A program made the translations under genes and the position numbers. Source: Escherichia phage inny. Taken from it: a stretch of DNA of 64,000 bases. The DNA is taken from sequence record MN850601.1. One strand, written 5' to 3'. How positions within the stretch are numbered: position 1 is the first letter of the stretch; each line of letters opens with the position of its first letter. Under the pieces are notes generated by a model. That model saw nothing but the letters and a program-made list of their open reading frames with translations, was not told where the DNA came from and did no database searches. Below are positions 1 to 64,000 of this stretch, piece after piece.

Positions 1-100
1 CAAAATCCAGCGGTTTGTCTGTTACTGTGTTCAGTGCGGAAATAGACAGACCATCACCAGAAATCAGGGTTACGCAAGATTTGAAATTTTTAGCAAACAT
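1..100 (-). CDS. hypothetical protein, 5' portion only (gene continues past window start)
   Basis: minus-strand ATG at 100..98 with GAGGAG Shine-Dalgarno upstream; frame open to coordinate 1. Confidence 0.35.
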   Translation of the reverse strand, partial: MFAKNFKSCVTLISGDGLSISALNTVTDKPLDF

Positions 101-110
101 AGTTTTCTCC

Positions 111-389
111 TCAAATAATAACTACAAAATATTTTACACCATCATATTCGACAATATGATCAGGATATTTAAATCCTTTATAAGATTTACCAAACAGACT
201 AACAGCCTCATTAGCTTTGTTTTGCGGATTACTCAGCCACTGTTCTTCTGTGTAAAACTTAAACTCTGTTCTCTTACCTTCTTTTTCTAAACCAACAATT
301 TCCTGTGTGATATCTTCAATACCTGCATTCTTCAAGGATTTGATTACCTGACGCAAACCGTGTTTAAAGATATCTTCTGCTGTTAACAT
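111..389 (-). CDS. hypothetical protein (92 aa)
   Basis: ORF track; minus-strand ATG at 389 preceded by GGAGG; tightly packed with neighbours. Confidence 0.5.
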   Translation of the reverse strand: MLTAEDIFKHGLRQVIKSLKNAGIEDITQEIVGLEKEGKRTEFKFYTEEQWLSNPQNKANEAVSLFGKSYKGFKYPDHIVEYDGVKYFVVII

Positions 390-402
390 AATACCTCCAA
401 TA

Positions 403-420
403 AGCCCCCGAAGGGGCTTT
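403..420. terminator. GC hairpin AGCCCCCGAAGGGGCT, intrinsic terminator candidate
   Basis: perfect GC stem just downstream of the stop of the 426..1148 gene; T-rich run on plus strand; same hairpin in reverse complement recurs at 48041..48056. Confidence 0.5.
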
Positions 421-425
421 ATTTC

Positions 426-1148
426 TTAAGCAATGATTGCTGCGATATTAGGTTTAACAAAGGTAGATGGTTTCATAATTTTACCTTTGTCATCAAAGAA
501 TACGTATACCTTTTGAACTTCGTTATATACAGCATGTACCCCAGTATAAGAACCTTCTGCACGATCTTTGCTTCGCATCTCGATAGCATCGCACTCTTTT
601 TCAAGAGCTTCAATAATATCCTTAGTTTCCCAAATAGCCAGGAGTTGCTTCTTGGTAGGATACTTGGACTCATTGCTATTCAACACTTCACGCATAACCT
701 TCTTCTCGTTATAAACAGAACGCACCAAAGTATCTCGTGCCATACGGGTAAGTGTAAGAGACATTAAGGCAAATTGCAAGTCATTTTCTACCATTTTATC
801 AAATTCAATGATAACATCGTAAATGTTCTCTGCCAGAACATCTCCTGTTGGCATTTCCAGAGCTTTATCAACACCTTCTTTACCAAAGAACATAAATGCC
901 AGGTAGGATGCTACCACAAAAATATCTGCTGCTGCATCAAGTAATTCAACGTGATCATTTTCCTGTGCTGCTGCTTGAAACTCTTTAAGTTCTTCTCGTA
1001 CAAAAGAAAGTTGAGCTTCAAACATCTCTTGAGTAAATTCTGGGGTTACTCCACCACGTGCCTTAGCATTCCAAGCAACAATTTGATCGGCAGTTTTGAT
1101 AAAGAAGCTATTGTCCACTTTTACTTGTTTGAAAAAATTCTCGATCAT
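426..1148 (-). CDS. putative nucleotide pyrophosphohydrolase (MazG-like) domain protein
   Basis: 240 aa; acidic helix pair REELKEFQAA / HVELLDAAADIF resembles MazG/HisE-type NTP pyrophosphatase metal-binding helices; motif-level call only. Confidence 0.4.
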   Translation of the reverse strand: MIENFFKQVKVDNSFFIKTADQIVAWNAKARGGVTPEFTQEMFEAQLSFVREELKEFQAAAQENDHVELLDAAADIFVVASYLAFMFFGKEGVDKALEMPTGDVLAENIYDVIIEFDKMVENDLQFALMSLTLTRMARDTLVRSVYNEKKVMREVLNSNESKYPTKKQLLAIWETKDIIEALEKECDAIEMRSKDRAEGSYTGVHAVYNEVQKVYVFFDDKGKIMKPSTFVKPNIAAIIA

Positions 1149-1157
1149 TGTTTCTCC

Positions 1158-1337
1158 TTATTTAAAATATTGTTCTAACAAAACACTAATGCGAACTACC
1201 GATTCGCCCATATACGCCCCAGCACAGAGGAAAACAACAAATCTACAAAAATTGCAGTACCATTTGTCCACTGGAAACGAGGCTAACATTATAATTGCAA
1301 TAGCAATTAACATCATAAGAACTGTTACTAATACCAT
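1158..1337 (-). CDS. small hydrophobic membrane protein (59 aa)
   Basis: ATG at 1337 with AAGAGG SD; long hydrophobic segment VLVTVLMMLIAIAIIMLA; ORF track 1158..1364 trimmed to first SD-backed ATG. Confidence 0.4.
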   Translation of the reverse strand: MVLVTVLMMLIAIAIIMLASFPVDKWYCNFCRFVVFLCAGAYMGESVVRISVLLEQYFK

Positions 1338-1345
1338 ATTACCTC

Positions 1346-2461
1346 TTACTCTGCTGGTTCCCAAGTACCTGGAATCATCTTACGTACACGTACCCCAACA
1401 GGCTTGGTAGGAATACCTTCGTCTGAAAATTCTTCGTACTCTATTTCAACAAATTGACCAATAAGTGTCAAAGCATTTTCTTCTTTACGATAGTTAATGG
1501 TTTCATCTGAATCCTTACGCATCAGGAATTCGACTACTTTACCATTTTCCATCTCTCCTGTCAATACCCCGTCACCATTTTTATCACGCTTTGCACTTAC
1601 CACTTTAACTTCAAGCGTCTGCCGTGGTTTACGTTTAATAACATCATAAGAACGTTTATCGAATTCGTAAACACCTTTTGCGTTACGATACACCACACCT
1701 TCCGCTTTCTCACGTAGAGCTTTTGCATAGAAAGCATCAAACTGTTCTTGGTTTTCAATGTACTCTGTATGTACTACACAAATAAGTTCATCTAAACCTT
1801 TATCTTCAACAACTTCTTTTAGAGCAGCCAAAACTTGAACCCTCTTCTCAAATGGTACAGATGCCACAGGAACATCATATACATAGTATTTAAGAAGTGG
1901 TGTGTTAGCATTATGCTTTTTCCACGCACTATTAATTTGTTGAAGGCTAAGGACACCCAAACCAGCAAAAACTTCACCGTCAAGAGGATGACCAACTACT
2001 TCTTTAATGAAGGTTGGAATTTCTTCCCAGTGAGGTGGAAGTTTATATACCTCCCCAGCTTTAGATAAACATTCACCTTGCATGTTAATCATTGAACGTA
2101 GACCATTCAATTTATATTGTGCATAACCAGGGAACAAAACACGATCAGCATAATCTTTATAATCCTGACATTTCATGGGTGTGGAAGGAACATGGTTTTC
2201 AGCTTCCTCTTTTGTTTTATAGTACCCATTCTTAAGTTGCTTTGTCCATTTGGCAAGAGCTTCTATTTCAGCTTGTTCTTCTGCTGTTGTTTCATTTGAG
2301 CGACCAATATTTTTAGGTTCTGCCGTATAAGATTTGCTAGTGATCTTTCCACCTAATTGACCATGAGCAACAGTTACAACACTACCTTCGGTATAGACTG
2401 ACCACTGTCTAATTTTACCTGTAGAAGTTTTACCATATAATGTAGGATTAGTTTGTTTCAT
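1346..2461 (-). CDS. ATP-dependent polynucleotide ligase (putative DNA ligase)
   Basis: 371 aa from GGAGG-backed ATG at 2461; nucleotidyltransferase motif I candidate YKLNGLR (K-x-[DN]-G-x-R); ORF track start 2509 judged an upstream extension overlapping the previous gene. Confidence 0.6.
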   Translation of the reverse strand: MKQTNPTLYGKTSTGKIRQWSVYTEGSVVTVAHGQLGGKITSKSYTAEPKNIGRSNETTAEEQAEIEALAKWTKQLKNGYYKTKEEAENHVPSTPMKCQDYKDYADRVLFPGYAQYKLNGLRSMINMQGECLSKAGEVYKLPPHWEEIPTFIKEVVGHPLDGEVFAGLGVLSLQQINSAWKKHNANTPLLKYYVYDVPVASVPFEKRVQVLAALKEVVEDKGLDELICVVHTEYIENQEQFDAFYAKALREKAEGVVYRNAKGVYEFDKRSYDVIKRKPRQTLEVKVVSAKRDKNGDGVLTGEMENGKVVEFLMRKDSDETINYRKEENALTLIGQFVEIEYEEFSDEGIPTKPVGVRVRKMIPGTWEPAE

Positions 2462-2651
2462 CTTTAACCTCCAGTTGCGAAAGAACCCATTTAGCCATTT
2501 CAATTTCACCGTGTAGTCTGCCTAGTTCATAGGCATCATCAATATTACCACCAGTGTAATCATCCACCATAAAGTAAGGATCTTCACTACTGTTAGGCGC
2601 GTTTGCAATTCTCGTTAGTTCTTCAATAAATGTCATAGTTAACCTTACCAA
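2448..2651 (-). CDS. hypothetical protein (67 aa)
   Basis: ORF track; stop overlaps ligase start region; compact operon spacing. Confidence 0.4.
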   Translation of the reverse strand: MVRLTMTFIEELTRIANAPNSSEDPYFMVDDYTGGNIDDAYELGRLHGEIEMAKWVLSQLEVKDETN

Positions 2652-2869
2652 TTATACACAAGAGTTTGAATTTCTTCCATCAAATCTTCAAGATCTGTAT
2701 CAACATATTCAGAAGATGTTGCCATAAAGTATGTAATCATTGTGAACCCTTCCGAAGAAAGGGCATCAAGGATATCATTAAACATATCTTCCATTTCAGT
2801 ATTCTCACCAAATGAAAATAACATTTGTTGATCTTCGCTTACACCTTTAACATAGATAGCTGTGCTCAT
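2645..2869 (-). CDS. hypothetical acidic protein (74 aa)
   Basis: ORF track; tight coupling with flanking ORFs. Confidence 0.4.
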   Translation of the reverse strand: MSTAIYVKGVSEDQQMLFSFGENTEMEDMFNDILDALSSEGFTMITYFMATSSEYVDTDLEDLMEEIQTLVYNW

Positions 2870-2872
2870 ATA

Positions 2873-3193
2873 TTAATCCTTAAGACGTTCATTTAAATCT
2901 GCAATAACATCATTTAAATCTTCACATTCCAGTGTTAACTCTGAAACTTGTTCATTCAAACAAGAAACTTCTTCATTTAGATCTGAAATAATGTTTTCTA
3001 ATGAATCTACTTGATCATCATATGAACGTTTTGTTTCTTCAAGGTCTTCCATAAGACTATCAATCAAATGCAGCAAAGATAAGATATAGCCGTCTCCTGT
3101 TTCGTTCCTCCACTCACTTCCGTAGCGATAAATAATAATTTCACCATCATCGACTACTGTAAAATACTTACCTTTACCAGAATAAATTTCCAT
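2873..3193 (-). CDS. hypothetical protein with acidic coiled-coil C-terminus (106 aa)
   Basis: ORF track; heptad-like acidic repeats (DSLENIISDLNEEVSCLNEQVSELTLECEDLNDVIADLNERL). Confidence 0.45.
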   Translation of the reverse strand: MEIYSGKGKYFTVVDDGEIIIYRYGSEWRNETGDGYILSLLHLIDSLMEDLEETKRSYDDQVDSLENIISDLNEEVSCLNEQVSELTLECEDLNDVIADLNERLKD

Positions 3194-3202
3194 AAACTCT
3201 CC

Positions 3203-3607
3203 TTATTGTAGCTTAAGTGAACTGCGAAGACGTTCCTCTTGCTGATCACGAATATGTTGTGGAACCTCATGAATTGAATCGTTACCGTGCCTATTCTCCA
3301 CAACTAAAGAAATAACTTGATAACCAAACTCTTCAGCAAGAGTTAAATAAGGTTTAAGTTCTTTTTCTGTAGTAGAGGTATTAGAAACAATAATCTTTTC
3401 AACACCATACTGCATATATTTTTGTACTTTGACACGACACCATTGGTGTGCTTTATGGATATTCTCTTGTTTCCACTCATACACACCATCTTCAGTGTAG
3501 TGGTATTGATCTGCCTCACAAATAGGCCAATGATTTTCAGAGATAATTTCTGCTACTGTAGATTTACCTGCACCTGAAACACCACGTAAAATGATAAGTT
3601 GTTTCAT
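3203..3607 (-). CDS. P-loop kinase (putative polynucleotide 5'-kinase)
   Basis: 134 aa; Walker A GVSGAGKST at N-terminus; stop/start directly adjacent to the ligase-like gene upstream. Confidence 0.55.
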   Translation of the reverse strand: MKQLIILRGVSGAGKSTVAEIISENHWPICEADQYHYTEDGVYEWKQENIHKAHQWCRVKVQKYMQYGVEKIIVSNTSTTEKELKPYLTLAEEFGYQVISLVVENRHGNDSIHEVPQHIRDQQEERLRSSLKLQ

Positions 3608-4540
3608 TTAGCCTCCAAAGAAGTTTTCTATTTCTTTACGTCGCTCTTGTGGATCGAGAGCAGCCCATTGAGCCTTCGTAAATTTATTTCGAAGCCATTC
3701 TAGCAAAGTATAATATTCTTCGTCAACAATTTGTTTAGCATTGTTTGGGTTGTCCCAAATCATATCCCACTTCTTATTGCCACCACGCATAAGGAATTTC
3801 TTAGCAAGATAGTATGGTGACTTAATCTTTAAGAGTAAGTTAAACGGATAGTTTGTTTCACGAACAACAAAGCCTTCGTGTCTACAATGTTTAGACATTT
3901 CAACAACATCTGAAAATTTAATCATTGGATAAACTTCAGGACGTTTAAATTTTGTAATAGATGCAATCCCATCAAGAACACCTTCAGGTAACATGAAACT
4001 TGTCCCATCAAGATTTTGAATTCTTGCTCCAATTAAGTATGCGCCTGGTTCTTCTTCGACAATATGTGGATCAGAAGGATCACAGATTTCAAAAAGGAAA
4101 GTTGCTTTTGCACTTTCTGTCCACTTAATGAAATACTCTATGTCATCACACTCGGAAACAATACGGTTCTTGGCAATAGTTGCAAAGTCTGACTCTAGGC
4201 TCCCTGTTGTTGATACAACAAGTTGCCCTTTGTACACACCTACAGATGCCATAAAACCGTTTACTTTACGGACAGCATCTACAAATTCATCTCCTGGAAG
4301 ATCTGTACCATTCTCAAAACGATTAAAGATTTTAGTAAAAGGCCAAATAACAATATTATCTTCTGAATCAACAACCAACCCACGACAATCTAAAAGTCGT
4401 TTGTCAACGTTCCACAAGTTATCCCAGAATACATTGTTTTTGTATTTAAGTACAGCAAGACCAGCATACTCTCCAGATTTAACTTCTTTTTTATGCACTA
4501 AACCTTTTGCAATCAGGTCATCACAATTGAACTTAGCCAC
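3608..4540 (-). CDS. nucleotidyltransferase, RNA ligase-like
   Basis: 310 aa; candidate motif I lysine in RKVNGFM; flanked by kinase and metallophosphoesterase genes. Confidence 0.5.
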   Translation of the reverse strand: MAKFNCDDLIAKGLVHKKEVKSGEYAGLAVLKYKNNVFWDNLWNVDKRLLDCRGLVVDSEDNIVIWPFTKIFNRFENGTDLPGDEFVDAVRKVNGFMASVGVYKGQLVVSTTGSLESDFATIAKNRIVSECDDIEYFIKWTESAKATFLFEICDPSDPHIVEEEPGAYLIGARIQNLDGTSFMLPEGVLDGIASITKFKRPEVYPMIKFSDVVEMSKHCRHEGFVVRETNYPFNLLLKIKSPYYLAKKFLMRGGNKKWDMIWDNPNNAKQIVDEEYYTLLEWLRNKFTKAQWAALDPQERRKEIENFFGG

Positions 4541-4541
4541 C

Positions 4542-5093
4542 TTAATCTCCTTTGATTATCTTATGATGATCTACAACAATAATATCACGCTTATCCATAA
4601 TAGAGATGATTTCGTCAAAATGTAAGATTTTCCCGTGTGCATCCCAACCAACATCCAACATTTTCCCATACAAATGATCAGGGAATGATCCGTGAGAGTG
4701 TCCGTGTAGCATGATTGATCCATGCCCTTGTTTATTCCAGGCAGCCATAGGGTAATGACTTAAGACGAAGAACAGCTTCTGATATTTCACTTCGTCATAA
4801 TACACAACTTCTCCATACTCTGCAAGCACTTTTCTGTGTTTACTGTAATCATGGTTCCCAACACAGTAAGTAATATCCCCTTGGAGACGGGAAGCAATCT
4901 TACGGGTATCTTCTTCAGTCCCGAAACAGAAGTCCCCAAGATGGTACATCTTTACTCCTGGTGTTGTGGCACATTTATTCCATGCTTCGATCAGTGCTTC
5001 TGTCATATGCTCCATATCTTCCCACGGGCGATATTCAGGAGCAAACTCTCGGATACGTTTGTGCATAAAATGCAAATCACTTGTAATAAACAT
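4542..5093 (-). CDS. calcineurin-like metallophosphoesterase
   Basis: 183 aa; MPP signature motifs in canonical order: SDLHF, LGDF, VGNHD, LHGHSHG. Confidence 0.75.
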   Translation of the reverse strand: MFITSDLHFMHKRIREFAPEYRPWEDMEHMTEALIEAWNKCATTPGVKMYHLGDFCFGTEEDTRKIASRLQGDITYCVGNHDYSKHRKVLAEYGEVVYYDEVKYQKLFFVLSHYPMAAWNKQGHGSIMLHGHSHGSFPDHLYGKMLDVGWDAHGKILHFDEIISIMDKRDIIVVDHHKIIKGD

Positions 5094-5455
5094 TAGTATA
5101 ATCCCTCGCTGAATAGTTCACTGTTGTGACCATTTCTTTCGTAGTTAATTTGTTTGGCGTTATCTGCAATGATATAAGCATCTTTGCGACTCCACCAGTT
5201 ATAATACTGATCAATAAACCCTTGATTATCAGGTAAGCAAAACAGTTTATCAATCAATCCTGCATCTTTTAAAACATTAAGTTGTGCAGATAGTACAGGA
5301 TTTGCATGCCTAACACAAGGAATAATTAACTCTTCGCCATTATTGAGAATATACTTATTCGCAGCGCAGACTATAACACGTTGAGCATAGTGATCCTCAC
5401 CAAGCCAAGTAAGAGGTTGGTAACAAATATCATGTTGATTAGTAGCGCACATCAA
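5093..5455 (-). CDS. hypothetical protein (120 aa)
   Basis: ORF track; start overlaps stop of next gene. Confidence 0.5.
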   Translation of the reverse strand: MMCATNQHDICYQPLTWLGEDHYAQRVIVCAANKYILNNGEELIIPCVRHANPVLSAQLNVLKDAGLIDKLFCLPDNQGFIDQYYNWWSRKDAYIIADNAKQINYERNGHNSELFSEGLY

Positions 5456-5601
5456 TTTTCTCCATACTCTTTTAATCTATCAGCGAAAAAACTGTAATCA
5501 GGAAGTAAAAGATCATTACTCGTATCGCTACAGTTTTCTTCCTCTTTATAGATAAAATGCCCTTCATCCTCTTCTTGCTCTGACCAAACTGAGTAATGCA
5601 T
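5452..5601 (-). CDS. small acidic hypothetical protein (49 aa)
   Basis: unlisted short ORF read by eye; ATG at 5601, stop overlapping the ATG of the 5093..5455 gene (ATGA-type coupling); weak SD. Confidence 0.25.
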   Translation of the reverse strand: MHYSVWSEQEEDEGHFIYKEEENCSDTSNDLLLPDYSFFADRLKEYGEN

Positions 5602-5610
5602 AATACCTAC

Positions 5611-5952
5611 TTAATAGTTAACACGTTTAATTTCAACACCATAGGATGAAATAAAATTTTCCTTAGCTAACATATATTTACCAGCAGCAGAAGGATTTGA
5701 TGTATGAACATAGATAGTTTTAAGAGCATCCCATTCACCAGCGTACAACATACATTCTACATCTAAGAACGCATGATAGCCTTCTTGATCTTCTCCAAGA
5801 TCATTATCGAAGTGTATTTCTGAGATATTATTGAAATTATCTTCATCTGAAACAAAAGATGACCAATCCCCAAAAGATTTTAACCAAATGGCATCCTCAT
5901 AACCATAATCTTTAGGATCTCTTAAATCGTCTAACCAAATAATTTTAGCCAC
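5611..5952 (-). CDS. hypothetical protein
   Basis: ORF track 5611..5985 trimmed to GTG at 5952 preceded by GGAAGGGGG SD and lying 3 nt after the upstream gene stop. Confidence 0.45.
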   Translation of the reverse strand: MAKIIWLDDLRDPKDYGYEDAIWLKSFGDWSSFVSDEDNFNNISEIHFDNDLGEDQEGYHAFLDVECMLYAGEWDALKTIYVHTSNPSAAGKYMLAKENFISSYGVEIKRVNY

Positions 5953-5954
5953 TA

Positions 5955-6146
5955 TCAACCCCCTTCCTGTTTCTCTTCTTTCCAAGTTTTACCTTTATCT
6001 ACCAATTGCTTAGAAACAGCAAATCTTTCTCCATTGACATAAAACAGATAAAGAATAAAGGATTTTCCTATAGTTACAGTATCTACTACTTCTACACGCT
6101 TTACACCTTGCATGTATTTGGCTTTACCTGAATAAATAAGGAACAT
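5955..6146 (-). CDS. hypothetical protein (63 aa)
   Basis: ORF track. Confidence 0.4.
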   Translation of the reverse strand: MFLIYSGKAKYMQGVKRVEVVDTVTIGKSFILYLFYVNGERFAVSKQLVDKGKTWKEEKQEGG

Positions 6147-6424
6147 TATTTATTCCTTTTGTTGTTGATCACATCTAAAGCTGTATAAGGTTTGTTTGTA
6201 CCGCTGTATTCAAGAATAATTGGTGCATGTTCATAGACAAACTCAAAAGTACCATACACAGAATCTGCAACTGAAATAAGCATTTCAGTGCCTTCATCGT
6301 TCTTAATTAATGAAAACCTTGCCCCTGGTTTATTGAGCACTTCATATTTCTTACCTACTGTCAGCAAACCTGAATACCATTCATTTTGCACAACAGACAA
6401 ACACTTCAGATAGGTTTTTCTCAT
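6146..6424 (-). CDS. hypothetical protein (92 aa)
   Basis: ORF track; start overlaps upstream stop. Confidence 0.5.
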   Translation of the reverse strand: MRKTYLKCLSVVQNEWYSGLLTVGKKYEVLNKPGARFSLIKNDEGTEMLISVADSVYGTFEFVYEHAPIILEYSGTNKPYTALDVINNKRNK

Positions 6425-6762
6425 TTCTTTTTGCTCCTTCTTTTAGGCTTCTCGTATAAACCTAACACAGCAGACTCTTTTGCACAGATAGGAACTGACT
6501 TCATTCCTCGTTTTTTGGCTTCTGGTAGATTCAAAACCCACCAGCCAAACCAATACAATTCATCTTCTGTGAAAGGATCTGCCATAGGATCTGCATCACG
6601 TTCTTCAAATTTAGCAAGAGCTTCTTCTATCTTTTCTATTGGAGTATCAAAGACAAAAGCCTCTGTGTCAAATTTTTGTTTCTTAGGAGCGGCCTTTGCC
6701 GCCCCCTCTTTAGATGCGTGCTTTGTTACGGATCGCTTCTTCGGTGTTTTCGCCATCAACAA
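6421..6762 (-). CDS. hypothetical protein with lysine-rich N-terminus (113 aa)
   Basis: ORF track; basic N-terminal tail (KTPKKRSVTKHASKEGAAKAAPKKQK) suggests nucleic-acid binding. Confidence 0.5.
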   Translation of the reverse strand: MLMAKTPKKRSVTKHASKEGAAKAAPKKQKFDTEAFVFDTPIEKIEEALAKFEERDADPMADPFTEDELYWFGWWVLNLPEAKKRGMKSVPICAKESAVLGLYEKPKRRSKKK

Positions 6763-6949
6763 CCTCCATACGGTGTAAGAAATCTTGCTGGAATCGCCAA
6801 TACTGTTGACCAGTCCTTACATCTTCGTAGATCACAACAGGATCAAACACTTTAGATACACCCGCTGGTTTAGGAAAACCAACTACACGATATAAACCAC
6901 CTTTACTAATACAAGAATATGTTACATCAGTTAAAATTTCTTTTTTCAT
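6710..6949 (-). CDS. hypothetical protein (79 aa), start uncertain
   Basis: ORF track; overlaps downstream gene by about 50 nt. Confidence 0.35.
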   Translation of the reverse strand: MKKEILTDVTYSCISKGGLYRVVGFPKPAGVSKVFDPVVIYEDVRTGQQYWRFQQDFLHRMEVVDGENTEEAIRNKARI

Positions 6950-7143
6950 TTTTTAATAAACTCCAAAACAGGTACGTGATCAGCAGTCAAAGTTACACAA
7001 TTGTAACTTACCTTTTCAACTTCAGAGAATGCTTCAACCCAAAGCAAGAAATTCTCTTTAGCTTCTTCATAATTCAATGTTGACTTAACAACATGGAACT
7101 CACCAAGAATTACTCTATAGATTGTTTGCATAGTTTGATTCAT
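6946..7143 (-). CDS. hypothetical protein (65 aa)
   Basis: ORF track. Confidence 0.4.
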   Translation of the reverse strand: MNQTMQTIYRVILGEFHVVKSTLNYEEAKENFLLWVEAFSEVEKVSYNCVTLTADHVPVLEFIKK

Positions 7144-7209
7144 TTATTTTTCCTTTGTTTAAAATGTGTTAAACAATCGCAAATGCTCGTGACGCACTTT
7201 GTGATCCCA

Positions 7210-7578
7210 CTAATTAACGTCAGCACTATGATTGTTGAGAGTATAGGATACTCCATCGCCCAAGTCAACATGAATCTCAACTCCTAACTGTCTTTCTAAT
7301 GGTAAACGTTTTGAGAATTGATAATTACAAAGTTTGCAATCTAAGTCAAGCAACTCATGTTTGCTTAAACCTGGGATGATAACTTTGCTTCCCACTGTCC
7401 ACTCAATACCTTCAAAGTTATCTCTTCTTTTCAAAATGTCAAGTAAGAAGATGATTTGTTGCCATTCCGTAGACAAGTCTTCTTCATAGAACGCAGAACA
7501 AAAAGTTTTATCATCGTAGAAAGCATACATTATGCCTCCATCTACTGTTTCACTTCTAACGTAACGTGTGACCCTCAT
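7210..7578 (-). CDS. hypothetical protein (122 aa), first gene of the minus-strand block
   Basis: ORF track; AGGAGGG SD upstream of ATG at 7578. Confidence 0.5.
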   Translation of the reverse strand: MRVTRYVRSETVDGGIMYAFYDDKTFCSAFYEEDLSTEWQQIIFLLDILKRRDNFEGIEWTVGSKVIIPGLSKHELLDLDCKLCNYQFSKRLPLERQLGVEIHVDLGDGVSYTLNNHSADVN

Positions 7579-7931
7579 TATTCCCTCCTGTATAGCTCTG
7601 TAACGAGCTAATGGCCTTTAAGATATGCAATCACCTTACCTCACAGTAAAACTCGTTACAATCGTTTTTAGGAGGTTTAGGTTGTACTTAAAAATAATCT
7701 AAAAAGGTGTTGACAAACGCAAAAAAGTATGCTACCCTAACCCCCGAAAAACGCCGAGCGCAGCGAGGGGGTGTTATCTAATCTTGTGATACATGATCTA
7801 ACAGACAACTGAGTAGTCTACATATAGCACTATGTTATGTCTATAATACTAACATACATACTCTATACTAACAATAGATTCTTTATTAATTTTATTATTA
7901 ATTAAATAATAAATTAAATAATAAATATCTA

Positions 7932-7960
7932 TTGACTTTAGATCTATCTGTATGTAGAGT
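7932..7960 (+). promoter_or_regulatory. sigma70-like promoter TTGACT-N17-TGn-TAGAGT
   Basis: -35 at 7932..7937, TG at 7953..7954, -10 at 7955..7960; 40 nt upstream of the prs-like gene. Confidence 0.55.
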
Positions 7961-7999
7961 AGAGAACATAAAGTCCTAACTCAACTAAGGAGATAAACA

Positions 8000-8893
8000 A
8001 TGAAAGTTAGTATTCTACATGGTGTTGACTGTTATGTTACTGATGTAGACGTTAAAGTCTTTACATTCTCTGGTGGAGAACAACATGTTCAACTAGACAC
8101 GAATCTATCAGGTTTCAATCATGCTACAGACAGAATCTTACTCTCTTTAGAAGTAAGATCTGCTAAAGACTTGATGACTTTGGTTATGACTAAGAATGCA
8201 TTGGACAATATGCTATATCATAAACCATATTGTGTTGATTTACTCATGTTGTATGTGCCGTATGCACGACAAGACAGAGTGTGTGAGCCTGGGGAAGCAT
8301 TCGGAGTTAAAGCCTTTGCTTCTATAATTAATTCATTAAATTTCTCACGTGTTATCGTTGCTGATCCACATAGTGATGTTACTCCGGCAGTGTTTGACAG
8401 ACTCTGTGTAATACCTCAAGAAGAGATTGCTTACGAAACTTTAAAGTGGAAGTTACGTATGGAGAATTTTGCTCTTGTTAGTCCTGATGGTGGTGCTCTT
8501 AAGAAAATATTTAAATTATCTAAGAAAATGTCTTTAGATGTGTTCTGTGCAGAGAAGGTTAGAGATACTGCAACAGGTGCTATTGTTCGTACAGACATTT
8601 CTGTACAGGATTTCAATAAGCGTAACCTGATGATCGTAGATGATATCTGTGACGGCGGTAGAACTTTTATTGAATTGGCTAAAGTGCTACGTGCTCGTAA
8701 CGCAGGTAAGATTGAGTTATATGTTACACACGGTATCTTTTCTAAAGGTCTTAAAGAGTTAAGTGAGCACTTTGACTGCATTCATTCTCTTAATGTGTGG
8801 GAAGATAACATCCAAGAAGATTCCGGTGTTCTTGTTAAGAATCAGTCAGATTTGCAACAACAAATTGTATCTCCATACGTGTGGAATTTTTAA
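8000..8893 (+). CDS. prs: ribose-phosphate pyrophosphokinase family protein (Prs-like; possibly an ADP-ribose pyrophosphokinase)
   Basis: 297 aa; Prs hallmark YVPYARQDR and PRPP-binding loop NLMIVDDICDGGRTF; AAGGAG SD. Confidence 0.85.
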   Translation: MKVSILHGVDCYVTDVDVKVFTFSGGEQHVQLDTNLSGFNHATDRILLSLEVRSAKDLMTLVMTKNALDNMLYHKPYCVDLLMLYVPYARQDRVCEPGEAFGVKAFASIINSLNFSRVIVADPHSDVTPAVFDRLCVIPQEEIAYETLKWKLRMENFALVSPDGGALKKIFKLSKKMSLDVFCAEKVRDTATGAIVRTDISVQDFNKRNLMIVDDICDGGRTFIELAKVLRARNAGKIELYVTHGIFSKGLKELSEHFDCIHSLNVWEDNIQEDSGVLVKNQSDLQQQIVSPYVWNF

Positions 8894-8903
8894 ATAATAA
8901 GTG

Positions 8904-8932
8904 TTGACAATAGGGAGTATGCTTAGTAAGAT
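8904..8932 (+). promoter_or_regulatory. sigma70-like promoter TTGACA-N17-TAAGAT embedded in an 8-bp inverted repeat
   Basis: -35 at 8904..8909, -10 at 8927..8932; GGGAGTAT (8912..8919) and ATACTCCC (8930..8937) form a perfect palindrome across the -10. Confidence 0.55.
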
Positions 8933-8964
8933 ACTCCCACACTAACAAACAAGGAGACATAACT

Positions 8965-10698
8965 ATGAATATTTTTGCACCTTTTGCTACTGATTGGTAT
9001 AAACCTGGTCACAAGCAGATGTACAACCAAAATACAAAACTCATTTTCTCTAATTTAACTCCTCGTAATGATAAAAACTTTGCACACTATGCAGATCGTG
9101 AAGCACGTGGTGTAATTGTTTTAGGTATTCGTCGAGCAGTTACTGATGCTCTTGTAACTATGTGGGATAGCTTCTTTAAAATGTCTCGTAGTGCAGCAGT
9201 AAATAAATTTTATCGTATGTCTAAAAATGCATTAGGTGCTTCTGCTCCTTCTGCTGAATGTTGGGGAGAATTGCACGATTTAGGTTATCTTCCGCTGGAA
9301 GTTCGATCTCTGCCAGAAGGTGTTTTGTGTCCTATTGGTGTTCCTGTGTTTACTGTGCATAATACTTTAGAAAAATTCTTTTGGTTAACTAACTATGTGG
9401 AAACACTATTGTCAGATGAAACTTGGAAGACAATGACTAATGCTACAGCAGCTTTTCAGTATAAGCGTATTGCTATGGCATATGCGATGGCAACGTGTGA
9501 TAATATTGATCATGTTAACTTCCAGTGTCATGATTTTAGCCTACGTGGTTTAAGTAATATCGAAGATGGTTATAAGAGTGGTATCGCTCATTTGGCATCT
9601 TTCACAGGAACAGATAACATTCTGGCTATTGAGACTGTGCATGATTATTATGGTATTGATTATGATCAGTTTGTTGCAGGTTCTATTCCGGCAACAGAAC
9701 ATTCAGTAGCAACGACTAACATTGGAGCTATTGTTGAAGATCTGAAGAAACATTTCCCACATCTTAAAGATGATGTTGATGGGCTTCGTTATGTAGCAGA
9801 GAAAGAGTTTCTTCGCCGCTATATTGAAGAAATTGTTCCAGAAGGTTTTTGTTCATATGTAGCAGATTCTTATGACTACTGGGCTGTCTTGACTCGCATT
9901 CTGGTCGAGTTGAAAGATTCCATTATGTCACGAAATGGTCGTCTTGTTATTCGTCCAGATTCAGGAGATCCGGTTAAAGTTGTTGCAGGATACAATGTTG
10001 AATCTTTTGATAACTATGAAGACCTTTTAAATAATGGTATTGCTACAGCCACTGAAGTAGTTCATTTGGCTGATGTTAATAAGTATTACAATGTTCTTCA
10101 GGATTGCAGTGTTGCTGATTGTATTGATGAAACTTATGAGATTCCTTATTGTGAAGCAGTAGGTTCTATTCAAATCCTTTGGGAAGTGTTTGGTGGTACT
10201 ATCAACCGAAAAGGCTACAAGGTTCTTGATCAGCACATCGGTATGATTTATGGTGATTCTATTACTGTTGAACGAGAACACGAAATCTTACGCCGACTGA
10301 AGAAGAAAGGTTTTGCAGCTTCCAATATTGTATTTGGTGTTGGTAGTTATACTTATCAGTTCAATACACGAGATACTTTTGGTTTTGCTGTTAAAGCAAC
10401 AGGTAGTATCATCGGTGAACACGAAATTTTGGTAAGTAAGGAGCCTAAAACTGATCCTGGTAAACGTTCTGCAAAAGGTTTTATTAAGGTTGTTAAGGAT
10501 ACAAACGGTAAACTTTCTCTCGTGGATAATCTTTCTTTTAAAGATATTCAAGATGAAGACAATGAGTTAAAAGTTATCTTCAGGGATGGTACGGTTATTA
10601 CACCACAAGTAGAAGGACGTGATGAAACATTTACGGATATCCGCAATCGTGTTGATGTAGAGGTTCTTCGTACTATGGGAACCATCCAGGTTGACTAA
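8965..10698 (+). CDS. nadV: nicotinamide phosphoribosyltransferase family protein (NAMPT/NadV-like)
   Basis: 577 aa; N-terminal ATDWYKPGHKQMY matches the NAMPT ATDSYK...H.KQY signature; adjacent to the Prs-like gene. Confidence 0.85.
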   Translation: MNIFAPFATDWYKPGHKQMYNQNTKLIFSNLTPRNDKNFAHYADREARGVIVLGIRRAVTDALVTMWDSFFKMSRSAAVNKFYRMSKNALGASAPSAECWGELHDLGYLPLEVRSLPEGVLCPIGVPVFTVHNTLEKFFWLTNYVETLLSDETWKTMTNATAAFQYKRIAMAYAMATCDNIDHVNFQCHDFSLRGLSNIEDGYKSGIAHLASFTGTDNILAIETVHDYYGIDYDQFVAGSIPATEHSVATTNIGAIVEDLKKHFPHLKDDVDGLRYVAEKEFLRRYIEEIVPEGFCSYVADSYDYWAVLTRILVELKDSIMSRNGRLVIRPDSGDPVKVVAGYNVESFDNYEDLLNNGIATATEVVHLADVNKYYNVLQDCSVADCIDETYEIPYCEAVGSIQILWEVFGGTINRKGYKVLDQHIGMIYGDSITVEREHEILRRLKKKGFAASNIVFGVGSYTYQFNTRDTFGFAVKATGSIIGEHEILVSKEPKTDPGKRSAKGFIKVVKDTNGKLSLVDNLSFKDIQDEDNELKVIFRDGTVITPQVEGRDETFTDIRNRVDVEVLRTMGTIQVD

Positions 10699-10719
10699 AT
10701 AAAAACTTCGTGATAAGAT
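10691..10719 (+). promoter_or_regulatory. sigma70-like promoter TTGACT-N17-TAAGAT overlapping the nadV stop
   Basis: -35 at 10691..10696, extended TG, -10 at 10714..10719. Confidence 0.5.
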
Positions 10720-10769
10720 TAAGGTAAGGAGAGCCTGCAACTGCCCTGGATGGGCTTCACGAAGGATTT

Positions 10770-10991
10770 ATGAAACAACATAATTTTTATTTTCGTTGCC
10801 GAGCCTGTAACAGACACTTGACTAATCATTCCCGTAGAGACAGGAATGGTAATATTCAAGAGTCGGATCTATGCTCGATTTGTACAAGTTTGGCATTCGA
10901 CGACAGTCCCGAAAGGGTTTATCAACATCAAAGTGTAACTGATCTTCTTCTAAATTACACAGCACCAGAGGAGGAATTAGATTTCACATAA
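10770..10991 (+). CDS. hypothetical zinc-ribbon protein (73 aa)
   Basis: ORF track; CRAC...CSIC cysteine pairs. Confidence 0.5.
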   Translation: MKQHNFYFRCRACNRHLTNHSRRDRNGNIQESDLCSICTSLAFDDSPERVYQHQSVTDLLLNYTAPEEELDFT

Positions 10992-11004
10992 TTAAGGAAA
11001 CAGT

Positions 11005-11115
11005 ATGTCTACAGAAATTATTTTTGGCTTATCTGTTTTTATTGCTATTGTATCTTTTGTATGCGGTTATACACTAGGTTACAGATCAAGAAAAAATATT
11101 GTAAAAACTAGTTGA
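11005..11115 (+). CDS. small hydrophobic protein (36 aa)
   Basis: unlisted short ORF; AAGGAAA SD 7 nt upstream of ATG; single hydrophobic helix IIFGLSVFIAIVSFVCGYTLGY. Confidence 0.3.
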   Translation: MSTEIIFGLSVFIAIVSFVCGYTLGYRSRKNIVKTS

Positions 11116-11141
11116 CAACATAGCTAGTTATTTGCTAAGAT
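11112..11141 (+). promoter_or_regulatory. sigma70-like promoter TTGACA-N18-TAAGAT
   Basis: -35 at 11112..11117, -10 at 11136..11141. Confidence 0.5.
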
Positions 11142-11171
11142 AAGCACAAGTTAAACAAAAAGGAGAAAACT

Positions 11172-11438
11172 ATGACAGAAAAGACTTATGGTAAAGAATT
11201 GATTGAGAAGCACGTATTGATTGATAATAAAGGTGGAGCAATCTTTATTTTTGAACCTGAATCAGTTCTTACTGAAAACGAAAATGGTAGCGTTAGCCTT
11301 AAAACAGAAAGTTTGGTAATTGACTTCCTTGCTCTTCTGGATGAAATGGGGCTTCCTCACGAAGAAGAAGCAGCTATTGCTTTGATTGCAGTTCTTCTGG
11401 AGAAACGCGAAGCTGGTGAAATGACCCAGTATGCTTAA
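11172..11438 (+). CDS. hypothetical protein (88 aa)
   Basis: ORF track; AAAGGAG SD. Confidence 0.55.
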   Translation: MTEKTYGKELIEKHVLIDNKGGAIFIFEPESVLTENENGSVSLKTESLVIDFLALLDEMGLPHEEEAAIALIAVLLEKREAGEMTQYA

Positions 11439-11445
11439 TATTCAA

Positions 11446-11521
11446 GGTTCCATAGCTCACTGACGAGAGCGCACACCTCATAAGTGTCGAGGGCAGGGAT
11501 TGTAACCCTGGGGAACCACCA
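11446..11521 (+). tRNA. tRNA-Met/Ile2-type (anticodon CAT), non-canonical T-loop
   Basis: hand-folded cloverleaf: acceptor GGTTCC/GGAACC, D-stem GCTC/GAGC, anticodon loop CTCATAA, encoded CCA; T-loop ATTGTAA (A54, T58) instead of TTCGAAT. Confidence 0.6.
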
Positions 11522-11552
11522 TTTAAAAGGAGGTGCTATGCATCTCCTATAT

Positions 11553-11638
11553 GCAAGTGTGGTGGAATTGGTGATACACATTGTGCTTAAAACGCAACGC
11601 TTAAATGATTGAGGGTTCGAATCCCTCCACTTGCACCA
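11553..11638 (+). tRNA. tRNA-Leu (anticodon TAA), type II
   Basis: acceptor GCAAGTG/CACTTGC, 3-bp D-stem, anticodon loop CTTAAAA, long variable arm, T-arm GAGGG-TTCGAAT-CCCTC, A73, CCA. Confidence 0.85.
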
Positions 11639-11640
11639 AC

Positions 11641-11746
11641 GCCTAGTAGGGTATTTGGTAATTCCGAGGCCATCAAAGCCTGAAAAATATGTTAGACCGT
11701 TTTGTCTAACTAAATACGAAATATGGTTCGATTCCATAACTAGGCT
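11641..11746 (+). tRNA. atypical 106-nt tRNA-like element (candidate anticodon TCA)
   Basis: perfect 7-bp acceptor GCCTAGT/ACTAGGC, D-like arm with GG loop, 4-bp stem with loop CATCAAA, extra 7-bp hairpin GTTAGAC-CGTTTT-GTCTAAC, canonical T-arm TATGG-TTCGATT-CCATA; no CCA encoded; too long for a standard tRNA. Confidence 0.3.
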
Positions 11747-11781
11747 CCCGATTTAAATAGTAATTTTTTAATAAAAATATC

Positions 11782-11810
11782 TTGACATTTACTTAGTTTT
11801 TTGTTATAGT
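11782..11810 (+). promoter_or_regulatory. sigma70-like promoter TTGACA-N17-TATAGT with extended TG
   Basis: -35 at 11782..11787, TG at 11802..11803, -10 at 11805..11810; 12 nt upstream of the tRNA at 11822. Confidence 0.6.
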
Positions 11811-11821
11811 CATTATGAAAA

Positions 11822-11903
11822 CGGGGTGTATCTCACCTGACTTCTAATCAGGCGTTAACCGAGTAATTGGAGTATGCAGGTTCGAATCCTGTCACCCCGG
11901 CCA
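11822..11903 (+). tRNA. tRNA-Arg-like (anticodon TCT) lacking a canonical D-arm
   Basis: acceptor CGGGGTG/CACCCCG, only 7 nt (TATCTCA) before a perfect anticodon arm CCTGA-CTTCTAA-TCAGG, 23-nt variable region with CCGA-GTAA-TTGG hairpin, T-arm GCAGG-TTCGAAT-CCTGT, G73, CCA. Confidence 0.45.
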
Positions 11904-11921
11904 AAAAGTTTTAAAAACTAC

Positions 11922-11951
11922 TTGACAAGCAAGATAGTTTTATGTTAGATT
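11922..11951 (+). promoter_or_regulatory. sigma70-like promoter TTGACA-N17/18-TTAGAT
   Basis: -35 at 11922..11927, TG then -10 around 11945..11951. Confidence 0.55.
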
Positions 11952-11966
11952 TAAAGTATGGTAACA

Positions 11967-12056
11967 GGAAGGTAGGGCGCAGCGGTGCGCAACCAGGTTT
12001 GAACCCTGGCCCATTGTAGCGATACGGTGATGGTTCGACTCCATTATCTTCCTCCA
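11967..12056 (+). tRNA. tRNA-Ser (anticodon TGA), type II
   Basis: acceptor GGAAGGT/ATCTTCC, anticodon arm CCAGG-TTTGAAC-CCTGG, 19-nt variable arm, T-arm GATGG-TTCGACT-CCATT, CCA. Confidence 0.85.
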
Positions 12057-12075
12057 AATTCGCTTAGGAGCTTTA

Positions 12076-12227
12076 TGAATTATAAAACTATTGGACAGAT
12101 TGTTACCGGAGTTAAGATTGTAAATAATAAAGTTGTTTATGAGTATTCTAATCTTCAACAATCTGAAGATGGTAAGAATATTCGTATGGTAAAAGCAGAA
12201 CAAAAAGATTCCGGTTGTTTTGAATAA
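12076..12227 (+). CDS. small hypothetical protein (50 aa)
   Basis: ORF track 12027..12227 starts inside tRNA-Ser; trimmed to ATG at 12076 behind TAGGAG SD. Confidence 0.3.
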
Positions 12228-12235
12228 TTAAGAAC

Positions 12236-12321
12236 GGTAGATTGGTGAAATGGTAGCCACAACAGTTTGCTAAACTGTCGTCGGAAACGGCGTGTAGGTT
12301 CAAGTCCTACATCTACCGCCA
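12236..12321 (+). tRNA. tRNA-Ser (anticodon GCT), type II
   Basis: acceptor GGTAGAT/ATCTACC, 3-bp D-stem GTG/CAC, anticodon arm ACAGT-TTGCTAA-ACTGT, long variable arm, T-arm GTAGG-TTCAAGT-CCTAC, G73, CCA. Confidence 0.85.
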
Positions 12322-12377
12322 AGTTATCTTTAATGTAGCTTGTTGCTCTTAGTTGCTTGGTGTAACTTTTTGGAAGG

Positions 12378-12439
12378 ATGGCTGCAACCATCTTACTTTA
12401 ATAGAGTAAACTTTCGGCAGATGGCCCCCACCATCTTAC
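12378..12439 (+). repeat. two near-identical hairpins (GGATGG-loop-CCATCTTAC), spaced about 45 nt
   Basis: 12378..12397 AAGGATGG-CTGCAA-CCATCTT and 12422..12439 AGATGG-CCCCCA-CCATCT; both followed by TTAC; stems resemble the T-stem of the upstream tRNA-Ser. Confidence 0.5.
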
Positions 12440-12491
12440 CGATACCTCATAGTTAGTGGTGCGAACACTGGCTATTTTAAAGATAATTTAT

Positions 12492-12567
12492 ACATCGTTA
12501 GCTTAGTTGGTAGAGCAAGGGGCTTTTAACTCCAAGGTCGAAGGTTCGAATCCTTCACGATGTACCA
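12492..12567 (+). tRNA. tRNA-Lys (anticodon TTT)
   Basis: perfect acceptor ACATCGT/ACGATGT, D-arm GCTT-AGTTGGTA-GAGC, anticodon loop CTTTTAA, T-arm GAAGG-TTCGAAT-CCTTC, A73, CCA. Confidence 0.8.
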
Positions 12568-12572
12568 AACAC

Positions 12573-12659
12573 GTAGGTATCGCATAGCGGCAATTGCTGG
12601 AGACTGTAAATCTCCTGCCCTTCGGGGCTTCGTTGGTTCGAGTCCAACTACCTGCACCA
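12573..12659 (+). tRNA. tRNA-Tyr (anticodon GTA), type II
   Basis: acceptor GTAGGTA/TACCTGC, anticodon arm GGAGA-CTGTAAA-TCTCC, variable hairpin GCCC-TTCG-GGGC, T-arm GTTGG-TTCGAGT-CCAAC, A73, CCA. Confidence 0.85.
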
Positions 12660-12666
12660 AATTAAA

Positions 12667-12751
12667 GATGGATTGGCCTAGTGGTTGGGCGACGGACTGT
12701 TAATCCGTGAACGAAAGTTCTAGCAAGGTTCAAATCCTTGATCCATCGCCA
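12667..12751 (+). tRNA. type II (Ser-like architecture) tRNA with anticodon GTT (Asn-type)
   Basis: acceptor GATGGAT/ATCCATC, 3-bp D-stem GCC/GGC, perfect anticodon arm ACGGA-CTGTTAA-TCCGT, 15-nt variable arm with GAAC-GAAA-GTTC hairpin, T-arm CAAGG-TTCAAAT-CCTTG, G73, CCA. Confidence 0.7.
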
Positions 12752-12830
12752 AATAGTGCTTGTAGAGTTAATAGAAACCTCTAGAATTTTCTAGAATTGT
12801 AGGTATCAAATCCTACCAAGCAAATATTTT

Positions 12831-12905
12831 GCTCCTATCGTATAACGGCTATTACGGTTGCCTTGTAAGCAACTTATCAGGGTTCGAGTCCTTGTGGGAG
12901 CACCA
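12831..12905 (+). tRNA. tRNA-Thr (anticodon TGT)
   Basis: acceptor GCTCCTA/TGGGAGC (one G-U), anticodon arm GTTGC-CTTGTAA-GCAAC, T-arm CAGGG-TTCGAGT-CCTTG, A73, CCA. Confidence 0.8.
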
Positions 12906-12927
12906 ATTTAACTCTAAAGGAGTGTAT

Positions 12928-13251
12928 GTGACAGAAAAAGAGTTAGAGAAATATTTTAATATCAATGTTTTCGATGGTTTTGATGATATTGAAGATGTTG
13001 AAAGATATTATGAAGTAGAGTTAGATAAGGATAACATTGTAATTCTTTCTGCCACTTATGATTGTGCATATTATGAAGGCGAATCTCACGTTTATTTCTA
13101 TGATATGAAAACATCTTTGTTTTATGAAGTACACGCATATCATTGTTCTTGTTATGGCTTAGAAGGTCAGTGGGAACCTGAAGAAATAGGTGATTTGAGC
13201 TTTACGGTTGCATATCTAAACAGACGTGGTGCATCTACTATTTTAAAATAA
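12928..13251 (+). CDS. hypothetical protein (107 aa)
   Basis: ORF track 12829..13251 begins inside tRNA-Thr; trimmed to GTG at 12928 behind AAGGAG SD. Confidence 0.5.
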   Translation: MTEKELEKYFNINVFDGFDDIEDVERYYEVELDKDNIVILSATYDCAYYEGESHVYFYDMKTSLFYEVHAYHCSCYGLEGQWEPEEIGDLSFTVAYLNRRGASTILK

Positions 13252-13265
13252 ATATTAAAAGCCTC

Positions 13266-13295
13266 TTGACAAAGGGGCTAATAATATGTTAGAGT
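13266..13295 (+). promoter_or_regulatory. sigma70-like promoter TTGACA-N18-TGT-TAGAGT
   Basis: -35 at 13266..13271, TG at 13287..13288, -10 at 13290..13295; upstream of tRNA-Gly. Confidence 0.55.
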
Positions 13296-13306
13296 AATAT
13301 TGTTAA

Positions 13307-13381
13307 GCGGGTATAGTGTTAATGGTAGCATATGAGGTTTCCACCCTCCAGGTGCAGGTTCAAGTCCTGTTACTCGCTCCA
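13307..13381 (+). tRNA. tRNA-Gly (anticodon TCC)
   Basis: acceptor GCGGGTA/TACTCGC, anticodon loop TTTCCAC, T-arm GCAGG-TTCAAGT-CCTGT, U73, CCA. Confidence 0.8.
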
Positions 13382-13480
13382 AGATTATTTAAATGGAATC
13401 GCTAGAGAAAATTTCTCTTTTCGCTCATGGTTTTCTCCTTCAAACTCTAGCGGTTCTTTTTAAGTGATTTTTAGTTTTAT

Positions 13481-13555
13481 TGGAGATTAGCCTAGTGGGA
13501 AGGCAACGGCCTTTGAAGTCGTGATGACTAGGTTCGATTCCTAGATCTCCAGCCA
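13481..13555 (+). tRNA. tRNA-Gln (anticodon TTG)
   Basis: acceptor TGGAGAT/ATCTCCA with U1-A72, D-arm GCC-TAGTGGGAA-GGC, anticodon arm ACGGC-CTTTGAA-GTCGT, T-arm CTAGG-TTCGATT-CCTAG, G73, CCA. Confidence 0.8.
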
Positions 13556-13562
13556 ATATTTA

Positions 13563-13638
13563 CAGTGCGTAGCGCAGTTGGTAGCGTGGGAGCCTTGGAC
13601 GCTTCAGGTCGCAGGTTCGAGTCCTGCCGCACTGACCA
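13563..13638 (+). tRNA. tRNA-Pro (anticodon TGG)
   Basis: acceptor CAGTGCG/CGCACTG, D-arm GCGC-AGTTGGTA-GCGT, anticodon arm GGAGC-CTTGGAC-GCTTC, T-arm GCAGG-TTCGAGT-CCTGC, A73, CCA. Confidence 0.85.
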
Positions 13639-13643
13639 AATTT

Positions 13644-13718
13644 GCAGAGATAGCTGAGACGGATTAGTGCTACCCTGAAAAGGTAGAAAGGATGGATCGT
13701 TACCATCTCTCTGCACCA
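13644..13718 (+). tRNA. tRNA-Phe (anticodon GAA), non-canonical T-loop
   Basis: perfect acceptor GCAGAGA/TCTCTGC, perfect anticodon arm CTACC-CTGAAAA-GGTAG, T-arm GATGG-ATCGTTA-CCATC (A54 and T58 swapped relative to consensus), A73, CCA. Confidence 0.7.
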
Positions 13719-13795
13719 GATAACACCATCCAAGGAGAATACTTGGTTAACTGTCAATAGCACATTGAGGCTTCTTACAGTGGTGTACTTATTAT

Positions 13796-13880
13796 GGCTA
13801 AGTGGTGGAATGGTATACACGATACGCTTAGAACGTATTGCCCCAAGGGATTGTGAGTTCGAGTCTCACCTTAGCTACCA
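13796..13880 (+). tRNA. tRNA-Leu (anticodon TAG), type II
   Basis: acceptor GGCTAAG/CTTAGCT, 3-bp D-stem GTG/CAC, anticodon arm ATACG-CTTAGAA-CGTAT, variable hairpin, T-arm GTGAG-TTCGAGT-CTCAC, A73, CCA. Confidence 0.85.
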
Positions 13881-13895
13881 AATTATTACAGGTTT

Positions 13896-13974
13896 CGCGG
13901 GATAGAGGAGTCTGGTCGTCCTCGCCAGTTTCATATGCTGGAGATCGTAGGTTCAAATCCTACTCCCGTTACCA
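13896..13974 (+). tRNA. tRNA-Met/Ile2-type (anticodon CAT), second copy, unpaired 1-72
   Basis: acceptor CGCGGGA/TCCCGTT with C1 opposite U72, D-arm GAGG-(11 nt)-CCTC, anticodon arm CCAGT-TTCATAT-GCTGG, T-arm GTAGG-TTCAAAT-CCTAC, A73, CCA. Confidence 0.65.
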
Positions 13975-14032
13975 ATAAATACCTCCCTTCTGGTGTAATG
14001 ATTAAATTACATTGACACTTCAAGGAACTCAT

Positions 14033-14115
14033 AGCCGGGTAGATTTAAAAGAGTATGGTACTCAATATGGCTCCAAACCATAGATCAGGGGGTTCGATTC
14101 CTCACCTTGCTGCCA
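14033..14115 (+). tRNA. tRNA-Trp-like (anticodon CCA) with expanded D region
   Basis: anticodon arm TATGG-CTCCAAA-CCATA, T-loop TTCGATT, G73, CCA; best acceptor AGCCGGG/CCTTGCT has one C-U mismatch and leaves about 9 extra nt before the D-stem GAGT/ACTC. Confidence 0.4.
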
Positions 14116-14120
14116 ATTAT

Positions 14121-14196
14121 TGTGGTATCGTACAGATGGTTAGTACACTCGACCGATAATCGAGAAACAACGGTTCGACTCCGTTTACCACGACCA
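14121..14196 (+). tRNA. tRNA-Ile (anticodon GAT)
   Basis: acceptor TGTGGTA/TACCACG, D-arm GTAC-AGATGGTTA-GTAC, anticodon arm CTCGA-CCGATAA-TCGAG (C33), T-arm AACGG-TTCGACT-CCGTT, A73, CCA. Confidence 0.75.
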
Positions 14197-14310
14197 AACT
14201 CCGTGCCAGCGGTGTCTTCGAAGAACAAGCCTAGTTCCTTCTGAGATGGAGGGGTGCGACTCCTTAACGCACAACATACTACTACTACTAAATACTTATC
14301 AGGAGATATC

Positions 14311-14580
14311 ATGTATACTTTAAAAGTAATTCGCAAGTTTCCTCAAGAAGAGGAAGTAAGAATTTATAACACTGTACCATTCGTAGTAAATGAAGAAGAA
14401 TTCTTTTATTGCTTAGAAGATGAAGTAATTATTCAATATCATTGGGAAGGTTACGACAGACAAGATGGTGTTGTAGCTTCTGTGCTTGCTGGTGACAGAG
14501 TGTTATTCATTCACAAAACTGAATCAGCATATTTAATGAATGATAAAGGACAAACTGTTAAAGTAATTAACAGACCATAA
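14311..14580 (+). CDS. hypothetical protein (89 aa)
   Basis: ORF track 14254..14580 trimmed to ATG at 14311 behind AGGAG SD. Confidence 0.5.
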   Translation: MYTLKVIRKFPQEEEVRIYNTVPFVVNEEEFFYCLEDEVIIQYHWEGYDRQDGVVASVLAGDRVLFIHKTESAYLMNDKGQTVKVINRP

Positions 14581-14593
14581 AGAATTTTATAAA

Positions 14594-24363: not shown

Positions 24364-24392
24364 TTGCAATAAGTCTGTTTTTGATGTATACT
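24364..24392 (+). promoter_or_regulatory. sigma70-like promoter TTGCAA-N17-TG-TATACT
   Basis: -35 at 24364..24369, -10 at 24387..24392. Confidence 0.5.
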
Positions 24393-24406
24393 AAAAAGGA
24401 GATACA

Positions 24407-24823
24407 ATGCTATTAGACCAATTTACTCTCCTTGATCTAACAACGTATCAGGGTCGTAAAAGAACCTATGTTCAAGATCCTGATTCGCCAATTTCCAATA
24501 TGGGTAATACAGTAGCATACGAAGACTTTACAATAGAGGCTGCAAGTTTGCAACCAATATCAGGTAGAACACTTCAAGCACTGCCAGAAGGATACAGATC
24601 TAAGGCACAATATAGCTTCTGGACAAAAACAGAAATCAGAGGCATCCAGCAAGGATCAGATCAATTATCTGACCAAATACTAATAGATGGACAATGGTTT
24701 TCCATTTATTCTTTGAAAGACTGGACAAGAACATCTTTCTTAATACACACACATTGTGTTGCTATTCTAGATGACCAGAATAACACCTACTCATATTCTG
24801 AGGAGGGTGGTAATTTTGGCTAA
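24407..24823 (+). CDS. hypothetical structural protein (138 aa)
   Basis: ORF track; AAAGGAG SD. Confidence 0.45.
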   Translation: MLLDQFTLLDLTTYQGRKRTYVQDPDSPISNMGNTVAYEDFTIEAASLQPISGRTLQALPEGYRSKAQYSFWTKTEIRGIQQGSDQLSDQILIDGQWFSIYSLKDWTRTSFLIHTHCVAILDDQNNTYSYSEEGGNFG

Positions 24824-25472
24824 TATCTATGAACAAATTGAATTGTATGAAAATACGATATTATTAAATATCGCTAAGTTCTTACAAAGACTAGTGGGGC
24901 TTCCGGTTTATGTTATGGATAAACCATTTGTTAAACCAACAACCCCATATCTGACATTACGTATTGTATCATCTGATGATTCAGGTGGTTGGTCACAAAA
25001 ATATTCTTTTAGTGAAGATGCGTTTTCCTATCTAATGGACAATAAGTATGAAATAGAACTTATGGCTTTTAGAGGAAGACCAATGACACTTTTAAGTTAT
25101 GTTCTTGCGGCACTTCGTGGTGCAGATGAATTAAAATACCAGTATCTTTATTCCAAAGGTATTAGCTTCTTATCTGCAACAAATGTTGCACAGGCTAACA
25201 CTGTTCTGGATGGAGATAAAACTGAACAAAGAGCGAGAATATTTCTTACATTCAATACTACGATGGTTATTGAGGATTTAGTAACTACCGAAATTGAAGC
25301 AATTAATATGAACATTCATTCGTTCAGAGATGATTACGATGATCCTACTCCAATAGATCTTCCTTTGGATAAGATTTACATTGTTGCTCACAGAAGTAAA
25401 ACTTATTACTTTACGACGACTGATGATGGATCATTAATTAAGTATATCCCAACGGATAATTCATTGGAATAA
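24816..25472 (+). CDS. hypothetical structural protein
   Basis: ORF track 24771..25472 trimmed to TTG at 24816 behind AGGAGGG; overlaps previous stop. Confidence 0.4.
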   Translation: MANIYEQIELYENTILLNIAKFLQRLVGLPVYVMDKPFVKPTTPYLTLRIVSSDDSGGWSQKYSFSEDAFSYLMDNKYEIELMAFRGRPMTLLSYVLAALRGADELKYQYLYSKGISFLSATNVAQANTVLDGDKTEQRARIFLTFNTTMVIEDLVTTEIEAINMNIHSFRDDYDDPTPIDLPLDKIYIVAHRSKTYYFTTTDDGSLIKYIPTDNSLE

Positions 25473-25492
25473 AGTTTCTAACAGGAGCATAA

Positions 25493-26899
25493 ATGGCAAC
25501 TTTTCGTGATAAGGTAGTTTCCGTAACCCTTACCTACGGTGCTACTTCAATTAGTGAAACACAGTTTGATATCCCTCTAATTCTTACAGGGCATAACGTT
25601 ACTGGCAATCTTGTAGATTATTTCACTTCTTCAGACGCACTTCTGCAAGCAGGTTTTGGCACTGCCGATCCAGCTTATAAAATGGCAAAACTACTATTTG
25701 ACGGTCTGTTCGCACCAGAACAAGTTATCGTCGGTAAGCGTGATGTTTCTAAAACAACTCTAACTCCAGTAGTTGAAGATAGTGCAACTTACGTTATCAC
25801 TATTAAAGCAAATTCAAAAAGCAAGGACTTCAAGTTTGTTGCCGATGATACTGCAACTGCTCAAGAGATTGTTGTTGGTTTAACAGAAATGATCAACGCA
25901 GACCTAGTGTATAAAGAATTTTTCACTGTGTCAAACGATGGTAGTGTTATCACTGTAACTCCAGTTGCAGGTAAATACGCTACTATGGATAGTTCAGGAT
26001 TCACAACTAAAGTAGAATATGCAAATGATATCTTAGAAGATATTGCTAAAATTGCAGACTATGAAAACAGTTGGTTCTGGTTACTATCTGATTCTCACGC
26101 AGAACAAGATATTATCGATCTAGCAGGTTATGTAGAAGAGCACGATAAAGTGTATTTCTTCTCTACCTCGCAACCAGGTGTTCTAACTAAAGAAGAAGAT
26201 AACATTCTAGAACGCTTAGGTGATATGGGCTACAATAACACTTGTATGGCACTGTGGATGACTAACGCTGATACAGTGTTCCCAGAAGCTGCTGTAGTTG
26301 GTTCTATCTGCTCTGCAACACCAGGTACTACTACCCTGCATGGTAAAACCCTTGTTGGTATCGAGATTGAAAAACTTGGTCAGACAGCAGAAAACTTTAT
26401 CGTTCAACAGAATGGTAATATTTACCGTAAAGAACACGGTGTTCTGTTCTACCGTGATGGCTTCATGGTTAGTGGTTTCTATGTTGACTATGTGGTACAC
26501 GCTCTGTGGTTCAAAGCTCGCGTAGAAGAATCTCTGTTCGCTCTATTCAAGCAGCAATCTATGCTTGGTAGTGGTGTTAGAGCAACTTCTGCTGGTCTTG
26601 CTTTGATTCGTCAGGCTGTTACTGCAAACCCAATCCAAGTAGGTATTAACAATGGTTCTATTGCCAATGAGGTAGTAACTTCAGAGGAAACAGGACTTCT
26701 GGTAAGCCTTAAACCTACTATCTATATCCCATCTCGTGCAGATATGACTGATGCTCAAATCAATGCACGTTTGGTTGATGGTATGGTTATTGAATACGTA
26801 TATGCTGGATTCTTCCACTATGTTAAAGTGCAGGTAAACGTTCTGACGAACCGCACTGCAAATAGCCAGAATTCCAATAGCTCTACTGTATCTTCATAA
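25493..26899 (+). CDS. tail sheath protein (putative)
   Basis: 468 aa; position immediately upstream of tube and tape-measure genes; size typical of contractile sheath proteins. Confidence 0.7.
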   Translation: MATFRDKVVSVTLTYGATSISETQFDIPLILTGHNVTGNLVDYFTSSDALLQAGFGTADPAYKMAKLLFDGLFAPEQVIVGKRDVSKTTLTPVVEDSATYVITIKANSKSKDFKFVADDTATAQEIVVGLTEMINADLVYKEFFTVSNDGSVITVTPVAGKYATMDSSGFTTKVEYANDILEDIAKIADYENSWFWLLSDSHAEQDIIDLAGYVEEHDKVYFFSTSQPGVLTKEEDNILERLGDMGYNNTCMALWMTNADTVFPEAAVVGSICSATPGTTTLHGKTLVGIEIEKLGQTAENFIVQQNGNIYRKEHGVLFYRDGFMVSGFYVDYVVHALWFKARVEESLFALFKQQSMLGSGVRATSAGLALIRQAVTANPIQVGINNGSIANEVVTSEETGLLVSLKPTIYIPSRADMTDAQINARLVDGMVIEYVYAGFFHYVKVQVNVLTNRTANSQNSNSSTVSS

Positions 26900-26907
26900 T
26901 TAAAAGC

Positions 26908-26930
26908 AGCGGGGGAAACCCCGCTTATAT
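26908..26930 (+). terminator. hairpin GCGGGG-GAAA-CCCCGC, weak terminator/attenuator
   Basis: perfect 6-bp GC stem after sheath stop; downstream T-run is weak. Confidence 0.4.
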
Positions 26931-26957
26931 GAAAAGTAGTATAAAAGGAGATCCACT

Positions 26958-27437
26958 TTGGATAAAATGCTTACTGGCGTAATGGCCTATGATCCTTCTC
27001 AAGTAATCCTGTCTTTGGGTGGTTGGGAACCTTGGGGTTTCGCCGCAGATACCAAAATTGTTATTAACAAAACTAACGATATCATCAACCCATATTCAGG
27101 TACTGATGGTGACGTTTCCTTGGCGCTTAGTCGTAACCGTTTAGGTACGCTAACAATGTCACTGCAACGTACTTCCCCAGCAAACGAAGTTCTTGCTGCT
27201 TATGCACAAACGATGTATTCTACTCGTCAAGTAGCATTTAGCGTATATCTGGAAGACCCTCGCGGATATTATATCAGCACAATTGGTTGGATTCAAAGCC
27301 AACCGGACGATACTATTGGTGAAACTATTCAAGAAAACCAATGGGTAATTGGTCTTAAAGATGCAAGCCTACTTCGTTCTACTGTAGGTGTTGGTGTTAA
27401 CGCACTTAACTCTATTAGTGCTCTAACTATTCAGTAA
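26958..27437 (+). CDS. tail tube protein (putative)
   Basis: 159 aa; TTG start behind AAGGAG; located between sheath and chaperone/tape-measure genes. Confidence 0.6.
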   Translation: MDKMLTGVMAYDPSQVILSLGGWEPWGFAADTKIVINKTNDIINPYSGTDGDVSLALSRNRLGTLTMSLQRTSPANEVLAAYAQTMYSTRQVAFSVYLEDPRGYYISTIGWIQSQPDDTIGETIQENQWVIGLKDASLLRSTVGVGVNALNSISALTIQ

Positions 27438-27440
27438 TAA

Positions 27441-27466
27441 AAAGGGCAGAAATGCCCTTTATTTTT
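27441..27466 (+). terminator. intrinsic terminator (GGGC-AGAAAT-GCCC + T-run)
   Basis: hairpin followed by TTTATTTTT. Confidence 0.6.
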
Positions 27467-27480
27467 AAAGAGAGGAAATA

Positions 27481-27963
27481 ATGGAACAACAAAAAGATAA
27501 TACTATTGCAAAATTTGCTCGTCCAGAAGTAATGGTTGAAATTGATCTGGATGAAGGACGCAGTGTAAAATTTAGAGTTCTCAAGTGGAGTCCAACTAAA
27601 GTTTTTGAAAGGATTCCAGAACTAGGTAGTGTACTGGCTGTTCCTATGACAATGTATAATACTGCTCTTATGTCAGCAGACGAAGATCTAGAAGCTCGTA
27701 TTGCTATGGCGCTGATCCAGTTATTCAGTGGTCTGGAAGAAAAAAACTTAGCCGCATTCTTACGTAAAATTTTAGATGAAGTTTACACAGAAGCAGGACA
27801 CAGTGTTTCCGATAATTTTGATGAATTGTTTTTTGCTCACCCAGAATTAGTTGTTGACTTAGCTGCAAAAGTTCTTGAGGTGAACTATGCCCCTTTTTTC
27901 AAACGAGGTTTCGGAAAACTGTTGACCCAATTTCAAGGAATAGAGACTCTAGCGAAGAGTTAA
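27481..27963 (+). CDS. tail assembly chaperone (putative)
   Basis: 160 aa acidic protein immediately upstream of the tape-measure gene. Confidence 0.5.
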   Translation: MEQQKDNTIAKFARPEVMVEIDLDEGRSVKFRVLKWSPTKVFERIPELGSVLAVPMTMYNTALMSADEDLEARIAMALIQLFSGLEEKNLAAFLRKILDEVYTEAGHSVSDNFDELFFAHPELVVDLAAKVLEVNYAPFFKRGFGKLLTQFQGIETLAKS

Positions 27964-28238
27964 GTCCGGCAATTAAATCAGCAATTGAAATTGCCTCACA
28001 AACCCTTAGCTTGACATGGTATGAAGTAATTCTTTGTAAGGTAATTAAGAATACCTCCGAAACCTTGTCCTCGTTAGATAATTATGGTGTAGATTATCTA
28101 CTTAAAATTTATGAATATTTAACATTTGAAGACTATGTACAAGATCTTCACGTTAAAGATGCGGATATTAAACGTGGTCAACAGAGAACAATAAGAGAAC
28201 TGGATACGGCTATGAAAAAATTAATTCCAGATTCATAA
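27879..28238 (+). CDS. -1 frame extension ORF (candidate frameshift product of the tail assembly chaperone)
   Basis: -1 frame is open from 27879 and overlaps the chaperone 3' end; slippery heptamer T-TTT-TTC at 27894..27900 in the zero-frame phase; ORF track lists 28011..28238. Confidence 0.4.
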   Translation, partial: GELCPFFQTRFRKTVDPISRNRDSSEELSPAIKSAIEIASQTLSLTWYEVILCKVIKNTSETLSSLDNYGVDYLLKIYEYLTFEDYVQDLHVKDADIKRGQQRTIRELDTAMKKLIPDS

Positions 28239-28257
28239 GTAATACGGAGGATTACCC

Positions 28258-30237
28258 TTGTTAGAAATTAACACTTCCAAGATTAAGAATACAGTAACGT
28301 TTACTGTAGATAAAGATAGTTTAAAAAATACTAAAGACGCAATTAAAAACCTTAAAACTTTTACAGAATCTATTGAACCATCTTTAAATATGACTAAAAT
28401 GCGTCGTCAATTTAAAAGTATGGAAGAGTATGCTAAAAGAATAAGGCAGCAAATGTCAGGTCTTGGCGGCGGTAATCCTCCACCAATCCCACCAACCGGA
28501 GGTTCAAGCGGTGGTGGAAAAGGAGGAAGTGGTAGAGGTGGTTCTGGATCTTCTGGAGGACGTAAAACACCAGAGGAAAGAGCCGCAGAAGCCGCCGCTA
28601 AACGTGCAGCACTTGCTAATATGAAGCAAGACGATTTTAGTTTTAAAGCTATGCCTTTTACAAAAGCAGACAGCAGAATTCTAGAAAAATCTAAAAAGAT
28701 TGTAGAAGAAACTGTTGAACTTTATCGTAAAGGTGTAATCACTAGCCAACAAATGAATAATACTTTGGCTAGACAGTTAGAAGAACTACGAAGATCTCAT
28801 AAAGAGAAGAATGCACAACTTCTTGATGAAGAGAGAGCTAGACGTAGAATTGCCCGTCTGCAAGAAGCAGAAGATAAAAGAAGACAGCGTATCCGAGAAA
28901 GAGAAAGAAAGGATTTCGAACGTCAGCAAAGAAGAGAAAAAGAAGCAAGACAACGCGACAGACAACGTAAGCTATCTGGTGTAGGTAATGCTGCTATTGC
29001 TCTTAACCCTGCTATGTTTGGTGCTGCTCTTTTAGGTGCTGGTTTATATCAAGGTATAAGTAAAATTGCCGAAGGTATTACTGCATCGGCAGAGCGTGTT
29101 AATATGGTTAGTAGAGGTGGTCAGAACGTACAGGTAAACCCTAACGCAATCTTAACAATGCGTACTTGGGGTGAAATGAACGGTGTAGACTCTGCTAGTA
29201 TTATTAAAGCTATTGATAACCTTAAAGACGTTCGTGAACGTTTAGGTAACACTGTACTCCACTCTGAATTTGATGAAAAATCAGGTAAATGGAAAGGTGG
29301 AGATAGTGGTATTAATGAAATCATGAACCAATTTGGTTGGACAAAAGAAGATGTTGCTAAATTCCAGAATAGACCTTTAGACTTTGTTCAAGCACTTGTT
29401 AATGAAGGTCAAAAAAGAGGAATGAACTCTGCGCAAATTGGTCGTCTGATGGAAAACCTTGGTGATGACTTAATGCACTACCAACGTATGTTTTTGGACA
29501 ATGGTAAAGAGTTTATGGAAGTCCTGGGAATGTTAAGTAATTCAGGCGCAACTCTTAACGACGAAAACATCCAAGCAGCACAAGATTTTGTTAAATTAAG
29601 AGCAAAAATCGATGCAGCAGGAGAAGGTTTTACCAATAACTTACTTGTAGGGTTTATGGATGGTTTAAAATCTGCACCAGATTTTGCAGAAAATATGAAA
29701 ACTTTCCAAGAAGCTGCTCGTGGTCTTGGTGAAATGTCTGGTAGTATTGTAAGTAGCCTTGCAAAAATTGCGAAATATTTCCTTGATTTTTCAAATAAGG
29801 TTGGGCCAAAAAACAATACTAAAGAAGCTGTAAGAGATTATTATAATGGTACGCAGTATGGGTACGATGCACAGGTTGGTGGTAATCCTTGGGCTTATTG
29901 GCCTATTGGAAGAGATCAACATCTGCCTGAAAATCAACCTTTAGGTAACTTTGATAGTAGTTTCTTAACTAGTGCCTTAAATCCAAGTGCTTCTAGTATT
30001 GGTTACAATAGACCTGATTTAACAGCATCTATGCTAACACCACGCCAAGGTGTTCCAATACCGTTAAGTCTAGAGAATACGGTTGTTATCCCAGACAACG
30101 CATTCCAGATTAATGTTATTCCAGATGGTTATGGTTTTAGTAATTATCTAGATGCGACAATGAATACCAGTTTTAGTAACTTCTCACAAGGTTTAACTCT
30201 TCAGTTAAGCAGTGGACAATCTTCTACTGGTGGTTAA
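28258..30237 (+). CDS. tail tape measure protein
   Basis: 659 aa; Gly/Pro low-complexity tract, Arg/Glu-rich coiled coil, hydrophobic segment; canonical position after chaperone genes. Confidence 0.75.
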   Translation: MLEINTSKIKNTVTFTVDKDSLKNTKDAIKNLKTFTESIEPSLNMTKMRRQFKSMEEYAKRIRQQMSGLGGGNPPPIPPTGGSSGGGKGGSGRGGSGSSGGRKTPEERAAEAAAKRAALANMKQDDFSFKAMPFTKADSRILEKSKKIVEETVELYRKGVITSQQMNNTLARQLEELRRSHKEKNAQLLDEERARRRIARLQEAEDKRRQRIRERERKDFERQQRREKEARQRDRQRKLSGVGNAAIALNPAMFGAALLGAGLYQGISKIAEGITASAERVNMVSRGGQNVQVNPNAILTMRTWGEMNGVDSASIIKAIDNLKDVRERLGNTVLHSEFDEKSGKWKGGDSGINEIMNQFGWTKEDVAKFQNRPLDFVQALVNEGQKRGMNSAQIGRLMENLGDDLMHYQRMFLDNGKEFMEVLGMLSNSGATLNDENIQAAQDFVKLRAKIDAAGEGFTNNLLVGFMDGLKSAPDFAENMKTFQEAARGLGEMSGSIVSSLAKIAKYFLDFSNKVGPKNNTKEAVRDYYNGTQYGYDAQVGGNPWAYWPIGRDQHLPENQPLGNFDSSFLTSALNPSASSIGYNRPDLTASMLTPRQGVPIPLSLENTVVIPDNAFQINVIPDGYGFSNYLDATMNTSFSNFSQGLTLQLSSGQSSTGG

Positions 30238-30244
30238 TGCATAA

Positions 30245-30270
30245 AGCCTCGCTTCGGCGGGGCTTTTTAT
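30245..30270 (+). terminator. intrinsic terminator (AGCCTCGC-TTCG-GCGGGGCT + T5)
   Basis: GC hairpin with TTCG loop plus U-tract after tape-measure stop. Confidence 0.7.
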
Positions 30271-30275
30271 TTGTC

Positions 30276-30305
30276 TTGACAAAGAGTTGTTTTTCGTGAT
30301 AAAAT
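30276..30305 (+). promoter_or_regulatory. sigma70-like promoter TTGACA-N18-TG-TAAAAT
   Basis: -35 at 30276..30281, -10 at 30300..30305. Confidence 0.55.
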
Positions 30306-30352
30306 GAGTGATAAGGGAGAAGGTTTCTTATCACATTAAGAGGTAAAATTAT

Positions 30353-31069
30353 ATGGCAGCAAACACTCCAGAACAACACGTTCAAGCGGTTTATAAAGCG
30401 GAACAAGAAATAAATTCTACAAAAAACACAAATAACTCTGCCTCTACTGTGAAAGGGGAGAATGGTTTTTGTATTTTAGCAAGTGTTTACAATAGTGCAA
30501 GTGATCAATATATTCAAAACTACCAAGCTATAGTTTTTGATGCTGTTCCAAATATCGGTGTAAAACGTCAAGCTGATGTTACGAGCTATCCTGTAGAAAA
30601 TGGTGCTAATGTATCGGATCACGTTCAAGTTAAAAATAATACTTTCTCTTTATCAGGAATGATTACAGAGACACCTGTAAGATTGATGCGAGATATGCTA
30701 TATAGTGCTGGTGTTAACGGTACTCGTATCAGTCAAGCAATTACTTACTTAGATAAAATATTTGATCAAAGACAGCCTATCATTTTAATAACAGAACATA
30801 AGGTGTATGAGAATGTTATTTTGAAAGGCATATCATATGAATATCAAACAGAGTATGCAATGCAATTTGACTTGGAATTTGAACAAGTAAGATTAGTTTC
30901 TTACGGAGAAACCAACGCTATTGCACTTAAGACTCAACCAAATAAAAACACAGGTGTTAAGAACAAAACAAACGCAACAGGTAGCAAACCAGATGCTGAT
31001 TTGAACAAACGAGCAGGACAAGCAACAGGCACTGAACATTTGAGTAATGACAGTCCAGATGGTAAGTAA
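30353..31069 (+). CDS. putative tail/baseplate protein (238 aa)
   Basis: ORF track; position in tail module. Confidence 0.45.
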   Translation: MAANTPEQHVQAVYKAEQEINSTKNTNNSASTVKGENGFCILASVYNSASDQYIQNYQAIVFDAVPNIGVKRQADVTSYPVENGANVSDHVQVKNNTFSLSGMITETPVRLMRDMLYSAGVNGTRISQAITYLDKIFDQRQPIILITEHKVYENVILKGISYEYQTEYAMQFDLEFEQVRLVSYGETNAIALKTQPNKNTGVKNKTNATGSKPDADLNKRAGQATGTEHLSNDSPDGK

Positions 31070-31083
31070 TAAGGAGTAATATT

Positions 31084-31503
31084 TTGGCTATTTCATCTTA
31101 TTCAAGAGTAAGTAGAAGCACTTCAAATAGCGGATATAACGCGGTATTTATTGATCAAAAGTTAGGTTATTCTTCTTGGTACTTACCTACAGAACAGTAC
31201 CCAGATCAAACATATACAGTAACTCTCGATGGAGTAGATTATGATATACGTTTGAGATGGAATACAAGAGATCAAGCGTGGCAAATGCAATTAGGATTAT
31301 CAGGAGACAATCCTAGTGTAACTTTTAAAGTAACCAATGGTTTAGATCTTCTAGAACCATATAAGTATATAGAATCTGTGCCGGATGGTCAACTTTATTT
31401 GGTAGATACTGTTAAAATAAACGGTAGACCTAATTACTATGACACAGGTGTAGATAAAAGATTTGCTTTGGTTTATATCGACGCTCTTCCATATCAAGCA
31501 TGA
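31084..31503 (+). CDS. putative tail/baseplate protein (139 aa)
   Basis: ORF track; TTG start. Confidence 0.4.
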   Translation: MAISSYSRVSRSTSNSGYNAVFIDQKLGYSSWYLPTEQYPDQTYTVTLDGVDYDIRLRWNTRDQAWQMQLGLSGDNPSVTFKVTNGLDLLEPYKYIESVPDGQLYLVDTVKINGRPNYYDTGVDKRFALVYIDALPYQA

Positions 31504-31519
31504 TAAAAGGAGTTTTTAA

Positions 31520-32530
31520 ATGGCAGAAGAAAGAAATTACACAAAAGCTCCTGCACCAAATCTAAACAGAGCATACAAACTATTAATAGGTACAGCTACT
31601 AATACTAAAGAAAAAAGGACAAAAAATTCCTCTTTCAAATCTACAGTAGACTTAGATACTAAATTAGGGGATGCTAAAAAATCAACCCCTAATTTGTATG
31701 TTATTACGGAGCACCAAATATCTTTCACAATAAGAAAAGATAATAATAAAGATCCTAATCAAGCCGAGATAACTATTTATAACCTAAGTGATGATACTGT
31801 TAATTATATTAACAAGGGTATTCGTAACAACTTGGCTGTTGCTTTGGCGGTAGGTTATGAAGGTCAAGAGTTAATTATGATCTTTAAGGGAACGGTGCAA
31901 TGGGTGAGTGATACCTTTAACAATACAGACAGACGTACAGTGTTACATTGTCTGGATGGTGGTATTAACATCTCCGAAGCAAGGACAAGCAGAAGTTATC
32001 CGAAAGGTACAAAAGTAAGTAAGGTTGTTAAAGATTTAGTTAAAGATTTAGGTACTACAGAAGGTAATATTCACGTAGACACAGAGAAAACTTTATCATC
32101 TGCAACAGCTATGTGTGGGAACACATCACATTACTTAGAAAGTATCTGTAAAGGTATTGATCACAATGTGTCGATACAAGATGGATCTGTTTACGTAACA
32201 CCAAGATCACAAATGTCTAGCGCAAGATGCGCATATATTAGTGCAGAAACAGGTTTAATTGGTAGTCCAGAACCTTTCCACAACGATATTAAACCGACAC
32301 AAAAAGTAACTAAATCTTCTAAGAAAGCTAAAAAGCCTACAGATGGTGTTAAGTTCAGATGTGAGATGAACGGTGCTATCCTACCAGAAAAAACTGTTTG
32401 GCTCAAGAGCCATAACTACGATGGTGGTTTTAAGGTAGTATCTGTTGTTCATACAGGAGATAGGGAAGGTAAAGACTGGACAACTGAAGTAGAGTCTGTA
32501 TCTGTATCTGCAATTATTAAGAAGGGCTAG
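31520..32530 (+). CDS. putative baseplate protein (336 aa)
   Basis: ORF track; tail module. Confidence 0.45.
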   Translation: MAEERNYTKAPAPNLNRAYKLLIGTATNTKEKRTKNSSFKSTVDLDTKLGDAKKSTPNLYVITEHQISFTIRKDNNKDPNQAEITIYNLSDDTVNYINKGIRNNLAVALAVGYEGQELIMIFKGTVQWVSDTFNNTDRRTVLHCLDGGINISEARTSRSYPKGTKVSKVVKDLVKDLGTTEGNIHVDTEKTLSSATAMCGNTSHYLESICKGIDHNVSIQDGSVYVTPRSQMSSARCAYISAETGLIGSPEPFHNDIKPTQKVTKSSKKAKKPTDGVKFRCEMNGAILPEKTVWLKSHNYDGGFKVVSVVHTGDREGKDWTTEVESVSVSAIIKKG

Positions 32531-32532
32531 AA

Positions 32533-33270
32533 ATGGATGCTTTAAATTTTGTAACAGCAATCCGTGGATTAATCAACGAGCAAGTTGCGGAAGTACATAC
32601 ATCTTTACCTGTAAGGGTAATTGGTGTAGATTATGGATCTAAGACAGTAACTTTAGAATCTATCGTAAAAAATACCAGATCTACTGAAGATGAAATAGAT
32701 TACCCAACATTCCACGATGTTCCTTTTATGGTAAATGGTGGCGGTACAGGTAGAATTTCATTCCCAATCAAAGCAGGAGATATTGGTGTTGTTGTCTTTT
32801 CAGAAAGAGATCCGTCGAATGCTTTCCAGACAGACGGAGATACAGCCAGCAGCGGAACATTAATTCAACCTTGTGGTTTGTATCCAGCCTGTTTTATTCC
32901 TAAGATAGCAACAGCTACAGATTCTTCAGAAGAAGTAGACTCTGAAAAAGTTGTTATCTCAAATAATAAGCAAACTTACGCTTCGTTTGATCCTAACGGT
33001 AATATATCTGTGTACAACACACAAGGTATGAAAATAGATATGACACCAAACAGTATCGTTCTTACTGATGCAGGAGGAGGAAAACTTACACTGCAAGGTG
33101 GGACTATGACATATAAAGGTGGTACTGTAAATTTAAACGGTTTAACAATCACACCTGACGGTCGTATGAAAGATAGTGGTGGCATTGGTTTACACACACA
33201 TACACACCCTGTACGCGGTGTTGAAACTGGTGGTAGCACTGTTACTTCCGACAAACCAAATGGAGGTTAA
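32533..33270 (+). CDS. putative baseplate central spike protein (gpV-like)
   Basis: 245 aa; beta-rich Gly-rich protein with C-terminal HTHTHP histidine cluster typical of metal-binding spike tips; position. Confidence 0.4.
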   Translation: MDALNFVTAIRGLINEQVAEVHTSLPVRVIGVDYGSKTVTLESIVKNTRSTEDEIDYPTFHDVPFMVNGGGTGRISFPIKAGDIGVVVFSERDPSNAFQTDGDTASSGTLIQPCGLYPACFIPKIATATDSSEEVDSEKVVISNNKQTYASFDPNGNISVYNTQGMKIDMTPNSIVLTDAGGGKLTLQGGTMTYKGGTVNLNGLTITPDGRMKDSGGIGLHTHTHPVRGVETGGSTVTSDKPNGG

Positions 33271-33273
33271 CAG

Positions 33274-33909
33274 ATGGGAATACCATTTGATTTAAAACTT
33301 GATGGTTCTAATGATTTAGTGATGGTGGATGGTGATTTAACACTAACCACAACTAAAAGTGAAATTGCATCACAGACGCTTGGAATAACACTTAGAACTT
33401 TCCGTGGAGAATGGTTCCTCAATTCTAATTTTGGGGTTCCATATCTGCAAGAGATTATTGGTGTTGCCAAGAAGAAAGAGATTGTTGATCGCATTTTCTT
33501 ATCAACTATAGCAAGTAATGTTTATATAGATAATATCAATTCCTACACATCCTCTTATGATAGAGATGATAGGTATTACTCAATGAACGTTACTGTTACA
33601 GTTGGTGAACAAGTTGTTAGTGCTCTATTCAGTACACAGCCGTCTGAAGAATATATCTATCCAGAAGCTGGTGATGATAATGCAGCAATCACTTGTGAAG
33701 CATTTGAAATTGTTGAATCTGCAAATAGACTCTATCGCTTTATTAACATTGTTGGTCTTCCTAAAGATACTTATTCTACTTGGTGGAATGAGTGGTCTAA
33801 CGAGGCATTGATTGAAAAATACCTTGTTAACGAAGCCAATAAAGGTCTTGCAACCAATTACAACTATGCTATAACAGCAACAATGGGAGCTACAAATAAT
33901 AATGGCTGA
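33274..33909 (+). CDS. putative baseplate protein (211 aa)
   Basis: ORF track; tail module. Confidence 0.4.
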   Translation: MGIPFDLKLDGSNDLVMVDGDLTLTTTKSEIASQTLGITLRTFRGEWFLNSNFGVPYLQEIIGVAKKKEIVDRIFLSTIASNVYIDNINSYTSSYDRDDRYYSMNVTVTVGEQVVSALFSTQPSEEYIYPEAGDDNAAITCEAFEIVESANRLYRFINIVGLPKDTYSTWWNEWSNEALIEKYLVNEANKGLATNYNYAITATMGATNNNG

Positions 33910-34375
33910 TTTAACTACAATCAAGGTGACTGATCTACCTGTAACAACATCTGTTTCAGACACAGATTATTTTGTAACAGATCAATCAGGCATCACTAAG
34001 AAAACATCATTACGTGTTCTTCTTGCGGGTGCTGGTGTTACACGAAATCGTCTTTCTGCAAGGGGTACTGTTACAAATACCCTAGCTTTAGATATTAGCA
34101 CGGCAGAGTATTTCTCTGCCACTTTATCTAGTCCAACTTGCAGTATTTCATTTAGTAATGTTCCAGTTACAACTAACATTGTTCAAAACTTTACGCTATC
34201 CCTACGTCAAGGCAGTGGAGCAAATAAAGTAACGTGGCCTCAATCTGTTAAATGGAGTTTTGGTCGCGCTCCTGTTTTGAGTTATAAACAGGGAGCTACA
34301 GATATTTTTGAATTTGTTAGTTATGATAATGGAGCTACCTGGATAGGTAGTTTAGTGATGGCAGGAGTGATTTAA
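33902..34375 (+). CDS. putative tail protein (157 aa)
   Basis: ORF track; overlaps neighbours by a few nt. Confidence 0.4.
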   Translation: MADLTTIKVTDLPVTTSVSDTDYFVTDQSGITKKTSLRVLLAGAGVTRNRLSARGTVTNTLALDISTAEYFSATLSSPTCSISFSNVPVTTNIVQNFTLSLRQGSGANKVTWPQSVKWSFGRAPVLSYKQGATDIFEFVSYDNGATWIGSLVMAGVI

Positions 34376-37251
34376 TGTCAAGAATTAAGCACAGAATTGA
34401 CAATGTTTTTCAACTGATCGATGGACATATTCAGTTCTTAGATCGTAATACAGGTTTAACTGTAGATCCTACAGTGCAACACTATGTATTAAACCCACAA
34501 AACGTTCTAGCTAATAACAGACACTTTATAAACTGGACTGCTCAAGAAGGGCAACCAAACGGGGATGCTACAACAGAAGGTCAATCCGTGCTTATTCTTG
34601 GTTGCGCTTATGCATACCTAGCTTCCGGCGATACAAAGTATTTAGACTCTGCTAAAAAATATTGGCAAGCCTATATAGATTACTTCTTTGGTGGTCAACC
34701 TATCCCAGATCCGCCAGCAAAGTATCGCCCTAACTGGATTATTAACGGTAAAGAACCACGTCTTGCACATTATCCTCTTACAGATGATGGCTACCCTACA
34801 CACGGAGGTTTTAAGGGTAGCTTAATGACGTGGACTAACGGTAGAACAGTTATTCCTCATGGTGCTCCACATTGGGGAGAATACCTTGACAAAGCATGGT
34901 TTGCTTTTAATGGTAATCTAGGATGGAACTCTGTAAACGCTACAGTATATGCTGTTAATGCAGATGGTACAACAGATTGGTCTAAGAAGGGAGATCAATG
35001 GGATGTTGATTGGATCATTGATCGCCTAGGACGTAAAGTTGATTGGGATGGAAATATCTTAGAAGAAGGTTTTCCAACATCTCAATACGGAACAGTTCAA
35101 CTAAAAAATACTTCTGTAAATGGTACATATAAATTTAACTACGCGACTTGTAACCCTGTTGAACACGGTGGTTATTTAATGGAGCGTAACACTATGTGGC
35201 ATAACAGACCAGTTAACGTTCCGGTAGAAATGGGTTTTCAGGATAATGCGTCAGATGCTGAAACTTGGTGGTGTGATGCTAATTACCTGATGTACCAAAT
35301 TACAGGAGAAAGAAAATATTGGCTATGCTGGCAGTCTTCACTGTTAGTGTGTCAAGATTATTCAAACATTGATATGTTTGATAAATTCTTCCGTAAGTCT
35401 ACATATGCAACTATTCCGTTTACAGATGGCATCTCTTACGATTATTCGTATCCATCTACAGCAATACCTAAATATTCAAGAGATACTTTAGGTTATATTG
35501 TTATTAGACAAGATGTTGCTGCTCAAACAACATTAGAACAGCAATCCATTTGGTTTAAAGTTGATCAGAACTCTAAGTTACGAGTTCAGTTCCAAGGTGT
35601 AGATGACGCAGGACATGGTATTCTTTTCCGTCCAGAATTGGAGCTAAGTAAGACCAAAGATGAAAATAACACAGTAACTTACCGTTGTGGCTTACCATTA
35701 GGTACAGCTAATATGACAAGCATGGATATTCCATTATCCAGCTTTATGAGAAGTACCCCTCCAAATGGTGGAACATATATTATCGCAGATCCGCGAATTA
35801 TTGTTGACTGGGGTGACAATACTGTGGTACAATTTAAGTATGTAACAGGTATTACTGGAACTAATGATGACCAGATTGTTACTGCATCAATGGATACGGA
35901 TGGTGGTGTCACTGTTGGTTTTTGGTTAACCCCTACATCAAAAGCTAATGTTAAGTCTATCACATATAGAACATATGAAGATGACTTTAACATGACTATC
36001 ACGGATGCTCAAGGTTGGAGATGGTGGGCTATGCTACCTAAAACGCAAGGAGCATGGAGTACGAAGACTTTATCAGCCTCTGATTTTAAGTTAAGTGCTT
36101 ACCAGCCTAATCATCCAGAAACAGATCCTAAACCTTCAGCAATAAATCTTACTGCTGTAGATCAGGTAAATTTAGTTCTCGATACGGCTCCTGTCAATGG
36201 TTTAACAGGAACAATAGATTTCTATTGTATTAACGATGTGCCTGAAAGATATTCGTCATCTTCTGGTGATGATTATACCATGTACTTCCGTATCACTGTA
36301 CAGGCTTCAAGTCCTCATACTGCTAAGTTAGGTGATTGTACTATTATTGACTATAAGTTAAATAGTCTTAATTACACACCAGGAATAATTCCATTCTCTA
36401 ATATTAGTGACCCAAACACTGCATTGTATGATGGCTGGCGTGGTATTCCATACCCAGGATACCAATACCCTTCCTTATACTGTTTTGCAGGTAGAGATAT
36501 TGATTGGACGCGTTTAAATAACAGTATCAATTTCTTGTATGATTCTCAAATGTGGTTTTATAACACATTCGATCCTGTGATGCCTGGGCCTATGGCACAA
36601 GCGTATGTGTGGGATCGTTGGGATGCAAGAAAATACGGTGAACCAAATACGTTCACAATGAAACACTGGAATGAAAAAGCGTGGGATGGTTATGAAGCTC
36701 GTGCATTCTACTGTGCTTGTCATGCTGTATACGAACTTGTACAAAGAGGAGAAACACCTCCTGAAAAACTAGTAACAGTTTGTAAAAATTGGATCAACTA
36801 TCTTAAATGGTTCCAAGACAATAATGATGGAAGAACACCAACTATCTTTAACCCAGATGGTACAGTTCTTGCGCCTATAGATGACTTTACTAGTCATATG
36901 TCTGCACTGTTTATGGCGGGTTGTTCAATCATGGGCTTGGCAGGTTATGATTCACAAATTCCAAACATTGGTATTGTAGCAGACAGATGTTTTGATCTGA
37001 TTCAGCAAAACTATATTGTGCTTTCCCCTAACCATCCGATGAATGGTTCCTGGAGTGTTGCACCACGCCCAGATTCAGATAACGGAATGTTCTTTGGTTT
37101 CCATGCTGGAGAACTATTACGTGGTTTTGGTTTATATGCCTTGTATCGTAAACTAAACCCTCAAAACGCTTTACCAATTTTGGATAATAGTAACATACCA
37201 ACACTAACTGTTCTAACTATGAATGATATTAGTGTTGATGTAACCAAATAA
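34375..37251 (+). CDS. large tail/baseplate structural protein (958 aa)
   Basis: ORF track; Trp/Tyr/Asn-rich composition typical of carbohydrate-interacting tail proteins. Confidence 0.5.
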   Translation: MSRIKHRIDNVFQLIDGHIQFLDRNTGLTVDPTVQHYVLNPQNVLANNRHFINWTAQEGQPNGDATTEGQSVLILGCAYAYLASGDTKYLDSAKKYWQAYIDYFFGGQPIPDPPAKYRPNWIINGKEPRLAHYPLTDDGYPTHGGFKGSLMTWTNGRTVIPHGAPHWGEYLDKAWFAFNGNLGWNSVNATVYAVNADGTTDWSKKGDQWDVDWIIDRLGRKVDWDGNILEEGFPTSQYGTVQLKNTSVNGTYKFNYATCNPVEHGGYLMERNTMWHNRPVNVPVEMGFQDNASDAETWWCDANYLMYQITGERKYWLCWQSSLLVCQDYSNIDMFDKFFRKSTYATIPFTDGISYDYSYPSTAIPKYSRDTLGYIVIRQDVAAQTTLEQQSIWFKVDQNSKLRVQFQGVDDAGHGILFRPELELSKTKDENNTVTYRCGLPLGTANMTSMDIPLSSFMRSTPPNGGTYIIADPRIIVDWGDNTVVQFKYVTGITGTNDDQIVTASMDTDGGVTVGFWLTPTSKANVKSITYRTYEDDFNMTITDAQGWRWWAMLPKTQGAWSTKTLSASDFKLSAYQPNHPETDPKPSAINLTAVDQVNLVLDTAPVNGLTGTIDFYCINDVPERYSSSSGDDYTMYFRITVQASSPHTAKLGDCTIIDYKLNSLNYTPGIIPFSNISDPNTALYDGWRGIPYPGYQYPSLYCFAGRDIDWTRLNNSINFLYDSQMWFYNTFDPVMPGPMAQAYVWDRWDARKYGEPNTFTMKHWNEKAWDGYEARAFYCACHAVYELVQRGETPPEKLVTVCKNWINYLKWFQDNNDGRTPTIFNPDGTVLAPIDDFTSHMSALFMAGCSIMGLAGYDSQIPNIGIVADRCFDLIQQNYIVLSPNHPMNGSWSVAPRPDSDNGMFFGFHAGELLRGFGLYALYRKLNPQNALPILDNSNIPTLTVLTMNDISVDVTK

Positions 37252-37259
37252 GGAAAATA

Positions 37260-39335
37260 ATGAAACAGGCTATTTTTACTGTAACTCGAAATACGAGAGT
37301 AAATGCCAGTTCATTCAGCTATAAGACCGTCGATGGAACGGCGGTCGCTGGTAGAGATTATGTAGCTAAACAGGGAACAGTAACGTTCCCTTCTGATGCA
37401 GATTCTGTTACTGTAGTAGTTGATGTATATGAACGTCCGGCAAACTCTTTAGATCTTTATTTTACTCTTGAGATTACTAGCATAAGTCAAAATAACATGA
37501 TGATCAATGAAGAAATTCGTTGTGTTATTACGACTAATCAATCGAATACAACCCCGCTAACTTGGCCTGTTGTGAAGTCTAGAATGTTTGATCCTAAGTT
37601 TTGGACAATAGATTCTCAAGCAACAGAGAGTTGTTCTATTATCTCTAATGGTGATTCTTTCACAGCAAGAATGGTTAATAGGACAGTGGCTGGTCTTGCT
37701 GGGATTATTTGGTCAACTTACGATAAATATGATCACAAAGGATTAGGCTACCAAGAACATTCTGACTTAAGTAAAGAGAAACTTTGGTTTAAAATGGAAC
37801 TTAGTCAAGGTGTTCCTGGATTAAAAGAAGAAAAATTATTGCCATCCTTAACAGTGACACTGAAGGATGAAACAGTTCATTATGTATCTCTAAACTTTTA
37901 TGCAGAAGAAGTTTCAGAGGACGGTAAAACAGCAATAATCAAATTAGATTTCTCAAATTTAAAATCTGGGCCAGAAAATGATATTGTTGTTGACACTACA
38001 CAGATAGATAACATGTTCTTCTCCTTGATTTCCGCAAGGTATCAAGAAATTGAAGATGTTATACCAGTAGACAATATAGATCTTTCCTTTAAGTTTACCA
38101 TACTAGAGCCTGATACTGGTTACAGTATGATGAATATGGGTAATTTAAATGTTCCGGCGCACACCATAAGAATGTGTACATCTTATGATGATATGTATAA
38201 CCTAACCCCAGAGCGAGTTATTTCTAACACCTATAGATTAGGTTATAGAGATATGATTAACCATTATAATGGTATGTCACACTATTATCAATTTAGTTGG
38301 GATGCTGGATCTAATAAATGGGCTTTGAACAGAACAGAATATTTAAACCCAGCAACAGAAGCCTGGTTTGATAATTTCCACGCTAATGCAAAAGCTATGG
38401 GCTACACAGTAATGAACTCCTTAAGTTTTGAAATTATGAGTACAGTGTGTCCTGTAGAATGGGTACAACATACTTGGAATGATGATCTGGCTGCTACAGG
38501 TTATGAGCCACCAAGTTATGTTTTATCTCCTTCAATTGATGAAGGGATGAATTATTTACAAGGTGTAATAAATAAGATAGCTTCTATATCCGCTGCTAAT
38601 GATCTTCCGGTTATTATTCAGGTTGGTGAACCGTGGTGGTGGTATAACACAGCTACCAATCTACCGTGTATTTATGATTATGCAACCAAAGTTGCATTTA
38701 ATAATGAAACTGGGTTATATGCACAAGATGTTGGTACAGTTAAGAATTATAAAACTGGTACACCATATGATGAATATTATGCATTCCTATCTAAAACATT
38801 AGGACTGCGTGTTGCTAAATTTGCAACAGATACTAAATTAGCCTATCCTGGAGCTAAAGTTACATTATTACCATTTGTGCCATCCATTTTAGGTAATGGT
38901 ATGATGGAGTTTGTTAACTTCCCTAAAGATTATTATATCCCAGAAAACTTTGACTTTTATTGTTCAGAATGTTATGACTGGTTGTTGGAAGGTCAGATGG
39001 AAAGATCTTTCGACGCTATTAAAATACCTAATGAGCAACTAGGTTTTAGTTATGATAAGATACATTATCTTGCAGGGTTTGTTCCAGATGCAACTCTAGC
39101 ACCATTATATGGCTTTGATCCTGAATCAGACTACAGAACATATTTGTGGAAAATGATTATAGGTAATATCGTATTGAACGACCAGAAGTTTGTTGGTTTG
39201 TATCAATACATATGGGCTTATCCACAAATTATGGCAGATTCATTAACTGTTCTTAATTCAAAATCCCAAGTTTTTTATATGGGTAACGTACCTCTGAATG
39301 TCTTTTTACAAGATACAGTATATGTTTCTTCTTAA
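37260..39335 (+). CDS. tail/baseplate structural protein (691 aa)
   Basis: ORF track. Confidence 0.5.
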   Translation: MKQAIFTVTRNTRVNASSFSYKTVDGTAVAGRDYVAKQGTVTFPSDADSVTVVVDVYERPANSLDLYFTLEITSISQNNMMINEEIRCVITTNQSNTTPLTWPVVKSRMFDPKFWTIDSQATESCSIISNGDSFTARMVNRTVAGLAGIIWSTYDKYDHKGLGYQEHSDLSKEKLWFKMELSQGVPGLKEEKLLPSLTVTLKDETVHYVSLNFYAEEVSEDGKTAIIKLDFSNLKSGPENDIVVDTTQIDNMFFSLISARYQEIEDVIPVDNIDLSFKFTILEPDTGYSMMNMGNLNVPAHTIRMCTSYDDMYNLTPERVISNTYRLGYRDMINHYNGMSHYYQFSWDAGSNKWALNRTEYLNPATEAWFDNFHANAKAMGYTVMNSLSFEIMSTVCPVEWVQHTWNDDLAATGYEPPSYVLSPSIDEGMNYLQGVINKIASISAANDLPVIIQVGEPWWWYNTATNLPCIYDYATKVAFNNETGLYAQDVGTVKNYKTGTPYDEYYAFLSKTLGLRVAKFATDTKLAYPGAKVTLLPFVPSILGNGMMEFVNFPKDYYIPENFDFYCSECYDWLLEGQMERSFDAIKIPNEQLGFSYDKIHYLAGFVPDATLAPLYGFDPESDYRTYLWKMIIGNIVLNDQKFVGLYQYIWAYPQIMADSLTVLNSKSQVFYMGNVPLNVFLQDTVYVSS

Positions 39336-39346
39336 GGATCTCTAGT

Positions 39347-39592
39347 ATGAGAAAATTTTTAATAGGTATGTTTTGTACATATCCTGATAATAAAGTCAGT
39401 TCTACTAAAGTTTGGAATGCTATTGGTATGATTGTTATGTCCAGTATGTTTATTTATTTGGGAATTGATAAAGAAATTCCTGAGTGGATGGGCTGGGCTT
39501 TTGTTTTTATGATCACACCATCCAGACTAATGAAGAATTTAATAGATTTACGTTGGGGCAGATCACCTGCCCCTGATAAGGAGGATAACTAA
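39347..39592 (+). CDS. small membrane protein (81 aa)
   Basis: ORF track; hydrophobic segments VWNAIGMIVMSSMFIYLGI and WMGWAFVFMITP. Confidence 0.45.
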   Translation: MRKFLIGMFCTYPDNKVSSTKVWNAIGMIVMSSMFIYLGIDKEIPEWMGWAFVFMITPSRLMKNLIDLRWGRSPAPDKEDN

Positions 39593-41079
39593 TGGCAGAT
39601 TATGGTTTAACAGATGCTGGTTTTGTCATTCCAACGTTTGATGATATTTTAAATAATTATATGACAGCATTGAAAAACACTTTTGGTGCAGATACAGCTA
39701 CATCTGAAGATACTGTCTTTGGTCAACTGTTTCGTATTATTGCATATACAGATTACACCCTTTGGGAAGGTATGCAAGGTGTTTACAATACCCAAACCTT
39801 AGATGGTGCAGAAGGTATTTACCTTGATGAAATTTTCTCTAAGAGAGGTTTTTATCGTAAGGCAGCTTCTGCTGGTAGTGGTTATGCTTATGTTAAATCT
39901 AACAATAAGGCAGCTTGGACTTATGAACTAAGCACCGATGTTTATTTTAATGCCGATAACGATTTGACATATTATGTCAGTGCACCAACAATGTTGAATG
40001 CTAAGATTGGAGCATATACCATTTCTAAAGCAAACGCAACAGCTTCTGGTGAAACTTCTATTACTTTCTACATTCAAAGTGCTATTGACGGTGGTCTTAA
40101 CAGTAAAACACTAAGTCCTAGCAATACAAACTTTATTTTAGATCTCACGAATTTCATTAAAGCTAACGTATCAACAACAGATCGTGCTTTAGTATGGAAT
40201 GATGCTAGTAATGTTTACATGGGTTATAATCCAGAAGATAATGTTAACCCAATAGGTCTAGTAACACCAGTGAAATTTTACGCATCTATTGCAATTGGTA
40301 CAAAATGGAGTGAAATTCCAGTTACGTGTTCAGACGTTGGTTATAATCCAGTAGGTACAGAAAGTATTACAGGTATTTCTTCAACGTTTACAGGCTTTTT
40401 AGATACAGGTAACTTCTACCCATTCTCTCCAGGTACGGATGTTGAAACAGATGCAGAATTCCGTTCTCGTTTCAATGATAATATGGATGAAGCTAATGCT
40501 GCTACTCGTGCTGCTATTGTTAAAGCTCTGCTACTGACAGATGGTGTGACAAAGGTTAAGATTTATGATAACCCTACATTACATGATCAGGAACATGCTC
40601 CAGCTATGACATTCCAGACTATTGTGTATGGCGGTACAGCAGAAGAAGTTGCACAGGTTATTTATAATACTAAGCCTATTAACACCTTAACCTATGGTAC
40701 AACAGCAATTACTATTATAACAGAAGACGGCGGTCAAGAAGTAATTCGTTTTTCTCCTGGTGACAATGCTGAATATTCACTTAGACTAGTATATCAAACT
40801 GGCAATGGTAGTGTGTTAAGTACAACAGAAAGAGAAAATATTGTTTCTGCTCTTTCAAATCTACAGGCTTATTTTGAGCTAGGGTCAACAGTAACTAACG
40901 ATCAGATAAAAGGTGTAATTTATTCTGCACTTGCGTTCGGACGCTTGACTTCTCTCCGTGTTTATGTTAAACTTAATACTGAGGATGACAGTAAATATAA
41001 TGAGGGAGATATCACTCCAGCGTACAATGTTGTACCATCCTTTGACCTTGATAATATTTCCTACGAGTACGGAGTCTAA
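39592..41079 (+). CDS. putative baseplate wedge protein (495 aa)
   Basis: ORF track; AGGAGG SD; tail module. Confidence 0.4.
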   Translation: MADYGLTDAGFVIPTFDDILNNYMTALKNTFGADTATSEDTVFGQLFRIIAYTDYTLWEGMQGVYNTQTLDGAEGIYLDEIFSKRGFYRKAASAGSGYAYVKSNNKAAWTYELSTDVYFNADNDLTYYVSAPTMLNAKIGAYTISKANATASGETSITFYIQSAIDGGLNSKTLSPSNTNFILDLTNFIKANVSTTDRALVWNDASNVYMGYNPEDNVNPIGLVTPVKFYASIAIGTKWSEIPVTCSDVGYNPVGTESITGISSTFTGFLDTGNFYPFSPGTDVETDAEFRSRFNDNMDEANAATRAAIVKALLLTDGVTKVKIYDNPTLHDQEHAPAMTFQTIVYGGTAEEVAQVIYNTKPINTLTYGTTAITIITEDGGQEVIRFSPGDNAEYSLRLVYQTGNGSVLSTTERENIVSALSNLQAYFELGSTVTNDQIKGVIYSALAFGRLTSLRVYVKLNTEDDSKYNEGDITPAYNVVPSFDLDNISYEYGV

Positions 41080-41081
41080 AA

Positions 41082-41711
41082 ATGGCAGTGAGTGTTGACC
41101 ATGTGACAACGTGGGATAGTATCAATGAAGATGTTAAAGACCTACTGATTGAAGATTTTAAATCTTCTCCGAACATTGTCAAACTACTCTATATCATTTC
41201 TAGCGAAAAACAAAAGATAGATCAGGCAATGATCTATCTTGCCAAACACCGCTTGATCTCTACTGCAACTGGTAAGTATTTAGATCTTATTGGTGAAGAG
41301 ATGGGGATGGAAAGAAATGGTGCTACAGATGAAGAGTATCGTACAATATTAAAAATCAGGGCTTATCGTGTTGCGTCTTCTGGTACGCGAGATGATATCA
41401 TTGATATGTTCGCTCGTTTTACAGGAACAGAAAAAGAAACGATCAATACATACGTTGGATTAAATAAAACATTCGACGTATTCTTTTATAATTTGTGTCT
41501 ACAATCCGATCAGGCAGTAGCACAGTTACTTAACGTTTTCCCGATCCTAAGTAGTTATCGCTTAGGTGCGAAAGCGGGTTCAGCCTTTGGTTTCACTTCC
41601 TATTATGCCACAACTCCACCTCATGGCATAGGTGGTTTAGGTTCTCTTTACACAGAGGCTGAAGGAGATGATACAGGGCGAATGACTATGCTGATAGCTC
41701 AAATAGAATAA
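41082..41711 (+). CDS. putative baseplate/tail protein (209 aa)
   Basis: ORF track. Confidence 0.4.
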   Translation: MAVSVDHVTTWDSINEDVKDLLIEDFKSSPNIVKLLYIISSEKQKIDQAMIYLAKHRLISTATGKYLDLIGEEMGMERNGATDEEYRTILKIRAYRVASSGTRDDIIDMFARFTGTEKETINTYVGLNKTFDVFFYNLCLQSDQAVAQLLNVFPILSSYRLGAKAGSAFGFTSYYATTPPHGIGGLGSLYTEAEGDDTGRMTMLIAQIE

Positions 41712-41724
41712 GGAGTTACCCTTA

Positions 41725-42705
41725 ATGGCAAAGCCACAATACTACCCTGACTGGGCGACACAAACAGTAACCCTCCCAGGAACGGGAAACACAAACAAGA
41801 TTAGACCAAAAGAAACCATCCGTAATGTTGGTATGGACTTTGGTCAGATTATGACTTGTGAAGAAATGAACTGGATCTTAAACAATATTGGGTCTTGGAT
41901 TCGCTATATGCAAGATGAATTCTTCCCAACATTGCCTACTACATATCTTCCTATAGTCGGTACTAAAATTACAATGGCAGGTGATGCTACAGGTGAAGTT
42001 ACATGGAATGGTAATGCTGCTGTAACATTATCTATTCAAGTAGTAGATAACAGTCATAATCACTTATCAGCTAACATTACAGACGCAACATCGAACCAAG
42101 TTGTAGGAAATGTCCTTGTTAAGCGTGATAATGGTGGTGCTATCTATGCAGGTGATATTTACACTTGTGGTACAGGTGCTACAGATCCTGCAACATTATT
42201 TTTTAGAAACTATAATGGACAAACAGTAGGCAATATGTCTTCTGAACCAGGTGCAGGTGGTCAACTCTATATTTATAGAATAAATCCATCTACTGGAGGA
42301 ACATCTTGTGGAGTCCGTTTGTATGATGCAGGTTATGTTTTAATAGACAATCCTCGTTCTAATTCTGGTCAAGATACTGGCAATGGTAATGCTCTTGTAA
42401 GATTAGATTATCTTAACTCAAGACTAAACTCATTGCAAAGTACACTGCAAAATAATATTAACAACGTTAATAGCAACTTGCAAGGCCAAATTAATAACAT
42501 TAACAACAGAGTTTCTTCTGTTGTGTCTTCTATCCGTCTAGGTACACGTATTAAAGCTGGTGTATCTGAATCTCCTTTCTATGCTGGTCACGTGATCACA
42601 GGTTGGGGTTTTGGTGATAAGAAAGAACTTCGTGGTGCTTGGTATTGGTCTGCTCCGCTACAATATTACATTAATGGTAGCTGGATAACAGTAACCAACG
42701 TTTAG
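41725..42705 (+). CDS. putative tail fibre protein with Asn-rich coiled coil (326 aa)
   Basis: ORF track; NSRLNSLQSTLQNNINNVNSNLQGQINNINNRVSSV heptad segment. Confidence 0.45.
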   Translation: MAKPQYYPDWATQTVTLPGTGNTNKIRPKETIRNVGMDFGQIMTCEEMNWILNNIGSWIRYMQDEFFPTLPTTYLPIVGTKITMAGDATGEVTWNGNAAVTLSIQVVDNSHNHLSANITDATSNQVVGNVLVKRDNGGAIYAGDIYTCGTGATDPATLFFRNYNGQTVGNMSSEPGAGGQLYIYRINPSTGGTSCGVRLYDAGYVLIDNPRSNSGQDTGNGNALVRLDYLNSRLNSLQSTLQNNINNVNSNLQGQINNINNRVSSVVSSIRLGTRIKAGVSESPFYAGHVITGWGFGDKKELRGAWYWSAPLQYYINGSWITVTNV

Positions 42706-42717
42706 TAAGGAGAACAC

Positions 42718-43269
42718 ATGAAAAAAGATGTTATTTACACTGGCTTTGAACTATATCAACCAGAATTGACAGAAGAAAATGTCATCTATCTTTCAATAGG
42801 TGCTGGTTTTCTTAAAGATAAAGATGGTAATGATTGGTACGAAATTCAGAAATATTTATCCAAAAATTACCCTGATGCCTATTTCTTAACTCTAGATCAC
42901 AACAATGTAGTTGTTGCAGCTACGAAAGATGTTTCTACATATTTTCCCGCTGGTCTTACTGTTCTTGTAACATACAATGTTCCAGATAAAATAGAAGAAG
43001 AAAGCAACCTAGGGTCGTGGAGATATGACAATGGTAAGTTTATTTCTCATAATGGGTTTGCAATAGAAGATGCCAACCTTAAAATGGAAAAAGAATTAAC
43101 TTGGGCCACAAATCAAATATCTGCAATTCAAGATTTAGAGGAATTACAAGGTTTATCTGAAGAACAAAAAGATTGGTTAGGAAAAGTTAAACTCTATCGT
43201 GCAACATTAATTCAAATTAACGTTGAAGATGCACCTAATATAACTTGGCCTACAAGACCTAAGAAATAG
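42718..43269 (+). CDS. hypothetical tail-associated protein (183 aa)
   Basis: ORF track. Confidence 0.4.
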   Translation: MKKDVIYTGFELYQPELTEENVIYLSIGAGFLKDKDGNDWYEIQKYLSKNYPDAYFLTLDHNNVVVAATKDVSTYFPAGLTVLVTYNVPDKIEEESNLGSWRYDNGKFISHNGFAIEDANLKMEKELTWATNQISAIQDLEELQGLSEEQKDWLGKVKLYRATLIQINVEDAPNITWPTRPKK

Positions 43270-43278
43270 GGGCAATGT

Positions 43279-43620
43279 ATGGAGCTAACAGAAGTATGGG
43301 ATATCGCTAAAGAGGCGATTATCCCTCTTATTGGCGTAATCTGGGTGGTCTTCAAACAGAAGATAGATGATATGGCAAGTGATTTGGATAAAATGGAAGA
43401 CAAATACCGCGAACTAGAAAAGAAGTTGGTGTTTGTTGAATCCACTTATGCTACCAAAGCAGAACTTGCTCAAATGCTTAACCAGATCAACTCTACATTA
43501 ATGGCAAATAATACTGCCTTAGAACAGAAGATTGAAAAAATAATGGATTTAAAAAATGCTCCTGTTCAATTAATGCTAGAGGAGATTACAAAGCGCACAC
43601 AAAGTAAGGACAAAAATTAA
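43279..43620 (+). CDS. hypothetical coiled-coil protein (113 aa)
   Basis: ORF track. Confidence 0.4.
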   Translation: MELTEVWDIAKEAIIPLIGVIWVVFKQKIDDMASDLDKMEDKYRELEKKLVFVESTYATKAELAQMLNQINSTLMANNTALEQKIEKIMDLKNAPVQLMLEEITKRTQSKDKN

Positions 43621-46034
43621 TGGCGAATTTTCCAACATATCCTGCTACGACACTAGAACAAGGTGTTGATCTGGTTATATTCTCGTCTAACCAGATGCAT
43701 GATGTTATTAATGGGGATGCTACAGCAACTGTAGAAACCGAAACAGGTTTAATACCTACACTGCGTAAAGCACTTGTTGATAACTTCTTCTTTAAGAGTC
43801 CTGTTGCTTGGTCAGCAGGATCAACTGAAACTGTATTTAACCAGTTACGTTATTTTGAAAACGGTATCTTGAGTGGGTACTATTATGCCCCATCTGCCAC
43901 TACTGCGAACCCTGTACCTATGCAGGGCACACCTGTAGGGGACAGTAACTGGACTCTGTACGCTCTTAAAACTGAACAGTTAGCTTCAGATGTGTATCCT
44001 TGGTATTTTAAAGGTGCTACAGGATATGAAACAGAAATCAGTCCTCCTTATATCTTTGATAATGCTATTGTCACCATTAACGGTGTAATTCAGATTCAAG
44101 GTGAAGCATTTACTATCAAAGATAGTAAAATTATTCTGGCAGAACCATTAGGTTTAGATCCGTCTACTGGTCTACCTAACAAATTGTTTGCTTTTATTGG
44201 TAAAACAACAGCCTCTACTTCTTACGTAGAGAAAAACCTTTTGTCATCTACCACTGGTGCAGCAATGGTTGGTCTTCCATCTGGAGGCAACCTGTTACAA
44301 GCTCAATACTTTGTAACGCCTGAGCAGTTTGGTGCAATTGGTGATGGAGTTACCGATGATACTCAAGCAATTTTAAAAACTATTACTTTCGCTAACACGA
44401 ATAACATTCAAGTACGTGCAGATAAGAATTATAGATTCACAAGCTCAATTGCTATGTCTGGTATTCGTTGGTATGGTGGTACATTCACTGGTAACGGTGG
44501 AACAATGATTTCTACTGTGTCCTGTTGGATGGAAAACGTTCGCTTTGAAAAATGTTATGTTAAGATGTTAGGTGGTGATTGCCGATTCTATCGTAATATC
44601 TTCTCCAACGCAACATCTACAGCAGCATTCTTAATGCAAGCAATGACAAGTGAAGGTACGTTGGACTTCAGTTACAACGAAATGTATGGTTGTAAATATG
44701 CGATCCTGCAACAAGGTACTGGAGAAGTAATGACCTACGGGCGTTACTCTAACAACTATATTCACGATATTAAAGGTGATGCTATTGAACTTAACGTAGT
44801 TCAAAAACACTACACTGAAGGTTTGATTATCGAGAATAACCACATTGCTAACGTAGATGCTTCTGGACAAGGGGCAAACTGGGGTATTGGTATTGGTGTA
44901 GCAGGTAGTGGCCCATATGGTGTTGATGTTCCTGATTCACAATATGTACGTAACTTCAGTATCGTTGGGAATAGGGTTTACAATTGCCGTCAATGTTTAC
45001 ACGTTGAAATGGGTAAAAACTTCACAATACGTGATAATGAAGTTTATCCTAACACAGCAGTTTCAACAGGTACAGGTTTAACTACTTGTGGTGTTGCATT
45101 ATACGGATGCCAAGATTTTGAAGTTGATGGTTTAACTGGTTATCTGCTTAATGATCCGTCTGTTTCAACACGCATGGTCTTTATTGATTGGGGTGTTAAC
45201 AGTGGAAGATATGCGGGGCCACCAATTAACTTTACAATTAAGAATTTGGATATTCCAGAATCCTCAATTGAGATTGCAACCTCTGGATCAGATGCTTGGG
45301 AAAACTCTACAATTGTTAGTAATATCAATTGTAATGTTTTTAAATGGCGTGGGCTACCATCTAGCTCTACTTTTAATAATATTCGTTGCCGTAGTATTGA
45401 CTTTATTGGTCAACACGGAAGCGGAGAAGGAAGTGGTGGCGGTTTCTATACTCGCAGCCAATTCACGTATATGAAGTGGGTAGGATGTACAGCACTTAGC
45501 GGAGATGAAACAACAGTTTCTTTTGCTAAAATCTACACTGATCGTTGCGATCAGGTTGGAAATAACTTTGGTGTTCCAACTGCTGTTGATGGTACAGGTC
45601 ATCGTGGGCCAGTTTTAACTACTATTTCTGAACAATATTTTACAGCTTATGATGAATTCCCAGGTGGGCGTGAATTCCCTACTGGAACAGTTATTCATTG
45701 TGCAAGCGGTAAAAAACATGTTGTTACAGTAGGTGGTGCTTTCTTTAGTGCCAACGAGAAAATAAAAGCAACTGTTACAGGTCAAACCTATCTACAGTCT
45801 AATGCTTTAAACTGGGCTAGTAATGGCTACGCTAAAGCAGCAGGTACTAAAATTGTTATTCCAGGTGCAGGTGCAAATGGCGGCGATCTTGTGACAACTA
45901 TAGCACGTGCTACATACGTGACAAATAGTTTGTACACAATAGATATTGCAGATCCAATTGTAACACCTACAGCAGAGAATACACAAATTAAAGCTCTGAA
46001 TCCTGTTACTTTTGTTACTGTCAACAATGCTTAA
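43620..46034 (+). CDS. tailspike-like protein with parallel beta-helix (pectate-lyase-fold) repeats
   Basis: 804 aa; repeated N/G/I-rich beta-helix rungs (IIENNHIANVDASGQG, FSIVGNRVYNCRQCLHVEMGKNFTIRDNEVYPN); followed by terminator. Confidence 0.55.
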   Translation: MANFPTYPATTLEQGVDLVIFSSNQMHDVINGDATATVETETGLIPTLRKALVDNFFFKSPVAWSAGSTETVFNQLRYFENGILSGYYYAPSATTANPVPMQGTPVGDSNWTLYALKTEQLASDVYPWYFKGATGYETEISPPYIFDNAIVTINGVIQIQGEAFTIKDSKIILAEPLGLDPSTGLPNKLFAFIGKTTASTSYVEKNLLSSTTGAAMVGLPSGGNLLQAQYFVTPEQFGAIGDGVTDDTQAILKTITFANTNNIQVRADKNYRFTSSIAMSGIRWYGGTFTGNGGTMISTVSCWMENVRFEKCYVKMLGGDCRFYRNIFSNATSTAAFLMQAMTSEGTLDFSYNEMYGCKYAILQQGTGEVMTYGRYSNNYIHDIKGDAIELNVVQKHYTEGLIIENNHIANVDASGQGANWGIGIGVAGSGPYGVDVPDSQYVRNFSIVGNRVYNCRQCLHVEMGKNFTIRDNEVYPNTAVSTGTGLTTCGVALYGCQDFEVDGLTGYLLNDPSVSTRMVFIDWGVNSGRYAGPPINFTIKNLDIPESSIEIATSGSDAWENSTIVSNINCNVFKWRGLPSSSTFNNIRCRSIDFIGQHGSGEGSGGGFYTRSQFTYMKWVGCTALSGDETTVSFAKIYTDRCDQVGNNFGVPTAVDGTGHRGPVLTTISEQYFTAYDEFPGGREFPTGTVIHCASGKKHVVTVGGAFFSANEKIKATVTGQTYLQSNALNWASNGYAKAAGTKIVIPGAGANGGDLVTTIARATYVTNSLYTIDIADPIVTPTAENTQIKALNPVTFVTVNNA

Positions 46035-46036
46035 TT

Positions 46037-46060
46037 AAAAAGGGGCGAAAGCCCCTTTAT
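46037..46060 (+). terminator. intrinsic terminator (AGGGGC-GAAA-GCCCCT + T-run)
   Basis: GC hairpin after tailspike stop. Confidence 0.65.
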
Positions 46061-46075
46061 AAAAGGAGTAGTAAA

Positions 46076-48037
46076 GTGATTTTAACACGTCCAAATAGTG
46101 CCATTGCAGACATGGTAGAGTCTCGCTATAGAAAGCGTAGAAGTTTTGCAAGTGGTTTTACCTTAAGAGATGCTCGTGAAGCATTGCTCTTTGAAACTGA
46201 CGGTAACTACTATCAGTGGAAAGGTTCTCTACCTAAAGTTGTACCTGCTAACTCTACTCCTACATCTACTGGAGGGATTTCAGATACAGCTTGGAAAAAT
46301 GTGGGTAATGCAGATGACATTGCTCAAATAGAATCAGAATTAGATGCTATTGAAGCTGAAATTGAAGATCTTAGAGAATCCATTCCAGAAGCTGGTAAAT
46401 CAGCTTACCAGATTGCCGTAGACAATGGTTTCCAAGGTACTGAGACAGACTGGTTGGCTTCTTTAAAAGGTGATCCAGGTGCTCCATTAAAGCTGCTAGG
46501 GACGCTATCTAATACCAACCAATTACCTACAACTGGAAACAATGCAGGAGATGCATGGATTGTAGGCGAGAATATGTATGCTTGGGATGGTACTGCTTGG
46601 AGAAAAGTAAACTCACAGGGGCCAGAAGGTAAATCAGCTTATCAAGTTTGGCTTGCAGCAGGAAACCAAGGTACAGAACTAGATTATCTTGCTTCAATTA
46701 AAGGTGATAAAGGGGAGCCTGGCCCAGAGGGGCCACAAGGTGTGCCAGGTAACAATGCTAATGGTTTTGATTACCAAGGTGCAGCTAATTCCGTTTCAGA
46801 TCTTCCTTCTGCATCTCCTGGAAACACATCTCAAGCATGGAGTATTGGTACATATCTATACGTGTCAAACGGTGTAGAATGGATCAATATGGGTGCTATA
46901 GTGGGGCCAAAAGGAGATAAAGGCGACAAAGGAGATAAGGGTAACACTGGTGATTCAGCTTATCAAGTCTGGTTAAATGCTGGTAACGTTGGTACTATTG
47001 ACGAATATATTGCCTCTCTGAAAGGAGAAAAAGGTGATAAGGGAGACAAGGGTGATCAAGGTGAGCAGGGTATACAAGGCTTGACGGGGCCAACTGGTGC
47101 AGGGTTGACCATTATTGATATTCTGACTGACACTTCTGAACTACCAGGAACTGGAGAAGATGGTGATGGTTATCTGATCAATAATGAACTTTGGGTTTGG
47201 TTGCAAGGAGCCACACAGTGGACAAATGTTGGTCGTTTAGCTGGTACTCCAATCACTGCAAAAGGACACGTTGCATCTGCAAGTGCACTTCCTCCTACAT
47301 CCAATTACGGTGATGCTTATCTGACGGAAGATACAGGTCATCTTTACATTTACACCTATGATGAACAAACTCAAACTGCTGAATATGTAGATATGGGTAG
47401 TTTGAAAGGTGATAAGGGTGAGAAAGGTGACGCTGGTACTAACGGTACGGATGGCGCAACTTGGATTGTTAAAACAACAGATCCAATCTCTAGGGATGGT
47501 AAACAAGGGGATTATGCCTTTAATATCTCCACTGGCGAGGTGTTCTTAAAAACATCTGCAACTGTCTGGACTTCTCAAGGTACACTACCTAGCATCACAG
47601 ATGCACCTAGTGACGGTAAAATCTATGCTCGTAAAGATGGAGCATGGGAAGAACTCACTAGTTCTGTAGATGGTCAAGATATAGTTCCAACAAAAGTAAC
47701 AACTAATTTTATAGAGGTTACAGCATACACCAACAACTCTGTTACAGGGGACTGGACACCTCCAGGAACACATAACATGAATGTGTTGAATCTTACTGGT
47801 AACTCTACTATAAAAGCATGGCCTGGTGTCGAAGATAGCACAAAACCTAAACCATTCTCTGCAATAGTTTATCTTATCCAAGATGCCACTGGGGGTCGTA
47901 CTGTTACTTTAGACCCATCTTACAAAGTAATTGGTTCTAGTGATATTAATACAGATCCTAACGGAGTAACAATACTACAACTAACATATTGTGGTGTTGG
48001 TGATTACGTGGATGCTATTGTTGCTAAACGCACATAA
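46076..48037 (+). CDS. tail fibre protein with collagen-like Gly-X-Y tracts
   Basis: 653 aa; GTG start behind AAGGAG; tracts GPKGDKGDKGDKGNTGD and KGEKGDKGDKGDQGEQGIQGLTGPTG; internal repeats SAYQ(I/V)..(N/D)..G(T/N)...(Y/W)LAS(L/I)KG. Confidence 0.6.
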   Translation: MILTRPNSAIADMVESRYRKRRSFASGFTLRDAREALLFETDGNYYQWKGSLPKVVPANSTPTSTGGISDTAWKNVGNADDIAQIESELDAIEAEIEDLRESIPEAGKSAYQIAVDNGFQGTETDWLASLKGDPGAPLKLLGTLSNTNQLPTTGNNAGDAWIVGENMYAWDGTAWRKVNSQGPEGKSAYQVWLAAGNQGTELDYLASIKGDKGEPGPEGPQGVPGNNANGFDYQGAANSVSDLPSASPGNTSQAWSIGTYLYVSNGVEWINMGAIVGPKGDKGDKGDKGNTGDSAYQVWLNAGNVGTIDEYIASLKGEKGDKGDKGDQGEQGIQGLTGPTGAGLTIIDILTDTSELPGTGEDGDGYLINNELWVWLQGATQWTNVGRLAGTPITAKGHVASASALPPTSNYGDAYLTEDTGHLYIYTYDEQTQTAEYVDMGSLKGDKGEKGDAGTNGTDGATWIVKTTDPISRDGKQGDYAFNISTGEVFLKTSATVWTSQGTLPSITDAPSDGKIYARKDGAWEELTSSVDGQDIVPTKVTTNFIEVTAYTNNSVTGDWTPPGTHNMNVLNLTGNSTIKAWPGVEDSTKPKPFSAIVYLIQDATGGRTVTLDPSYKVIGSSDINTDPNGVTILQLTYCGVGDYVDAIVAKRT

Positions 48038-48040
48038 TCA

Positions 48041-48066
48041 AAGCCCCTTCGGGGGCTTATTGTTTA
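48041..48066 (+). terminator. intrinsic terminator (AGCCCC-TTCG-GGGGCT + T-run)
   Basis: hairpin is the exact reverse complement of the one at 403..420. Confidence 0.65.
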
Positions 48067-48076
48067 AGGAGATTAA

Positions 48077-50896
48077 ATGTATCCTATTCCTTTATTTATG
48101 TCAACAACATCAGCTTCAGTAGTAACAGCTACATCTATAACTACTTCCTCTATTGGTATTGCAATAGTTGGTGGTAAAAAACAACTGACATACACAGTTA
48201 CACCGGAAGATGGTGCATTATTTGATATAGCTTTTTCATCTTCAGATAATACCAAAATGGTTATAGATAATAGTGGTATGATGGAGTTTGTTGCCGAAGG
48301 TGGTTTTGATGCAATAATGACAGCTAAAAATAATTTAGGTGCTGTCTTAACTGATCAATCTGGTGGTTATGCTTCAGAATTAAGTGTGTACACTGAAAGT
48401 CTATCGGCTATGGATGTAGGCACTACTCAACAGTTGGTTGCTACAATCAGTCCAGAAGGTGCTAAAGACCTTCCAGATATGGTAATTACATACACCACAA
48501 CAGATCCAGAAGTAGCTACTGTAAGCCCTACAGGGTTAATAACTGCTCTTAAAGATGGCGGTTGCCGTATAGGTTGTACTGCAACGTATCAAGGAACAGT
48601 TGTGGCCTCTGATAGTTCTTATTTAGGTGTTAATGCTATTCCTGTTATTTCTAATGTAACAGCCGTGGCAAACAGCTATGGAGACGTTCGTGTTGCTTGG
48701 GATGTAACTGATCCTCTAGATGGTGATACTTATACTGTAGAAGTATTAGATTTAAGTAATAATAGTGTTCAGTGGACTACAACAACCACGAATACTCATG
48801 CTTACTTTGATATCTCTGACTCTATTCCTCTTTATGGGTTTGCTCCAACATACCTTAAAATTAGCGTTAAGAGCACCAAAGCAGCAGCCGTTATCTTTAA
48901 TAACTCAATAGCTACAGATGATTCGTTCATTAAAGAAGTTATTGTCTTTGCTGGACAAGATAACGTAAATGCACACTTTACAGAACTATCTGGTGCAAAT
49001 AAAGCAGCAATGGGTAGCACAACAGCCCGTAATGCATATGCTACGCAACGTGGTTTAGCAAATGCTGAAGTTCTTCCGTTAAATACAGCTTCTGGATCAT
49101 CAGCAGCAGATAAATATGCTGACGATAAAGCTGGAACAGGTACACCAGATAACTACTGGTATGATCTGGATAACACAGCAGATGGGCCATGCTTAACTAA
49201 CTTTATCACTAAAGTCACACCTTATGCAAGTAAGGTTAAAGCAATTATTTGGGGACAAGGTGAAAATGATGCTGTATCAGCATCTTCGACTGTTGCAGGT
49301 AGGTACAGTAACACTACACGTTACCATGATGCTACGATAGCTATCTTTGATAAGATGCGTACAATAGTTCCTGCTTCTCAAGCAAAAATTGTTTGGCAGA
49401 TCCTAGGACGTTCTTATTTATATGGTGTAGAAGTTAATGGTGTGGATTGGCAGAAGTACAGAAATGTACAAAGAACCATCTCTACAGCACGTGATGATGT
49501 TATCATTGGTTCTTGGGTAGATGGTGCTGAACGTTACAGTGGTTATGTTTATGAAGAAGGTATTGATGGTCGTATCCATTATATTTCTTCTGTATACCAA
49601 ACAGCAGCTACAAAACTTGCTAAATCAGCAGCAGACGGTACAGACTTAACATCAACGTCACCTGTTTGGGTTGATATGGCTGTTCCAACTGGAGCAACAG
49701 CTACTTCCCAACCTAATCAAGATACAATTTTAGCATGGGATGCTCAAGGCTATAGTAAACACTACTTCCGTAATATTAACGTCTTAACCGCATCTGTATT
49801 AACTGAACAAACGCTTAATACGAACAGTTATACGTTTACCTATGCAGATCAAGTAGAACAATATGGTTTTGCAGCAGGAACTACTATATTTGATGTTGCA
49901 TATTATGACGAAGCAAATGATGTGTTATCTCCTTTAGTACGTTTTAATGTTAACGTTACAGCAGGAACCGTAGAAGATAAACCTGTCGTGATGGACTATG
50001 ATTTGACGCAAGAAACTCTTCCATCAGATGTTAAGGTTAATGGTGGGAACTCTTTTGCTCGTGCTTCTGGAGATATACTTGTAGCCACTAACACCTTGGT
50101 TGCTCCGTTGGAGTATGTTGGTAATACCCCTGTAGGTAGACGTGTAACAGCTAACACAGCTTCACAAATTTTTGTCAACAACGCCTTAACAAGTGCAAGC
50201 CCGTGGGTAAAGACCAACTTAACTGTTGCAGCTTCATCTGATAAATCTCCGGCTGGAACTACTGCCAATGTATTCAAATTAACTCCGACTACAACCTCTG
50301 GTAGTCATATCTTAACTGCAACATATACTAACGCGTACAACATATCTGCCGGACGTAACTGGTCTGCCTCTGTTTTCTTGAAAGCAAACGGGATTACTAA
50401 GGCCAAACTAAGATTAAAAGCAGGAACTGAAGTTAATGAGGGTACTTTTGATTTAGCAGCAGGTACATTCACAGGAAGTGAAGCTAATATTATATCTATG
50501 GGCAACGGTTGGTATCGTGCTATTCTGCATAAAACAGGGATAGCCAAACAGTCCTTCATAAGTTTTGAAATAATTGCCTTGGATGCAACTGGTGCGGAGA
50601 TTTTCGCTGGAGATGGTACTAGTAACCTTGCAGTTTGGTTGCCACAGCTTGAAGGTGCTTCTACAGGAGAAACATCAAAAGCTGGATCGCCTTATGTCTG
50701 CACATATCCTGGAAATTTAGGAGGAGTATCCTTCACTATACCAAGGAACGGACATACTGGTGTGGATGTTTACTATTCCAACGGAGACGTTGTTCGTGAC
50801 GTATTCTCTGGTACGGCATCTACTTGGACAATAAACTACTCCAGTTTGTACGATTGGGGATCAGTCTTTATTACAGGTTTGAAATATTACGACTAA
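48077..50896 (+). CDS. tail fibre/receptor-binding protein with sialate-O-acetylesterase-like (SASA) domain
   Basis: 939 aa; AAGGAG SD; Thr/Ser-rich Ig-like N-terminal repeats; esterase-type motifs VFAGQDNVNAHF and IIWGQGENDA. Confidence 0.5.
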   Translation: MYPIPLFMSTTSASVVTATSITTSSIGIAIVGGKKQLTYTVTPEDGALFDIAFSSSDNTKMVIDNSGMMEFVAEGGFDAIMTAKNNLGAVLTDQSGGYASELSVYTESLSAMDVGTTQQLVATISPEGAKDLPDMVITYTTTDPEVATVSPTGLITALKDGGCRIGCTATYQGTVVASDSSYLGVNAIPVISNVTAVANSYGDVRVAWDVTDPLDGDTYTVEVLDLSNNSVQWTTTTTNTHAYFDISDSIPLYGFAPTYLKISVKSTKAAAVIFNNSIATDDSFIKEVIVFAGQDNVNAHFTELSGANKAAMGSTTARNAYATQRGLANAEVLPLNTASGSSAADKYADDKAGTGTPDNYWYDLDNTADGPCLTNFITKVTPYASKVKAIIWGQGENDAVSASSTVAGRYSNTTRYHDATIAIFDKMRTIVPASQAKIVWQILGRSYLYGVEVNGVDWQKYRNVQRTISTARDDVIIGSWVDGAERYSGYVYEEGIDGRIHYISSVYQTAATKLAKSAADGTDLTSTSPVWVDMAVPTGATATSQPNQDTILAWDAQGYSKHYFRNINVLTASVLTEQTLNTNSYTFTYADQVEQYGFAAGTTIFDVAYYDEANDVLSPLVRFNVNVTAGTVEDKPVVMDYDLTQETLPSDVKVNGGNSFARASGDILVATNTLVAPLEYVGNTPVGRRVTANTASQIFVNNALTSASPWVKTNLTVAASSDKSPAGTTANVFKLTPTTTSGSHILTATYTNAYNISAGRNWSASVFLKANGITKAKLRLKAGTEVNEGTFDLAAGTFTGSEANIISMGNGWYRAILHKTGIAKQSFISFEIIALDATGAEIFAGDGTSNLAVWLPQLEGASTGETSKAGSPYVCTYPGNLGGVSFTIPRNGHTGVDVYYSNGDVVRDVFSGTASTWTINYSSLYDWGSVFITGLKYYD

Positions 50897-50898
50897 TA

Positions 50899-50930
50899 AA
50901 AAAGGAGCCATTAGGCTCCTTTTCTTTTAT
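50899..50930. terminator. bidirectional terminator (AGGAGCC-ATTA-GGCTCCT flanked by A-run and T-run)
   Basis: sits between convergent plus-strand fibre gene and minus-strand genes. Confidence 0.7.
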
Positions 50931-50931
50931 C

Positions 50932-51363
50932 TTAATCAGTGAAAATTACGCTTACATCTTCTTTAGAGAAGAGTTTATGATCTTCACCTTTTGTCTCAAG
51001 AGTTTCATACAGGTTAAGAAGTTCTGAAACATCTTTCTCTACCAGTTTCTTCAATGTTGCAATTTTCTGTTTGCGACTCTTAATACGTTCAGCTACAACC
51101 TTACGCTGGTATCCGGCAGTACGATAACCTGAGAAAGTTACACCAGTGAGACTTGCAGTTACAGGATCGTAGTGACGTTCAATCTGAAACTTATTAAAAG
51201 GTACAGCGTCATCACGAATAATCTTACCGCCATTACTTACCTGACGAAGACCAGTAACTTGTTCCAGTCGTGCCATAGAAATCTTTGGAGACAGACCAGA
51301 GTCCAGGTTCATACCGTTGTTAATCAGTGCTTTCAGGGTGATTTTGCTGTTCAGTGTACTCAT
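50932..51363 (-). CDS. hypothetical protein (143 aa)
   Basis: ORF track; ATG at 51363 behind GGAGGAA; overlaps methyltransferase stop. Confidence 0.5.
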   Translation of the reverse strand: MSTLNSKITLKALINNGMNLDSGLSPKISMARLEQVTGLRQVSNGGKIIRDDAVPFNKFQIERHYDPVTASLTGVTFSGYRTAGYQRKVVAERIKSRKQKIATLKKLVEKDVSELLNLYETLETKGEDHKLFSKEDVSVIFTD

Positions 51364-52051
51364 TTAGTCGTTCCTCCGCTTGCTTAAAAATATTTACATC
51401 GGCTTCACAGCCTAAGTATTCTCTACCTGTTAAAAGTGCCGCAACTTGTGTTGTTGCACTTCCAGAGAAGAAGTCTAAGACTACATCTCCTTCGTTGGTG
51501 TGTATATTAATAAGGTCACAAAACAAAGTCAAGTGTTTTTGTGTTGGATGAAAACGATCTGCTCCTTGATAGATAGGATACTCAAACACACCCTTATGGT
51601 AGGAAGCATTGAAGGTTGGCTTCGAACCTTTAACACAAACAATAGCCATCTCTTTAGCGTTACTAAGATAGTTAACACCACTGTTGATGGGTACAGGGTT
51701 TGTTTTAATCCATTCGATAGTACGGAACATACGAAAACCAAGCGGTTCAAGGATTTCACGTAGCTCCTGGATCTTCCAGATATCATACCAAACTATGCAA
51801 GTACCACCTTTTCTAAGCACCCTGTAGGCTTCTTTGAATACTTCTTTAAAATAAGGAATATCTACAACATCCCAATCACCGAAGTTGTAAGATACACGGA
51901 ATCTATCCGTATCTTTTCCAGTAGGCTCTCCAGACTGAAAATTTGTGTCACGAGAAATAGCATATGGTGGGTCAGTAAGAATCAAATCTACACTATTGCT
52001 TTCGAGGGTTTGCAGGTAGTTTAATGCAGTGTTGTTTACAAATTCGCTCAT
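51320..52051 (-). CDS. DNA methyltransferase (N6-adenine/N4-cytosine class, DPPY motif)
   Basis: 243 aa; motif IV LILTDPPYAIS preceding motif I VVLDFFSGSATT. Confidence 0.85.
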   Translation of the reverse strand: MSEFVNNTALNYLQTLESNSVDLILTDPPYAISRDTNFQSGEPTGKDTDRFRVSYNFGDWDVVDIPYFKEVFKEAYRVLRKGGTCIVWYDIWKIQELREILEPLGFRMFRTIEWIKTNPVPINSGVNYLSNAKEMAIVCVKGSKPTFNASYHKGVFEYPIYQGADRFHPTQKHLTLFCDLINIHTNEGDVVLDFFSGSATTQVAALLTGREYLGCEADVNIFKQAEERLNEYTEQQNHPESTD

Positions 52052-52070
52052 TATATCTCCTTCAAAGAAA

Positions 52071-52088
52071 AGGAGCCGTTAGGCTCCT
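52071..52088 (-). terminator. intrinsic terminator hairpin AGGAGCC-GTTA-GGCTCCT
   Basis: near-identical to hairpin at 50903..50920; A-run on plus strand gives U-tract for minus-strand transcripts ending after the SSB-like gene. Confidence 0.55.
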
Positions 52089-52111
52089 TATATTCACACA
52101 ATACTTAACTA

Positions 52112-53059
52112 TTAGAAACAGTGCAGGAAGTTTCGACCATACTGCAAACCAATAGGAGCAAATGGGATATCATCATCGAAATCTTGAACAACAGGTTCTG
52201 GTTCTTTCGGTGCTGGTTCTTTCTTCTCTACTTTTTTAGTTTCTTTCTTAACTTCTTGTACTGGGGTAGACATTCCACGGATAGCAGCAGCTACTTTATC
52301 AGACAAAGCAAGAACTTCACGAGCAGCTTCAATAATCTCTTCTGCCGTTACAGTTTTACCTGTATGATCACGACAAGCGTTAAGAATTGCGTGTCCAACT
52401 GAAGCACCAAGATCATAGTCAGTCACATCAACGCCACGATCTTTAGCAATTTCTGCTTTCAGAGTAACAGTTGCAGATTGTACCACACCAGCCAAGTCGA
52501 AAGCATCACCTTTCACACCAGCACGTAGAAGCTCCAGAGCGCCGTTTACAGCGTGTCCTGTTTCAATCCCTACGGTATCACGTTTTTTGTAGTTAGGCTT
52601 GCTACCTTCGTTATTAGATGGCTTATTTCCACCTTTTGAAGAAGATTGTGCTTGCTGAACACCTTCTGTTGAAAGAATAGTGATTTTACCTTTAGAGGAA
52701 TTGTAGTATGTTTTGCCATTCCATTCAGAAGGTTTAACATCCATAGTTAGTTCTACACCTTTTTCGATAGTAACCCACTTATCACCATCTTTAACTTGCA
52801 GGTTTTCATGTTCTGGGTGCAGTTTAACTTCACCTAGGCTAACCCAAACACCTTTATCATCAGCACCAGCACCTTTCTCTTTAATAAGCAGGGATGCTTT
52901 GTGAGTTGATTCAATTTTCTTATCTGGTTGACCTGCAACCTTAATATAAGAGACTTTCATTTCATCAAACTTATCCAGTTTGACATATTCAACGATACCT
53001 TCAGCCCAGAATGCTTCTTTTTTAGTACGACGGTCGATTTCAGAATTAATTACTGGCAT
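52112..53059 (-). CDS. putative single-stranded DNA-binding protein
   Basis: 315 aa; acidic DFDDDIPF motif (classic SSB tail) 15 residues from the C-terminus; Gly/Ser/Asn-rich linker; replication-module context. Confidence 0.5.
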   Translation of the reverse strand: MPVINSEIDRRTKKEAFWAEGIVEYVKLDKFDEMKVSYIKVAGQPDKKIESTHKASLLIKEKGAGADDKGVWVSLGEVKLHPEHENLQVKDGDKWVTIEKGVELTMDVKPSEWNGKTYYNSSKGKITILSTEGVQQAQSSSKGGNKPSNNEGSKPNYKKRDTVGIETGHAVNGALELLRAGVKGDAFDLAGVVQSATVTLKAEIAKDRGVDVTDYDLGASVGHAILNACRDHTGKTVTAEEIIEAAREVLALSDKVAAAIRGMSTPVQEVKKETKKVEKKEPAPKEPEPVVQDFDDDIPFAPIGLQYGRNFLHCF

Positions 53060-53075
53060 AAATTCTCCTCTATAA

Positions 53076-53474
53076 TTACATTACTTTAACACAAAACTCT
53101 CGTAAAAGAGTAGCGTCAGTTTCTTCCAACAGGTATTTACCAAGACCAATACCAAATCCTATTTCACCACTTTCGAAATGGAGGATTTGTATCTTTTCTC
53201 CACCAAGATTAATTACTTTTGCTTTTCCAGGATTATCCAAAACATCTCGTATTGTATCCTGTAGTAACATAAGCTCACGTTTTGTGATAGTGGTTTCAGA
53301 TATCTCTTTGTTTTCTACTCTCACTGTTAAACGATTGTATCCACCAAAGAGACATAGTATTTGAATAAAAAAGGTATTATCTTGAGGTTCAACATCTTTT
53401 TTGGTTAGCTCAAGACGATTAGTTTCTCTACTGTAGAACGTCTCGACTAAGATTTTAGAACGATTATCTGTCAT
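53076..53474 (-). CDS. hypothetical protein (132 aa)
   Basis: ORF track. Confidence 0.5.
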   Translation of the reverse strand: MTDNRSKILVETFYSRETNRLELTKKDVEPQDNTFFIQILCLFGGYNRLTVRVENKEISETTITKRELMLLQDTIRDVLDNPGKAKVINLGGEKIQILHFESGEIGFGIGLGKYLLEETDATLLREFCVKVM

Positions 53475-53517
53475 TCAAGTCCTCATAATAACACATAATT
53501 ATAATGTTTGTCAACAC

Positions 53518-54111
53518 TTAAATTTTAAATTCTTCATTGTTAAATGAATCCAGTGTACGTACTTCTGGTTCTTTGGGAATGAAAACGTCTTTTACAAAAC
53601 GGAACATAGGGAAACGTTCTGCCATTTTACGGACGTGTGCTTCTTTACCCGTGTATCGGTGATTAATAGTACAAATATTAGTTTTCAGTGCAAATTCAAA
53701 ATCTGGATGATATACGTAATTTTGACCATCCCAGTAACACAAGCAAATAGCTACATCAAAGTTCCATACGATTTCACTGCGTACACCTTCTTCCATGATC
53801 ATAAAGTTAAACTTAAGATCTTTATAGTATGCTTCAAATACCCATTTCAAATGTGGTAGTTCGGCATAAGTGTGTTCTGTTTGCTTAGTAAGTTGTTTAA
53901 CATTACGTGCACCAACACCCAACATCAAAAATTTCTCTACTAGTACGAGTGTATTGTGGTTAGGCATACGCAAGTAAATATCAATATCTTGCGCAGGTTT
54001 CTCTAATCGCCAGTCACGTACAGCGCCGCCAGCTACAATTGCAAACGGATCTACCAGTTGGCACATACGTAATACTTCTAAAGCTCGTACTTTTTGATCT
54101 TCAATATTCAT
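53518..54111 (-). CDS. Pol-beta-superfamily nucleotidyltransferase, CCA-adding-enzyme head-domain-like
   Basis: 197 aa; N-terminal IVAGGAVRDWRL...DIDIYL matches the GG(A/S)VRD...DxD motif of class II tRNA nucleotidyltransferases. Confidence 0.5.
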   Translation of the reverse strand: MNIEDQKVRALEVLRMCQLVDPFAIVAGGAVRDWRLEKPAQDIDIYLRMPNHNTLVLVEKFLMLGVGARNVKQLTKQTEHTYAELPHLKWVFEAYYKDLKFNFMIMEEGVRSEIVWNFDVAICLCYWDGQNYVYHPDFEFALKTNICTINHRYTGKEAHVRKMAERFPMFRFVKDVFIPKEPEVRTLDSFNNEEFKI

Positions 54112-54250
54112 ATTTTCTCCTATCTCTTATGGTCTTTGCGTTATTCTAGATGTTCAAACATCTAATTATGAAATGGTTTAAAAGTGCGGAACAACCTTGG
54201 CAATCACAGATTGTTCCACATAAAAACTCCTTATAAAACAATATGTTAGA

Positions 54251-56830
54251 CTAGTGACAAGACGCCCATGAGTTACCAACATCGTAACCAGCAGTGAGAG
54301 GTACATTAAGATTGTAATACTCACCAGCTTTATTAACAGCGATAGATGCTAATTCTCCAGCACGACTGTAGGCTGTAAACCAACCACCTTTCGGAGATTC
54401 ATGTACGTTAGCCCAAATCTTGCCAGTACGTTTCTCTTCCTCTTCTTTCCAGGCATTAACCTTATCCAAACATTCTTTATCAATTTTCTTTTGTTCTTCT
54501 GGATCATCAACTTGAGTCCAACCTAAAGATTCTTTAGAAAACCATTTAAAATGCACCAGATCACGAGTTACTTCAAGCTGTGCTTCATCGTGATATGCAA
54601 TCATTTGTTGAACGAATGACTTATTTTTCCAGTCATCAACAAAAAAGTCAACAGCTAATCCTTCTTCTTCGATAAGATCGTCGTAGATAACCATTGCTCT
54701 TTTTGCACAAATAACACCACCACTCTGGAACAGAGAGTTAAGTATTGCGTGTGCAGATCGTGTAGGTACTTTTCTACCATCAATACCAAGAATGTATTTC
54801 TTACCTGTTTTAACCCAAAAATCATGCAGACGTTCTTTAAGAAGCGCAAGAGGTTTTGCAGCTTCCCAGAAAGCATCGTATACAAGTTGTCCTGTATACA
54901 TATCACTACCTATAGTTTTTGCTACTTTTGCAGCTTGAGCACCATAAGTAATACCATACTTAACAGATTTAGCAGGGCTTCGTTCAAACTTACGACCAAT
55001 AGTGTCAGAAATACGTCGAGCCATCATTGTATGAACATCATTAGGTTTTTCCAATAATAGAGCATTACAATATTCGTGTGGTTCCTGCTCGTACCGCCAA
55101 CAGTAGTGTGATTCTATTTTTGCCTCAAGAGAATCAAAGTCATAACCAATTTGGAAGTATTTTGGAACTTCTACACCAAATAAGTTACGCATTTCATATC
55201 CGTACAGAGATGTTACACGTGGGATATTTGCTACTAACCTATGTTTCATACGAGACGTAGCTGCATCACACGTTGCAGCAGGGGTTGGTATACGACCATC
55301 AGCCCTTACTGCCGCCAGATAACCTTTATCGTAATCCTCTTCATCTTCTTCCCAATCAGCACCACCACCTAGGATAGAGTTTCTACGATGTTTATACGTA
55401 AGATATTGCACAATCTGCGTAGCATAAGGAAACTTTTCACCCAGTGCTTCCAAGTTAGGACAAATATCTTTCTCTTGCCCTTTTGTAAAGGAAGGGTTAG
55501 TAAGCACTTTAACACCACGACCTTTAGCTTTAGCAATACGATCTCTTAGTTTCCATTCCAAAGTTTCTGGTGTGCACTCCAGATGATCACATCTGTCCTG
55601 GCAGAAGTTAGATGCTAATGTTTGATCAACATAGTCACGAATAGCTTTCTCCATTTGTGCTTCATCTTTCTTAATCTTAGTGCCAGATTTAAGAGTGATA
55701 TCTTTATCTTTATATTCAGATGGACTCCAACCTAAACCAACTAACCAGTTTTTAATATGTGTAGTGTCGTCTAAAGTAGCAGGTACTGTAGGATCACAAA
55801 TAGGTTCTTCTGCTGGAATAGGGAGTTTAAACTCTTTACCTAATGCAAATAGCCACCAACCATCTTCTTTTTGTACAAGTTCACCAGAATGTTTCTCTGC
55901 AAACTTTATCATGTTACTTGAAGGTTCACCATTCTTTTTAAACTGTAGTTTAGGTGGAATGAATGATTTCAAATAACCTTTAGTAGCAGGTTTAGGAGGT
56001 AACACAGGTTCTGCCTCTAAACGACATGCTTCCATTCGAGCATCCAGATCACGAATATTATCTTCTGCTTGTTTCATATTGAAAGCAAAGCCACGGTGCT
56101 CTTGACGTGTAATAATATCAGCTACACGTTGTTCTAAGTTAAAGGGTTCAGACCATTTATTATAATCACCCCACTCTTCCATCAAATAACGGAATACTGC
56201 GGTGTTAGCTTTGTTATCGTAAATACAGTAATACAGCATATCTGCTGCAAATGTTTTAAATCTTTCAGTTTCAGGAATGTTTTTTCTAAAATCAATTTTA
56301 ACATCCCCTCCAGCTTTCTTAGATAACTCTGCCAGACTATGACCACCGAAGCGATCAGGGTTTAGTGTCTTACTTAAGATCATAGTATCACAAATTTCAA
56401 TGTTACTATTACCCCAAGTATTGTACTTAATACTGTAGTTGAGTTTAAAAAATAATTTAATTGCCAGTAAGTCAAAGTTAATGATGTTATGTCCAACTAC
56501 TTTGGTAATTTTATAGTTTGAATTACCTTTAAATTTACCTGTTCCATTTACAAAATCAGGAAAATCTTTAAGAGGGAAATGGGTATATTCTAAATGCTCA
56601 TATTCCTCCAGTCGGTATTCATACTTTCCGTCAGTCTCAACATACGGACGACCATCGAAAAGATATTTATCACCATCATGGAAAGCAATAATCTCTCCAG
56701 TATCATGACTTTCGCACACAATACAGTGCATTGCAAAACTATCTTTTAAACGATATGGACTTGCCAAGTAATCTACACTTTCGTCATTAAGCAAGTTGTT
56801 ACTTTCAATGTCGAAAGTAAAAGCTCCCAT
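54251..56830 (-). CDS. DNA polymerase, family A, with 3'-5' exonuclease domain
   Basis: 859 aa; Exo I FDIES near N-terminus; motif B KSVKYGITYGA and motif C YHDEAQLE. Confidence 0.9.
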   Translation of the reverse strand: MGAFTFDIESNNLLNDESVDYLASPYRLKDSFAMHCIVCESHDTGEIIAFHDGDKYLFDGRPYVETDGKYEYRLEEYEHLEYTHFPLKDFPDFVNGTGKFKGNSNYKITKVVGHNIINFDLLAIKLFFKLNYSIKYNTWGNSNIEICDTMILSKTLNPDRFGGHSLAELSKKAGGDVKIDFRKNIPETERFKTFAADMLYYCIYDNKANTAVFRYLMEEWGDYNKWSEPFNLEQRVADIITRQEHRGFAFNMKQAEDNIRDLDARMEACRLEAEPVLPPKPATKGYLKSFIPPKLQFKKNGEPSSNMIKFAEKHSGELVQKEDGWWLFALGKEFKLPIPAEEPICDPTVPATLDDTTHIKNWLVGLGWSPSEYKDKDITLKSGTKIKKDEAQMEKAIRDYVDQTLASNFCQDRCDHLECTPETLEWKLRDRIAKAKGRGVKVLTNPSFTKGQEKDICPNLEALGEKFPYATQIVQYLTYKHRRNSILGGGADWEEDEEDYDKGYLAAVRADGRIPTPAATCDAATSRMKHRLVANIPRVTSLYGYEMRNLFGVEVPKYFQIGYDFDSLEAKIESHYCWRYEQEPHEYCNALLLEKPNDVHTMMARRISDTIGRKFERSPAKSVKYGITYGAQAAKVAKTIGSDMYTGQLVYDAFWEAAKPLALLKERLHDFWVKTGKKYILGIDGRKVPTRSAHAILNSLFQSGGVICAKRAMVIYDDLIEEEGLAVDFFVDDWKNKSFVQQMIAYHDEAQLEVTRDLVHFKWFSKESLGWTQVDDPEEQKKIDKECLDKVNAWKEEEEKRTGKIWANVHESPKGGWFTAYSRAGELASIAVNKAGEYYNLNVPLTAGYDVGNSWASCH

Positions 56831-56898
56831 TCTCCCTCCTTAAAATATTTCTAAAGTCTTAATTTGTTAATACTGTACCACAAATTAATTGTTTTGTA

Positions 56899-56925
56899 AA
56901 GGGGCTTTCGCCCCTTCTTGTTATT
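56899..56925. terminator. GC hairpin GGGGC-TTTC-GCCCC with T-run
   Basis: between DNA polymerase start and the stop of the 56921..57316 gene. Confidence 0.5.
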
Positions 56926-57316
56926 TATTGTCAGCACTTAGTTGTACTTTAATAAGGCAATTAGGGACACCATTGGTATTTCTCAAGCCTACACGTTCAA
57001 TTTTAACAGTGCCTGTCAAACCATTAAAAGTGGAAACAATGTTATTAATGTTTTCATCCTTACTAGTGATATCAAGAATAACTTTATCACTAACATTTTT
57101 CAACATACGATCTACAAGCTCTCCCACAAAACCACTGGTAGTTTGAATGAGAAGGTATAGACAACCATCTTCAAACCACAAATGTTCACCATAAGCATAA
57201 CCGTATGGTTCTAATTCTGATCCGTCTTGAAATTTAAACTTAGCAATAGTTTTCGTATAATCATACGCTAAAGCAGAAGGGCATACCCCATAGAGGATAT
57301 TTTCGTTGTCTTTCAT
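56921..57316 (-). CDS. hypothetical protein (131 aa)
   Basis: ORF track 56921..57445 trimmed to ATG at 57316 behind AAGGAG, removing overlap with primase-helicase. Confidence 0.5.
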   Translation of the reverse strand: MKDNENILYGVCPSALAYDYTKTIAKFKFQDGSELEPYGYAYGEHLWFEDGCLYLLIQTTSGFVGELVDRMLKNVSDKVILDITSKDENINNIVSTFNGLTGTVKIERVGLRNTNGVPNCLIKVQLSADNK

Positions 57317-57326
57317 ATTTTTCTCC

Positions 57327-59099
57327 TTAATAAGAACCAGCAGAAATATTTTCTGGGTTACTTGTGTATTGATCGTAATCGTGAAGTGTAGCTGTTTTAA
57401 TCTCATAAAAGAAACTACCTGCTGCACCAGTCTCTGAAAACTCACGGTTCTTTAGAATGTAGCAATATGTGCGGTTACGTTCCATAGGATCTTCAGCTTG
57501 TTTATCACGCTCCAGCGCAATTGTGATACCAGCACCTTTAGCAAGGAAGCTACTACCCATTGCATCATCTTCTACAATATGTTCATTACTATTGTTAGAA
57601 GACTTTTTAACGTGTGAAATTACAACAATGGTTATTGCGTACTCTTTCATAATGCGTTTCAGCCACGTCGCAAGTTCCTCTTGTTGTGACACGTCCATAC
57701 CAGAAAGCAAGTCAGAATAAGGGTCGATAACAAGAATGGTTACTCCGAAATAAATAATCATTTCCAGAACCTTCTCTTTAATCACATCTACGTTAGCTCC
57801 ACGATCATCACAAACATAGAAACGTGGTGTTCCATCTTCTCGTTCGTAAAAATCACGAATCTTTTCTTCATTATCTTTTAAAATCTTTTCCTTCTCTTCT
57901 TTCGTTTTACGGTGAAGAGGGATATGCAAGAATGAAGACAGTAAGTTACGAGAATACTTCTTATACGTTGCCTCCAAAGATAAAATACCAAGAGTATGTT
58001 CTGGGTGTGCAAGAATAATGTGTTTCGTAATCTCGTTAACCAACAGTGTCTTACCGATACTTGTTTTTGCAAGTATAACAGTAATTTCTTCTTCTACCAA
58101 GCCTCCACCTAACATATTTGAAGCAACACGCATGAATGGAGGAAGGGTGATCATTTTAGCTTCCAGGCATTCCAAGGCTGCTTCATACAGTACGTTAGAA
58201 GCGTAAACACCAGCAGGTGTGTACAGTTTAGCTTTGAAAAAGCGATCAATAAAATGATCAATTTTTCCTTCTACTAGTGCCTGGTTAGGATCTTTAACAT
58301 CAGTTAGTTCCATCACGTAAACTTTATTACGTGGTAAGATTTTAACACATTTCTCAACTGCTGCACGTCCAGCTTCATCATTATCCATACATAGAACAAT
58401 CTTTTTAAATTGGTCTAAGAATTTATAACGATGTTGAAGCTGCTTATGCAGAGATGTTTCGCCACAAGTACCAGATACTACAGCAGGAACAGGATATTTA
58501 CCACCCTTGTTATAATCTTTTAGCATCTGTGTTGCAGCCAGCATATCGTGTTCACCACCAACGATTAGAATAGTACCGCTGTGGTTACGATATTTAAACT
58601 CCCCAAAAAGATCACAATCCTTTCCTGTTTCACCGATAGGATGTGAGAAATCTTTTGGATCGATACGTTGTTTATACCCAGCAATATTGTAATCTTTAGT
58701 TGTAGGGTATAGTGTTGAAATTACTTCGCCAGTAGCTTCATCGTACATATAACGTACACCGAAAGGCTTAGAGATATCTTCACGAATACCGCGATAACCT
58801 TTTGGATTAGTTCCAGTGCTGGCTTTTAGTTTATCATGTACTTCTGGATTAAACTCACTACCCAAGATATCCTCCTCTTCAATTTCTTCGCCGTGTGCAT
58901 TTAACCATTTTTGATCAGGGATAGTAAAGCCACAAGAAAAACAATGTGCGCCTCGATGGTCTTCATCGGCATCTAAGCCATATACCATCAAATTGTTTTG
59001 TGATCGATCACGCCCTCCTTTCATACAACGAGGACACCCAGTATGTCCTTCTTGACTCAGATCAATGTTATACCCATATTTATTTACAACATAAGACAC
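57327..59099 (-). CDS. DNA primase-helicase (zinc-ribbon plus DnaB-like P-loop helicase)
   Basis: 590 aa; N-terminal CPRC...CFSC zinc ribbon; Walker A AKTSIGKT; Walker B-like VLVIDPYSD. Confidence 0.8.
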   Translation of the reverse strand: MSYVVNKYGYNIDLSQEGHTGCPRCMKGGRDRSQNNLMVYGLDADEDHRGAHCFSCGFTIPDQKWLNAHGEEIEEEDILGSEFNPEVHDKLKASTGTNPKGYRGIREDISKPFGVRYMYDEATGEVISTLYPTTKDYNIAGYKQRIDPKDFSHPIGETGKDCDLFGEFKYRNHSGTILIVGGEHDMLAATQMLKDYNKGGKYPVPAVVSGTCGETSLHKQLQHRYKFLDQFKKIVLCMDNDEAGRAAVEKCVKILPRNKVYVMELTDVKDPNQALVEGKIDHFIDRFFKAKLYTPAGVYASNVLYEAALECLEAKMITLPPFMRVASNMLGGGLVEEEITVILAKTSIGKTLLVNEITKHIILAHPEHTLGILSLEATYKKYSRNLLSSFLHIPLHRKTKEEKEKILKDNEEKIRDFYEREDGTPRFYVCDDRGANVDVIKEKVLEMIIYFGVTILVIDPYSDLLSGMDVSQQEELATWLKRIMKEYAITIVVISHVKKSSNNSNEHIVEDDAMGSSFLAKGAGITIALERDKQAEDPMERNRTYCYILKNREFSETGAAGSFFYEIKTATLHDYDQYTSNPENISAGSY

Positions 59100-59111
59100 A
59101 GGATTCTCCTA

Positions 59112-59381
59112 CTAAAATGATTCGTTTGTCTCCATAATATATTGCATTTCCAAATCTTCCATATGTTTCTTAAATTGGTAAACAATTTCCGATGGGGAAA
59201 TATCTATATCAAAAAGTTCTTTTGTACCAGAATAAAATCTAATACCATCAACAATAAGACCACCATAATAATCCCAATCACTTTCTCGTGAGAAAGGGTT
59301 AGGTTCTTCATAATAGTAATCTACTTCAACAATAATAGGTTCTTTATTATCTTGTTTATACTCAAAATCAAAAGTGTTCAT
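59112..59381 (-). CDS. hypothetical protein (89 aa)
   Basis: ORF track. Confidence 0.45.
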   Translation of the reverse strand: MNTFDFEYKQDNKEPIIVEVDYYYEEPNPFSRESDWDYYGGLIVDGIRFYSGTKELFDIDISPSEIVYQFKKHMEDLEMQYIMETNESF

Positions 59382-60325
59382 TATAAATCCTCGATAAGCA
59401 GTCTGCGGGTTTCATTTAAATCATCAATATTGTAGTTATCTCTTACATACTTAGCAAGAGCCAATCCCTTCTCAATACAAACATCAGGAGATTCGATTAA
59501 GTATTCTACAATATCTTTCCACTCTTTAACTGAATCAGCAAAGAAGATTAGATCTTTAAATTCTTCAGTATAATAGTTCTCTCGTGGTGAACAAACGAGT
59601 GGCAAACCTTTAGCACCAGCTTCAAGAATTTTTAAATTACTTTTGGCATTATTAAAATGATTATTTACTAATGGAGCTATGGAGATTTGATGACCATCGT
59701 ATGCTTCCATATAACACTCATAAGGACGAATACCTTCATAAACACAATCTGGTTGAATATCTTCTTTAATTTGCAACCATTGAGCACTACTTAACTCTTC
59801 GTGATCTCTACGAAATCCACATAAAGTTAAATCTTTACCAAAACCAGGAAGAATTGCTAAATCATGTTTATGTGTTTCACTTCCCGCCCAAACTAGTGGA
59901 CTTTTAGAATAACGGTCTTTCGTAAGAACAAACTGTCCTTCATCAAAAGGTAATCCGTTAGGCACAATATGTACATTATCATTGTATTGGCTTAATTCAA
60001 CCTTTAATGCCGGAGTTGTTGTAGTTACAAGATCGCTTCTTTCAAGGAACCATTTTAGGTCATCTCGGATTTGATTTTCAAATAGTCCTTCAAGCATATG
60101 CCCTTCAGGAATAATTAAAGAATCATCCAGATCCATTACCAATTTAAACCCAAGTTGTTTAAGAGCCAGGAAACCTGGCTTTCCACGTGTTGGTACTCCA
60201 TTGAACACAAAAATATTATGCTTAGGATTAATTGTCAGTTTGCGTTTATATGGCAAAATGATTCTATGAAAATCACATATACTATACTTTTCATTTCCGC
60301 GTGTGTCAAGAATAATATTAGGCAT
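59381..60325 (-). CDS. glycosyltransferase-like protein, paralogue 1 (GT-B-like)
   Basis: 314 aa; shares blocks with the next gene (VFNGVPTRG / VFNRVYSRG; KSNLKILEAGAKGLP identical in both; C-terminal YNxxDxNExRR). Confidence 0.5.
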   Translation of the reverse strand: MPNIILDTRGNEKYSICDFHRIILPYKRKLTINPKHNIFVFNGVPTRGKPGFLALKQLGFKLVMDLDDSLIIPEGHMLEGLFENQIRDDLKWFLERSDLVTTTTPALKVELSQYNDNVHIVPNGLPFDEGQFVLTKDRYSKSPLVWAGSETHKHDLAILPGFGKDLTLCGFRRDHEELSSAQWLQIKEDIQPDCVYEGIRPYECYMEAYDGHQISIAPLVNNHFNNAKSNLKILEAGAKGLPLVCSPRENYYTEEFKDLIFFADSVKEWKDIVEYLIESPDVCIEKGLALAKYVRDNYNIDDLNETRRLLIEDL

Positions 60326-60336
60326 ATATCTCCTTG

Positions 60337-61350
60337 TTAAAGACTTTCAATAACTTGACGACGCAGTTCATTGGCATCTGCAAGATTATAATTAAGACGA
60401 ACGTGTTCTGCAAGCATCATACCACGATCTTCTGTGTATCTAGGGTTCCTCATTAGCTTGACAACTTCATAATGCCAAGATGCTTTAGAGTCTGCATAGA
60501 TAACAGCCTTTGCATCTACCGGATTGAAGTACGGCAGCACAGGAGAACAGATAATAGGAAGACCCTTTGCACCTGCTTCCAAAATCTTCAAATTGCTTTT
60601 ACAGTTGTTGAAGTCATTATCTACCAGGGGAGCAATTGCAATACTGTGACCGTCATACACAGACATATACTCACCTAAATTTTTAATAGCTGGTTTATAC
60701 TGTGCATTTGGAATCTTACGTTTTATTTTAACCCACTCCGCAGTAGTTAGATACTGACTATTATTTCCAACAGGTGCAGAAGGATACACTTCATACCCTG
60801 CAATTGTCAATAGTGTATCATCAAATGTATTAGCTACAAGAGATAAATCAGGTTCGTGGCTTGCTCCTCCAGCCCAGATAATAGGCGTGTCAGAATTACG
60901 GTCTTTTGTCAAAGTAAATTGACCTTCGTCGTAAGGTAGTGCGTTTCTAATAACGACAACATTACGATTTAAATGACGAATTTTGTAAGCTAGGTATTCT
61001 GTTGTTACAGTAACAACATCTGCTAACTTGACCATCTCTACAATAGTCTTTGAGTGATTAGTAAATACGCCAGCCATATAATGTTCAGGATTAAGTGAAT
61101 AAAAATCATCTAAATCAACAATAATCTTAACACCTTGTGCCTTCAGGCGTTTAACCTCGTCTGCTCCACGAGAATACACTCTATTAAAAACTAAAACGTC
61201 TTTCTTAGGTTTAAACGTATTTCCAGCAAATGGCATTACAATACGATGGTAATCACAACCACTGCCTAACTTATTATCACACTTAAGTACAGGAGTATTA
61301 GGATTTACCATATTTTTGAGCCTCCTCATAAGAGATAAAAGTTTTACCAT
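60337..61350 (-). CDS. glycosyltransferase-like protein, paralogue 2 (GT-B-like)
   Basis: 337 aa; tandem paralogue of 59381..60325 with conserved KSNLKILEAGAKGLP block. Confidence 0.5.
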   Translation of the reverse strand: MVKLLSLMRRLKNMVNPNTPVLKCDNKLGSGCDYHRIVMPFAGNTFKPKKDVLVFNRVYSRGADEVKRLKAQGVKIIVDLDDFYSLNPEHYMAGVFTNHSKTIVEMVKLADVVTVTTEYLAYKIRHLNRNVVVIRNALPYDEGQFTLTKDRNSDTPIIWAGGASHEPDLSLVANTFDDTLLTIAGYEVYPSAPVGNNSQYLTTAEWVKIKRKIPNAQYKPAIKNLGEYMSVYDGHSIAIAPLVDNDFNNCKSNLKILEAGAKGLPIICSPVLPYFNPVDAKAVIYADSKASWHYEVVKLMRNPRYTEDRGMMLAEHVRLNYNLADANELRRQVIESL

Positions 61351-61984
61351 TGCGAAGATCCTCCAGTGATTGTTTATATTGTTCCCAGTTTACACCAATC
61401 CCCTGTTCTTTCTCTTCTTTTGACAGATTCGCAAAAGGTAAAGGATTATCTCCAAATACATCATCAGGATGGATAAACGCCATAATTCGAATAGGACATG
61501 GCACGCCTTGAATACCTCGGTTCAAACCTGCCAGTGGAACGCGATGAATCCACTCTGCATCTTCATATCCATAACCGTGGGTGTATGAGCGGAAATAGCC
61601 AGCTTTCTCAATAACTGCACGGGAATACATACCAAACTGGCACATACCTAGTTCCCAAATAACCACTTCCCCTTCAATACCTTTTACTTTATCTTTAAAG
61701 TATTCAGGCATACCAAAGAAATCCCAACCATTTTCCTTCGCCTGTTTTACAAAATATGTTTCCCAACCTTGAACAACAGGATAGCAATCATCATCAAAAA
61801 TAAACCAGTAATCATACCCTTCATCATAAAACTTTTTCATCAGTTCATTACGAGCATATGCAACACCTTTTCGTTCACGATCATACTGTACAACAAAAGT
61901 AGCATTAGGATCAGTCACAAGATAATCTTTAAGAGGACGCTTACCTACAGTAATAACACCAACACCAATTTTTGTATTTTCCAA
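61298..61984 (-). CDS. glycosyltransferase, GT-A-like with DxD motif
   Basis: 228 aa; N-terminal GVGVITVGKRP nucleotide-binding start and WFIFDDDCYP acidic motif. Confidence 0.55.
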   Translation of the reverse strand: MENTKIGVGVITVGKRPLKDYLVTDPNATFVVQYDRERKGVAYARNELMKKFYDEGYDYWFIFDDDCYPVVQGWETYFVKQAKENGWDFFGMPEYFKDKVKGIEGEVVIWELGMCQFGMYSRAVIEKAGYFRSYTHGYGYEDAEWIHRVPLAGLNRGIQGVPCPIRIMAFIHPDDVFGDNPLPFANLSKEEKEQGIGVNWEQYKQSLEDLRNGKTFISYEEAQKYGKS

Positions 61985-61993
61985 AATAACTCC

Positions 61994-62557
61994 TTAAATA
62001 ATTTTATTCATGTCTTGACAATGTAAAAGGTGTGAAACAGCTTTTCTAGGATCATCATTACCTAAACGGTAGGTGTGAAATAAATATAACCCACGTAATA
62101 AACCTAGCCTTTTGTTGTTAGCATGTAATGCTTTAGAGAAAATTATATCAAACTGTATTGACCTTTCCTCAAAAGGGATTTCATTCCACAGACTCTTACG
62201 AAAGAGAAGAAAGAATCCTGCTAAGATAGCATCTGTAGGTACTTCCTCTATTGAGTTTCCCCATTCTAGATGTGCTCTTTTTGCAATCTCAATGTGGTGT
62301 AATATATTCGGATCTTCACTTCTTTCATTATTAAATAATTGATATGTTGATCCCAATCTGTTACAAGATGCACCAAGAACATCAAAATCAGGATTTGAAC
62401 GGACAATTGATTCCAGCCAAGCAGGTTGTTCTGGAAGAAGAAACATTGTATCAATGTCTCTTAGGCAAATCCAACTATCTTCTGGTAAGACACTTATTGT
62501 GTCATTGATACCTTTTCCAATATCTCCAGAAAGATAGGGAGTTATGTGAAATATCAT
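61994..62557 (-). CDS. hypothetical protein, possible fourth sugar-transfer enzyme
   Basis: 187 aa; CLRDIDTMF DxD-like motif; co-oriented with the three glycosyltransferase genes. Confidence 0.35.
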   Translation of the reverse strand: MIFHITPYLSGDIGKGINDTISVLPEDSWICLRDIDTMFLLPEQPAWLESIVRSNPDFDVLGASCNRLGSTYQLFNNERSEDPNILHHIEIAKRAHLEWGNSIEEVPTDAILAGFFLLFRKSLWNEIPFEERSIQFDIIFSKALHANNKRLGLLRGLYLFHTYRLGNDDPRKAVSHLLHCQDMNKII

Positions 62558-62614
62558 ACTCCCTCCGTATTATTACTTTAGCATTTTTAGACTAAAAAGT
62601 CCAAATGGTTTTAC

Positions 62615-62809
62615 CTATTGATTACGTTTTGCGAGTTCCATTTGGATAGCTAAACTGTGATCTCGTGCTTCCATATACTCTTTATATGTTTCATTAAGAT
62701 GATCACAACAAACATCACGCAGTTTAATCAGTTTATCTGTAGGGATACCACTAAGATCATCCCAAGATTTTACAACTTCACCAGTATCATTGATCCCAAT
62801 GGTTTTCAT
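62615..62809 (-). CDS. hypothetical protein (64 aa)
   Basis: ORF track. Confidence 0.4.
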   Translation of the reverse strand: MKTIGINDTGEVVKSWDDLSGIPTDKLIKLRDVCCDHLNETYKEYMEARDHSLAIQMELAKRNQ

Positions 62810-63065
62810 CTACAACCTCCTTAATTGCTACAGCACAGTTTTTGCAGATACACTGCCCTTTACCTTTAGAAATCTGAATGTAAGGTTCATTTTCATTTTC
62901 GCCCTTACGTGAGTCATATATTACAGTATTGAAGCACACAACGCAAATATTTTTTAAGATTGTATACTTATCAACTTTCTTTTTTGTTTTAAAGTTAACT
63001 TCAATAACATCAGCCATCAGTGTAACACTCCCAGTATGTTGCTTTGTGACATAACCATAGAACAT
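62787..63065 (-). CDS. hypothetical zinc-ribbon protein (92 aa)
   Basis: ORF track; CVVC...CICKNC cysteine pairs. Confidence 0.4.
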   Translation of the reverse strand: MFYGYVTKQHTGSVTLMADVIEVNFKTKKKVDKYTILKNICVVCFNTVIYDSRKGENENEPYIQISKGKGQCICKNCAVAIKEVVDENHWDQ

Positions 63066-63295
63066 TCAACATTATCGTGACTACGTGAAAAACGTTCCCA
63101 AACCTCTTCATCGACTCGTAAAGCTATACAAGGATAGACGTTATCATTGATCATTTCAATTGAATAAACATCCATATTGTCTTCGTCTTCGATGAACATC
63201 ATTGCAAACTGTTCTAAATGTTTCCTAATGTAATGTACATCCTCTTCTGTAAGACCAATAACAAGATAACTTGCAACGATAACGCCATCTTTCAT
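63017..63295 (-). CDS. hypothetical protein (92 aa)
   Basis: ORF track. Confidence 0.4.
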   Translation of the reverse strand: MKDGVIVASYLVIGLTEEDVHYIRKHLEQFAMMFIEDEDNMDVYSIEMINDNVYPCIALRVDEEVWERFSRSHDNVECSMVMSQSNILGVLH

Positions 63296-63305
63296 CTATA
63301 TCTCC

Positions 63306-63815
63306 TTAGCGATAAAATTGATGTTCTTTGTAGCGGTACACTAGAACCATATCTTTTTCCCAGTGTGCTCTTATTGTAGATTTTTTAAAGTATAATGCTC
63401 CTTTTGTAATATCTAATGCAATTCGTAATTCTGGAAAATGCGTATCGAGATAAAGTAGACGTTCTGCTATAGCCTTAGCTTCCTTCCACTTATCACGTTC
63501 CATAACGTTGAATGTCTTTGTGTAAGAGAATTGTCCTTTTTGAAACAAAACTTCTTTTATAGTATCAGGGAAATATGAATCTCTAGCCCTATTCAATACT
63601 ACATTACCAACAGCAGACATACCGCGCTTTCCTTGATTACGACTTTCTGCATAGATTGCACAAGCTAATAGATTTTCTTTACTATCACGCTTTGTACACT
63701 TGTGAACTACTTTAGCAGTTTTTACGTTTGCAGCTTCGGCTTGCGCCACAACAGGTGTAAATGTAAAAGCAGTTAAGGATAGTAACGCAATTGCGACAAA
63801 GGTTTTTATTGACAA
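63306..63815 (-). CDS. secreted cell-wall hydrolase, SleB-like domain
   Basis: 169 aa; TTG start behind AGGAGG; signal peptide ending VVAQA; SleB-family block AIYAESRNQGKRGMSAVGNVVLNRARDSYFPDTIKEVLFQKGQFS. Confidence 0.55.
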   Translation of the reverse strand: MSIKTFVAIALLSLTAFTFTPVVAQAEAANVKTAKVVHKCTKRDSKENLLACAIYAESRNQGKRGMSAVGNVVLNRARDSYFPDTIKEVLFQKGQFSYTKTFNVMERDKWKEAKAIAERLLYLDTHFPELRIALDITKGALYFKKSTIRAHWEKDMVLVYRYKEHQFYR

Positions 63816-63908
63816 ACTTGCCTCCTATTTTGTTAAACGAACTTTTATTGTAACACAGAAGAGGCTGTTTTGCAAGTGGAGGGGGGATAATCCCCCTCTT
63901 AGACTCTG

Positions 63909-64000
63909 TTAGATATTGTAAACCTTTGTATGAGTTACTACACCATCTTCTACAAAATCAATACGTTCTTGATCCGTAACTAGTGCAGACAACACTTTAA
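63909..64000 (-). CDS. hypothetical protein, 3' end only (gene starts beyond window end)
   Basis: minus-strand frame open from window edge to TAA at 63911..63909; followed by GC hairpin at 63879..63898. Confidence 0.3.
   Translation of the reverse strand, partial: KVLSALVTDQERIDFVEDGVVTHTKVYNI

What the first reader, a model, noticed from the sequence alone, without database searches (positions are those of the whole stretch)
11446..14196. Dense array of about 18 tRNA or tRNA-like genes
Hand-folding gives plus-strand tRNAs with anticodons CAT (two copies), TAA, TAG, TGA, GCT, TTT, GTA, GTT, TGT, TCC, TTG, TGG, GAA, GAT, plus TCT, CCA and one oversized element; nearly all encode the 3' CCA. 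Several anticodons (Lys UUU, Tyr GUA, the GUU tRNA, Arg UCU) match known targets of anticodon nucleases, consistent with replacement of cleaved host tRNAs rather than simple codon adaptation. Coordinates are by eye and may be off by a base or two.
Basis: partly seen in the sequence, partly recalled or inferred. Interest (0 to 1): 0.5.

Follow-up and report, generated by a model that had tools for sequence, protein, structure and literature searches.

The report
Phage tRNA gene cluster, partly non-canonical
This is the known tRNA gene cluster of a phi92-like E. coli phage, which mainly supplies tRNAs for the codons the phage over-uses; one unannotated member is an arginine tRNA with an oddly rewired fold that recurs in many unrelated phages.

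Summary
Window 11446-14196 (+) holds 15 tRNA genes by ARAGORN and 14 by Rfam, 16 in union. It also holds an atypical Trp(CCA) gene, an oversized tRNA-like element and a T5-"RNA3"-like element. All 17 decoder genes encode CCA.

The window is a phi92-like coliphage (Justusliebigvirus), 98.8% identical to ESCO32. Its 15 standard tRNAs are already annotated and published, so the array itself is already known.

The encoded anticodons are enriched for codons the phage over-uses (p=0.002). Tyr, Asn and Lys are the three most over-used amino acids. The Lys, Tyr and Asn anticodon loops are identical to the host's. However, the Lys and Thr anticodon stems and the initiator-like tRNA differ from the host at the published PARIS, P2-OLD and VapC sites.

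The best lead is the "TCT" element (11822-11903). It belongs to a phage-restricted family of Arg tRNAs (UCU, CCU, ACG). In this family a 3-bp D-like stem encloses the anticodon arm, with strong covariation support. It is missed by ARAGORN and unannotated in the phi92, ESCO32 and FelixO1 records. I found no description of it.

The parts
11446..11521 (+). tRNA with anticodon CAU, probably tRNA-Ile2 (AUA reader after lysidine modification); odd T-loop AUUGUAA
   Evidence: ARAGORN. It is below the Rfam gathering score. The closest relative tested is T5 tRNA-Ile2(CAU), 56/81. The Ile2 assignment is an inference.
11553..11638 (+). tRNA-Leu(UAA), type II
   Evidence: ARAGORN; Rfam 57.1 bits.
11641..11751 (+). 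Oversized tRNA-like element: 7-bp acceptor, weak D-arm, loop CAUCAAA, variable region of about 40 nt with a 7-bp hairpin, T-arm, ends UCCC
   Evidence: Rfam tRNA-Sec 29.4 bits, below the gathering score of 47. Fold. It is absent from phi92 and some other genus members. A homologue in the N4-like Salmonella phage UTK0002 has a clean D-arm and a CCA end, and the 4:69 acceptor pair is compensated.
11782..11810 (+). sigma-70-type promoter TTGACA-17-TATAGT with TG extension, about 12 nt upstream of the Arg gene
   Evidence: 11 of 12 matches.
11822..11903 (+). Non-canonical tRNA-Arg(UCU): acceptor, U8 A9 U10, C11-U12-C13, A14, anticodon arm (loop CUUCUAA), CGUUAACC, G-A-G (pairs with 11-13), UAAUUGGA, GUAU, T-arm, G73, CCA
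   Evidence: Rfam tRNA 38.6 bits with the D-arm deleted and a 20-nt insert. Missed by ARAGORN. Family covariation. Own model R1 gives 101.6 bits.
11922..11951 (+). sigma-70-type promoter TTGACA-18-TAGATT upstream of tRNA-Ser(UGA)
   Evidence: 10 of 12 matches.
11967..12056 (+). tRNA-Ser(UGA), type II
   Evidence: ARAGORN. 85.7% identical to T5 tRNA-Ser1(UGA). The T5 record notes that this T5 tRNA works as a suppressor when its anticodon is changed.
12075..12227 (+). Small ORF, 50 aa, unknown function (phi92 gp111 homologue)
   Evidence: phrog_22441, E 4.8e-39. Annotated in relatives. No Pfam match.
12236..12321 (+). tRNA-Ser(GCU), type II
   Evidence: ARAGORN; Rfam 54.2 bits.
12322..12491 (+). 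Conserved spacer with two related hairpins (GATGG-N6-CCATCTTAC)
   Evidence: Folds (second half z = -3.3). About 71% conserved in Phapecoctavirus ukendt. Function unknown.
12492..12567 (+). tRNA-Lys(UUU)
   Evidence: ARAGORN; Rfam 68.9 bits. The anticodon loop equals the host's; the stem is AGGGG/CUCCA against host GUUGA/UCAAU.
12573..12659 (+). tRNA-Tyr(GUA), type II
   Evidence: ARAGORN; Rfam 48.1 bits. The anticodon stem-loop differs from the host's by one base pair.
12667..12751 (+). tRNA-Asn(GUU) with a long variable arm (GAAC-GAAA-GUUC) and G73; a type II body on an Asn anticodon
   Evidence: ARAGORN, 85 nt; Rfam 56.5 bits. The variable-arm stem is compensated in ukendt (GUUC/GAAC) and PVP-SE1 (GAGU/ACUC). 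The Asn tRNAs of the host, T5 and FelixO1 are 76-78 nt.
12756..12824 (+). tRNA-like RNA without an anticodon loop or CCA; homologue of T5 'RNA3 putative tRNA-like RNA'
   Evidence: Shared motif UA-GAGUUAAG(G)UAAACC and T-loop YAUCRAA. It lies directly 3' of tRNA-Asn in the window, ukendt and T5. Fold z = -2.9.
12831..12905 (+). tRNA-Thr(UGU)
   Evidence: ARAGORN; Rfam 56.6 bits. Anticodon stem GUUGC/GCAAC against host ACUGA/UCAGU.
12928..13251 (+). Small ORF, 107 aa, unknown function (phi92 gp112 homologue)
   Evidence: phrog_8792, E 1.4e-43. Annotated in relatives.
13266..13295 (+). sigma-70-type promoter TTGACA-18-TAGAGT upstream of tRNA-Gly
   Evidence: 10 of 12 matches.
13307..13381 (+). 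tRNA-Gly(UCC)
   Evidence: ARAGORN; Rfam 55.1 bits.
13383..13470 (+). Long conserved hairpin followed by a T-run (possible terminator or processing element)
   Evidence: Fold z = -4.1. 85% conserved in FKP3 and 82% in ukendt.
13481..13555 (+). tRNA-Gln(UUG)
   Evidence: ARAGORN; Rfam 61.4 bits.
13563..13638 (+). tRNA-Pro(UGG)
   Evidence: ARAGORN; Rfam 65.5 bits. 93% identical to PVP-SE1 tRNA-Pro.
13644..13718 (+). tRNA-Phe(GAA), T-loop AUCGUUA
   Evidence: ARAGORN; Rfam 49.2 bits.
13796..13880 (+). tRNA-Leu(UAG), type II
   Evidence: ARAGORN; Rfam 58 bits.
13896..13974 (+). Initiator-like tRNA(CAU): C1xU72 mismatch, loop UUCAUAU, no three G-C pairs in the anticodon stem
   Evidence: ARAGORN; Rfam 48.9 bits. 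Closest to E. coli fMet (57/79) and T5 fMet (57/81).
14038..14115 (+). Atypical tRNA-Trp(CCA): weak acceptor stem, extra nucleotides 5' of a short D-arm, G73, CCA
   Evidence: ARAGORN only with -ps. Rfam tRNA-Sec 22.4 bits. The FKP3 homologue has a 6-bp acceptor, and its D-stem GAGC/GCUC against the window's GAGU/ACUC is compensatory. Unannotated in relatives.
14121..14196 (+). tRNA-Ile(GAU) with C33 instead of U33
   Evidence: ARAGORN; Rfam 57.3 bits. Loop CC[GAU]AA, as in PVP-SE1.
14197..14272 (+). Conserved non-coding tail of the array, function unknown
   Evidence: 82% conserved in ukendt and 77.5% in FKP3. The fold is not better than shuffles.

Best explanation
This is the tRNA gene cluster of a virulent phi92-like coliphage (genus Justusliebigvirus). 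It lies between NAD-salvage genes and the lysis and terminase genes.

Seventeen CCA-encoding tRNA genes and at least two tRNA-like RNAs sit on the + strand. They lie behind several near-consensus sigma-70 promoters, interleaved with two small ORFs. I infer that they are transcribed as multi-tRNA precursors and cut out by the host's tRNA-processing enzymes.

The main job of the cluster is to top up the host tRNA pool for the codons and amino acids that this 37%-GC phage uses much more than E. coli does. These are the A-ending codons AGA, ACA, CUA, CCA, CAA, GGA, UUA, UCA and AUA, and the amino acids Tyr, Asn and Lys.

A secondary, inferred benefit is that some of these tRNAs (Lys, Thr, the initiator-like one and perhaps Arg and Asn) differ from the host copies where known defence tRNases bind or cut. 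They could therefore keep translation going when host tRNAs are destroyed.

What is shown: gene identity, homology with the annotated cluster, the match with codon demand and the sequence differences. What is inferred: expression, processing, charging and nuclease resistance.
For: tRNA calls come from two independent methods.

The region is 98.8% identical over 4 kb to Escherichia phage ESCO32, with the same 15 tRNAs annotated, and 98.5% identical to phi92. The same 15-16 tRNA set is published for the genus (PMC12210895).

Four promoters match 10-11 of 12 positions with TG extensions.

Codon test:
- It uses 17,492 phage codons from 61 window ORFs and 21,709 codons from 69 E. coli K-12 genes.
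- Eleven of the 14 standard phage anticodons are in the top 15 of 40 by phage/host demand. Mann-Whitney p=0.002, or p=0.0016 with Arg-UCU and Trp included.
- AGA is the most over-used codon (5.1x), followed by ACA (3.2x) and CUA (2.4x).
- Tyr, Asn and Lys are the three most enriched amino acids.

They were set against published cleavage data for PARIS (40|41; a 31-39 swap gives resistance; PMC11464382) and P2-OLD (CNG motif; PMC12445682).

T5, whose tRNA-Lys and tRNA-Tyr were shown to rescue infection, has the same layout of promoters, small ORFs and tRNA-like RNAs.
Against: - The host codon sample is only 69 genes near tRNA loci, and the phage sample is one 64-kb window that is mostly structural genes.
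- The wobble assignments are simplified.
- Four encoded anticodons (Ile-GAU, Phe-GAA, Met-CAU, Ser-GCU) read codons that are not over-used (ratios 0.75-1.02). Some over-used groups (Asp, Ser-GGA, Pro-GGG) have no phage tRNA.
- Published tRNA-abundance work is cited as not directly supporting pure codon compensation (PMC11464382 discussion).
- No expression, processing or charging data exist here.
- Several members have odd T-loops or odd cores and might be weak or inactive.
Confidence: 0.75

Rival explanations
1. One reading: the array exists mainly to replace host tRNAs cut by anticodon nucleases and other defence tRNases. It would do so either with resistant variants or by sheer over-supply from strong promoters. 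Codon adaptation would be secondary.
For: Lys-UUU, Tyr-GUA, Thr-UGU, Asn-GUU, Arg-UCU and an initiator-like tRNA all match published targets.

The window Lys stem differs at every pair. Like T5's PARIS-resistant tRNA-Lys, it has a changed 31-39 pair and a mismatched 27-43 pair.

Thr has the C28U/G42A change that removes the P2-OLD motif. The initiator-like tRNA differs at the VapC site.

Arg and Asn have altered bodies: a rearranged core and an added arm. Near-consensus promoters fit the over-supply model proposed for T5 tRNA-Tyr.
Against: - At least nine of the 15 standard anticodons (Gly, Pro, Gln, both Leu, both Ser, Phe, Ile-GAU) have no published nuclease in the papers read. They are the classical rare-codon set, or in the case of Phe, Ile-GAU and Ser-GCU are not over-used at all.
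- The colicin E5 targets His and Asp are missing.
- The anticodon loops of Lys, Tyr and Asn equal the host's, and the Tyr and Asn stem-loops differ by one pair or one base only.
- Phage tRNAs are only about 55-78% identical to host tRNAs overall, so differences at any given site are expected by chance.
- In the P2-OLD study the C28U/G42A change alone did not protect.
- The codon-demand test is significant.
Confidence: 0.25
2. General independence from the host: the array buffers the phage against global loss of host tRNAs after host shut-off and chromosome degradation. It would also buffer against differences in tRNA pools among the many E. coli and Salmonella strains this broad-host-range group infects.
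For: This hypothesis is summarised in PMC10264068 (citing Yang et al. 2021). phi92-like phages had the broadest lysis host range in the BASEL study. The array covers 14-15 amino acids, including abundant ones (Lys, Ile, Phe) whose codons are not rare.
Against: The set is not complete: there is no Ala, Val, Asp, Glu, His or Cys tRNA and no major Arg or Leu tRNA. It is biased toward over-used codons, which a general buffer does not predict. No data here address host tRNA decay in this phage.
Confidence: 0.2
3. A partly decaying, horizontally shuffled gene cassette: some members are relics kept by linkage, not by function. Candidates are the oversized element, the Trp-like gene, the first CAU tRNA and Phe with its odd T-loop.
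For: The oversized element is absent from phi92 and several genus members. It has a weaker D-stem and CCC instead of the CCA of its UTK0002 homologue. The window's Trp acceptor stem has two mismatches and three G-U pairs, against a good stem in FKP3. tRNA genes are shared between unrelated phages: Ser-UGA is 85.7% identical to T5's and Pro 93% to PVP-SE1's. HNH endonuclease genes interrupt the array in relatives.
Against: Most members are conserved across genera, with compensatory changes even in the odd ones: the Trp D-stem, the Asn variable arm, the RNA3-like stems and the Arg stems. All 17 decoders keep an encoded CCA.
Confidence: 0.15

Closest known systems
tRNA cluster of phage phi92 and other Justusliebigvirus (FR775895; ESCO32 OM386658; BME3, PMC12210895)
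   Same: It is the same locus at 97-99% identity, with the same gene order, the same 15 standard tRNAs, the same two small ORFs and the same flanks (NAPRTase upstream; spanin and terminase downstream).
   Different: Nothing essential differs. The window carries the roughly 110-nt oversized element that phi92 lacks. In the phi92 and ESCO32 records the Arg(UCU), Trp(CCA) and RNA3-like elements are not annotated.
tRNA region of phage T5 (AY543070)
   Same: Both have a dense run of tRNA genes with many strong early promoters, small ORFs and 'tRNA-like stable RNAs with unknown functions'. The window's 12756-12824 element is a homologue of T5 RNA3 and, as in T5, follows tRNA-Asn. T5 tRNA-Lys and tRNA-Tyr are the experimentally shown cases of rescue from PARIS and retron-Eco7.
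   Different: T5 is an unrelated phage family. Its Asn tRNA is type I. No rearranged Arg tRNA occurs in the 10 kb of T5 examined (best R1 hit 38 bits). None of the rescue experiments was done with a phi92-like phage.
Phage T4 tRNA cluster (eight tRNAs plus two stable RNAs)
   Same: From my own knowledge, T4 encodes Arg-UCU, Ile-CAU, Thr-UGU, Ser-UGA, Pro-UGG, Gly-UCC, Leu-UAA and Gln-UUG. All eight anticodons are present here, and T4 is the classical codon-supplement set. T4's cluster also holds a homing endonuclease (PMC2330249, listed).
   Different: The window has nine more tRNAs. To my knowledge, T4's tRNA-Arg has a normal cloverleaf.
D-arm-lacking mitochondrial tRNAs (for example metazoan tRNA-Ser(AGY)) and engineered use of them in E. 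coli (PMC11551756)
   Same: The Arg(UCU) gene has no hairpin between the acceptor and anticodon stems. General tRNA models align it with the D-arm deleted.
   Different: Here nucleotides 11-13 pair with a triplet 3' of the anticodon arm, so a short D-like stem exists but encloses the anticodon arm. A conserved GGA-containing strand follows it. The RNA is longer than a normal tRNA (82 nt), not shorter. It occurs in phages of enterobacteria, not in organelles.
Type II (long-variable-arm) tRNAs Leu, Ser, Tyr and Sec, and allo-tRNAs
   Same: The Asn(GUU) tRNA and the oversized element carry a base-paired extra arm between the anticodon and T arms.
   Different: To my knowledge, and per the identity review, Asn is not a type II family in any cellular system. 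The Asn gene keeps the AsnRS-type anticodon and G73. It has A2-U71 rather than the G2-C71 of E. coli tRNA-Ser. Which enzyme charges it is untested.

Membership tests
tRNA (Rfam RF00005 / ARAGORN cloverleaf) | Score at or above the curated threshold of a tRNA covariance model | tested here: met
   Fourteen matches of 38.6-68.9 bits against a gathering score of 29. CAU-1 (11446) and Ser-UGA (11967) are called by ARAGORN only. Trp needs relaxed settings.
tRNA (Rfam RF00005 / ARAGORN cloverleaf) | Four-arm cloverleaf with a D hairpin between the acceptor and anticodon stems | tested here: met
   Met for the 15 ARAGORN genes. Not met for Arg(UCU) 11822-11903, where 4 nt replace the 15 D-arm positions. 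Only partly met for Trp.
tRNA (Rfam RF00005 / ARAGORN cloverleaf) | Expression, 5'/3' processing and aminoacylation | not testable with these tools
   This needs tRNA-seq, Northern blots or acid gels of infected cells.
Justusliebigvirus (phi92-like) tRNA cluster | Near-identical sequence and the same gene order as annotated genus members | tested here: met
   98.8% identity over 100% of a 4-kb query to ESCO32. Fifty-four records cover at least 80% of the query. Annotations.
Codon-compensating phage tRNAs (Bailly-Bechet-type) | Encoded anticodons read codons that are more frequent in the phage than in the host | tested here: met
   Mann-Whitney p=0.002. Eleven of 14 are in the top 15 of 40 anticodon groups. 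Exceptions are Ile-GAU, Phe, Met and Ser-GCU.
Nuclease-evading phage tRNAs (T5 tRNA-Lys vs PARIS, phage tRNA-Thr vs P2-OLD, T5 tRNA-Tyr vs retron-Eco7) | Same anticodon as the host tRNA that the nuclease destroys | tested here: met
   Lys-UUU, Tyr-GUA and Thr-UGU are present.
Nuclease-evading phage tRNAs (T5 tRNA-Lys vs PARIS, phage tRNA-Thr vs P2-OLD, T5 tRNA-Tyr vs retron-Eco7) | Sequence change at the cleavage or recognition site relative to the host tRNA | tested here: inconclusive
   Lys: the stem is fully changed, including the 31-39 pair and the 40|41 step (met). Thr: the CNG motif is lost but the stem is still 5 bp, and the paper found that motif change alone is insufficient. Tyr and Asn: the stem-loops are nearly identical to the host's, and the determinants for PtuAB are unknown.
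Nuclease-evading phage tRNAs (T5 tRNA-Lys vs PARIS, phage tRNA-Thr vs P2-OLD, T5 tRNA-Tyr vs retron-Eco7) | The tRNA resists cleavage and rescues infection or cell growth in the presence of the nuclease | not testable with these tools
   This is an experimental criterion. No phi92-like tRNA is named in the passages of the papers that I read.
Anticodon-loop-mutation criterion of van den Berg et al. 2023 | The phage tRNA carries a substitution in the 7-nt anticodon loop relative to the host isoacceptor | tested here: not met
It is met for Ser (both), Gly, Gln, Pro, Phe, Leu (both), Ile and the initiator-like tRNA.
T5 RNA3 'putative tRNA-like RNA' | Shared core sequence, tRNA-like acceptor and T stems, no anticodon loop, position directly 3' of tRNA-Asn | tested here: met
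   Motif UA-GAGUUAAG(G)UAAACC and T-loop YAUCRAA in the window (12756-12824), ukendt (L085 2589-2679) and T5 (33877-33949). The synteny is the same. The stems differ by compensatory changes.
tRNA-Sec (Rfam RF01852), for the oversized element | Score at or above the gathering threshold; 8-bp acceptor with a 5-bp T stem (to my knowledge); U33 and anticodon UCA | tested here: not met
   29.4 bits against a threshold of 47. The acceptor is 7 bp. The loop is CAUCAAA, with A at position 33.
Rearranged-core phage tRNA-Arg (family defined here) | Acceptor, anticodon and T stems plus a helix between nucleotides 11-13 and the triplet 5' of UAAnUGGA, all kept by compensatory change; an Arg anticodon; an A20-like A after GG | tested here: met
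   31 distinct sequences: 99.2% of cells paired, 18 of 20 pairs with double changes, covariation 0.834 against 0.196 in shuffles and at most 0.164 in slid controls. Helix 11-13:40-42 is paired in 31 of 31. Among 36 distinct sequences the pairings are CUC:GAG 29, CGG:CCG 3, CGC:GCG 2, CAG:CUG 1 and CAU:AUG 1. Anticodons are UCU, CCU and ACG only. GGA is present in members found with a pattern that did not require it.

The most novel reading that the evidence does not exclude
The 'TCT' element (11822-11903) may be a working arginine tRNA of a structural class that has not been described.

Its D-stem is reduced to 3 bp and its strands are wired differently. The stem encloses the whole anticodon arm, and the D-loop-like strand (UAAnUGGA, keeping G18, G19 and the ArgRS determinant A20) comes after the stem instead of inside it.

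The class is widespread in tRNA clusters of unrelated phages: Felixounavirus, Sugarlandvirus, Mydo-like Klebsiella phages, jumbo coliphages and many uncultured viral contigs. It is almost absent from bacterial genomes. It is confined to Arg anticodons (UCU, CCU, ACG). It nearly always stands in for, rather than beside, a canonical tRNA-Arg(UCU).

If it is charged and used, it would be a natural non-cloverleaf tRNA decoding AGA in E. coli. Its altered body could also be a way to escape tRNA-Arg-specific nucleases such as colicin D-type toxins.

The type II tRNA-Asn in the same array, and the extra GNRA-capped mini-hairpins in relatives' Lys and Glu tRNAs, may reflect the same pressure.
Probability: 0.45. 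Interest if true: 0.75.

Novelty: already known. Interest (0 to 1): 0.4.

Why it matters
As a whole the array is ordinary. Large virulent coliphages carry such clusters, and this one is already in GenBank and in print. The value of the check lies in three points.

1. It shows with numbers that the anticodon set of this phage follows its codon and amino-acid demand. That tempers the currently fashionable 'anti-nuclease' reading. It also pinpoints the few tRNAs (Lys, Thr, the initiator-like one) whose stems do differ at published cleavage sites and could be tested directly.

2. It shows that standard annotation misses four conserved RNA genes in this well-studied phage group.

3. It exposes a phage-specific family of arginine tRNAs with a rewired core. 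[quoted passage not shown] If this family functions in translation, that generalisation would need to be extended to account for tRNAs that phages express and use in E. coli. The family would also give a natural test case for how ArgRS, EF-Tu, RNase P and the ribosome tolerate a changed tRNA topology.

Tried and rejected
- ARAGORN intron mode calls the oversized element tRNA-Leu(CAA) with a 24-nt intron. I rejected this. The 'intron' is simply part of a long variable region, the UTK0002 homologue folds without it, and introns of that kind are not expected here.
- ARAGORN mitochondrial mode calls 12756-12824 'Arg(tct)' and 12375-12440 'Ile(aat)'. I rejected both. The first has a 4-nt loop on a 6-bp hairpin and is the T5 RNA3 homologue. 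The second has no other support.
- A simple 'D-armless plus variable hairpin' model for the Arg gene (hairpin CCGA-GUAA-UUGG, minimum-free-energy fold) is not supported. Its fourth pair is broken in many members and the others never covary. The 11-13:40-42 helix does covary. RNAalifold itself predicts only the three classical stems, so the extra helix rests on covariation alone.
- I searched for the rearranged fold with other anticodons using model R1 over about 1.4 Mb of held loci. Only Arg anticodons turned up.
- No rearranged member was found in 10 kb of the T5 tRNA region or in 115 kb of E. coli K-12. One hit was found among 185,579 species genomes, on a MAG contig.
- Five of the seven full-text literature searches looked for D-arm-lacking, non-canonical or long-arm phage tRNAs or T5 tRNA-like RNAs. 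None found a description of the rearranged Arg tRNA or of a type II Asn tRNA. The library lacks most subscription journals, so this is weak evidence of novelty.
- Pfam finds nothing for the small ORFs inside and beside the array.
Rfam/Infernal and ARAGORN were used instead.

Full report
**Observation**

ARAGORN on the whole 64-kb window reports 15 tRNA genes. All are on the + strand and all lie between 11446 and 14196. Their anticodons are CAT (twice), TAA, TGA, GCT, TTT, GTA, GTT, TGT, TCC, TTG, TGG, GAA, TAG and GAT.

Rfam's tRNA model at its curated threshold gives 14 matches of 38.6-68.9 bits, with E 6.5e-13 to 1.4e-4 for the whole window. Thirteen coincide with ARAGORN genes. Rfam misses the first CAU gene (odd T-loop). 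It assigns Ser(UGA) to the related tRNA-Sec model below threshold.

With relaxed settings ARAGORN also calls tRNA-Trp(CCA) at 14038-14115. The 'oversized element' is 11641-11748, at 29.4 bits on the tRNA-Sec model against a threshold of 47. I found one more tRNA-like element at 12756-12824.

All 17 decoder genes encode the 3' CCA.

**What the window is**

The 4 kb around the array is 98.8% identical over its full length to Escherichia phage vB_EcoM_ESCO32 and 98.5% identical to phi92. Fifty-four phage records cover at least 80% of it. These are Justusliebigvirus (Stephanstirmvirinae), virulent myoviruses of about 147 kb.

The ESCO32 and phi92 records annotate the same 15 tRNAs in the same order, together with the same two small ORFs. 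A 2025 paper lists the same set for the genus (PMC12210895).

Upstream lie a phosphoribosyl-pyrophosphate-synthetase-like gene and a NAPRTase-family gene. Downstream are small ORFs, a spanin and the large terminase.

**Anatomy**

Four near-consensus sigma-70 promoters with TG extensions point rightward, at 11112, 11782, 11922 and 13266. The last three stand just before Arg(UCU), Ser(UGA) and Gly(UCC).

Two ORFs of 50 and 107 aa sit between tRNAs. They belong to phage protein families of unknown function.

Three non-coding stretches are conserved in other genera, or in the divergent genus member FKP3:
- 12322-12491, which holds two related hairpins.
- 13383-13470, a long hairpin followed by a T-run (z = -4.1).
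- 14197-14272.

The layout of promoters, small ORFs and extra stable RNAs is that of the phage T5 tRNA region. The T5 record annotates several 'tRNA-like stable RNAs with unknown functions'.

**The unusual members**

(a) Arg(UCU), 11822-11903. The Rfam alignment deletes the D-arm and inserts 20 nt after the anticodon arm.

BLAST shows the element at 82-86% identity in about 200 phage records outside the genus. These include FelixO1, Sugarland, Mydo-like Klebsiella phages, jumbo coliphages and T5-like and rV5-like phages. It is almost always unannotated, and once it is labelled 'tRNA-OTHER'.

Pattern scans of IMG/VR gave dozens more members. On 31 distinct sequences, 99.2% of cells pair and 18 of 20 pairs show double changes. 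Covariation is 0.834, against 0.196 for shuffles (0 of 500 reach it) and at most 0.164 for slid controls.

Besides the acceptor, anticodon and T stems, nucleotides 11-13 pair with the triplet just 5' of a conserved UAAnUGGA. Among 36 distinct sequences the pairings are CUC:GAG 29, CGG:CCG 3, CGC:GCG 2, CAG:CUG 1 and CAU:AUG 1. A second sequence family has the same topology, and by eye its helix is 5-6 bp (the automated register was off).

A short D-like stem therefore exists, but it encloses the anticodon arm. The GGA-containing D-loop-like strand follows it. RNAalifold does not predict this short helix, so it rests on covariation.

A covariance model built from the family scores members at 76-104 bits and looser relatives at 49-71 bits. 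Every canonical tRNA of phages, T5 and E. coli scores at most 38 bits.

The only anticodons found in this fold are UCU, CCU and ACG, all arginine. Family members keep C35, mostly G or A at position 73, and an A after GG. These correspond to the bacterial ArgRS determinants A20, C35, U/G36 and A/G73 (PMC9976931).

Other observations on the family:
- Of 37 loci with the rearranged gene, only one has a separate canonical tRNA-Arg(UCU).
- The relatives ukendt and PVP-SE1 have a canonical Arg(UCU) at the corresponding place and no rearranged one.
- PVP-SE1's canonical gene shares its acceptor and T arms almost exactly with the FelixO1 and Sugarland rearranged genes (by eye).
- A scan of one genome for each of 185,579 bacterial and archaeal species found a single hit, on a MAG contig.
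- AGA is the codon most over-used by this phage (5.1x), and the window has no other AGA reader.

I infer that this is a functional arginine tRNA. That is not shown.

(b) Asn(GUU), 12667-12751. This gene is 85 nt long and carries a variable arm GAAC-GAAA-GUUC. The arm is compensated in ukendt (GUUC/GAAC) and PVP-SE1 (GAGU/ACUC). The anticodon stem-loop differs from the host's at a single stem base (A27 for G27), and G73 is kept. Asn tRNAs of E. coli, T5 and FelixO1 are of ordinary length.

(c) Trp(CCA), 14038-14115. The acceptor stem is weak in the window but good in FKP3, and the D-stem is compensated.

(d) 12756-12824. This is a homologue of T5 RNA3. It has the same core motif, the same odd T-loop and the same position right after tRNA-Asn. 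A plain hairpin stands in place of an anticodon arm.

(e) The oversized element. It is present in only part of the genus. A cleaner homologue occurs in an N4-like Salmonella phage, with a 4-bp D-stem, U73 and CCA. Both copies share the loop CAUCAAA. Its role is unknown, and the window copy may be decaying.

(f) The two CAU genes. The first is closest to T5 tRNA-Ile2. The second is initiator-like, with a 1x72 mismatch.

(g) Ile(GAU) has C33.

**What the array does**

I fetched the cognate E. coli K-12 tRNA loci and compared each pair. I also compared codon use in 61 window ORFs with 69 K-12 genes.

Phage-encoded anticodons are concentrated among the groups whose codons the phage uses more than the host (Mann-Whitney p=0.002):

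| Anticodon | Phage/host codon demand |
|---|---|
| Thr-UGU | 3.2x |
| Leu-UAG | 2.4x |
| Pro-UGG | 1.8x |
| Gln-UUG | 1.6x |
| Gly-UCC | 1.6x |
| Tyr | 1.6x |
| Leu-UAA | 1.6x |
| Asn | 1.4x |
| Ser-UGA | 1.4x |
| Lys | 1.4x |
| Arg-UCU (the odd gene) | 5.1x |

The set also contains all eight anticodons of the classical T4 cluster (my own knowledge). Codon and amino-acid supply therefore explains most of the array.

The rival reading has some support. The window's Lys anticodon stem differs from the host's at every pair. Like T5's PARIS-resistant tRNA-Lys, it has a changed 31-39 pair and a mismatched 27-43 pair. PARIS cuts at 40|41, and a 31-39 swap confers resistance.

Thr(UGU) has lost the CNG motif that P2-OLD needs, but it keeps a full-length stem. 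The motif change alone did not protect in that study. The initiator-like tRNA differs at the VapC site.

On the other side, the Lys, Tyr and Asn anticodon loops equal the host's. The Tyr and Asn stem-loops are nearly host-like. His and Asp, which are colicin E5 targets, are absent. Most members have no known nuclease.

It is a plausible secondary role for a few members, not the explanation of the set.

**Comparison with what is known, and novelty**

The array is a member of the phi92-like tRNA cluster. It works like the T4 and T5 clusters. As such it is already known, and the defence-evasion idea is also published.

What I could not find described is the rearranged arginine tRNA family or the type II Asn tRNA. 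Five full-text searches aimed at such tRNAs found nothing. [quoted passage not shown] The library misses most subscription journals, so prior description cannot be excluded.

**Limits**

- No expression, processing or charging data are available.
- The codon samples are partial.
- The IMG/VR scans were pattern-based. The family's true range of sequences and anticodons is therefore under-sampled.
- The 3-bp helix is short and is supported by a handful of independent compensatory events.
- Comparisons with T4 and some identity rules rest on my own knowledge and are marked as such.

Noticed in passing
window 8000-10698: Directly upstream of the array lie a ribose-phosphate-pyrophosphokinase-like gene (Pribosyltran and Pribosyl_synth domains) and a NAPRTase-family gene (E 5.7e-38). 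To my knowledge such NAD-salvage pairs have been described as phage counter-measures to NAD-depleting defence systems. If so, two translation- or metabolism-rescue modules sit side by side.
   Followed up: partly
window 12667-12751; L085 2503-2588; L086 2495-2579: tRNA-Asn(GUU) carries a 4-bp variable arm capped by a GAAA tetraloop. The arm is kept by compensatory changes in three genera (Justusliebigvirus, Phapecoctavirus, Seunavirus). Asn is not a long-arm tRNA family in cells. Which synthetase charges it, and why the arm is kept, are open questions.
   Followed up: partly
L086 2348-2433 (PVP-SE1); L087 651-739 (FKP3): Relatives carry other 'decorated' tRNAs. PVP-SE1 tRNA-Lys(UUU) is 86 nt, with what looks by eye like an extra GAC-GCAA-GUC mini-hairpin in the D region. 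FKP3 tRNA-Glu(UUC) is 89 nt, with a GUAG-GAAA-CUAC variable arm. Extra GNRA-capped hairpins on phage tRNAs may be a recurring theme.
   Followed up: no
window 11641-11751; L205 601-713: The oversized tRNA-like gene has a homologue in an N4-like Salmonella phage (Ithacavirus UTK0002). Both share the anticodon-type loop CAUCAAA, which reads as UCA with A33. Both have a variable region of about 40 nt. The UTK0002 copy ends in U73-CCA. It could be a decoder of UGA, a decoy or a relic; I could not decide which.
   Followed up: partly
window 12756-12824; L203 (T5 33877-33949); L085 2589-2679: A tRNA-like RNA without an anticodon loop always follows tRNA-Asn in T5, phAPEC8-like and phi92-like phages, whether that Asn tRNA is type I or type II. 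The constant pairing suggests a link to tRNA-Asn processing or function.
   Followed up: partly
window 14121-14196; L086 1546-1621: tRNA-Ile(GAU) has C at position 33, where U is almost universal. PVP-SE1 has the same loop, whereas ukendt has U33.
   Followed up: no
window 11967-12057 vs T5; 13563-13638 vs PVP-SE1: Individual tRNA genes are shared between unrelated phage families at 86-93% identity (Ser-UGA with T5, Pro-UGG with PVP-SE1). The array therefore looks like a mosaic built by horizontal exchange. In relatives HNH endonuclease genes interrupt it.
   Followed up: partly
window 12322-12491, 13383-13470, 14197-14272: Three non-coding stretches inside and at the end of the array are conserved at 71-85% in Phapecoctavirus and in Klebsiella phage FKP3. 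Two of them fold much better than shuffled controls (z = -3.3 and -4.1). They may be further stable RNAs, processing sites or terminators.
   Followed up: partly
phage records MG065656, MG065639, MG065689: Records named 'Campylobacter phage' (146,366 bp) are 99-100% identical to this coliphage's tRNA region. The host label in those records looks doubtful.
   Followed up: no

Follow-up and report, generated by a model that had tools for sequence, protein, structure and literature searches.

The tRNA gene cluster of Escherichia phage inny (MN850601.1) contains an oversized tRNA-like element with UCA in the anticodon position, and this raises the question of what such an element encodes. A sequence-only reading of the locus had offered three possibilities, namely an unusual long-variable-arm suppressor-type tRNA, a tRNA with an insertion, and a tRNA-like processing element. 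We addressed the question within a stretch of 64,000 nucleotides of the phage DNA, referred to below as the window; the features of the locus are listed in Table 1.

Table 1. Features of the tRNA-like element of phage inny and its surroundings, in window coordinates.
Feature	Position	Strand	Remarks
tRNA-Met and tRNA-Leu(UAA), upstream	11446..11638	+	element begins 2 nt past the CCA of tRNA-Leu
Acceptor stem, 5' strand, GCCTAGT	11641..11647	+	7/7 pairs with 11739-11745
Connector A8-G9	11648..11649	+	A8 where U8 is usual; A8 invariant in 20 sequences
D arm, GGTATT-TGGT-AATTCC	11650..11665	+	four outer pairs, one a U.U mismatch in the window copy, and two invariant U-A pairs
G19 equivalent in the D-loop	11658	+	tertiary partner is the T-loop C at 11729
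Anticodon arm, 17 nt	11666..11682	+	G.G mismatch 11666/11682, 4-bp stem AGGC/GCCT, 7-nt loop
Anticodon loop, CATCAAA	11671-11677	+	anticodon TCA at 11673-11675; A33 at 11672
Variable region, 39 nt	11683..11721	+	5' linker, 7-bp hairpin, 3' linker
A-rich 5' linker of the variable region	11683-11690	+	
7-bp hairpin, GTTAGAC-CGTTTT-GTCTAAC	11691-11710	+	6-nt loop
3' linker of the variable region, TAAATACGAAA	11711-11721	+	
T arm, TATGG-TTCGATT-CCATA	11722..11738	+	canonical T loop; covariation at two stem pairs
Acceptor stem, 3' strand, ACTAGGC	11739..11745	+	perfect pairing with 11641-11647
Discriminator U73 (T)	11746	+	next three bases CCC in the window copy
Next promoter	11782-11810		element lies just upstream of it

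The element is an RNA gene of 106 nt on the plus strand (11641-11746) with the cloverleaf of a tRNA, situated inside the phage tRNA cluster. All parts that define a tRNA structurally are present: a 7-bp acceptor stem, a D arm, an anticodon arm, a 5-bp T stem with its T-loop, N73, and the tertiary pair between the D-loop and the T-loop. The departures from a standard tRNA are A8, A33, the G.G mismatch atop the anticodon stem, and the 39-nt variable region. This agrees with the sequence-only reading, which had described a perfect 7-bp acceptor pairing, a canonical T arm, a D-like arm, a 4-bp stem carrying the loop CATCAAA with TCA at its centre and A at position 33, and an extra 7-bp hairpin. 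It had also placed the element next to tRNA-Leu; as the latter ends at 11638, two bases lie between the genes. Its distance of 106 nt between the acceptor strands, however, is the length of the whole element, and the strands are 91 nt apart. The D arm is readable in two ways, with a stem and loop of 6 bp and 4 nt or of 4 bp and 8 nt. Downstream of U73, the window copy has CCC and the other Justusliebigvirus copies have TCA, so that CCA is not encoded in Justusliebigvirus.

The element is a genuine conserved RNA gene, and its tRNA cloverleaf goes far beyond chance. The MFE fold recovers the acceptor stem, the T arm, and the hairpin with z = -2.9, and three of 200 shuffled sequences fold equally well. 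Over 20 distinct homologues, 99.5% of the cells in paired columns are paired, compared to 30-52% when the partners are slid, and compensatory double changes are seen in 11 of the 21 pairs. In the acceptor stem, such changes occur at pairs 3-6, and G1-C72 and C2-G71 are invariant. In the D arm, the outer pairs 11:24, 12:23, and 13:22 covary, and G10-C25 is constant. The inner U-A pairs of this arm are constant in the family; since they never vary, both readings of the arm stay unproven, the alignment to the Rfam tRNA-Sec model taking the 6/4 reading and the 4-bp/8-nt one with A8.U14 being equally possible. The elbow pair (alignment columns 18:94) is G:C in 16 sequences and U:A in four, with no exceptions, that is, G19:C56 is replaced by U19:A56. 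Pair 27:42 of the anticodon stem covaries as well (A-U, G-C, and G-U), and the UCA-centred loop is identical in all 13 distinct UCA-type sequences, which come from at least five lineages.

The hairpin of the variable region is found in the same place in every member of the family but differs in sequence, and a compensatory difference inside it distinguishes LL12 from L126. The linkers flanking it are conserved as AAAAUA and (G)AAUACAUA. When the alignment was inspected, no pairing of linker with linker, of the anticodon loop with a linker, or of the anticodon loop with the hairpin loop proved to be kept across lineages. On the minus strand, the hairpin resembles a terminator, and the count of such resemblances equals the chance expectation.

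The family has been encountered only in virulent phages of Enterobacterales, which have a single copy each, almost always within or next to a series of tRNA genes. Its covariance model yields 93-113 bits for members and at most 27 bits for ordinary tRNAs, the next-best matches being tRNA-Ser; the window copy scores 92.9 bits (E about 2e-20), and the rest of the 64 kb at most 21.5 bits. Members are 97-107 nt long and have a variable region of 30-40 nt with single-stranded linkers of 6-11 nt on each side. The anticodon depends on the lineage: UCA in the window type, UCC or GCC in phages of the Seunavirus/Mydovirus type, and UUU in the rV5-like ones. The discriminator shifts together with it, UCA and (U/G)CC being accompanied by U73, and UUU by A73. 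In phage 4MG, the change from UCC to GCC affects the wobble position only and keeps glycine. Position 33 is A, or C in two members. In the commonest subfamily, the anticodon loop is non-standard, comprising 6 nt, or 8 nt with its C-G pair open. Outside Justusliebigvirus, U73-CCA is encoded in all UCA-type and Gly-type copies. Copies of these two types begin 2-5 nt past a 3' end of CCA or CAA, which in most cases belongs to an annotated tRNA, whereas rV5-like copies do not. The Gly-type phages also have a canonical tRNA-Gly(UCC), while no canonical tRNA-Lys was called in the examined stretches of rV5-type phages.

Relatives outside these phages were sought in several ways. The element had no match among 5,426 complete genomes of E. 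coli, nor in a plasmid collection. A pattern scan of bacterial genomes gave 24 matches, and since all 24 were chance juxtapositions beside ordinary tRNAs, it pointed to no cellular homologue. In viral contigs, two patterns were applied, based on CTAAATAC or on the D loop together with the anticodon loop, one of them with spacing off by one N; all their matches were ordinary tRNAs, tmRNAs, or coding sequence. A GC-rich tRNA-like RNA with a CAUCAAA loop (L083) is not recognized by the family covariance model and hence was left out of the member count. Comparison of the acceptor and T arms with 147 tRNAs of the same arrays revealed no clear ancestor, and we found no description of the family in the literature. 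Among GenBank records, those of Hena1 and pEp_SNUABM_01 label their own copies tRNA-sup(tca), and a few, including KMB37 and cardinal, have hypothetical CDSs over the element. Six tRNAs are given in the rV5 genome paper, the family element not among them, and further records are blank here or carry a hypothetical CDS.

It is hardly credible that the element is a selenocysteine tRNA, an intron-containing tRNA-Leu(CAA), or a small protein-coding gene, despite some resemblance to each. As in bacterial tRNA-Sec (selC), there are the UCA anticodon, a possible 6-bp/4-nt D arm, no U8, and a long variable arm; the loop differs from the CUUCAAA of E. coli tRNA-Sec at position 33 only, and the Rfam tRNA-Sec model (RF01852) aligns end to end. 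However, bacterial tRNA-Sec has an 8/5 acceptor/T branch of 13 bp, G73, and a 6-bp anticodon stem, whereas the element has 7 + 5 = 12 bp with no spare nucleotide before the 3' acceptor strand, U73, and four anticodon-stem pairs below the G.G mismatch, in addition to A33, and its family also includes glycine and lysine anticodons. Scoring with the Sec model, one of the checks proposed in the sequence-only reading, gave 29.4 bits for the window copy, 39.0 for Hena1, and 23-31 for the Gly-type members. All are below the gathering cut-off of 47 bits and no better than ordinary tRNA-Ser and tRNA-Tyr of related arrays (34-41 bits), and the Sec flavour of that reading is not supported. The general tRNA model RF00005 (gathering cut-off 29 bits) did not match the window copy in a 117-nt query even at E <= 10; the rV5-type member LL12 passes this cut-off with 31.0 bits.

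ARAGORN did not call the element at default or lowered thresholds and reported tRNA-Leu(caa) when introns were allowed. We reject the intron, and with it the suggested tRNA with an insertion, because its length and boundaries vary among homologues (24 nt in the window versus 11 nt in other copies); moreover, the call yields an anticodon stem with C.U mismatches and discards the covarying hairpin. The CDSs annotated over some copies notwithstanding, the variable region differs among members by indels whose lengths are not multiples of three, and the substitutions track RNA pairing. Neither is the element a tmRNA, as that would have G3.U70, a tag frame, and no anticodon arm, while here we see C3-G70, an anticodon arm, a length of 106 nt, and no tmRNA call by ARAGORN.

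Allo-tRNAs and selC* tRNA-Cys are also non-canonical Sec-like cloverleaves; their anticodons vary, UCA combined with U73 being one of the types, phages carry some of them, and a role as suppressors or regulatory RNAs has been proposed (PMC5389517). They are defined by 8/4 or 9/3 acceptor/T branches (PMC5389517), whereas the branch here is 7/5 in 20 of 20 sequences, and the variable region is much longer and flanked by conserved single strands. An extra hairpin between the anticodon and T arms is shared with the class II tRNAs (Ser, Leu, and Tyr), but these match neither the 30-40-nt variable region with its 6-11-nt linkers nor the U or A discriminator and the anticodons of the family. The stable RNAs rnaC and rnaD of phage T4 (species 1 and 2), whose function is unknown, are likewise oversized and lie in a phage tRNA cluster. 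In T4 rnaC, the ends are acceptor-like and a long hairpin immediately precedes a T arm; this RNA lacks an equivalent of the anticodon arm, a D arm with GG, and CCA. The resemblance is one of layout and not of homology, as the folds differ and the family covariance model matched, in the T4 stretch L110, only two ordinary tRNAs at about 18-21 bits.

In bacteria, the glycine identity set comprises U73, G1-C72, C2-G71, C35, and C36, and lysine identity is given by A73 and the anticodon (PMC9976931). In the window type, U73, G1-C72, C2-G71, and C35 are present, and position 36 is A; the UCC and GCC sister types have C36, and U73 is found in all UCA and (U/G)CC types. Given these sister lineages, the UCA and glycine forms are one C36 -> A change apart, and the scaffold appears to match a glycine type turned opal-reading by that change. 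The joint change of the anticodon and the discriminator, as well as the wobble change from UCC to GCC, is what would be expected of a charged decoding tRNA. Glycine-inserting UGA suppressors come from tRNA-Gly(UCC) (E. coli glyT-type), C36 -> A being the classical route, and the element similarly has UCA on a scaffold with U73, G1-C72, C2-G71, and C35. On the other hand, the glyT-type suppressors are laboratory mutants, whereas the element is natural and conserved in several phage lineages; it also differs from them in A8, A33, a G.G mismatch atop a 4-bp anticodon stem, and the length of its variable region (about 39 nt), and its suppression is putative.

The best explanation, which we put forward tentatively from the sequence comparisons, is that the element is a gene for a non-canonical, accessory, weakly decoding phage tRNA. 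It is probably co-transcribed with the upstream tRNA-Met and tRNA-Leu(UAA), and would be released by RNase P and 3' trimming. Since the Justusliebigvirus copies encode no CCA, this end would be supplied by the CCA-adding enzyme. Aminoacylation would most probably be carried out by GlyRS, given the bacterial glycine identity set of the scaffold and the sister lineages with UCC or GCC; CysRS is the alternative (U73, C35, A36). The UCA form may have been derived from a Gly-type form via C36 -> A, with the same change apparently arising independently in phage NINP13076. The tRNA would then read UGA, but weakly, because A33 stands in for U33, a near-universal base whose replacement should impair ribosomal decoding. 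In the UCAAA of the element, A36 is followed by A37-A38, which is the 'extended anticodon' of tRNA-Sec, tRNA-Trp, and tRNA-Cys. A 4-bp anticodon stem promotes UGA reading in other systems, as in the UGA-reading tRNA-Trp of Blastocrithidia and some bacteria (PMC13092985). The element resembles the latter in that its top anticodon-stem pair is unpaired, leaving 4 bp; however, that tRNA-Trp has a CCA anticodon and a canonical body, while the anticodon here is already cognate to UGA. The benefit to the phage would be conditional and not essential, coming either from a low level of UGA readthrough or from a remodelled spare tRNA in hosts that attack tRNAs. Decoding is argued against by A33 or C33, the U.U mismatch in the D stem, the unencoded CCA, the absence of C36 in the UCA type, the odd loop size of the commonest subfamily, TGA use that is unaffected by the element, and its repeated loss.

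The last two points rest on the following observations. The element is absent from 25 of the 55 Justusliebigvirus records owing to at least two independent deletions, and natural phages with and without it are otherwise 97-99% identical; the element is dispensable. TGA avoidance in carriers was not significant (27.5% in Hena1 and 20% in UTK0002 versus 31.3% in PVP-SE1), nor did the share of TGA stops in the window differ significantly from that in T4 (7.8% versus 14.9%, p = 0.35). The stop codon is identical in all 38 orthologue pairs between the window and phi92, which has lost the element, and no TGA-terminated ORF of the window has an in-frame extension of more than 20 codons past its stop. 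Hence, TGA usage, the counting of which was another check proposed earlier, gave no sign of an active opal suppressor. Efficient suppression is unlikely, given A33, the lack of TGA avoidance, and the 25 records without the element. Of the original possibilities, the long-variable-arm suppressor-type tRNA is the best formal description, as the cloverleaf is complete and maintained and the UCA loop invariant, but active suppression finds no support in TGA usage.

The main rival, possible but doubtful, is a non-decoding tRNA mimic, in which the acceptor/T top half, the elbow, and the variable region would bind a host or phage factor such as a tRNA-targeting nuclease or an acceptor-end toxin. Its role could be that of a decoy or inhibitor, or of a stand-in resistant to nucleases, with the anticodon-like loop serving as a recognition surface that reads no codon. 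Consistent with this, conservation is strongest in the acceptor, D, and T arms and in the single-stranded linkers AAAAUA and GAAUACAUA, while the loop varies between lineages in sequence and size (6, 7, or 8 nt) and has A33 or C33. A dispensable, polymorphic, and repeatedly lost element is typical of accessory and anti-defence genes, TGA usage is indifferent to it, and related phages carry genes for tRNA repair and maintenance. There are precedents, too: the tRNA-Lys of phage T5 neutralizes PARIS (PMC11464382), phage tRNAs evade anticodon nucleases (PMC10264068), and the Salmonella toxin TacT recognizes U73 and G71 (PMC9976931), which are invariant here. The T5 tRNA-Lys is likewise an accessory phage tRNA whose anticodon stem-loop departs from the host type, and the rV5-type member is Lys(UUU) with A73; however, the T5 tRNA keeps a normal cloverleaf and has a few substitutions, unlike the family, in which remodelling extends to the entire body. 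Moreover, no essential host tRNA has a UCA anticodon, leaving none to replace, and a decoy would have to outcompete the very large pool of host tRNAs. No partner protein co-occurring with the family was found in the regions examined, and the coupled anticodon and discriminator changes together with UCC -> GCC fit a charged, decoding tRNA. A related proposal, about which we are equally doubtful, sees in the family a tRNA class of new structure: an 'armoured' scaffold specific to phages (A8, an extended D stem, a short anticodon stem, a base other than U at position 33, and a variable domain of 30-40 nt whose linkers are conserved) that would carry glycine, lysine, and opal anticodons. It would help phages to survive or neutralize tRNA-targeting host immunity, such as anticodon nucleases or toxins acting on Gly-tRNA or the CCA end. 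If so, the UCA form would be a decoy or a conditionally used decoder and not a simple suppressor.

We consider it unlikely that the Justusliebigvirus copies are decaying relics, unneeded there and drifting to loss while the family functions elsewhere. The deletions in nearly half of the records would fit decay, as would the lowest score of the window type on the family model (92.9 versus 96-113 bits), the U.U mismatch in the D stem, and CCC or TCA in place of CCA. Still, the 30 retained copies are 97-100% identical, and the few substitutions that they have are limited to the 3' trailer and the loop of the hairpin; the stems of the acceptor, anticodon, and T arms are undamaged, and distant lineages have an identical anticodon loop. 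Since E. coli has a CCA-adding enzyme, the unencoded CCA does not disable the tRNA. Very improbable is a cis-acting processing or punctuation element, the third of the original possibilities, whose fold would recruit RNase P or shield the upstream tRNA transcript at its 3' end, without acting in trans. Its position suits this role, as it ends the tRNA-Met/tRNA-Leu unit just before a promoter, and the T4 cluster offers a parallel in its stable tRNA-like RNAs. But RNase P needs the acceptor/T minihelix alone, and the selection that also acts on the D arm, the elbow pair G19:C56, and the anticodon stem and loop makes a pure processing element unlikely. In addition, the upstream neighbour varies by lineage (Leu, Thr, Ser, Ile, or Arg), the rV5-type copy adjoins no tRNA, and Justusliebigvirus phages without the element retain a normal tRNA-Leu.

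The weakly decoding accessory tRNA thus remains our preferred reading of a family that has been overlooked in phages of enteric bacteria and is almost never annotated. About 100 sequenced phages of E. coli, Salmonella, Klebsiella, Cronobacter, Erwinia, and relatives carry it, including rV5-like phages, PVP-SE1, and many phi92-like phages, and several are in therapy or biocontrol use. The family illustrates that a tRNA body is open to heavy remodelling, lacking both U8 and U33 and having some 39 nt in its variable region, while the L-shape and identity elements are kept. As natural phages with and without the element are otherwise nearly identical, its function is directly testable. If charged and reading UGA, it would be a natural opal suppressor in lytic phages that use the standard code; if a mimic, it would be a new player in the conflict between phages and hosts over tRNAs.

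The window comes from a phi92-like E. coli myovirus (Justusliebigvirus, Stephanstirmvirinae), 99.9% identical in the region tested to phages vB-Eco-KMB37 and ALITA. Its tRNA array has 15 ARAGORN-called genes (11446-14196), and within it the element (11641-11746, plus strand) begins two bases 3' of the CCA of tRNA-Leu(UAA). All features described in the sequence-only reading were confirmed, except that 106 nt is the whole length of the element, the acceptor-to-acceptor gap being 91 nt. The element was not called by ARAGORN with default settings and did not match the Rfam general tRNA model, while single-sequence folding recovered the acceptor, the T arm, and the hairpin (z = -2.9). Spurious-looking short hypothetical CDSs lie over it (window 11631-11760 and homologues) in the KMB37, cardinal, Eryne, pEC-M2929-1AR.1, NINP13076, and SSE121 records; these are almost certainly wrong gene calls on an RNA gene.

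Features of the element and its surroundings in the window
Feature	Position	Strand	Basis or relation
Promoter-like site TTGACA-18-TAAGAT	11112-11141		upstream of small ORF, tRNA-Met, tRNA-Leu, element
Acceptor 5' strand GCCTAGT	11641-11647	+	sequence reading
Connector A8 G9	11648-11649	+	sequence reading
D arm GGTATT-TGGT-AATTCC	11650-11665	+	sequence reading
Unpaired G	11666	+	sequence reading
Anticodon stem and loop AGGC-CATCAAA-GCCT	11667-11681	+	sequence reading
Unpaired G	11682	+	sequence reading
Variable region, 39 nt, with hairpin GTTAGAC/GTCTAAC	11683-11721	+	sequence reading
T arm TATGG-TTCGATT-CCATA	11722-11738	+	sequence reading
Acceptor 3' strand ACTAGGC	11739-11745	+	sequence reading
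Discriminator T	11746	+	sequence reading
Near-consensus promoter TTGACA-17-TATAGT	11782-11810		after element; serves tRNA-like gene 11821-11902
Aberrant tRNA-like gene without D arm	11821-11902	+	

BLAST with the element yielded 30 Justusliebigvirus records (97-100% identity) and diverged copies in the Erwinia phages Hena1 and pEa_SNUABM_55 (Vequintavirinae, Henunavirus) and the N4-like Salmonella phage vB_SenP_UTK0002, all within tRNA arrays. Scanning viral and metagenomic contigs with sequence patterns brought in three further lineages of the UCA type (L051, L060, and L080); with these as queries, the family was seen in many further phages, including Seunavirus (PVP-SE1, SSE121, NINP13076, GAP31, and Cronobacter phages), Mydovirus (KB57 and other Klebsiella phages), rV5-like Vequintavirus (LL12 and others), 4MG, and Ro1. 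Bacterial genomes scanned with the pattern used yielded no copy, nor did 5,426 complete E. coli genomes or plasmids; all members found were in phages. The copies in the Hena1 and pEp_SNUABM_01 records already bear the label "tRNA-TERM / tRNA-sup(tca)". We found no description of the family in the literature, and it is not among the six tRNAs of the rV5 genome paper (PMC3606486).

The structure of the family is under selection. In 20 distinct sequences, standard pairing occupies 99.5% of pair cells, compared with 30-52% when partners were slid by 1-3 columns, and 11 of 21 pairs, across the acceptor, D, anticodon, and T stems, have changed on both sides; a 13-sequence subset was also analyzed for pairing. 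In 16 sequences the equivalent of the tertiary G19:C56 elbow, between the D loop and the T loop, is G:C; in the other four it is U:A. As this pair swaps without exception, it provides direct evidence for the L-shaped tRNA fold. The D arm may be read as 6 bp closed by a loop of 4 nt, as in tRNA-Sec, or as 4 bp with a loop of 8 nt, covariation being uninformative here because both inner U-A pairs are constant. The layout of the variable region is constant: the 5' linker AAAAUA, rich in A, is followed by a hairpin that differs in sequence among members with pairing maintained, and then by the 3' linker (G)AAUACAUA, which hardly varies. Under the family covariance model, members reached 93-113 bits and ordinary tRNAs no more than 27 bits, and each phage had exactly one copy.

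The anticodon arm depends on the lineage, and the discriminator changes along with it.

Anticodon-arm types of the family
Type	Anticodon arm	Anticodon	Position 73	Carriers
UCA	G.G + 4 bp + CAUCAAA	UCA	U	Justusliebigvirus, Henunavirus, UTK0002, L051/L060/L080
Gly-like	G.G + AGGUC/GACCU, loop CAUCCA, CCUCCA, CAGCCA, or CCUCAA	UCC, GCC; UCA once (NINP13076)	U	Seunavirus, Mydovirus, 4MG, Ro1
Lys-like	G.G + AGGA/UCCU + UUUUUAA	UUU	A	rV5-like phages
Lys-like variant	stem-loop as Lys-like	UAU	U	one compared stretch (L126) only

The UCA-type loop is invariant in 13 distinct sequences, and the Gly-like loop has 6 nt, or 8 nt with the C-G pair open. G1-C72 and C2-G71 are invariant in all 20 sequences. 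In bacteria, glycine identity is set by U73, G1-C72, C2-G71, C35, and C36, and lysine identity by A73 and the anticodon (PMC9976931); by the identity elements carried, the scaffold resembles a glycine-type tRNA in the Gly-like members and a lysine-type tRNA in the Lys-like ones. Judged by sequence, the UCA type looks like a glycine-type tRNA with C36 changed to A. In glycine-type tRNAs this is the classical one-step route to a UGA suppressor, and on the family scaffold the step occurred twice. The Lys-like type exceeds the Rfam tRNA threshold (31.0 bits), and the rV5-type stretches examined, some of them short, gave no call for a canonical tRNA-Lys. Phages with the Gly-like type additionally encode a canonical tRNA-Gly(UCC).

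Among known systems, tRNA-Sec was the sole Rfam tRNA model aligning to the element, and the Sec-type reading of the UCA loop did not hold: the score was 29.4 bits, below the cut-off of 47, and the 7/5 branch, U73, and the short anticodon stem likewise rule it out. The family scored no better on this model than ordinary tRNA-Ser or tRNA-Tyr. Nor does the element belong to the allo-tRNAs or selC* tRNA-Cys, defined by 8/4 or 9/3 branches (PMC5389517). T4 rnaC/rnaD are unrelated to it and did not match the family model.

TGA usage, proposed earlier as a check on suppression, gave no sign of a response to the element, either across carriers or between phages with and without it. Only 5 of the 64 large ORFs of the window end in TGA, none with an in-frame extension of more than 20 codons. 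For the UCA-type carriers Hena1 and UTK0002, TGA makes up 27.5% and 20.0% of stops, respectively; it makes up 31.3% in PVP-SE1 (UCC type), 7.8% in the window, 7.0% in phi92, and 14.9% in T4, with no significant contrast among them. Since, in addition, the stop codon is the same in 38 of 38 orthologue pairs with aligned C-termini between the window and phi92, which lacks the element, stop-codon usage has not responded to its presence. Justusliebigvirus with or without the element (window, phi92) rarely use TGA (~7-8% of large ORFs) and mostly TAA (~82%); T4, of similar GC content, has ~15% TGA, a difference not significant with these samples. U33 is near-universal in tRNAs. As the element has A33 and a G.G mismatch topping the anticodon stem, efficient UGA suppression is unlikely. 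Weak or conditional UGA reading is possible; in other systems, a 4-bp anticodon stem promotes it (PMC13092985).

In the UCA and Gly types, the element begins 2-5 nt past a 3' end of CCA or CAA, which in most cases belongs to an annotated tRNA for Leu, Thr, Ser, Ile, or Arg; rV5-type copies have no abutting tRNA. Outside Justusliebigvirus, all UCA-type and Gly-type copies encode U73-CCA, and within it U73 is followed by CCC or TCA. No plus-strand terminator was found around the element.

Other odd tRNA-like genes were also observed. The gene at 11821-11902 has the acceptor CGGGGUG/CACCCCG, a 7-nt connector UAUCUCA where the D arm is expected, the anticodon arm CCUGA-CUUCUAA-UCAGG (UCU, Arg type), a long variable hairpin, a T arm, and G73-CCA. 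It scores 38.6 bits on the Rfam tRNA model, is not called by ARAGORN, is labeled 'tRNA-Undet/OTHER' in two GenBank records, and is kept in phages without the element. The sequence at 14038-14115 (plus strand) resembles a degenerate tRNA-Trp(CCA) whose acceptor stem has mismatches; it is called by ARAGORN at a relaxed threshold only and scores weakly with the Rfam tRNA-Sec model (22.4 bits) and the family model (18 bits). ARAGORN 'tRNA-???' calls in Vequintavirinae arrays (L117 928-997 and 2598-2672; L123 5994-6079; L124 192-261; L125 5383-5457) have 2-nt or 4-nt anticodons, that is, 6-nt or 8-nt anticodon loops, which may be recurrent in these arrays. In L080, the metagenomic phage array with a UCA-type member includes, at 2791-2865, a tRNA whose anticodon is CUA (amber-reading), with two mismatches in the anticodon stem and an A73-CCA end. 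Contig WNEW01002882.1 (L083, ~440-555, minus strand) carries an isolated GC-rich tRNA-like sequence of ~115 nt with the CAUCAAA loop of the element, a 7-bp acceptor, a T arm, and G73-CCA, recognized by neither ARAGORN nor the family model.

What the element does can be viewed in several ways. The most likely view, held tentatively, is that of an accessory tRNA, probably glycine-charged, that would read UGA only weakly. The UCC to GCC change in the Gly-like type affects the wobble position only and preserves the amino acid, as would be expected of a decoding tRNA. The main rival to the accessory-tRNA view, somewhat less probable, is a non-decoding tRNA mimic active in phage-host conflict over tRNAs. 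PVP-SE1 (record 76960-79461, 108205-109758) encodes a phosphoesterase, RNA ligase 1, a T4 Trna.2-like protein, and tRNA nucleotidyltransferase, a repair and maintenance set consistent with such conflict in its phage group. T5 tRNA-Lys neutralizes PARIS (PMC11464382), and the likeness of the element to such nuclease-resistant phage tRNAs is one of concept. The Salmonella TacT toxin recognizes Gly-tRNA via U73 and G71 (PMC9976931), which the element shares; this is a lead only.

Less likely than either is a relic being lost in Justusliebigvirus. The element is present in 30 of 55 Justusliebigvirus records; phi92, alia, and JLBYU50 have ~127 bp deleted with a 5-nt stub left, and KKE7M and JohannJBalmer have a separate ~99 bp deletion between the CTAG motifs of both acceptor strands. 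The recorded host of JLBYU50 and alia is E. coli K-12 MG1655. As Justusliebigvirus without the element exist, no essential gene relies on its RNA. The element is a genuine gene, conserved and encoding a structurally novel tRNA, that has been largely overlooked.

What the first reader, a model, noticed from the sequence alone, without database searches (positions are those of the whole stretch)
11822..11903. Promoter-proximal tRNA-Arg(UCU)-like gene that appears to lack a D-arm
Acceptor stem (7 bp), anticodon arm (perfect 5-bp stem, loop CTTCTAA with U33 and A37), T-arm and G73-CCA are all canonical, but only 7 nt separate the acceptor from the anticodon stem and a 23-nt region with a small hairpin follows it. 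D-armless tRNAs are known from mitochondria but are very unusual in phages. It may be a decoy or tRNA mimic, or a pseudogene.
Basis: seen in the sequence. Interest (0 to 1): 0.5.

Follow-up and report, generated by a model that had tools for sequence, protein, structure and literature searches.

The report
Rewired phage arginine tRNA gene
This is a conserved, almost certainly functional phage gene for an arginine tRNA (anticodon UCU) in which the usual D hairpin is replaced by a D-type stem that closes around the anticodon arm and a D-type loop placed after it, an arrangement found in many unrelated phages, usually missed by annotation, and not described in any paper I could find.

Summary
Window 11822-11903 (+) has a 7-bp acceptor stem, 7 nt, a 5-bp anticodon stem with loop CUUCUAA, 23 nt, a canonical T arm and G73-CCA, 11 nt after a strong promoter.

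The interpretation needs revising. It is not a pseudogene. Close copies occur in at least 233 sequenced phages, and about 120 distinct relatives were recovered from viral and environmental contigs. All stems covary.

It is also not truly D-armless. The 4 nt after U8-A9 (UCUC) pair with the 4 nt (GAGU) just 5' of a conserved AANUGGA motif. Two of these pairs are Watson-Crick in 113 of 113 sequences, with 3-4 pair types and 20 stem variants. RNAalifold predicts this stem unaided. AANUGGA...AU reads as A14, R15, G18, G19, A20 and Y48; one lineage changes A15-U48 to G15-C48.

Anticodons on this scaffold are UCU, CCU, ACG and UCG (all Arg), plus one UAU. Phages carrying it usually lack a canonical tRNA-Arg(UCU). 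AGA is 28% of Arg codons here.

Best reading: a working AGA decoder with an internally permuted core. Expression, charging and 3D fold are untested. Nine literature searches found no description.

The parts
11782..11810 (+). sigma-70-type promoter: TTGACA (11782-11787), 17-nt spacer, TG-extended TATAGT (11805-11810)
   Evidence: 11 of 12 matches, the best site in 11300-14400. It ends 11 nt before the tRNA 5' end.
11822..11828 (+). acceptor stem, 5' strand CGGGGTG
   Evidence: All 7 pairs covary: (98% of cells paired).
11829..11830 (+). U8 A9
   Evidence: Invariant in 71/71 and 112/112.
11831..11834 (+). first strand of the long-range D-type stem (UCUC). It continues through one nucleotide into the anticodon stem, as strand 22-25 does in a canonical tRNA.
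   Evidence: pairs with 11861-11864. The two central pairs are Watson-Crick in 113/113.
11835..11835 (+). single A between D-type stem and anticodon stem (position-26 equivalent)
   Evidence: A in 73, C in 25, G in 11, U in 4 of 113.
11836..11852 (+). anticodon arm: CCTGA / CTTCTAA / TCAGG; anticodon TCT = UCU at 11843-11845
   Evidence: All 5 pairs covary. The loop is invariant apart from Arg-to-Arg anticodon changes.
11853..11860 (+). connector CGTTAACC (3-15 nt in other subfamilies)
   Evidence: lengths are 8 nt in 67, 4 in 21, 3 in 12, 5 in 10, and up to 15.
11861..11864 (+). second strand of the D-type stem (GAGU; strand 10-13 equivalent)
11865..11871 (+). D-loop-like motif AATTGGA, read as A14 A15 U16 U17 G18 G19 A20
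   Evidence: AANUGGA-type motif in all. A follows GG in 101/102. The second A covaries with the last nucleotide before the T stem (A-U 100, G-C 1, A-C 1).
11872..11875 (+). tail GTAT; its last U is the position-48 equivalent
   Evidence: tails are 4-10 nt and end in AU in 100 of 102 distinct sequences (GUAC in L101, UCUU in the UAU member L150).
11876..11892 (+). T arm GCAGG / TTCGAAT / CCTGT
   Evidence: G53-C61 is invariant and the loop is UUCRANY.
11893..11903 (+). acceptor 3' strand CACCCCG, discriminator G73, encoded CCA
   Evidence: Discriminator in the family: G 51, A 36, U 13, C 2. CCA is encoded in 67/102.

Best explanation
The gene encodes a working tRNA-Arg(UCU) that supplies AGA (and AGG) decoding for an AT-rich phage whose host has little of that tRNA. 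Its core is rewired. Instead of a D hairpin, the four nucleotides after U8-A9 pair with four nucleotides located after the anticodon arm. This gives a 3-bp stem plus a U.U end that stacks on the anticodon stem, where the D stem normally sits. The strand leaving that stem carries a D-loop sequence (A14, A15, G18 G19, A20) and ends in the position-48 U just before the T stem.

Formally, segment 10-43 of a normal tRNA is circularly permuted at the 21/22 junction: [22-43] comes first and [10-21] second. The three re-routed links (9 to 22, 43 to 10, 20/21 to 48) join residues that are neighbours in the canonical L shape, so the molecule can keep the normal fold and its universal tertiary contacts (U8-A14, R15-Y48, G18/G19 with the T loop). 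It can also keep all bacterial ArgRS identity elements (A20, C35, U36, G73).

Shown: the sequence features, the covarying long-range stem, the A15-U48 to G15-C48 change, restriction to Arg anticodons, wide distribution, and the usual absence of a canonical tRNA-Arg(UCU) beside it.

Inferred: transcription from the adjacent promoter, processing, charging by host ArgRS, use on the ribosome, and the 3D equivalence.
For: (1) Real and conserved. Rfam tRNA scores 38.6 bits. Homologues of 82-100% identity over the full length occur in Justusliebigvirus, Felixounavirus, Asteriusvirus, Mydovirus, Vequintavirinae and the Klebsiella phage Roth37, which has a T5-like genome size and gene content (its record gives no taxonomy below 'Viruses'); 233 records cover at least 80% of the query. 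Relatives occur in Streptomyces and Microbacterium phages.

(2) Acceptor, anticodon and T stems covary: 97% of cells paired against 73.5% in shuffles, 0 of 500 shuffles reach it.

(3) Long-range D-type stem. The set was selected only on acceptor, anticodon and T pairing. Pairs 11-24 and 12-23 are Watson-Crick in 113/113, with 4 and 3 pair types. Pair 10-25 is Watson-Crick in 99/113. There are 20 distinct stem variants. Sliding the register by 1-4 nt gives 15-35% paired against 96.5%; 0 of 2000 shuffles reach it. The pair-counting tool confirms this. RNAalifold, run on an unguided MAFFT alignment of 42 full-length sequences, predicts the same stem.

(4) D-loop reading. AANUGGA is followed by 4-10 nt that end in AU in 100 of 102 distinct sequences. 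R15:Y48 letters are A-U 100 and G-C 1 (L101, a double change in otherwise invariant columns).

(5) Arginine link. An anticodon-blind scan of 2.33 Mb of held phage DNA found UCU 141, CCU 5, ACG 2, UCG 1 and UAU 1. A follows GG in 101/102. The only exception is the UAU member, which has U-U after GG and A73, matching the bacterial Ile identity set (identity sets from PMC9976931).

(6) Need. AGA is 28% of Arg codons (11.1 per 1000) in the window's ORFs, and no other tRNA-Arg lies in the window. Roth37 has 25 tRNAs and no other UCU tRNA. A canonical tRNA-Arg(UCU) co-occurs in only 3 of 37 loci with at least 15 tRNAs.

(7) Kinship. The canonical tRNA-Arg(UCU) of a T5-like phage shares an identical acceptor 5' strand, an identical T arm, and G73-CCA.
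Against: There is no expression, processing or charging data. The G18/G19/A20 assignment rests on invariant letters, one covarying tertiary pair and one identity-switched member; no 3D model was made. The first position of the stem is mismatched in 12 of 113. Collection scans fixed the anticodon loop, AANTGGA and the T loop, so family breadth beyond those motifs and the share of non-Arg members are not fairly sampled. Microbacterium phage Zooman carries a permuted tRNA-Arg(ACG) next to a canonical tRNA-Arg(ACG), so simple replacement is not the whole story.
Confidence: 0.68

Rival explanations
1. A tRNA-Arg mimic or decoy that is made and folds as described but is not used in translation. It might instead soak up or misdirect a host enzyme that targets tRNA-Arg (an anticodon nuclease of the colicin D type, a defence effector, or a modification enzyme), or regulate something through ArgRS.
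For: The anticodon loop is held invariant, as a bait would require. The scaffold is tied to all Arg isoacceptors rather than to one codon. Zooman has a canonical and a permuted tRNA-Arg(ACG) side by side. Five loci hold a canonical and a permuted UCU tRNA together.
Against: Everything translation needs is kept: the 7/5 acceptor-T branch, the canonical T loop, U33, A37 and CCA. The usual absence of any other AGA decoder, despite heavy AGA use, fits a decoder better. The UAU member changes its identity letters together with its anticodon, which points to real charging.
Confidence: 0.15
2. One reading: a truly D-armless tRNA with a class-II-like variable hairpin (CCGA-GUAA-UUGG), comparable to mitochondrial tRNA-Ser(AGY).
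For: It is the minimum-free-energy fold. In the main subfamily the hairpin pairs are kept in 57/63 sequences, with C-G to U-G changes.
Against: The hairpin register is kept in only 1/50 sequences of the other subfamilies, and 24/50 cannot form any 3-bp hairpin with UGG. Its 'covariation' is one-sided Y/G variation. The competing long-range stem has true compensatory changes and is what RNAalifold predicts.
Confidence: 0.07
3. In the main subfamily both folds exist, and the RNA switches between a hairpin form that hides G18/G19 and the tRNA-like form.
For: Both pairings are possible and conserved in the main subfamily, whose 8-nt connector CRUUAAYC is far more conserved than a mere linker needs to be.
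Against: No evidence of a trigger or partner. The other subfamilies manage with connectors of 3-5 nt.
Confidence: 0.07
4. A decaying tRNA-Arg gene that lost its D arm by deletion.
For: ARAGORN fails on it and the Rfam score is lower than for its neighbours.
Against: The same architecture is conserved across unrelated phage families and environments, with compensatory changes in every stem. No relative has a normal gene at this position.
Confidence: 0.02

Closest known systems
Canonical phage-encoded tRNA-Arg(UCU), e.g. of T5-like phages (L192 257-331; T4 also has one, from general knowledge)
   Same: Same anticodon loop CUUCUAA, an identical acceptor 5' strand and T arm, G73-CCA, a position inside a phage tRNA cluster, and the presumed role of reading AGA, which is rare in the host.
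   Different: The T5-type gene has an ordinary D hairpin (GUCU-AAGGGAU-AGGC) before the anticodon arm and a 5-nt variable loop. Here the D stem encloses the anticodon arm and the D loop follows it.
D-armless mitochondrial tRNA-Ser(GCU/UCU) of animals
   Same: No D hairpin between acceptor and anticodon stem, a short 5' connector (5-12 nt in mitochondria, 7 nt here), and a UCU/GCU-type anticodon (PMC4394434).
   Different: The mitochondrial forms have lost the conserved D/T-loop contacts and have atypical T loops and a simplified core. This family keeps a canonical T loop, a GG-containing D-loop motif, U8, and a covarying 15-48 pair and D-type stem. It works, presumably, with a bacterial cytoplasmic translation system and means arginine, not serine.
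Class II tRNAs (Leu, Ser, Tyr, Sec) with a long variable arm
   Same: A long stretch (18-36 nt) between anticodon and T arms, which Rfam treats as a variable-region insertion.
   Different: In class II tRNAs that stretch is a self-contained hairpin added to a normal D arm. Here it supplies one strand of the D stem and the D loop, and no hairpin is conserved.
Circularly permuted tRNA genes of the red alga Cyanidioschyzon merolae (general knowledge; term search)
   Same: The order of tRNA segments in the gene differs from the canonical order.
   Different: There the whole gene is permuted and processing restores a normal mature tRNA. Here the ends are normal, only the inner segment 10-43 is permuted, and nothing suggests that it is rearranged after transcription.
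allo-tRNAs and other non-canonical cloverleaves (8/4, 9/3) found in bacteria and phages (PMC5389517)
   Same: Natural tRNAs with altered architecture, found by mining metagenomes and partly phage-borne.
   Different: Those alter the acceptor/T branch lengths and keep a D hairpin. This family keeps the 7/5 branch and rewires the D domain.

Membership tests
tRNA (Rfam RF00005) | Score at or above the curated gathering score of the covariance model | tested here: met
   38.6 bits against 29.
tRNA (Rfam RF00005) | Four-arm cloverleaf with a D hairpin between acceptor and anticodon stems | tested here: not met
   The model's D arm is deleted in the alignment (15 positions against 4 nt). ARAGORN gives no call.
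tRNA (functional sense) | 7-bp acceptor stem, 5-bp T stem with UUCRANY loop, 5-bp anticodon stem with a 7-nt loop, U33 and a purine at 37, discriminator plus CCA | tested here: met
tRNA (functional sense) | Made, processed, aminoacylated and used on ribosomes | not testable with these tools
   No expression or biochemical data are available here.
Bacterial tRNA-Arg (ArgRS identity set: A20, C35, U/G36, A/G73; PMC9976931) | C35 and U36 or G36 | tested here: met
   UCU in the window. The family has UCU, CCU, ACG and UCG in 149 of 150 hits.
Bacterial tRNA-Arg (ArgRS identity set) | A or G at 73 | tested here: met
   G at 11900. Family: G 51, A 36, U 13, C 2.
Bacterial tRNA-Arg (ArgRS identity set) | A20 in the D loop | tested here: inconclusive
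   An A follows GG in 101/102 sequences, and it is U in the single Ile-anticodon member. That this A sits where A20 sits is inferred, not shown.
D-armless tRNA of the mitochondrial type | No D stem; D/T-loop contacts lost | tested here: not met
   A covarying long-range D-type stem, with a GG motif and canonical T loop retained.
Class II tRNA | Conserved variable-arm hairpin in addition to a D arm | tested here: not met
   The hairpin is kept in 57/63 of the main subfamily but in 1/50 of the others. There is no separate D hairpin.
tRNA pseudogene | No selective constraint; relatives carry an intact gene at the same place | tested here: not met

The most novel reading that the evidence does not exclude
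Phages of many lineages use a natural tRNA whose core is internally circularly permuted yet folds into the normal L shape and is charged by host ArgRS. On this reading the rewiring was selected because it makes the phage's arginine tRNA invisible or resistant to something that recognises the normal D-arm connectivity of tRNA-Arg. That could be a host tRNA-targeting defence or toxin, or the phage's own attack on host tRNAs.
Probability: 0.2. Interest if true: 0.92.

Novelty: new variant of a known kind. Interest (0 to 1): 0.8.

Why it matters
First, annotation. This gene is unannotated or mislabelled in most records: 'none', 'hypothetical protein', 'tRNA-OTHER', 'tRNA-Undet', and even 'tRNA-Val(aac)' in Streptomyces phage Yaboi. 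Among the records listed for at least 233 sequenced phages, several leave it unannotated or mislabelled. Those phages include Felix O1-like, phi92-like and rV5-like phages, jumbo phages and Klebsiella phage Roth37. Where the gene is unannotated, the phage's tRNA complement and codon-usage match are miscounted.

Second, tRNA biology. If the RNA is charged and used, then bacterial ArgRS, EF-Tu, RNase P, the CCA enzyme and the ribosome accept a tRNA with a re-routed backbone. That would be a natural test of which features of tRNA are three-dimensional and which depend on connectivity. It would also offer a ready-made scaffold for engineering orthogonal tRNAs.

Third, phage-host conflict. The scaffold is tied to arginine and recurs in distant phages. 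This suggests a specific selective pressure on tRNA-Arg that could now be looked for.

Tried and rejected
(1) A helix U8-A9-Y10 with G51-U52-A53. The letters are invariant except for U-to-C at position 10, so it is uninformative. The long-range stem supersedes it.

(2) An extended pairing UAUCUC/GAGUAUG next to the acceptor. It is contradicted by L067 and by the register of the covarying stem.

(3) The variable-arm hairpin as a family feature. Rejected.

(4) Promoter proximity as a family trait. Only 15 of 122 members have a promoter-like site within 3-15 nt, against 38 of 808 canonical tRNAs in the same loci, and six of the 15 hits have the window's own promoter hexamers at the same 11-nt distance. 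It is a feature of this phage group, not of the family.

(5) Bacterial chromosomes. One scan of 185,579 species genomes found the main-family motif only on two contigs of metagenome-assembled genomes, so the family appears phage-borne.

(6) Cultured relatives of the UCGG/CCGU subfamily. BLAST found none.

(7) Literature. Nine full-text searches found no description of a phage tRNA with this architecture. The library lacks most subscription journals, so prior description cannot be ruled out.

(8) Other Rfam families. Nothing else scores over the element even at E up to 10.

(9) A first metagenome pattern was too loose: roughly half of its 120 loci were chance matches and were filtered out.

Full report
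**What is there.**
Window 11822-11903 (+) reads CGGGGTG TATCTCA CCTGA CTTCTAA TCAGG CGTTAACCGAGTAATTGGAGTAT GCAGG TTCGAAT CCTGT CACCCCG G CCA.

Rfam's tRNA model scores 38.6 bits (gathering score 29) by deleting the D arm and inserting 20 nt in the variable region. ARAGORN finds 15 other tRNAs in 11446-14196 but not this one. A strong sigma-70-type promoter (TTGACA, 17 nt, TG-n-TATAGT; 11 of 12 matches) ends 11 nt upstream.

**Where the window comes from.**
The region is 96-100% identical to E. coli phages of the genus Justusliebigvirus (phi92-like, Stephanstirmvirinae). In those records the element is unannotated, overlapped by 'hypothetical protein', or labelled 'tRNA-Undet' or 'tRNA-OTHER'.

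**It is not a pseudogene.**
- The 96-nt query finds full-length homologues (82-86% identity) in unrelated phages: Felixounavirus (AYO145A, wV8), the jumbo Asteriusvirus PBECO4, Proteus phage Mydo, Vequintavirinae UPEC06 and Klebsiella phage Roth37. In all, 233 records cover at least 80% of the query.
- In a 7-way alignment the stems differ by compensatory changes, while the 7-nt 'linker' and most of the 23-nt region are invariant.
- Pattern scans of IMG/VR and of metagenome contigs gave 71 distinct sequences of this main type.
- On these, 97% of cells in the acceptor, anticodon, hairpin and T helices pair, against 73.5% in shuffles. All pairs of the acceptor and anticodon stems change on both sides.
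- A scan of one genome for each of 185,579 bacterial and archaeal species found the motif only on two contigs of metagenome-assembled genomes. The family therefore appears phage-borne.

**The D arm is rewired, not absent.**
A covariance model of the main type picked up weaker relatives in the held loci. One was a second UCU copy in L057 with a different linker and variable region. Another, in L048, had anticodon ACG. All shared UAAUUGGA.

I kept sequences using acceptor, anticodon and T pairing alone, which left 113 distinct sequences in many subfamilies. In these:
- The 4 nt after U8-A9 pair with the 4 nt immediately 5' of AANUGGA.
- The two central pairs are Watson-Crick in 113/113, with 4 and 3 pair types.
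- The pair next to the anticodon stem is Watson-Crick in 99/113.
- The far pair is nearly always U.U or U.C.
- There are 20 different stem variants.
- Sliding the register by 1-4 nt gives 15-35% pairing against 96.5%, and 0 of 2000 shuffles reach the observed value.

The pair-counting tool gives the same result on a fixed-length concatenation of the structured segments. Nine of those 112 rows had been chosen with the stem as a criterion; searches are free of that bias. RNAalifold, given 42 full-length sequences and no structure, predicts acceptor, this long-range stem enclosing the anticodon arm, and the T arm.

For the window sequence, nearest-neighbour energy still prefers the hairpin (-26.3 against -21.4 kcal/mol). 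The long-range stem must therefore be helped by tertiary contacts, or the two folds alternate in this subfamily.

**Reading the single strand after the stem.**
It is AANUGGA followed by 4-10 nt that end in AU in 100 of 102 distinct sequences. This matches A14, R15, N16, Y17, G18, G19, A20 of a normal D loop, with the last U as position 48.
- The letters at 15 and 48 are A-U in 100 sequences. They are G-C in the one lineage (L101) where either changes, a double change in otherwise invariant columns. They are A-C once.
- U8 and the first A are invariant.
- The strand after U8-A9 runs through one nucleotide into the anticodon stem, as 22-25-26-27 does in a normal tRNA.
- The other strand runs into the D-loop motif, as 10-13-14 does.

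So the inner segment 10-43 is circularly permuted at the 21/22 junction. The three new links (9 to 22; 43 to 10 through a 3-15-nt connector; 20/21 to 48) join residues that I know to be neighbours in the canonical L shape. This 3D equivalence is my inference and was not modelled.

**Link to arginine.**
UCU is over-represented by the way the loci were collected, but 8 of the 9 other hits are still arginine.
- The base after GG is A in 101/102 distinct sequences. In bacteria A20 is the main ArgRS determinant, together with C35, U/G36 and A/G73 (PMC9976931).
- The single UAU member has U-U after GG and A73. These belong to the bacterial isoleucine identity set in the same table. This is one case only.
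- Further members are a UCG copy in Streptomyces phage TunaTartare (unannotated) and a UCU copy in Streptomyces phage Yaboi, annotated as tRNA-Val(aac), apparently because the connector was read as the anticodon loop.
- Microbacterium phage Zooman has an ACG copy lying between canonical tRNA-Arg(acg) and tRNA-Arg(ccg) genes.

**Why a working decoder is the best reading.**
- AGA makes up 28% of arginine codons (11.1 per 1000 codons) in the window's long ORFs. From general knowledge this codon is rare in E. coli.
- The window has no other tRNA-Arg.
- Roth37 has 25 ARAGORN-called tRNAs, including Arg(ACG), but its only UCU tRNA is this element.
- Among 37 loci with at least 15 tRNAs, only 3 also have a canonical tRNA-Arg(UCU).
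- The canonical tRNA-Arg(UCU) of a T5-like phage has an identical acceptor 5' strand, an identical T arm, and G73-CCA. The two forms are therefore related and probably interchangeable.
- A decoy role cannot be excluded, and the Zooman case shows that simple replacement is not the whole story.

**Comparison with known things.**
- Animal mitochondrial tRNA-Ser(AGY) also lacks the D hairpin, but it has lost the D/T-loop contacts and has an atypical T loop (PMC4394434).
- Class II tRNAs have a self-contained variable hairpin in addition to a D arm.
- The permuted tRNA genes of Cyanidioschyzon (general knowledge) yield normal mature tRNAs.
- allo-tRNAs change the acceptor/T branch (PMC5389517).

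None of these has a D stem enclosing the anticodon arm with the D loop after it. Nine literature searches found no description of this arrangement, but the library is incomplete.

**Verdict.**
It is wrong on 'pseudogene' and on the D domain being absent. I rate it a new variant of a known kind, of high interest, pending proof of expression, charging and fold.

Noticed in passing
window 11641-11749 (+): A 109-nt tRNA-like gene directly upstream. It has a 7-bp acceptor stem, a D arm, an anticodon-like loop CAUCAAA (UCA with A instead of U33), a 7-bp extra arm and a T arm with UUCGAUU, and it ends in UCCC rather than CCA. It scores 29.4 bits on the tRNA-Sec model (gathering score 47) and is not called by ARAGORN. 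One record (phage cardinal) annotates a hypothetical protein here.
   Followed up: partly
window 11446-11521 (+): ARAGORN calls a tRNA-Met(CAU), but its T loop is AUUGUAA instead of UUCRANY, and Rfam gives no hit even at E up to 1.
   Followed up: partly
window 12667-12751 (+): A tRNA-Asn(GUU) of 85 nt with a 4-bp long variable arm. That is a class-II-like feature, which is unusual for asparagine. It scores 56.5 bits on the Rfam tRNA model.
   Followed up: partly
window 14038-14117 (+): A weak tRNA-like sequence with anticodon-like loop CUCCAAA (CCA), a 5-bp acceptor and an odd D region. It scores 22.4 bits on tRNA-Sec and 21.9 bits on my family model. Its fold is no better than shuffles (z = -0.6).
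   Followed up: partly
L150 3368-3450 (+), metagenome contig: The only non-arginine member of the rewired architecture. It has anticodon UAU (Ile, AUA), D-loop motif AAUGGU followed by U, and A73, which match bacterial isoleucine identity elements.
   Followed up: partly
L306 145-223 (Streptomyces phage Yaboi NC_048730 86686-86764): A member of the family with anticodon UCU is annotated in GenBank as tRNA-Val(aac). The connector CGUUAAC seems to have been read as the anticodon loop.
   Followed up: yes
L307 about 143-219 (Microbacterium phage Zooman OK040793): A rewired tRNA-Arg(ACG) lies unannotated between a canonical tRNA-Arg(acg) and a canonical tRNA-Arg(ccg). Canonical and rewired forms with the same anticodon therefore coexist in one phage.
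   Followed up: partly
window 11922-11951 and 13266-13295 (+): Two more TTGACA-18 nt-TAGATT/TAGAGT promoter-like sites with an upstream TG sit directly before tRNA-Ser(UGA) and tRNA-Gly(UCC). The cluster therefore seems to be transcribed from several internal promoters.
   Followed up: no
L001 4465-4824 and L005 1591-2100: HNH endonuclease genes are inserted within the tRNA clusters of related phages. In Roth37 one lies immediately downstream of the rewired tRNA-Arg.
   Followed up: no

Follow-up and report, generated by a model that had tools for sequence, protein, structure and literature searches.

The T-loop of canonical tRNAs is seven nucleotides in length and closed by the G53-C61 pair; it contains the U54.A58 pair of trans Watson-Crick/Hoogsteen geometry, Psi55, C56, R57 and Y60. 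U54 and A58 have been treated as universal tRNA nucleotides, the eukaryotic initiator excepted; initiator tRNA-Met has A54, A58 and A60, and its A54 and A58 form a purine-purine Hoogsteen pair (PMC7912444). In a high-throughput study of a yeast suppressor tRNA, no single change at U54-A58 was tolerated and the mutants were inactive (PMC4117946). Exchange of G-C for A-U is seen at the Levitt pair R15-Y48, which joins the D and variable loops in trans Watson-Crick/Watson-Crick geometry. For the 54-58 pair itself, an in vivo selection published in NAR in 2003 reportedly gave U-A, G-A and G-G.

Here we analyzed a stretch of 64,000 nucleotides from Escherichia phage inny (MN850601.1), which is referred to as the window. 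The window is phi92-like, belonging to Justusliebigvirus of the Stephanstirmvirinae; the 4-kb stretch around its tRNA-Phe gene is 97–99% identical to the phi92-like coliphages phi92, VEcB, alia and outra. ARAGORN identified 15 tRNA genes between positions 11446 and 14196, all on the + strand and each with an encoded CCA. D-armless and Sec-like tRNA-like elements are also found in the cluster. The T-loops of 13 of the 15 tRNAs follow the pattern TTCRANT, and the exceptions are tRNA-Phe and the first CAT-anticodon tRNA. A preliminary description of the window had noticed that these two, with the T-loops ATCGTTA and ATTGTAA, carry A54 and U58. ARAGORN and the minimum-free-energy (MFE) folds bear this out for both genes, and Rfam does so for tRNA-Phe; no tool-defined fold or register that puts T54 and A58 elsewhere was found.

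The tRNA-Phe(GAA) gene with its encoded CCA (13644..13718, + strand) was recognized by ARAGORN, by the Rfam model RF00005, by its MFE fold and through its homologues. It matches RF00005 over the full length (model positions 1–71) with 49.2 bits, the gathering score being 29. The D arm (13651..13669, + strand) is composed of U8 A9, G10-G13, the loop AGACGGAU, U22-U25 and G26; within it, the G13.U22 wobble, A20 and U21 are the signature of a widespread lineage and are invariant in nine orthologues found by BLAST. The T arm (13691..13707, + strand), as defined by RF00005, ARAGORN and the sequence, has the stem GATGG/CCATC and the loop ATCGTTA. The loop (13696–13702, AUCGUUA) aligns column by column to the Rfam consensus UUCgAaU; ARAGORN places it identically and the same 7-nt loop is present in the MFE cloverleaf. 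On the + strand, the canonical U54 is replaced by A54 (13696), the canonical A58 by U58 (13700) and the canonical pyrimidine 60 by A60 (13702). The first two assignments rest on the Rfam alignment, together with the covariation of the two positions and the occurrence of U58 only alongside A54; A60 was recognized as a third co-varying position by counts within and outside the lineage. Like the canonical T-loop, that of tRNA-Phe is a 7-nt loop closed by G53-C61 and conserves U55, C56 and G57, and G18 G19 of the D-loop are conserved too; covariation supports an interaction between 54 and 58 inside the loop. Different from the canonical loop, it has A54, U58 and A60. An A54 cannot be methylated to m5U54 and the TrmA site is necessarily lost; the transcript of this gene therefore cannot receive m5U54.

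According to a review (PMC9976931), the core identity elements of bacterial tRNA-Phe, also for E. coli phenylalanyl-tRNA synthetase (PheRS), are G34, A35, A36 and the discriminator A73, and extra determinants in E. coli are U20 and U59, as well as U45, 10-25 and 26:44. The window tRNA-Phe has the complete core set. As for the extra determinants, U59 is present, but two are lacking, position 20 being A instead of U and 10-25 being G.U. The same review reports that E. coli PheRS recognizes the tRNA-Phe of phage T5 and that this depends on Mg2+ (PMC9976931). T5 tRNA-Phe shares with the window gene the D arm, the anticodon arm with its tandem U.U, the 4-nt variable loop and the discriminator A, whereas its T-loop is TTCAATT (U54, A58, U60) and that of the window gene and of sister Epseptimavirus phages is ATCGTTA. 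Since T5 tRNA-Phe, a member of the same lineage in the canonical state, is reportedly a PheRS substrate, it lends indirect support to the scaffold despite A20. The window tRNA-Phe would probably be charged with Phe and used in translation.

The CAU-anticodon tRNA (11446..11521, + strand), of Met or Ile2 type and with an encoded CCA, has a non-canonical elbow; it was identified by ARAGORN and its MFE cloverleaf, which also define its T-loop ATTGTAA (11499..11505, + strand). The loop contains A54 (11499), U55, U56 (11501), G57, U58 (11503), A59 and A60 (11505). Its D-loop ACTGACGA (11459..11466, + strand) provides G18 (11462) and A19 (11463), and C15 (11460) faces G48. A search of the 106-nt stretch holding this gene against RF00005 gave no match even at E ≤ 10, so that it is classed as a tRNA by ARAGORN, its fold, the encoded CCA and comparison; the covariance model misses it because U56, A19, A54, U58 and C15 facing G48 are all penalized. 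The gene is 100% identical in about 50 phi92-like genomes. Two distant homologues were found, in Salmonella phage SSBI34 (Vequintavirinae) and the T4-like Erwinia phage FBB1, and A54, U58, A59 and A60 are common to all three tRNAs. The two homologues have the D-loop ACTGGYGA and the T-loop ATCGTAA, whereas the window gene has ACTGACGA and ATTGTAA. The elbow pair 19:56 is thereby preserved, as G19:C56 in the homologues and as A19:U56 in the window, a single event seen in three sequences. Being two-sided, this change supports the T-loop register and a formed elbow in the CAU tRNA. The tRNA may read either AUG (Met) or, after lysidine formation, AUA (Ile2), and a search for an E. coli chromosomal relative that could decide between the two gave no match. 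A search with the D-arm pattern TAGCTCACTGNNGAGAGC for further homologues returned only identical copies and unrelated tRNAs, including a His-like tRNA (L263) that shares the D arm and has the T-loop ATCGTAA. We also considered a minus-strand reading of the T-arm (TTACAAT, with T54..A58-like positions) and rejected it, as the CCA end and the cloverleaf are on the + strand, like those of all neighbors. Minus-strand Rfam matches (Plastid-ycf2), which occur at several loci, are mirror images of tRNAs.

Using the 75-nt tRNA-Phe gene as BLAST query, we retrieved copies with 100% identity from about 54 phi92-like phage records, and relatives with 77–88% identity from very different phages. The latter include T5-like Epseptimavirus, Novosibvirus (Proteus), T4-like Kagamiyamavirus, the Klebsiella phage BIS47 (Vequintavirinae), Acinetobacter phages, Bacillus Caeruleovirus and Citrobacter phage Tr1; a related query found the lineage in 608 phage records, among them Listeria and Streptomyces phages. 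Nine orthologues were extracted. All nine have the identical D arm TAGCTGAGAYGGATTAG and a 4-nt variable loop, and their acceptor and anticodon stems diverge by compensatory changes. The window tRNA-Phe has all four features of this mobile TAGCTGAGAYGGATTAG D-arm lineage, namely the exact D arm, the 4-nt variable loop, the anticodon GAA and T59. Eight of the nine carry the T-loop ATCGTTA, and the ninth, from BIS47, carries TTCGATA; BIS47 and the window tRNA-Phe are 87% identical outside positions 54 and 58, and within the loop only these two positions are swapped. Both states are present in T5-like phages: T5 has TTCAATT, many Tequintavirus phages have TTCGATA, and the Epseptimavirus phages phiR2-01 and SB9 have ATCGTTA.

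To retrieve the family without regard to the T-loop, IMG/VR and GTDB were scanned with the D-arm pattern, at least 120 stretches each, and the family tRNAs were parsed by stem complementarity alone. Nearly all of the GTDB matches listed lie in dense tRNA arrays of Acidobacteriota (Pyrinomonadaceae and Blastocatellia), Planctomycetota and others, where an 8-kb locus holds a median of 19 tRNAs. Long tRNA gene arrays, known as tRNA array units or L-arrays, are mobile elements (PMC4758250, PMC8421152), and the bacterial arrays that hold the lineage correspond to these units. Like the phage clusters, the L-arrays carry the same tRNA-Phe lineage and are horizontally mobile, while the loop there is mostly canonical: among the matches listed, T-A is found at 54/58 in 72 of 93 unique family members in arrays, usually as TTCGATT, and A-T in 9 of 93. 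The swap in tRNA-Phe is a family trait inherited by horizontal transfer and not a local event.

The preliminary description had proposed that the two changes are a compensatory swap of the conserved T54-A58 pair, to be examined in orthologues from related phages. We found that 54 and 58 do co-vary, and in relatives from unrelated phage families. Among the matches listed, 181 unique viral and genomic members comprise T-A (97), A-T (53), C-A (21), A-A (3), G-C (2), G-G (2), A-C (2) and G-A (1); the viral members and the BLAST orthologues, 89 unique and well-formed tRNAs in total, comprise A-T (45), T-A (25), C-A (13), A-A (3), G-C (2) and G-A (1), again among the matches listed. U58 without A54 was found neither in the 181 family members nor in about 3,000 other tRNAs of the listed matches, and U-U is absent. 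A gap-free alignment of 85 family members (A1) was used for covariation analysis. The 54-58 pair is AU in 45, UA in 22, GC in 2 and other in 16 of these; its covariation score of 0.63 is reached by 0 of 500 shuffles, which give 0.16, and compares to at most 0.09 when the partner is slid by 1–3 columns. Together with the constant pairing of U58 with A54, this gives the proposed compensation strong support. The shifted T-loop motifs U55..A59, A54-U59 and U55-A60 were tried as well and rejected, since position 59 is unconserved outside the Phe family.

The two states also occur among closely similar tRNAs. Pairs of tRNA-Phe that are 89–96% identical outside 54/58 differ as T-A versus A-T, both states are found in at least five single-linkage clusters at 85% identity, and Fitch parsimony on a neighbor-joining tree, a rough count from only 70 columns, gave about 20 changes between A-T and other states. 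The swap has arisen repeatedly among near-identical tRNAs and not as one inherited event.

The annotation of these genes could suggest that both have decayed into tRNA pseudogenes or tRNA-like remnants, within a cluster that contains further aberrant tRNA-like elements. The phi92 tRNA-Phe is flagged as pseudo by RefSeq, the VEcB copy is a pseudo 'tRNA-Leu-GAA', another record labels the phi92-like tRNA-Phe as tRNA-Glu, and the CAU gene is a 'hypothetical tRNA' in RefSeq; the missing Rfam match of the CAU gene and the D-armless and Sec-like neighbors would fit with decay too. However, the four cloverleaf stems of the 85 homologues are paired in 96.3% of cells, with a covariation score of 0.818 compared to 0.169 for shuffles. 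Two-sided changes are present at 16 of the 21 stem pairs, and at 16 of the 17 variable pairs of the acceptor, anticodon and T stems. Such covariation and pairing are the signature of functional tRNAs and unexpected for pseudogenes. In tRNA-Phe, which scores well over the Rfam gathering score, the stems are compensated, the sequence is identical in about 54 genomes, and the anticodon GAA, A73 and the encoded CCA are retained. Across about 50 phi92-like genomes, both genes stay 100% identical while their flanks diverge to 96–99%, and the CAU gene shows the compensatory 19:56 change. Decay is therefore very improbable. It is the A54/U58 variant that explains the pseudo calls, the mis-assignments as tRNA-Leu-GAA and tRNA-Glu and the misses by annotation pipelines; ARAGORN itself overlooks four of the nine orthologues.

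In both tRNAs, U55, C56 (or U56 with A19), R57, G53-C61 and G18/G19 are retained, so that the T-loop could still dock with the D-loop to build the elbow. We propose that A54 pairs with U58 physically within the loop, in an orientation opposite to that of the canonical U54.A58 reverse-Hoogsteen pair, with A60 in place of the pyrimidine. The geometry would be either trans Hoogsteen/Watson-Crick or trans Watson-Crick/Watson-Crick. In the former case, the reversed pair could not be superimposed on U54.A58 and the backbone would have to adjust, which A60 may accommodate. The R54-Y58 states, A-U in 53 and G-C in 2 members among the matches listed, mirror the R15-Y48 Levitt pair, which suggests the trans Watson-Crick/Watson-Crick alternative. 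Different from the Levitt pair, 54-58 sits inside a 7-nt loop and also occurs as A-C, G-G, A-A and G-A. As these states and C-A occur, 54-58 is not strictly Watson-Crick-like, and the scaffold may tolerate loose pairing.

The same purine-54/pyrimidine-58 states, A-U and G-C, look Watson-Crick-like, and position 59 is also U in the Phe family; A54 might pair with U58 or U59 in cis Watson-Crick geometry, which would lengthen the T stem and reduce the loop to a tri- or tetraloop, in which case the T-loop motif and the elbow would be lost and the RNA would work non-canonically or outside translation. Several observations make this fold improbable. U55, C56 and R57 of the T-loop and G18 G19 of the D-loop are retained in A54-type tRNAs, and the double change at 19:56 of the CAU tRNA makes sense only with a formed elbow. 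Position 59 is variable outside the family, so a 54-59 pair is not conserved, and A-A, A-C and G-G are incapable of forming cis Watson-Crick pairs. A 3-nt hairpin loop closed by A-U is thermodynamically unfavorable, and the 7-nt loop stays open in the MFE fold.

Position 60 is coupled to the 54-58 pair, a point overlooked in the preliminary description, as were the horizontal inheritance of the trait within the family and the compensation of U56 by A19 in the CAU tRNA. Among the matches listed, all 63 family members with a purine at position 54 have A60, compared to 43 of the 118 members with a pyrimidine there, the remainder of which have U or C. Outside the family, A54/U58 was found in 38 of about 1,270 unique ARAGORN tRNAs (∼3%) of the viral loci among the matches listed; these 38 come from 24 loci and represent 16 named isoacceptor types plus two that are unassigned, likewise among the listed matches. 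A60 is present in 27 and U60 in none of the 38, while canonical loops have U60 in 85% (among the matches listed). Position 59 of the 38 is A in 17, U in 12, G in 5 and C in 4 (also among the matches listed). A further 17 tRNAs of the viral loci among the listed matches have A54/A58, mostly with A60, the loop type of the eukaryotic initiator. No clear association was found outside the family between position 20, which follows the D-loop GG, and the A54 class. Since the viral sample was picked through the Phe D-arm pattern, with at least 120 stretches per scan, these frequencies do not represent an unbiased census.

In the bacterial arrays among the matches listed, A-T is rare also outside the family, being present in 11 of 1,739 tRNAs (0.6%). 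Within the family, a per-locus tally of the listed matches gave A-T in 45 of 89 viral and 7 of 105 array members (the array count being 9 of 93 when unique sequences are recounted), an odds ratio of about 14 by Fisher's test; for non-family tRNAs the odds ratio between viral contigs and arrays is about 5 among the matches listed, and in both comparisons the samples are neither independent nor unbiased. The comparison of these sequences shows A54/U58/A60 to be a recurrent, co-varying and phage-enriched alternative of the T-loop and not a product of decay or chance.

The enrichment in viral contigs over bacterial arrays, both inside and outside the family, raises the question whether A54/U58, with or without A60, was selected as a poor substrate for host T-loop readers, such as TrmA, TruB, toxins and defence nucleases, which would keep a working tRNA-Phe for the phage while host tRNAs are attacked. 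An A54 is unable to become m5U54, and a Burkholderia CdiA-CT toxin cleaves between T54 and Psi55. Phage tRNAs are known to escape tRNA-targeting defences by changes of the anticodon loop (PMC10264068) or, for PARIS, by a variant T5 tRNA (PMC11464382). Evasion, already suggested in the preliminary description, is made attractive by the phage enrichment and the analogy with anticodon-loop escape (PMC10264068). As in those tRNAs, the departure from the host consensus is phage-borne, affects a conserved site and is phage-enriched; different from them, the change is in the T-loop instead of the anticodon loop, it concerns 2 of 15 tRNAs and a nuclease that reads it is not known. A general T-loop threat should select on all tRNAs of the cluster. 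Moreover, U54/A58 is retained in the same tRNA of close relatives (T5, many Tequintavirus phages and BIS47), the state flips back and forth as expected under near-neutrality, and the literature searched revealed no phage-defence nuclease that reads bases of the T-loop. Of the T-arm, Cas12a3 contacts the backbone only. We therefore regard evasion as unlikely.

Selection might also act on the DNA, if the double change shields the tRNA gene from HNH homing endonucleases and the compensation in the RNA is the price for keeping its function. HNH genes are interspersed in such tRNA clusters: VEcB has one about 80 bp upstream of tRNA-Phe, flanked by tRNA-Gln and tRNA-Pro, and the tRNA region of T5 carries hegA, hegC and hegD. 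T4 SegB prefers cleaving within tRNA genes, as stated in PMC8421152, which cites PMC2330249. In a crude test using tblastn with five HNH proteins, an HNH-like ORF was found within 1.5 kb of 6 of 31 A-T and 5 of 18 T-A genes, and this proximity does not differ between the two states. The coupling to A60 and the exclusive pairing of U58 with A54 are signatures of RNA structure, and an endonuclease with a target in the T-loop-coding sequence is not documented. We regard selection at the DNA level as very improbable.

Taken together, we consider it likely, with a probability of roughly 0.7, that both genes encode functional tRNAs with an alternative 54-58-60 core of the T-loop, which would be a near-neutral or mildly advantageous alternative that this scaffold tolerates and not a dedicated counter-defence device. 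The swap is no invention of this phage, since tRNA-Phe comes from a horizontally mobile lineage of phages and bacterial arrays. Within this lineage, the order of events may have led from TTCGATT, the loop common in arrays, to TTCGATA, with A60 arising first, then to ATCGATA, of which three were observed, and finally to ATCGTTA; repeated flips between U54/A58 and A54/U58 would probably have passed through such A54/A58 intermediates.

A close parallel in the literature is the T-loop of eukaryotic initiator tRNA-Met. Like the initiator, the phage tRNAs have A54 in place of U54 and A60 in place of the pyrimidine. A20 belongs with A54 and A60 to a cluster of the initiator, and A20 is also present in the phage tRNA-Phe. 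The exact initiator-type loop, ATCGAAA, occurs in neighboring phage tRNAs. Different from the initiator, which has m1A58, the tRNA-Phe has A54 and A60 with U at position 58, and the variant is carried by a phage elongator and a CAU tRNA that lacks initiator features. The two are not linked by evolution, and their relation is a resemblance only. A full-text literature search, which covered part of the older phage-tRNA papers, retrieved no description of an A54/U58 T-loop; a prior description is possible. Neither the Sf14 phage-tRNA paper nor the L-array paper was found to mention T-loop variation. A T-loop in which the 54-58 pair is reversed and coupled to A60, typical of mobile and phage tRNAs, is apparently new.

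A bolder interpretation is that A54-U58-A60 is a distinct and undescribed T-loop architecture, favored by phages and mobile arrays, which forms a functional elbow, is invisible to host T-loop readers and is under-annotated. We hold this interpretation to be doubtful. If true, it would mean that the elbow needs neither m5U54 nor possibly Psi55, that phages have a general tRNA-level strategy of counter-defence or host independence outside the anticodon loop, and that such tRNAs are systematically under-annotated, as tRNA finders miss the variant or flag it as pseudo. A54/U58 with A60 is common in phage tRNAs: among the matches listed, about half of the members of a pan-phage tRNA-Phe lineage carry it, as do about 3% of the remaining tRNAs on the same contigs. 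It would provide a natural test case for a T-loop motif that tolerates the reversal of its key pair and predicts a class of tRNAs lacking T54 by design. The variant may also serve as a concrete and testable candidate for independence from the host, or for evasion of its defences, at the level of tRNAs and beyond the anticodon loop.

Beyond positions 54 and 58, the core of the mobile tRNA-Phe lineage, which is defined by its shared D arm, has several further characteristic features. The G13·U22 wobble is invariant across the window gene (13644–13718) and an alignment of 85 lineage members; in the same set, U21 replaces A21 and A20 is also present. The variable loop is 4 nt in length, and its last base is G48, which is opposite G15. 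Many members, including those of T5-like phages, EcS1 and BIS47, contain tandem U·U mismatches at 28–42 and 29–41, together with G37 in place of A37.

At the DNA level, the tRNA-Phe gene contains a GATC (Dam/DpnII-type) site at 13695–13698, within GGATCG, because G53 precedes the A54-U55-C56 of the T-loop. The site is probably incidental. The CAU tRNA gene has the U56 variant, GGATTG, at the corresponding place (11498–11501) and is free of the site.

In the CAU tRNA (11446–11521), the Levitt pair seems to be reversed, with C15 (11460) facing G48 (∼11493) instead of the G15-C48 arrangement, though the D-loop numbering is uncertain; the C15/G48 arrangement is found in the window copy and both homologues (3/3). 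The A54/U58 T-loop type also occurs in other isoacceptors: as ATCGTAA, it is present in tRNA-Ile(GAU) of Yersinia phage phiR2-01 (locus L006, 14692–14765). A His-like tRNA from IMG/VR (L263) also has the ATCGTAA T-loop, and its D arm is shared with the window CAU tRNA. The second CAT-anticodon tRNA, identified by ARAGORN on the + strand at 13896–13974, has the canonical T-loop TTCAAAT; its D arm or loop is unusually long, with a D-loop of 11 nt, and its ends (1–72) are unpaired in the ARAGORN fold.

Two more tRNA-like elements are located on the + strand. The first, at 11641–11745, is tRNA-Sec-like; with 29.4 bits, its match to RF01852 does not reach the gathering score (47). Its anticodon loop, CAUCAAA, contains UCA and has A33 in place of U33; the variable arm is ∼36 nt in length, and the T-loop, TTCGATT, is canonical. 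The annotated 'tRNA-like stable RNAs' of the T5 tRNA region may be of a similar kind. The second, at 11822–11900, is unannotated. Although it matched the Rfam tRNA family with 38.6 bits (gathering score 29), ARAGORN made no call for it in the window, and it is absent from the phi92 and VEcB annotations. It has a canonical T arm, the anticodon loop CUUCUAA (UCU, Arg) and a ∼20-nt insertion in the variable region; only 4 nt occupy the place of the D arm, compared to the 15 nt expected.

In some close relatives, an HNH endonuclease gene is inserted between tRNA-Gln and tRNA-Pro, as in VEcB (locus L268, 2863–3222). The window phage lacks this insertion; the equivalent place is a 7-nt spacer (13556–13562).

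Among the matches listed from bacterial genomes (L129–L248), the D-arm pattern of the lineage occurs almost exclusively inside very dense tRNA arrays, the densest with 34 tRNAs in 8 kb; these arrays belong to Acidobacteriota (Pyrinomonadaceae/Blastocatellia), Planctomycetota, Actinomycetota and other phyla. A common tRNA-Phe lineage thus connects the tRNA clusters of phages with the tRNA array units of bacteria.
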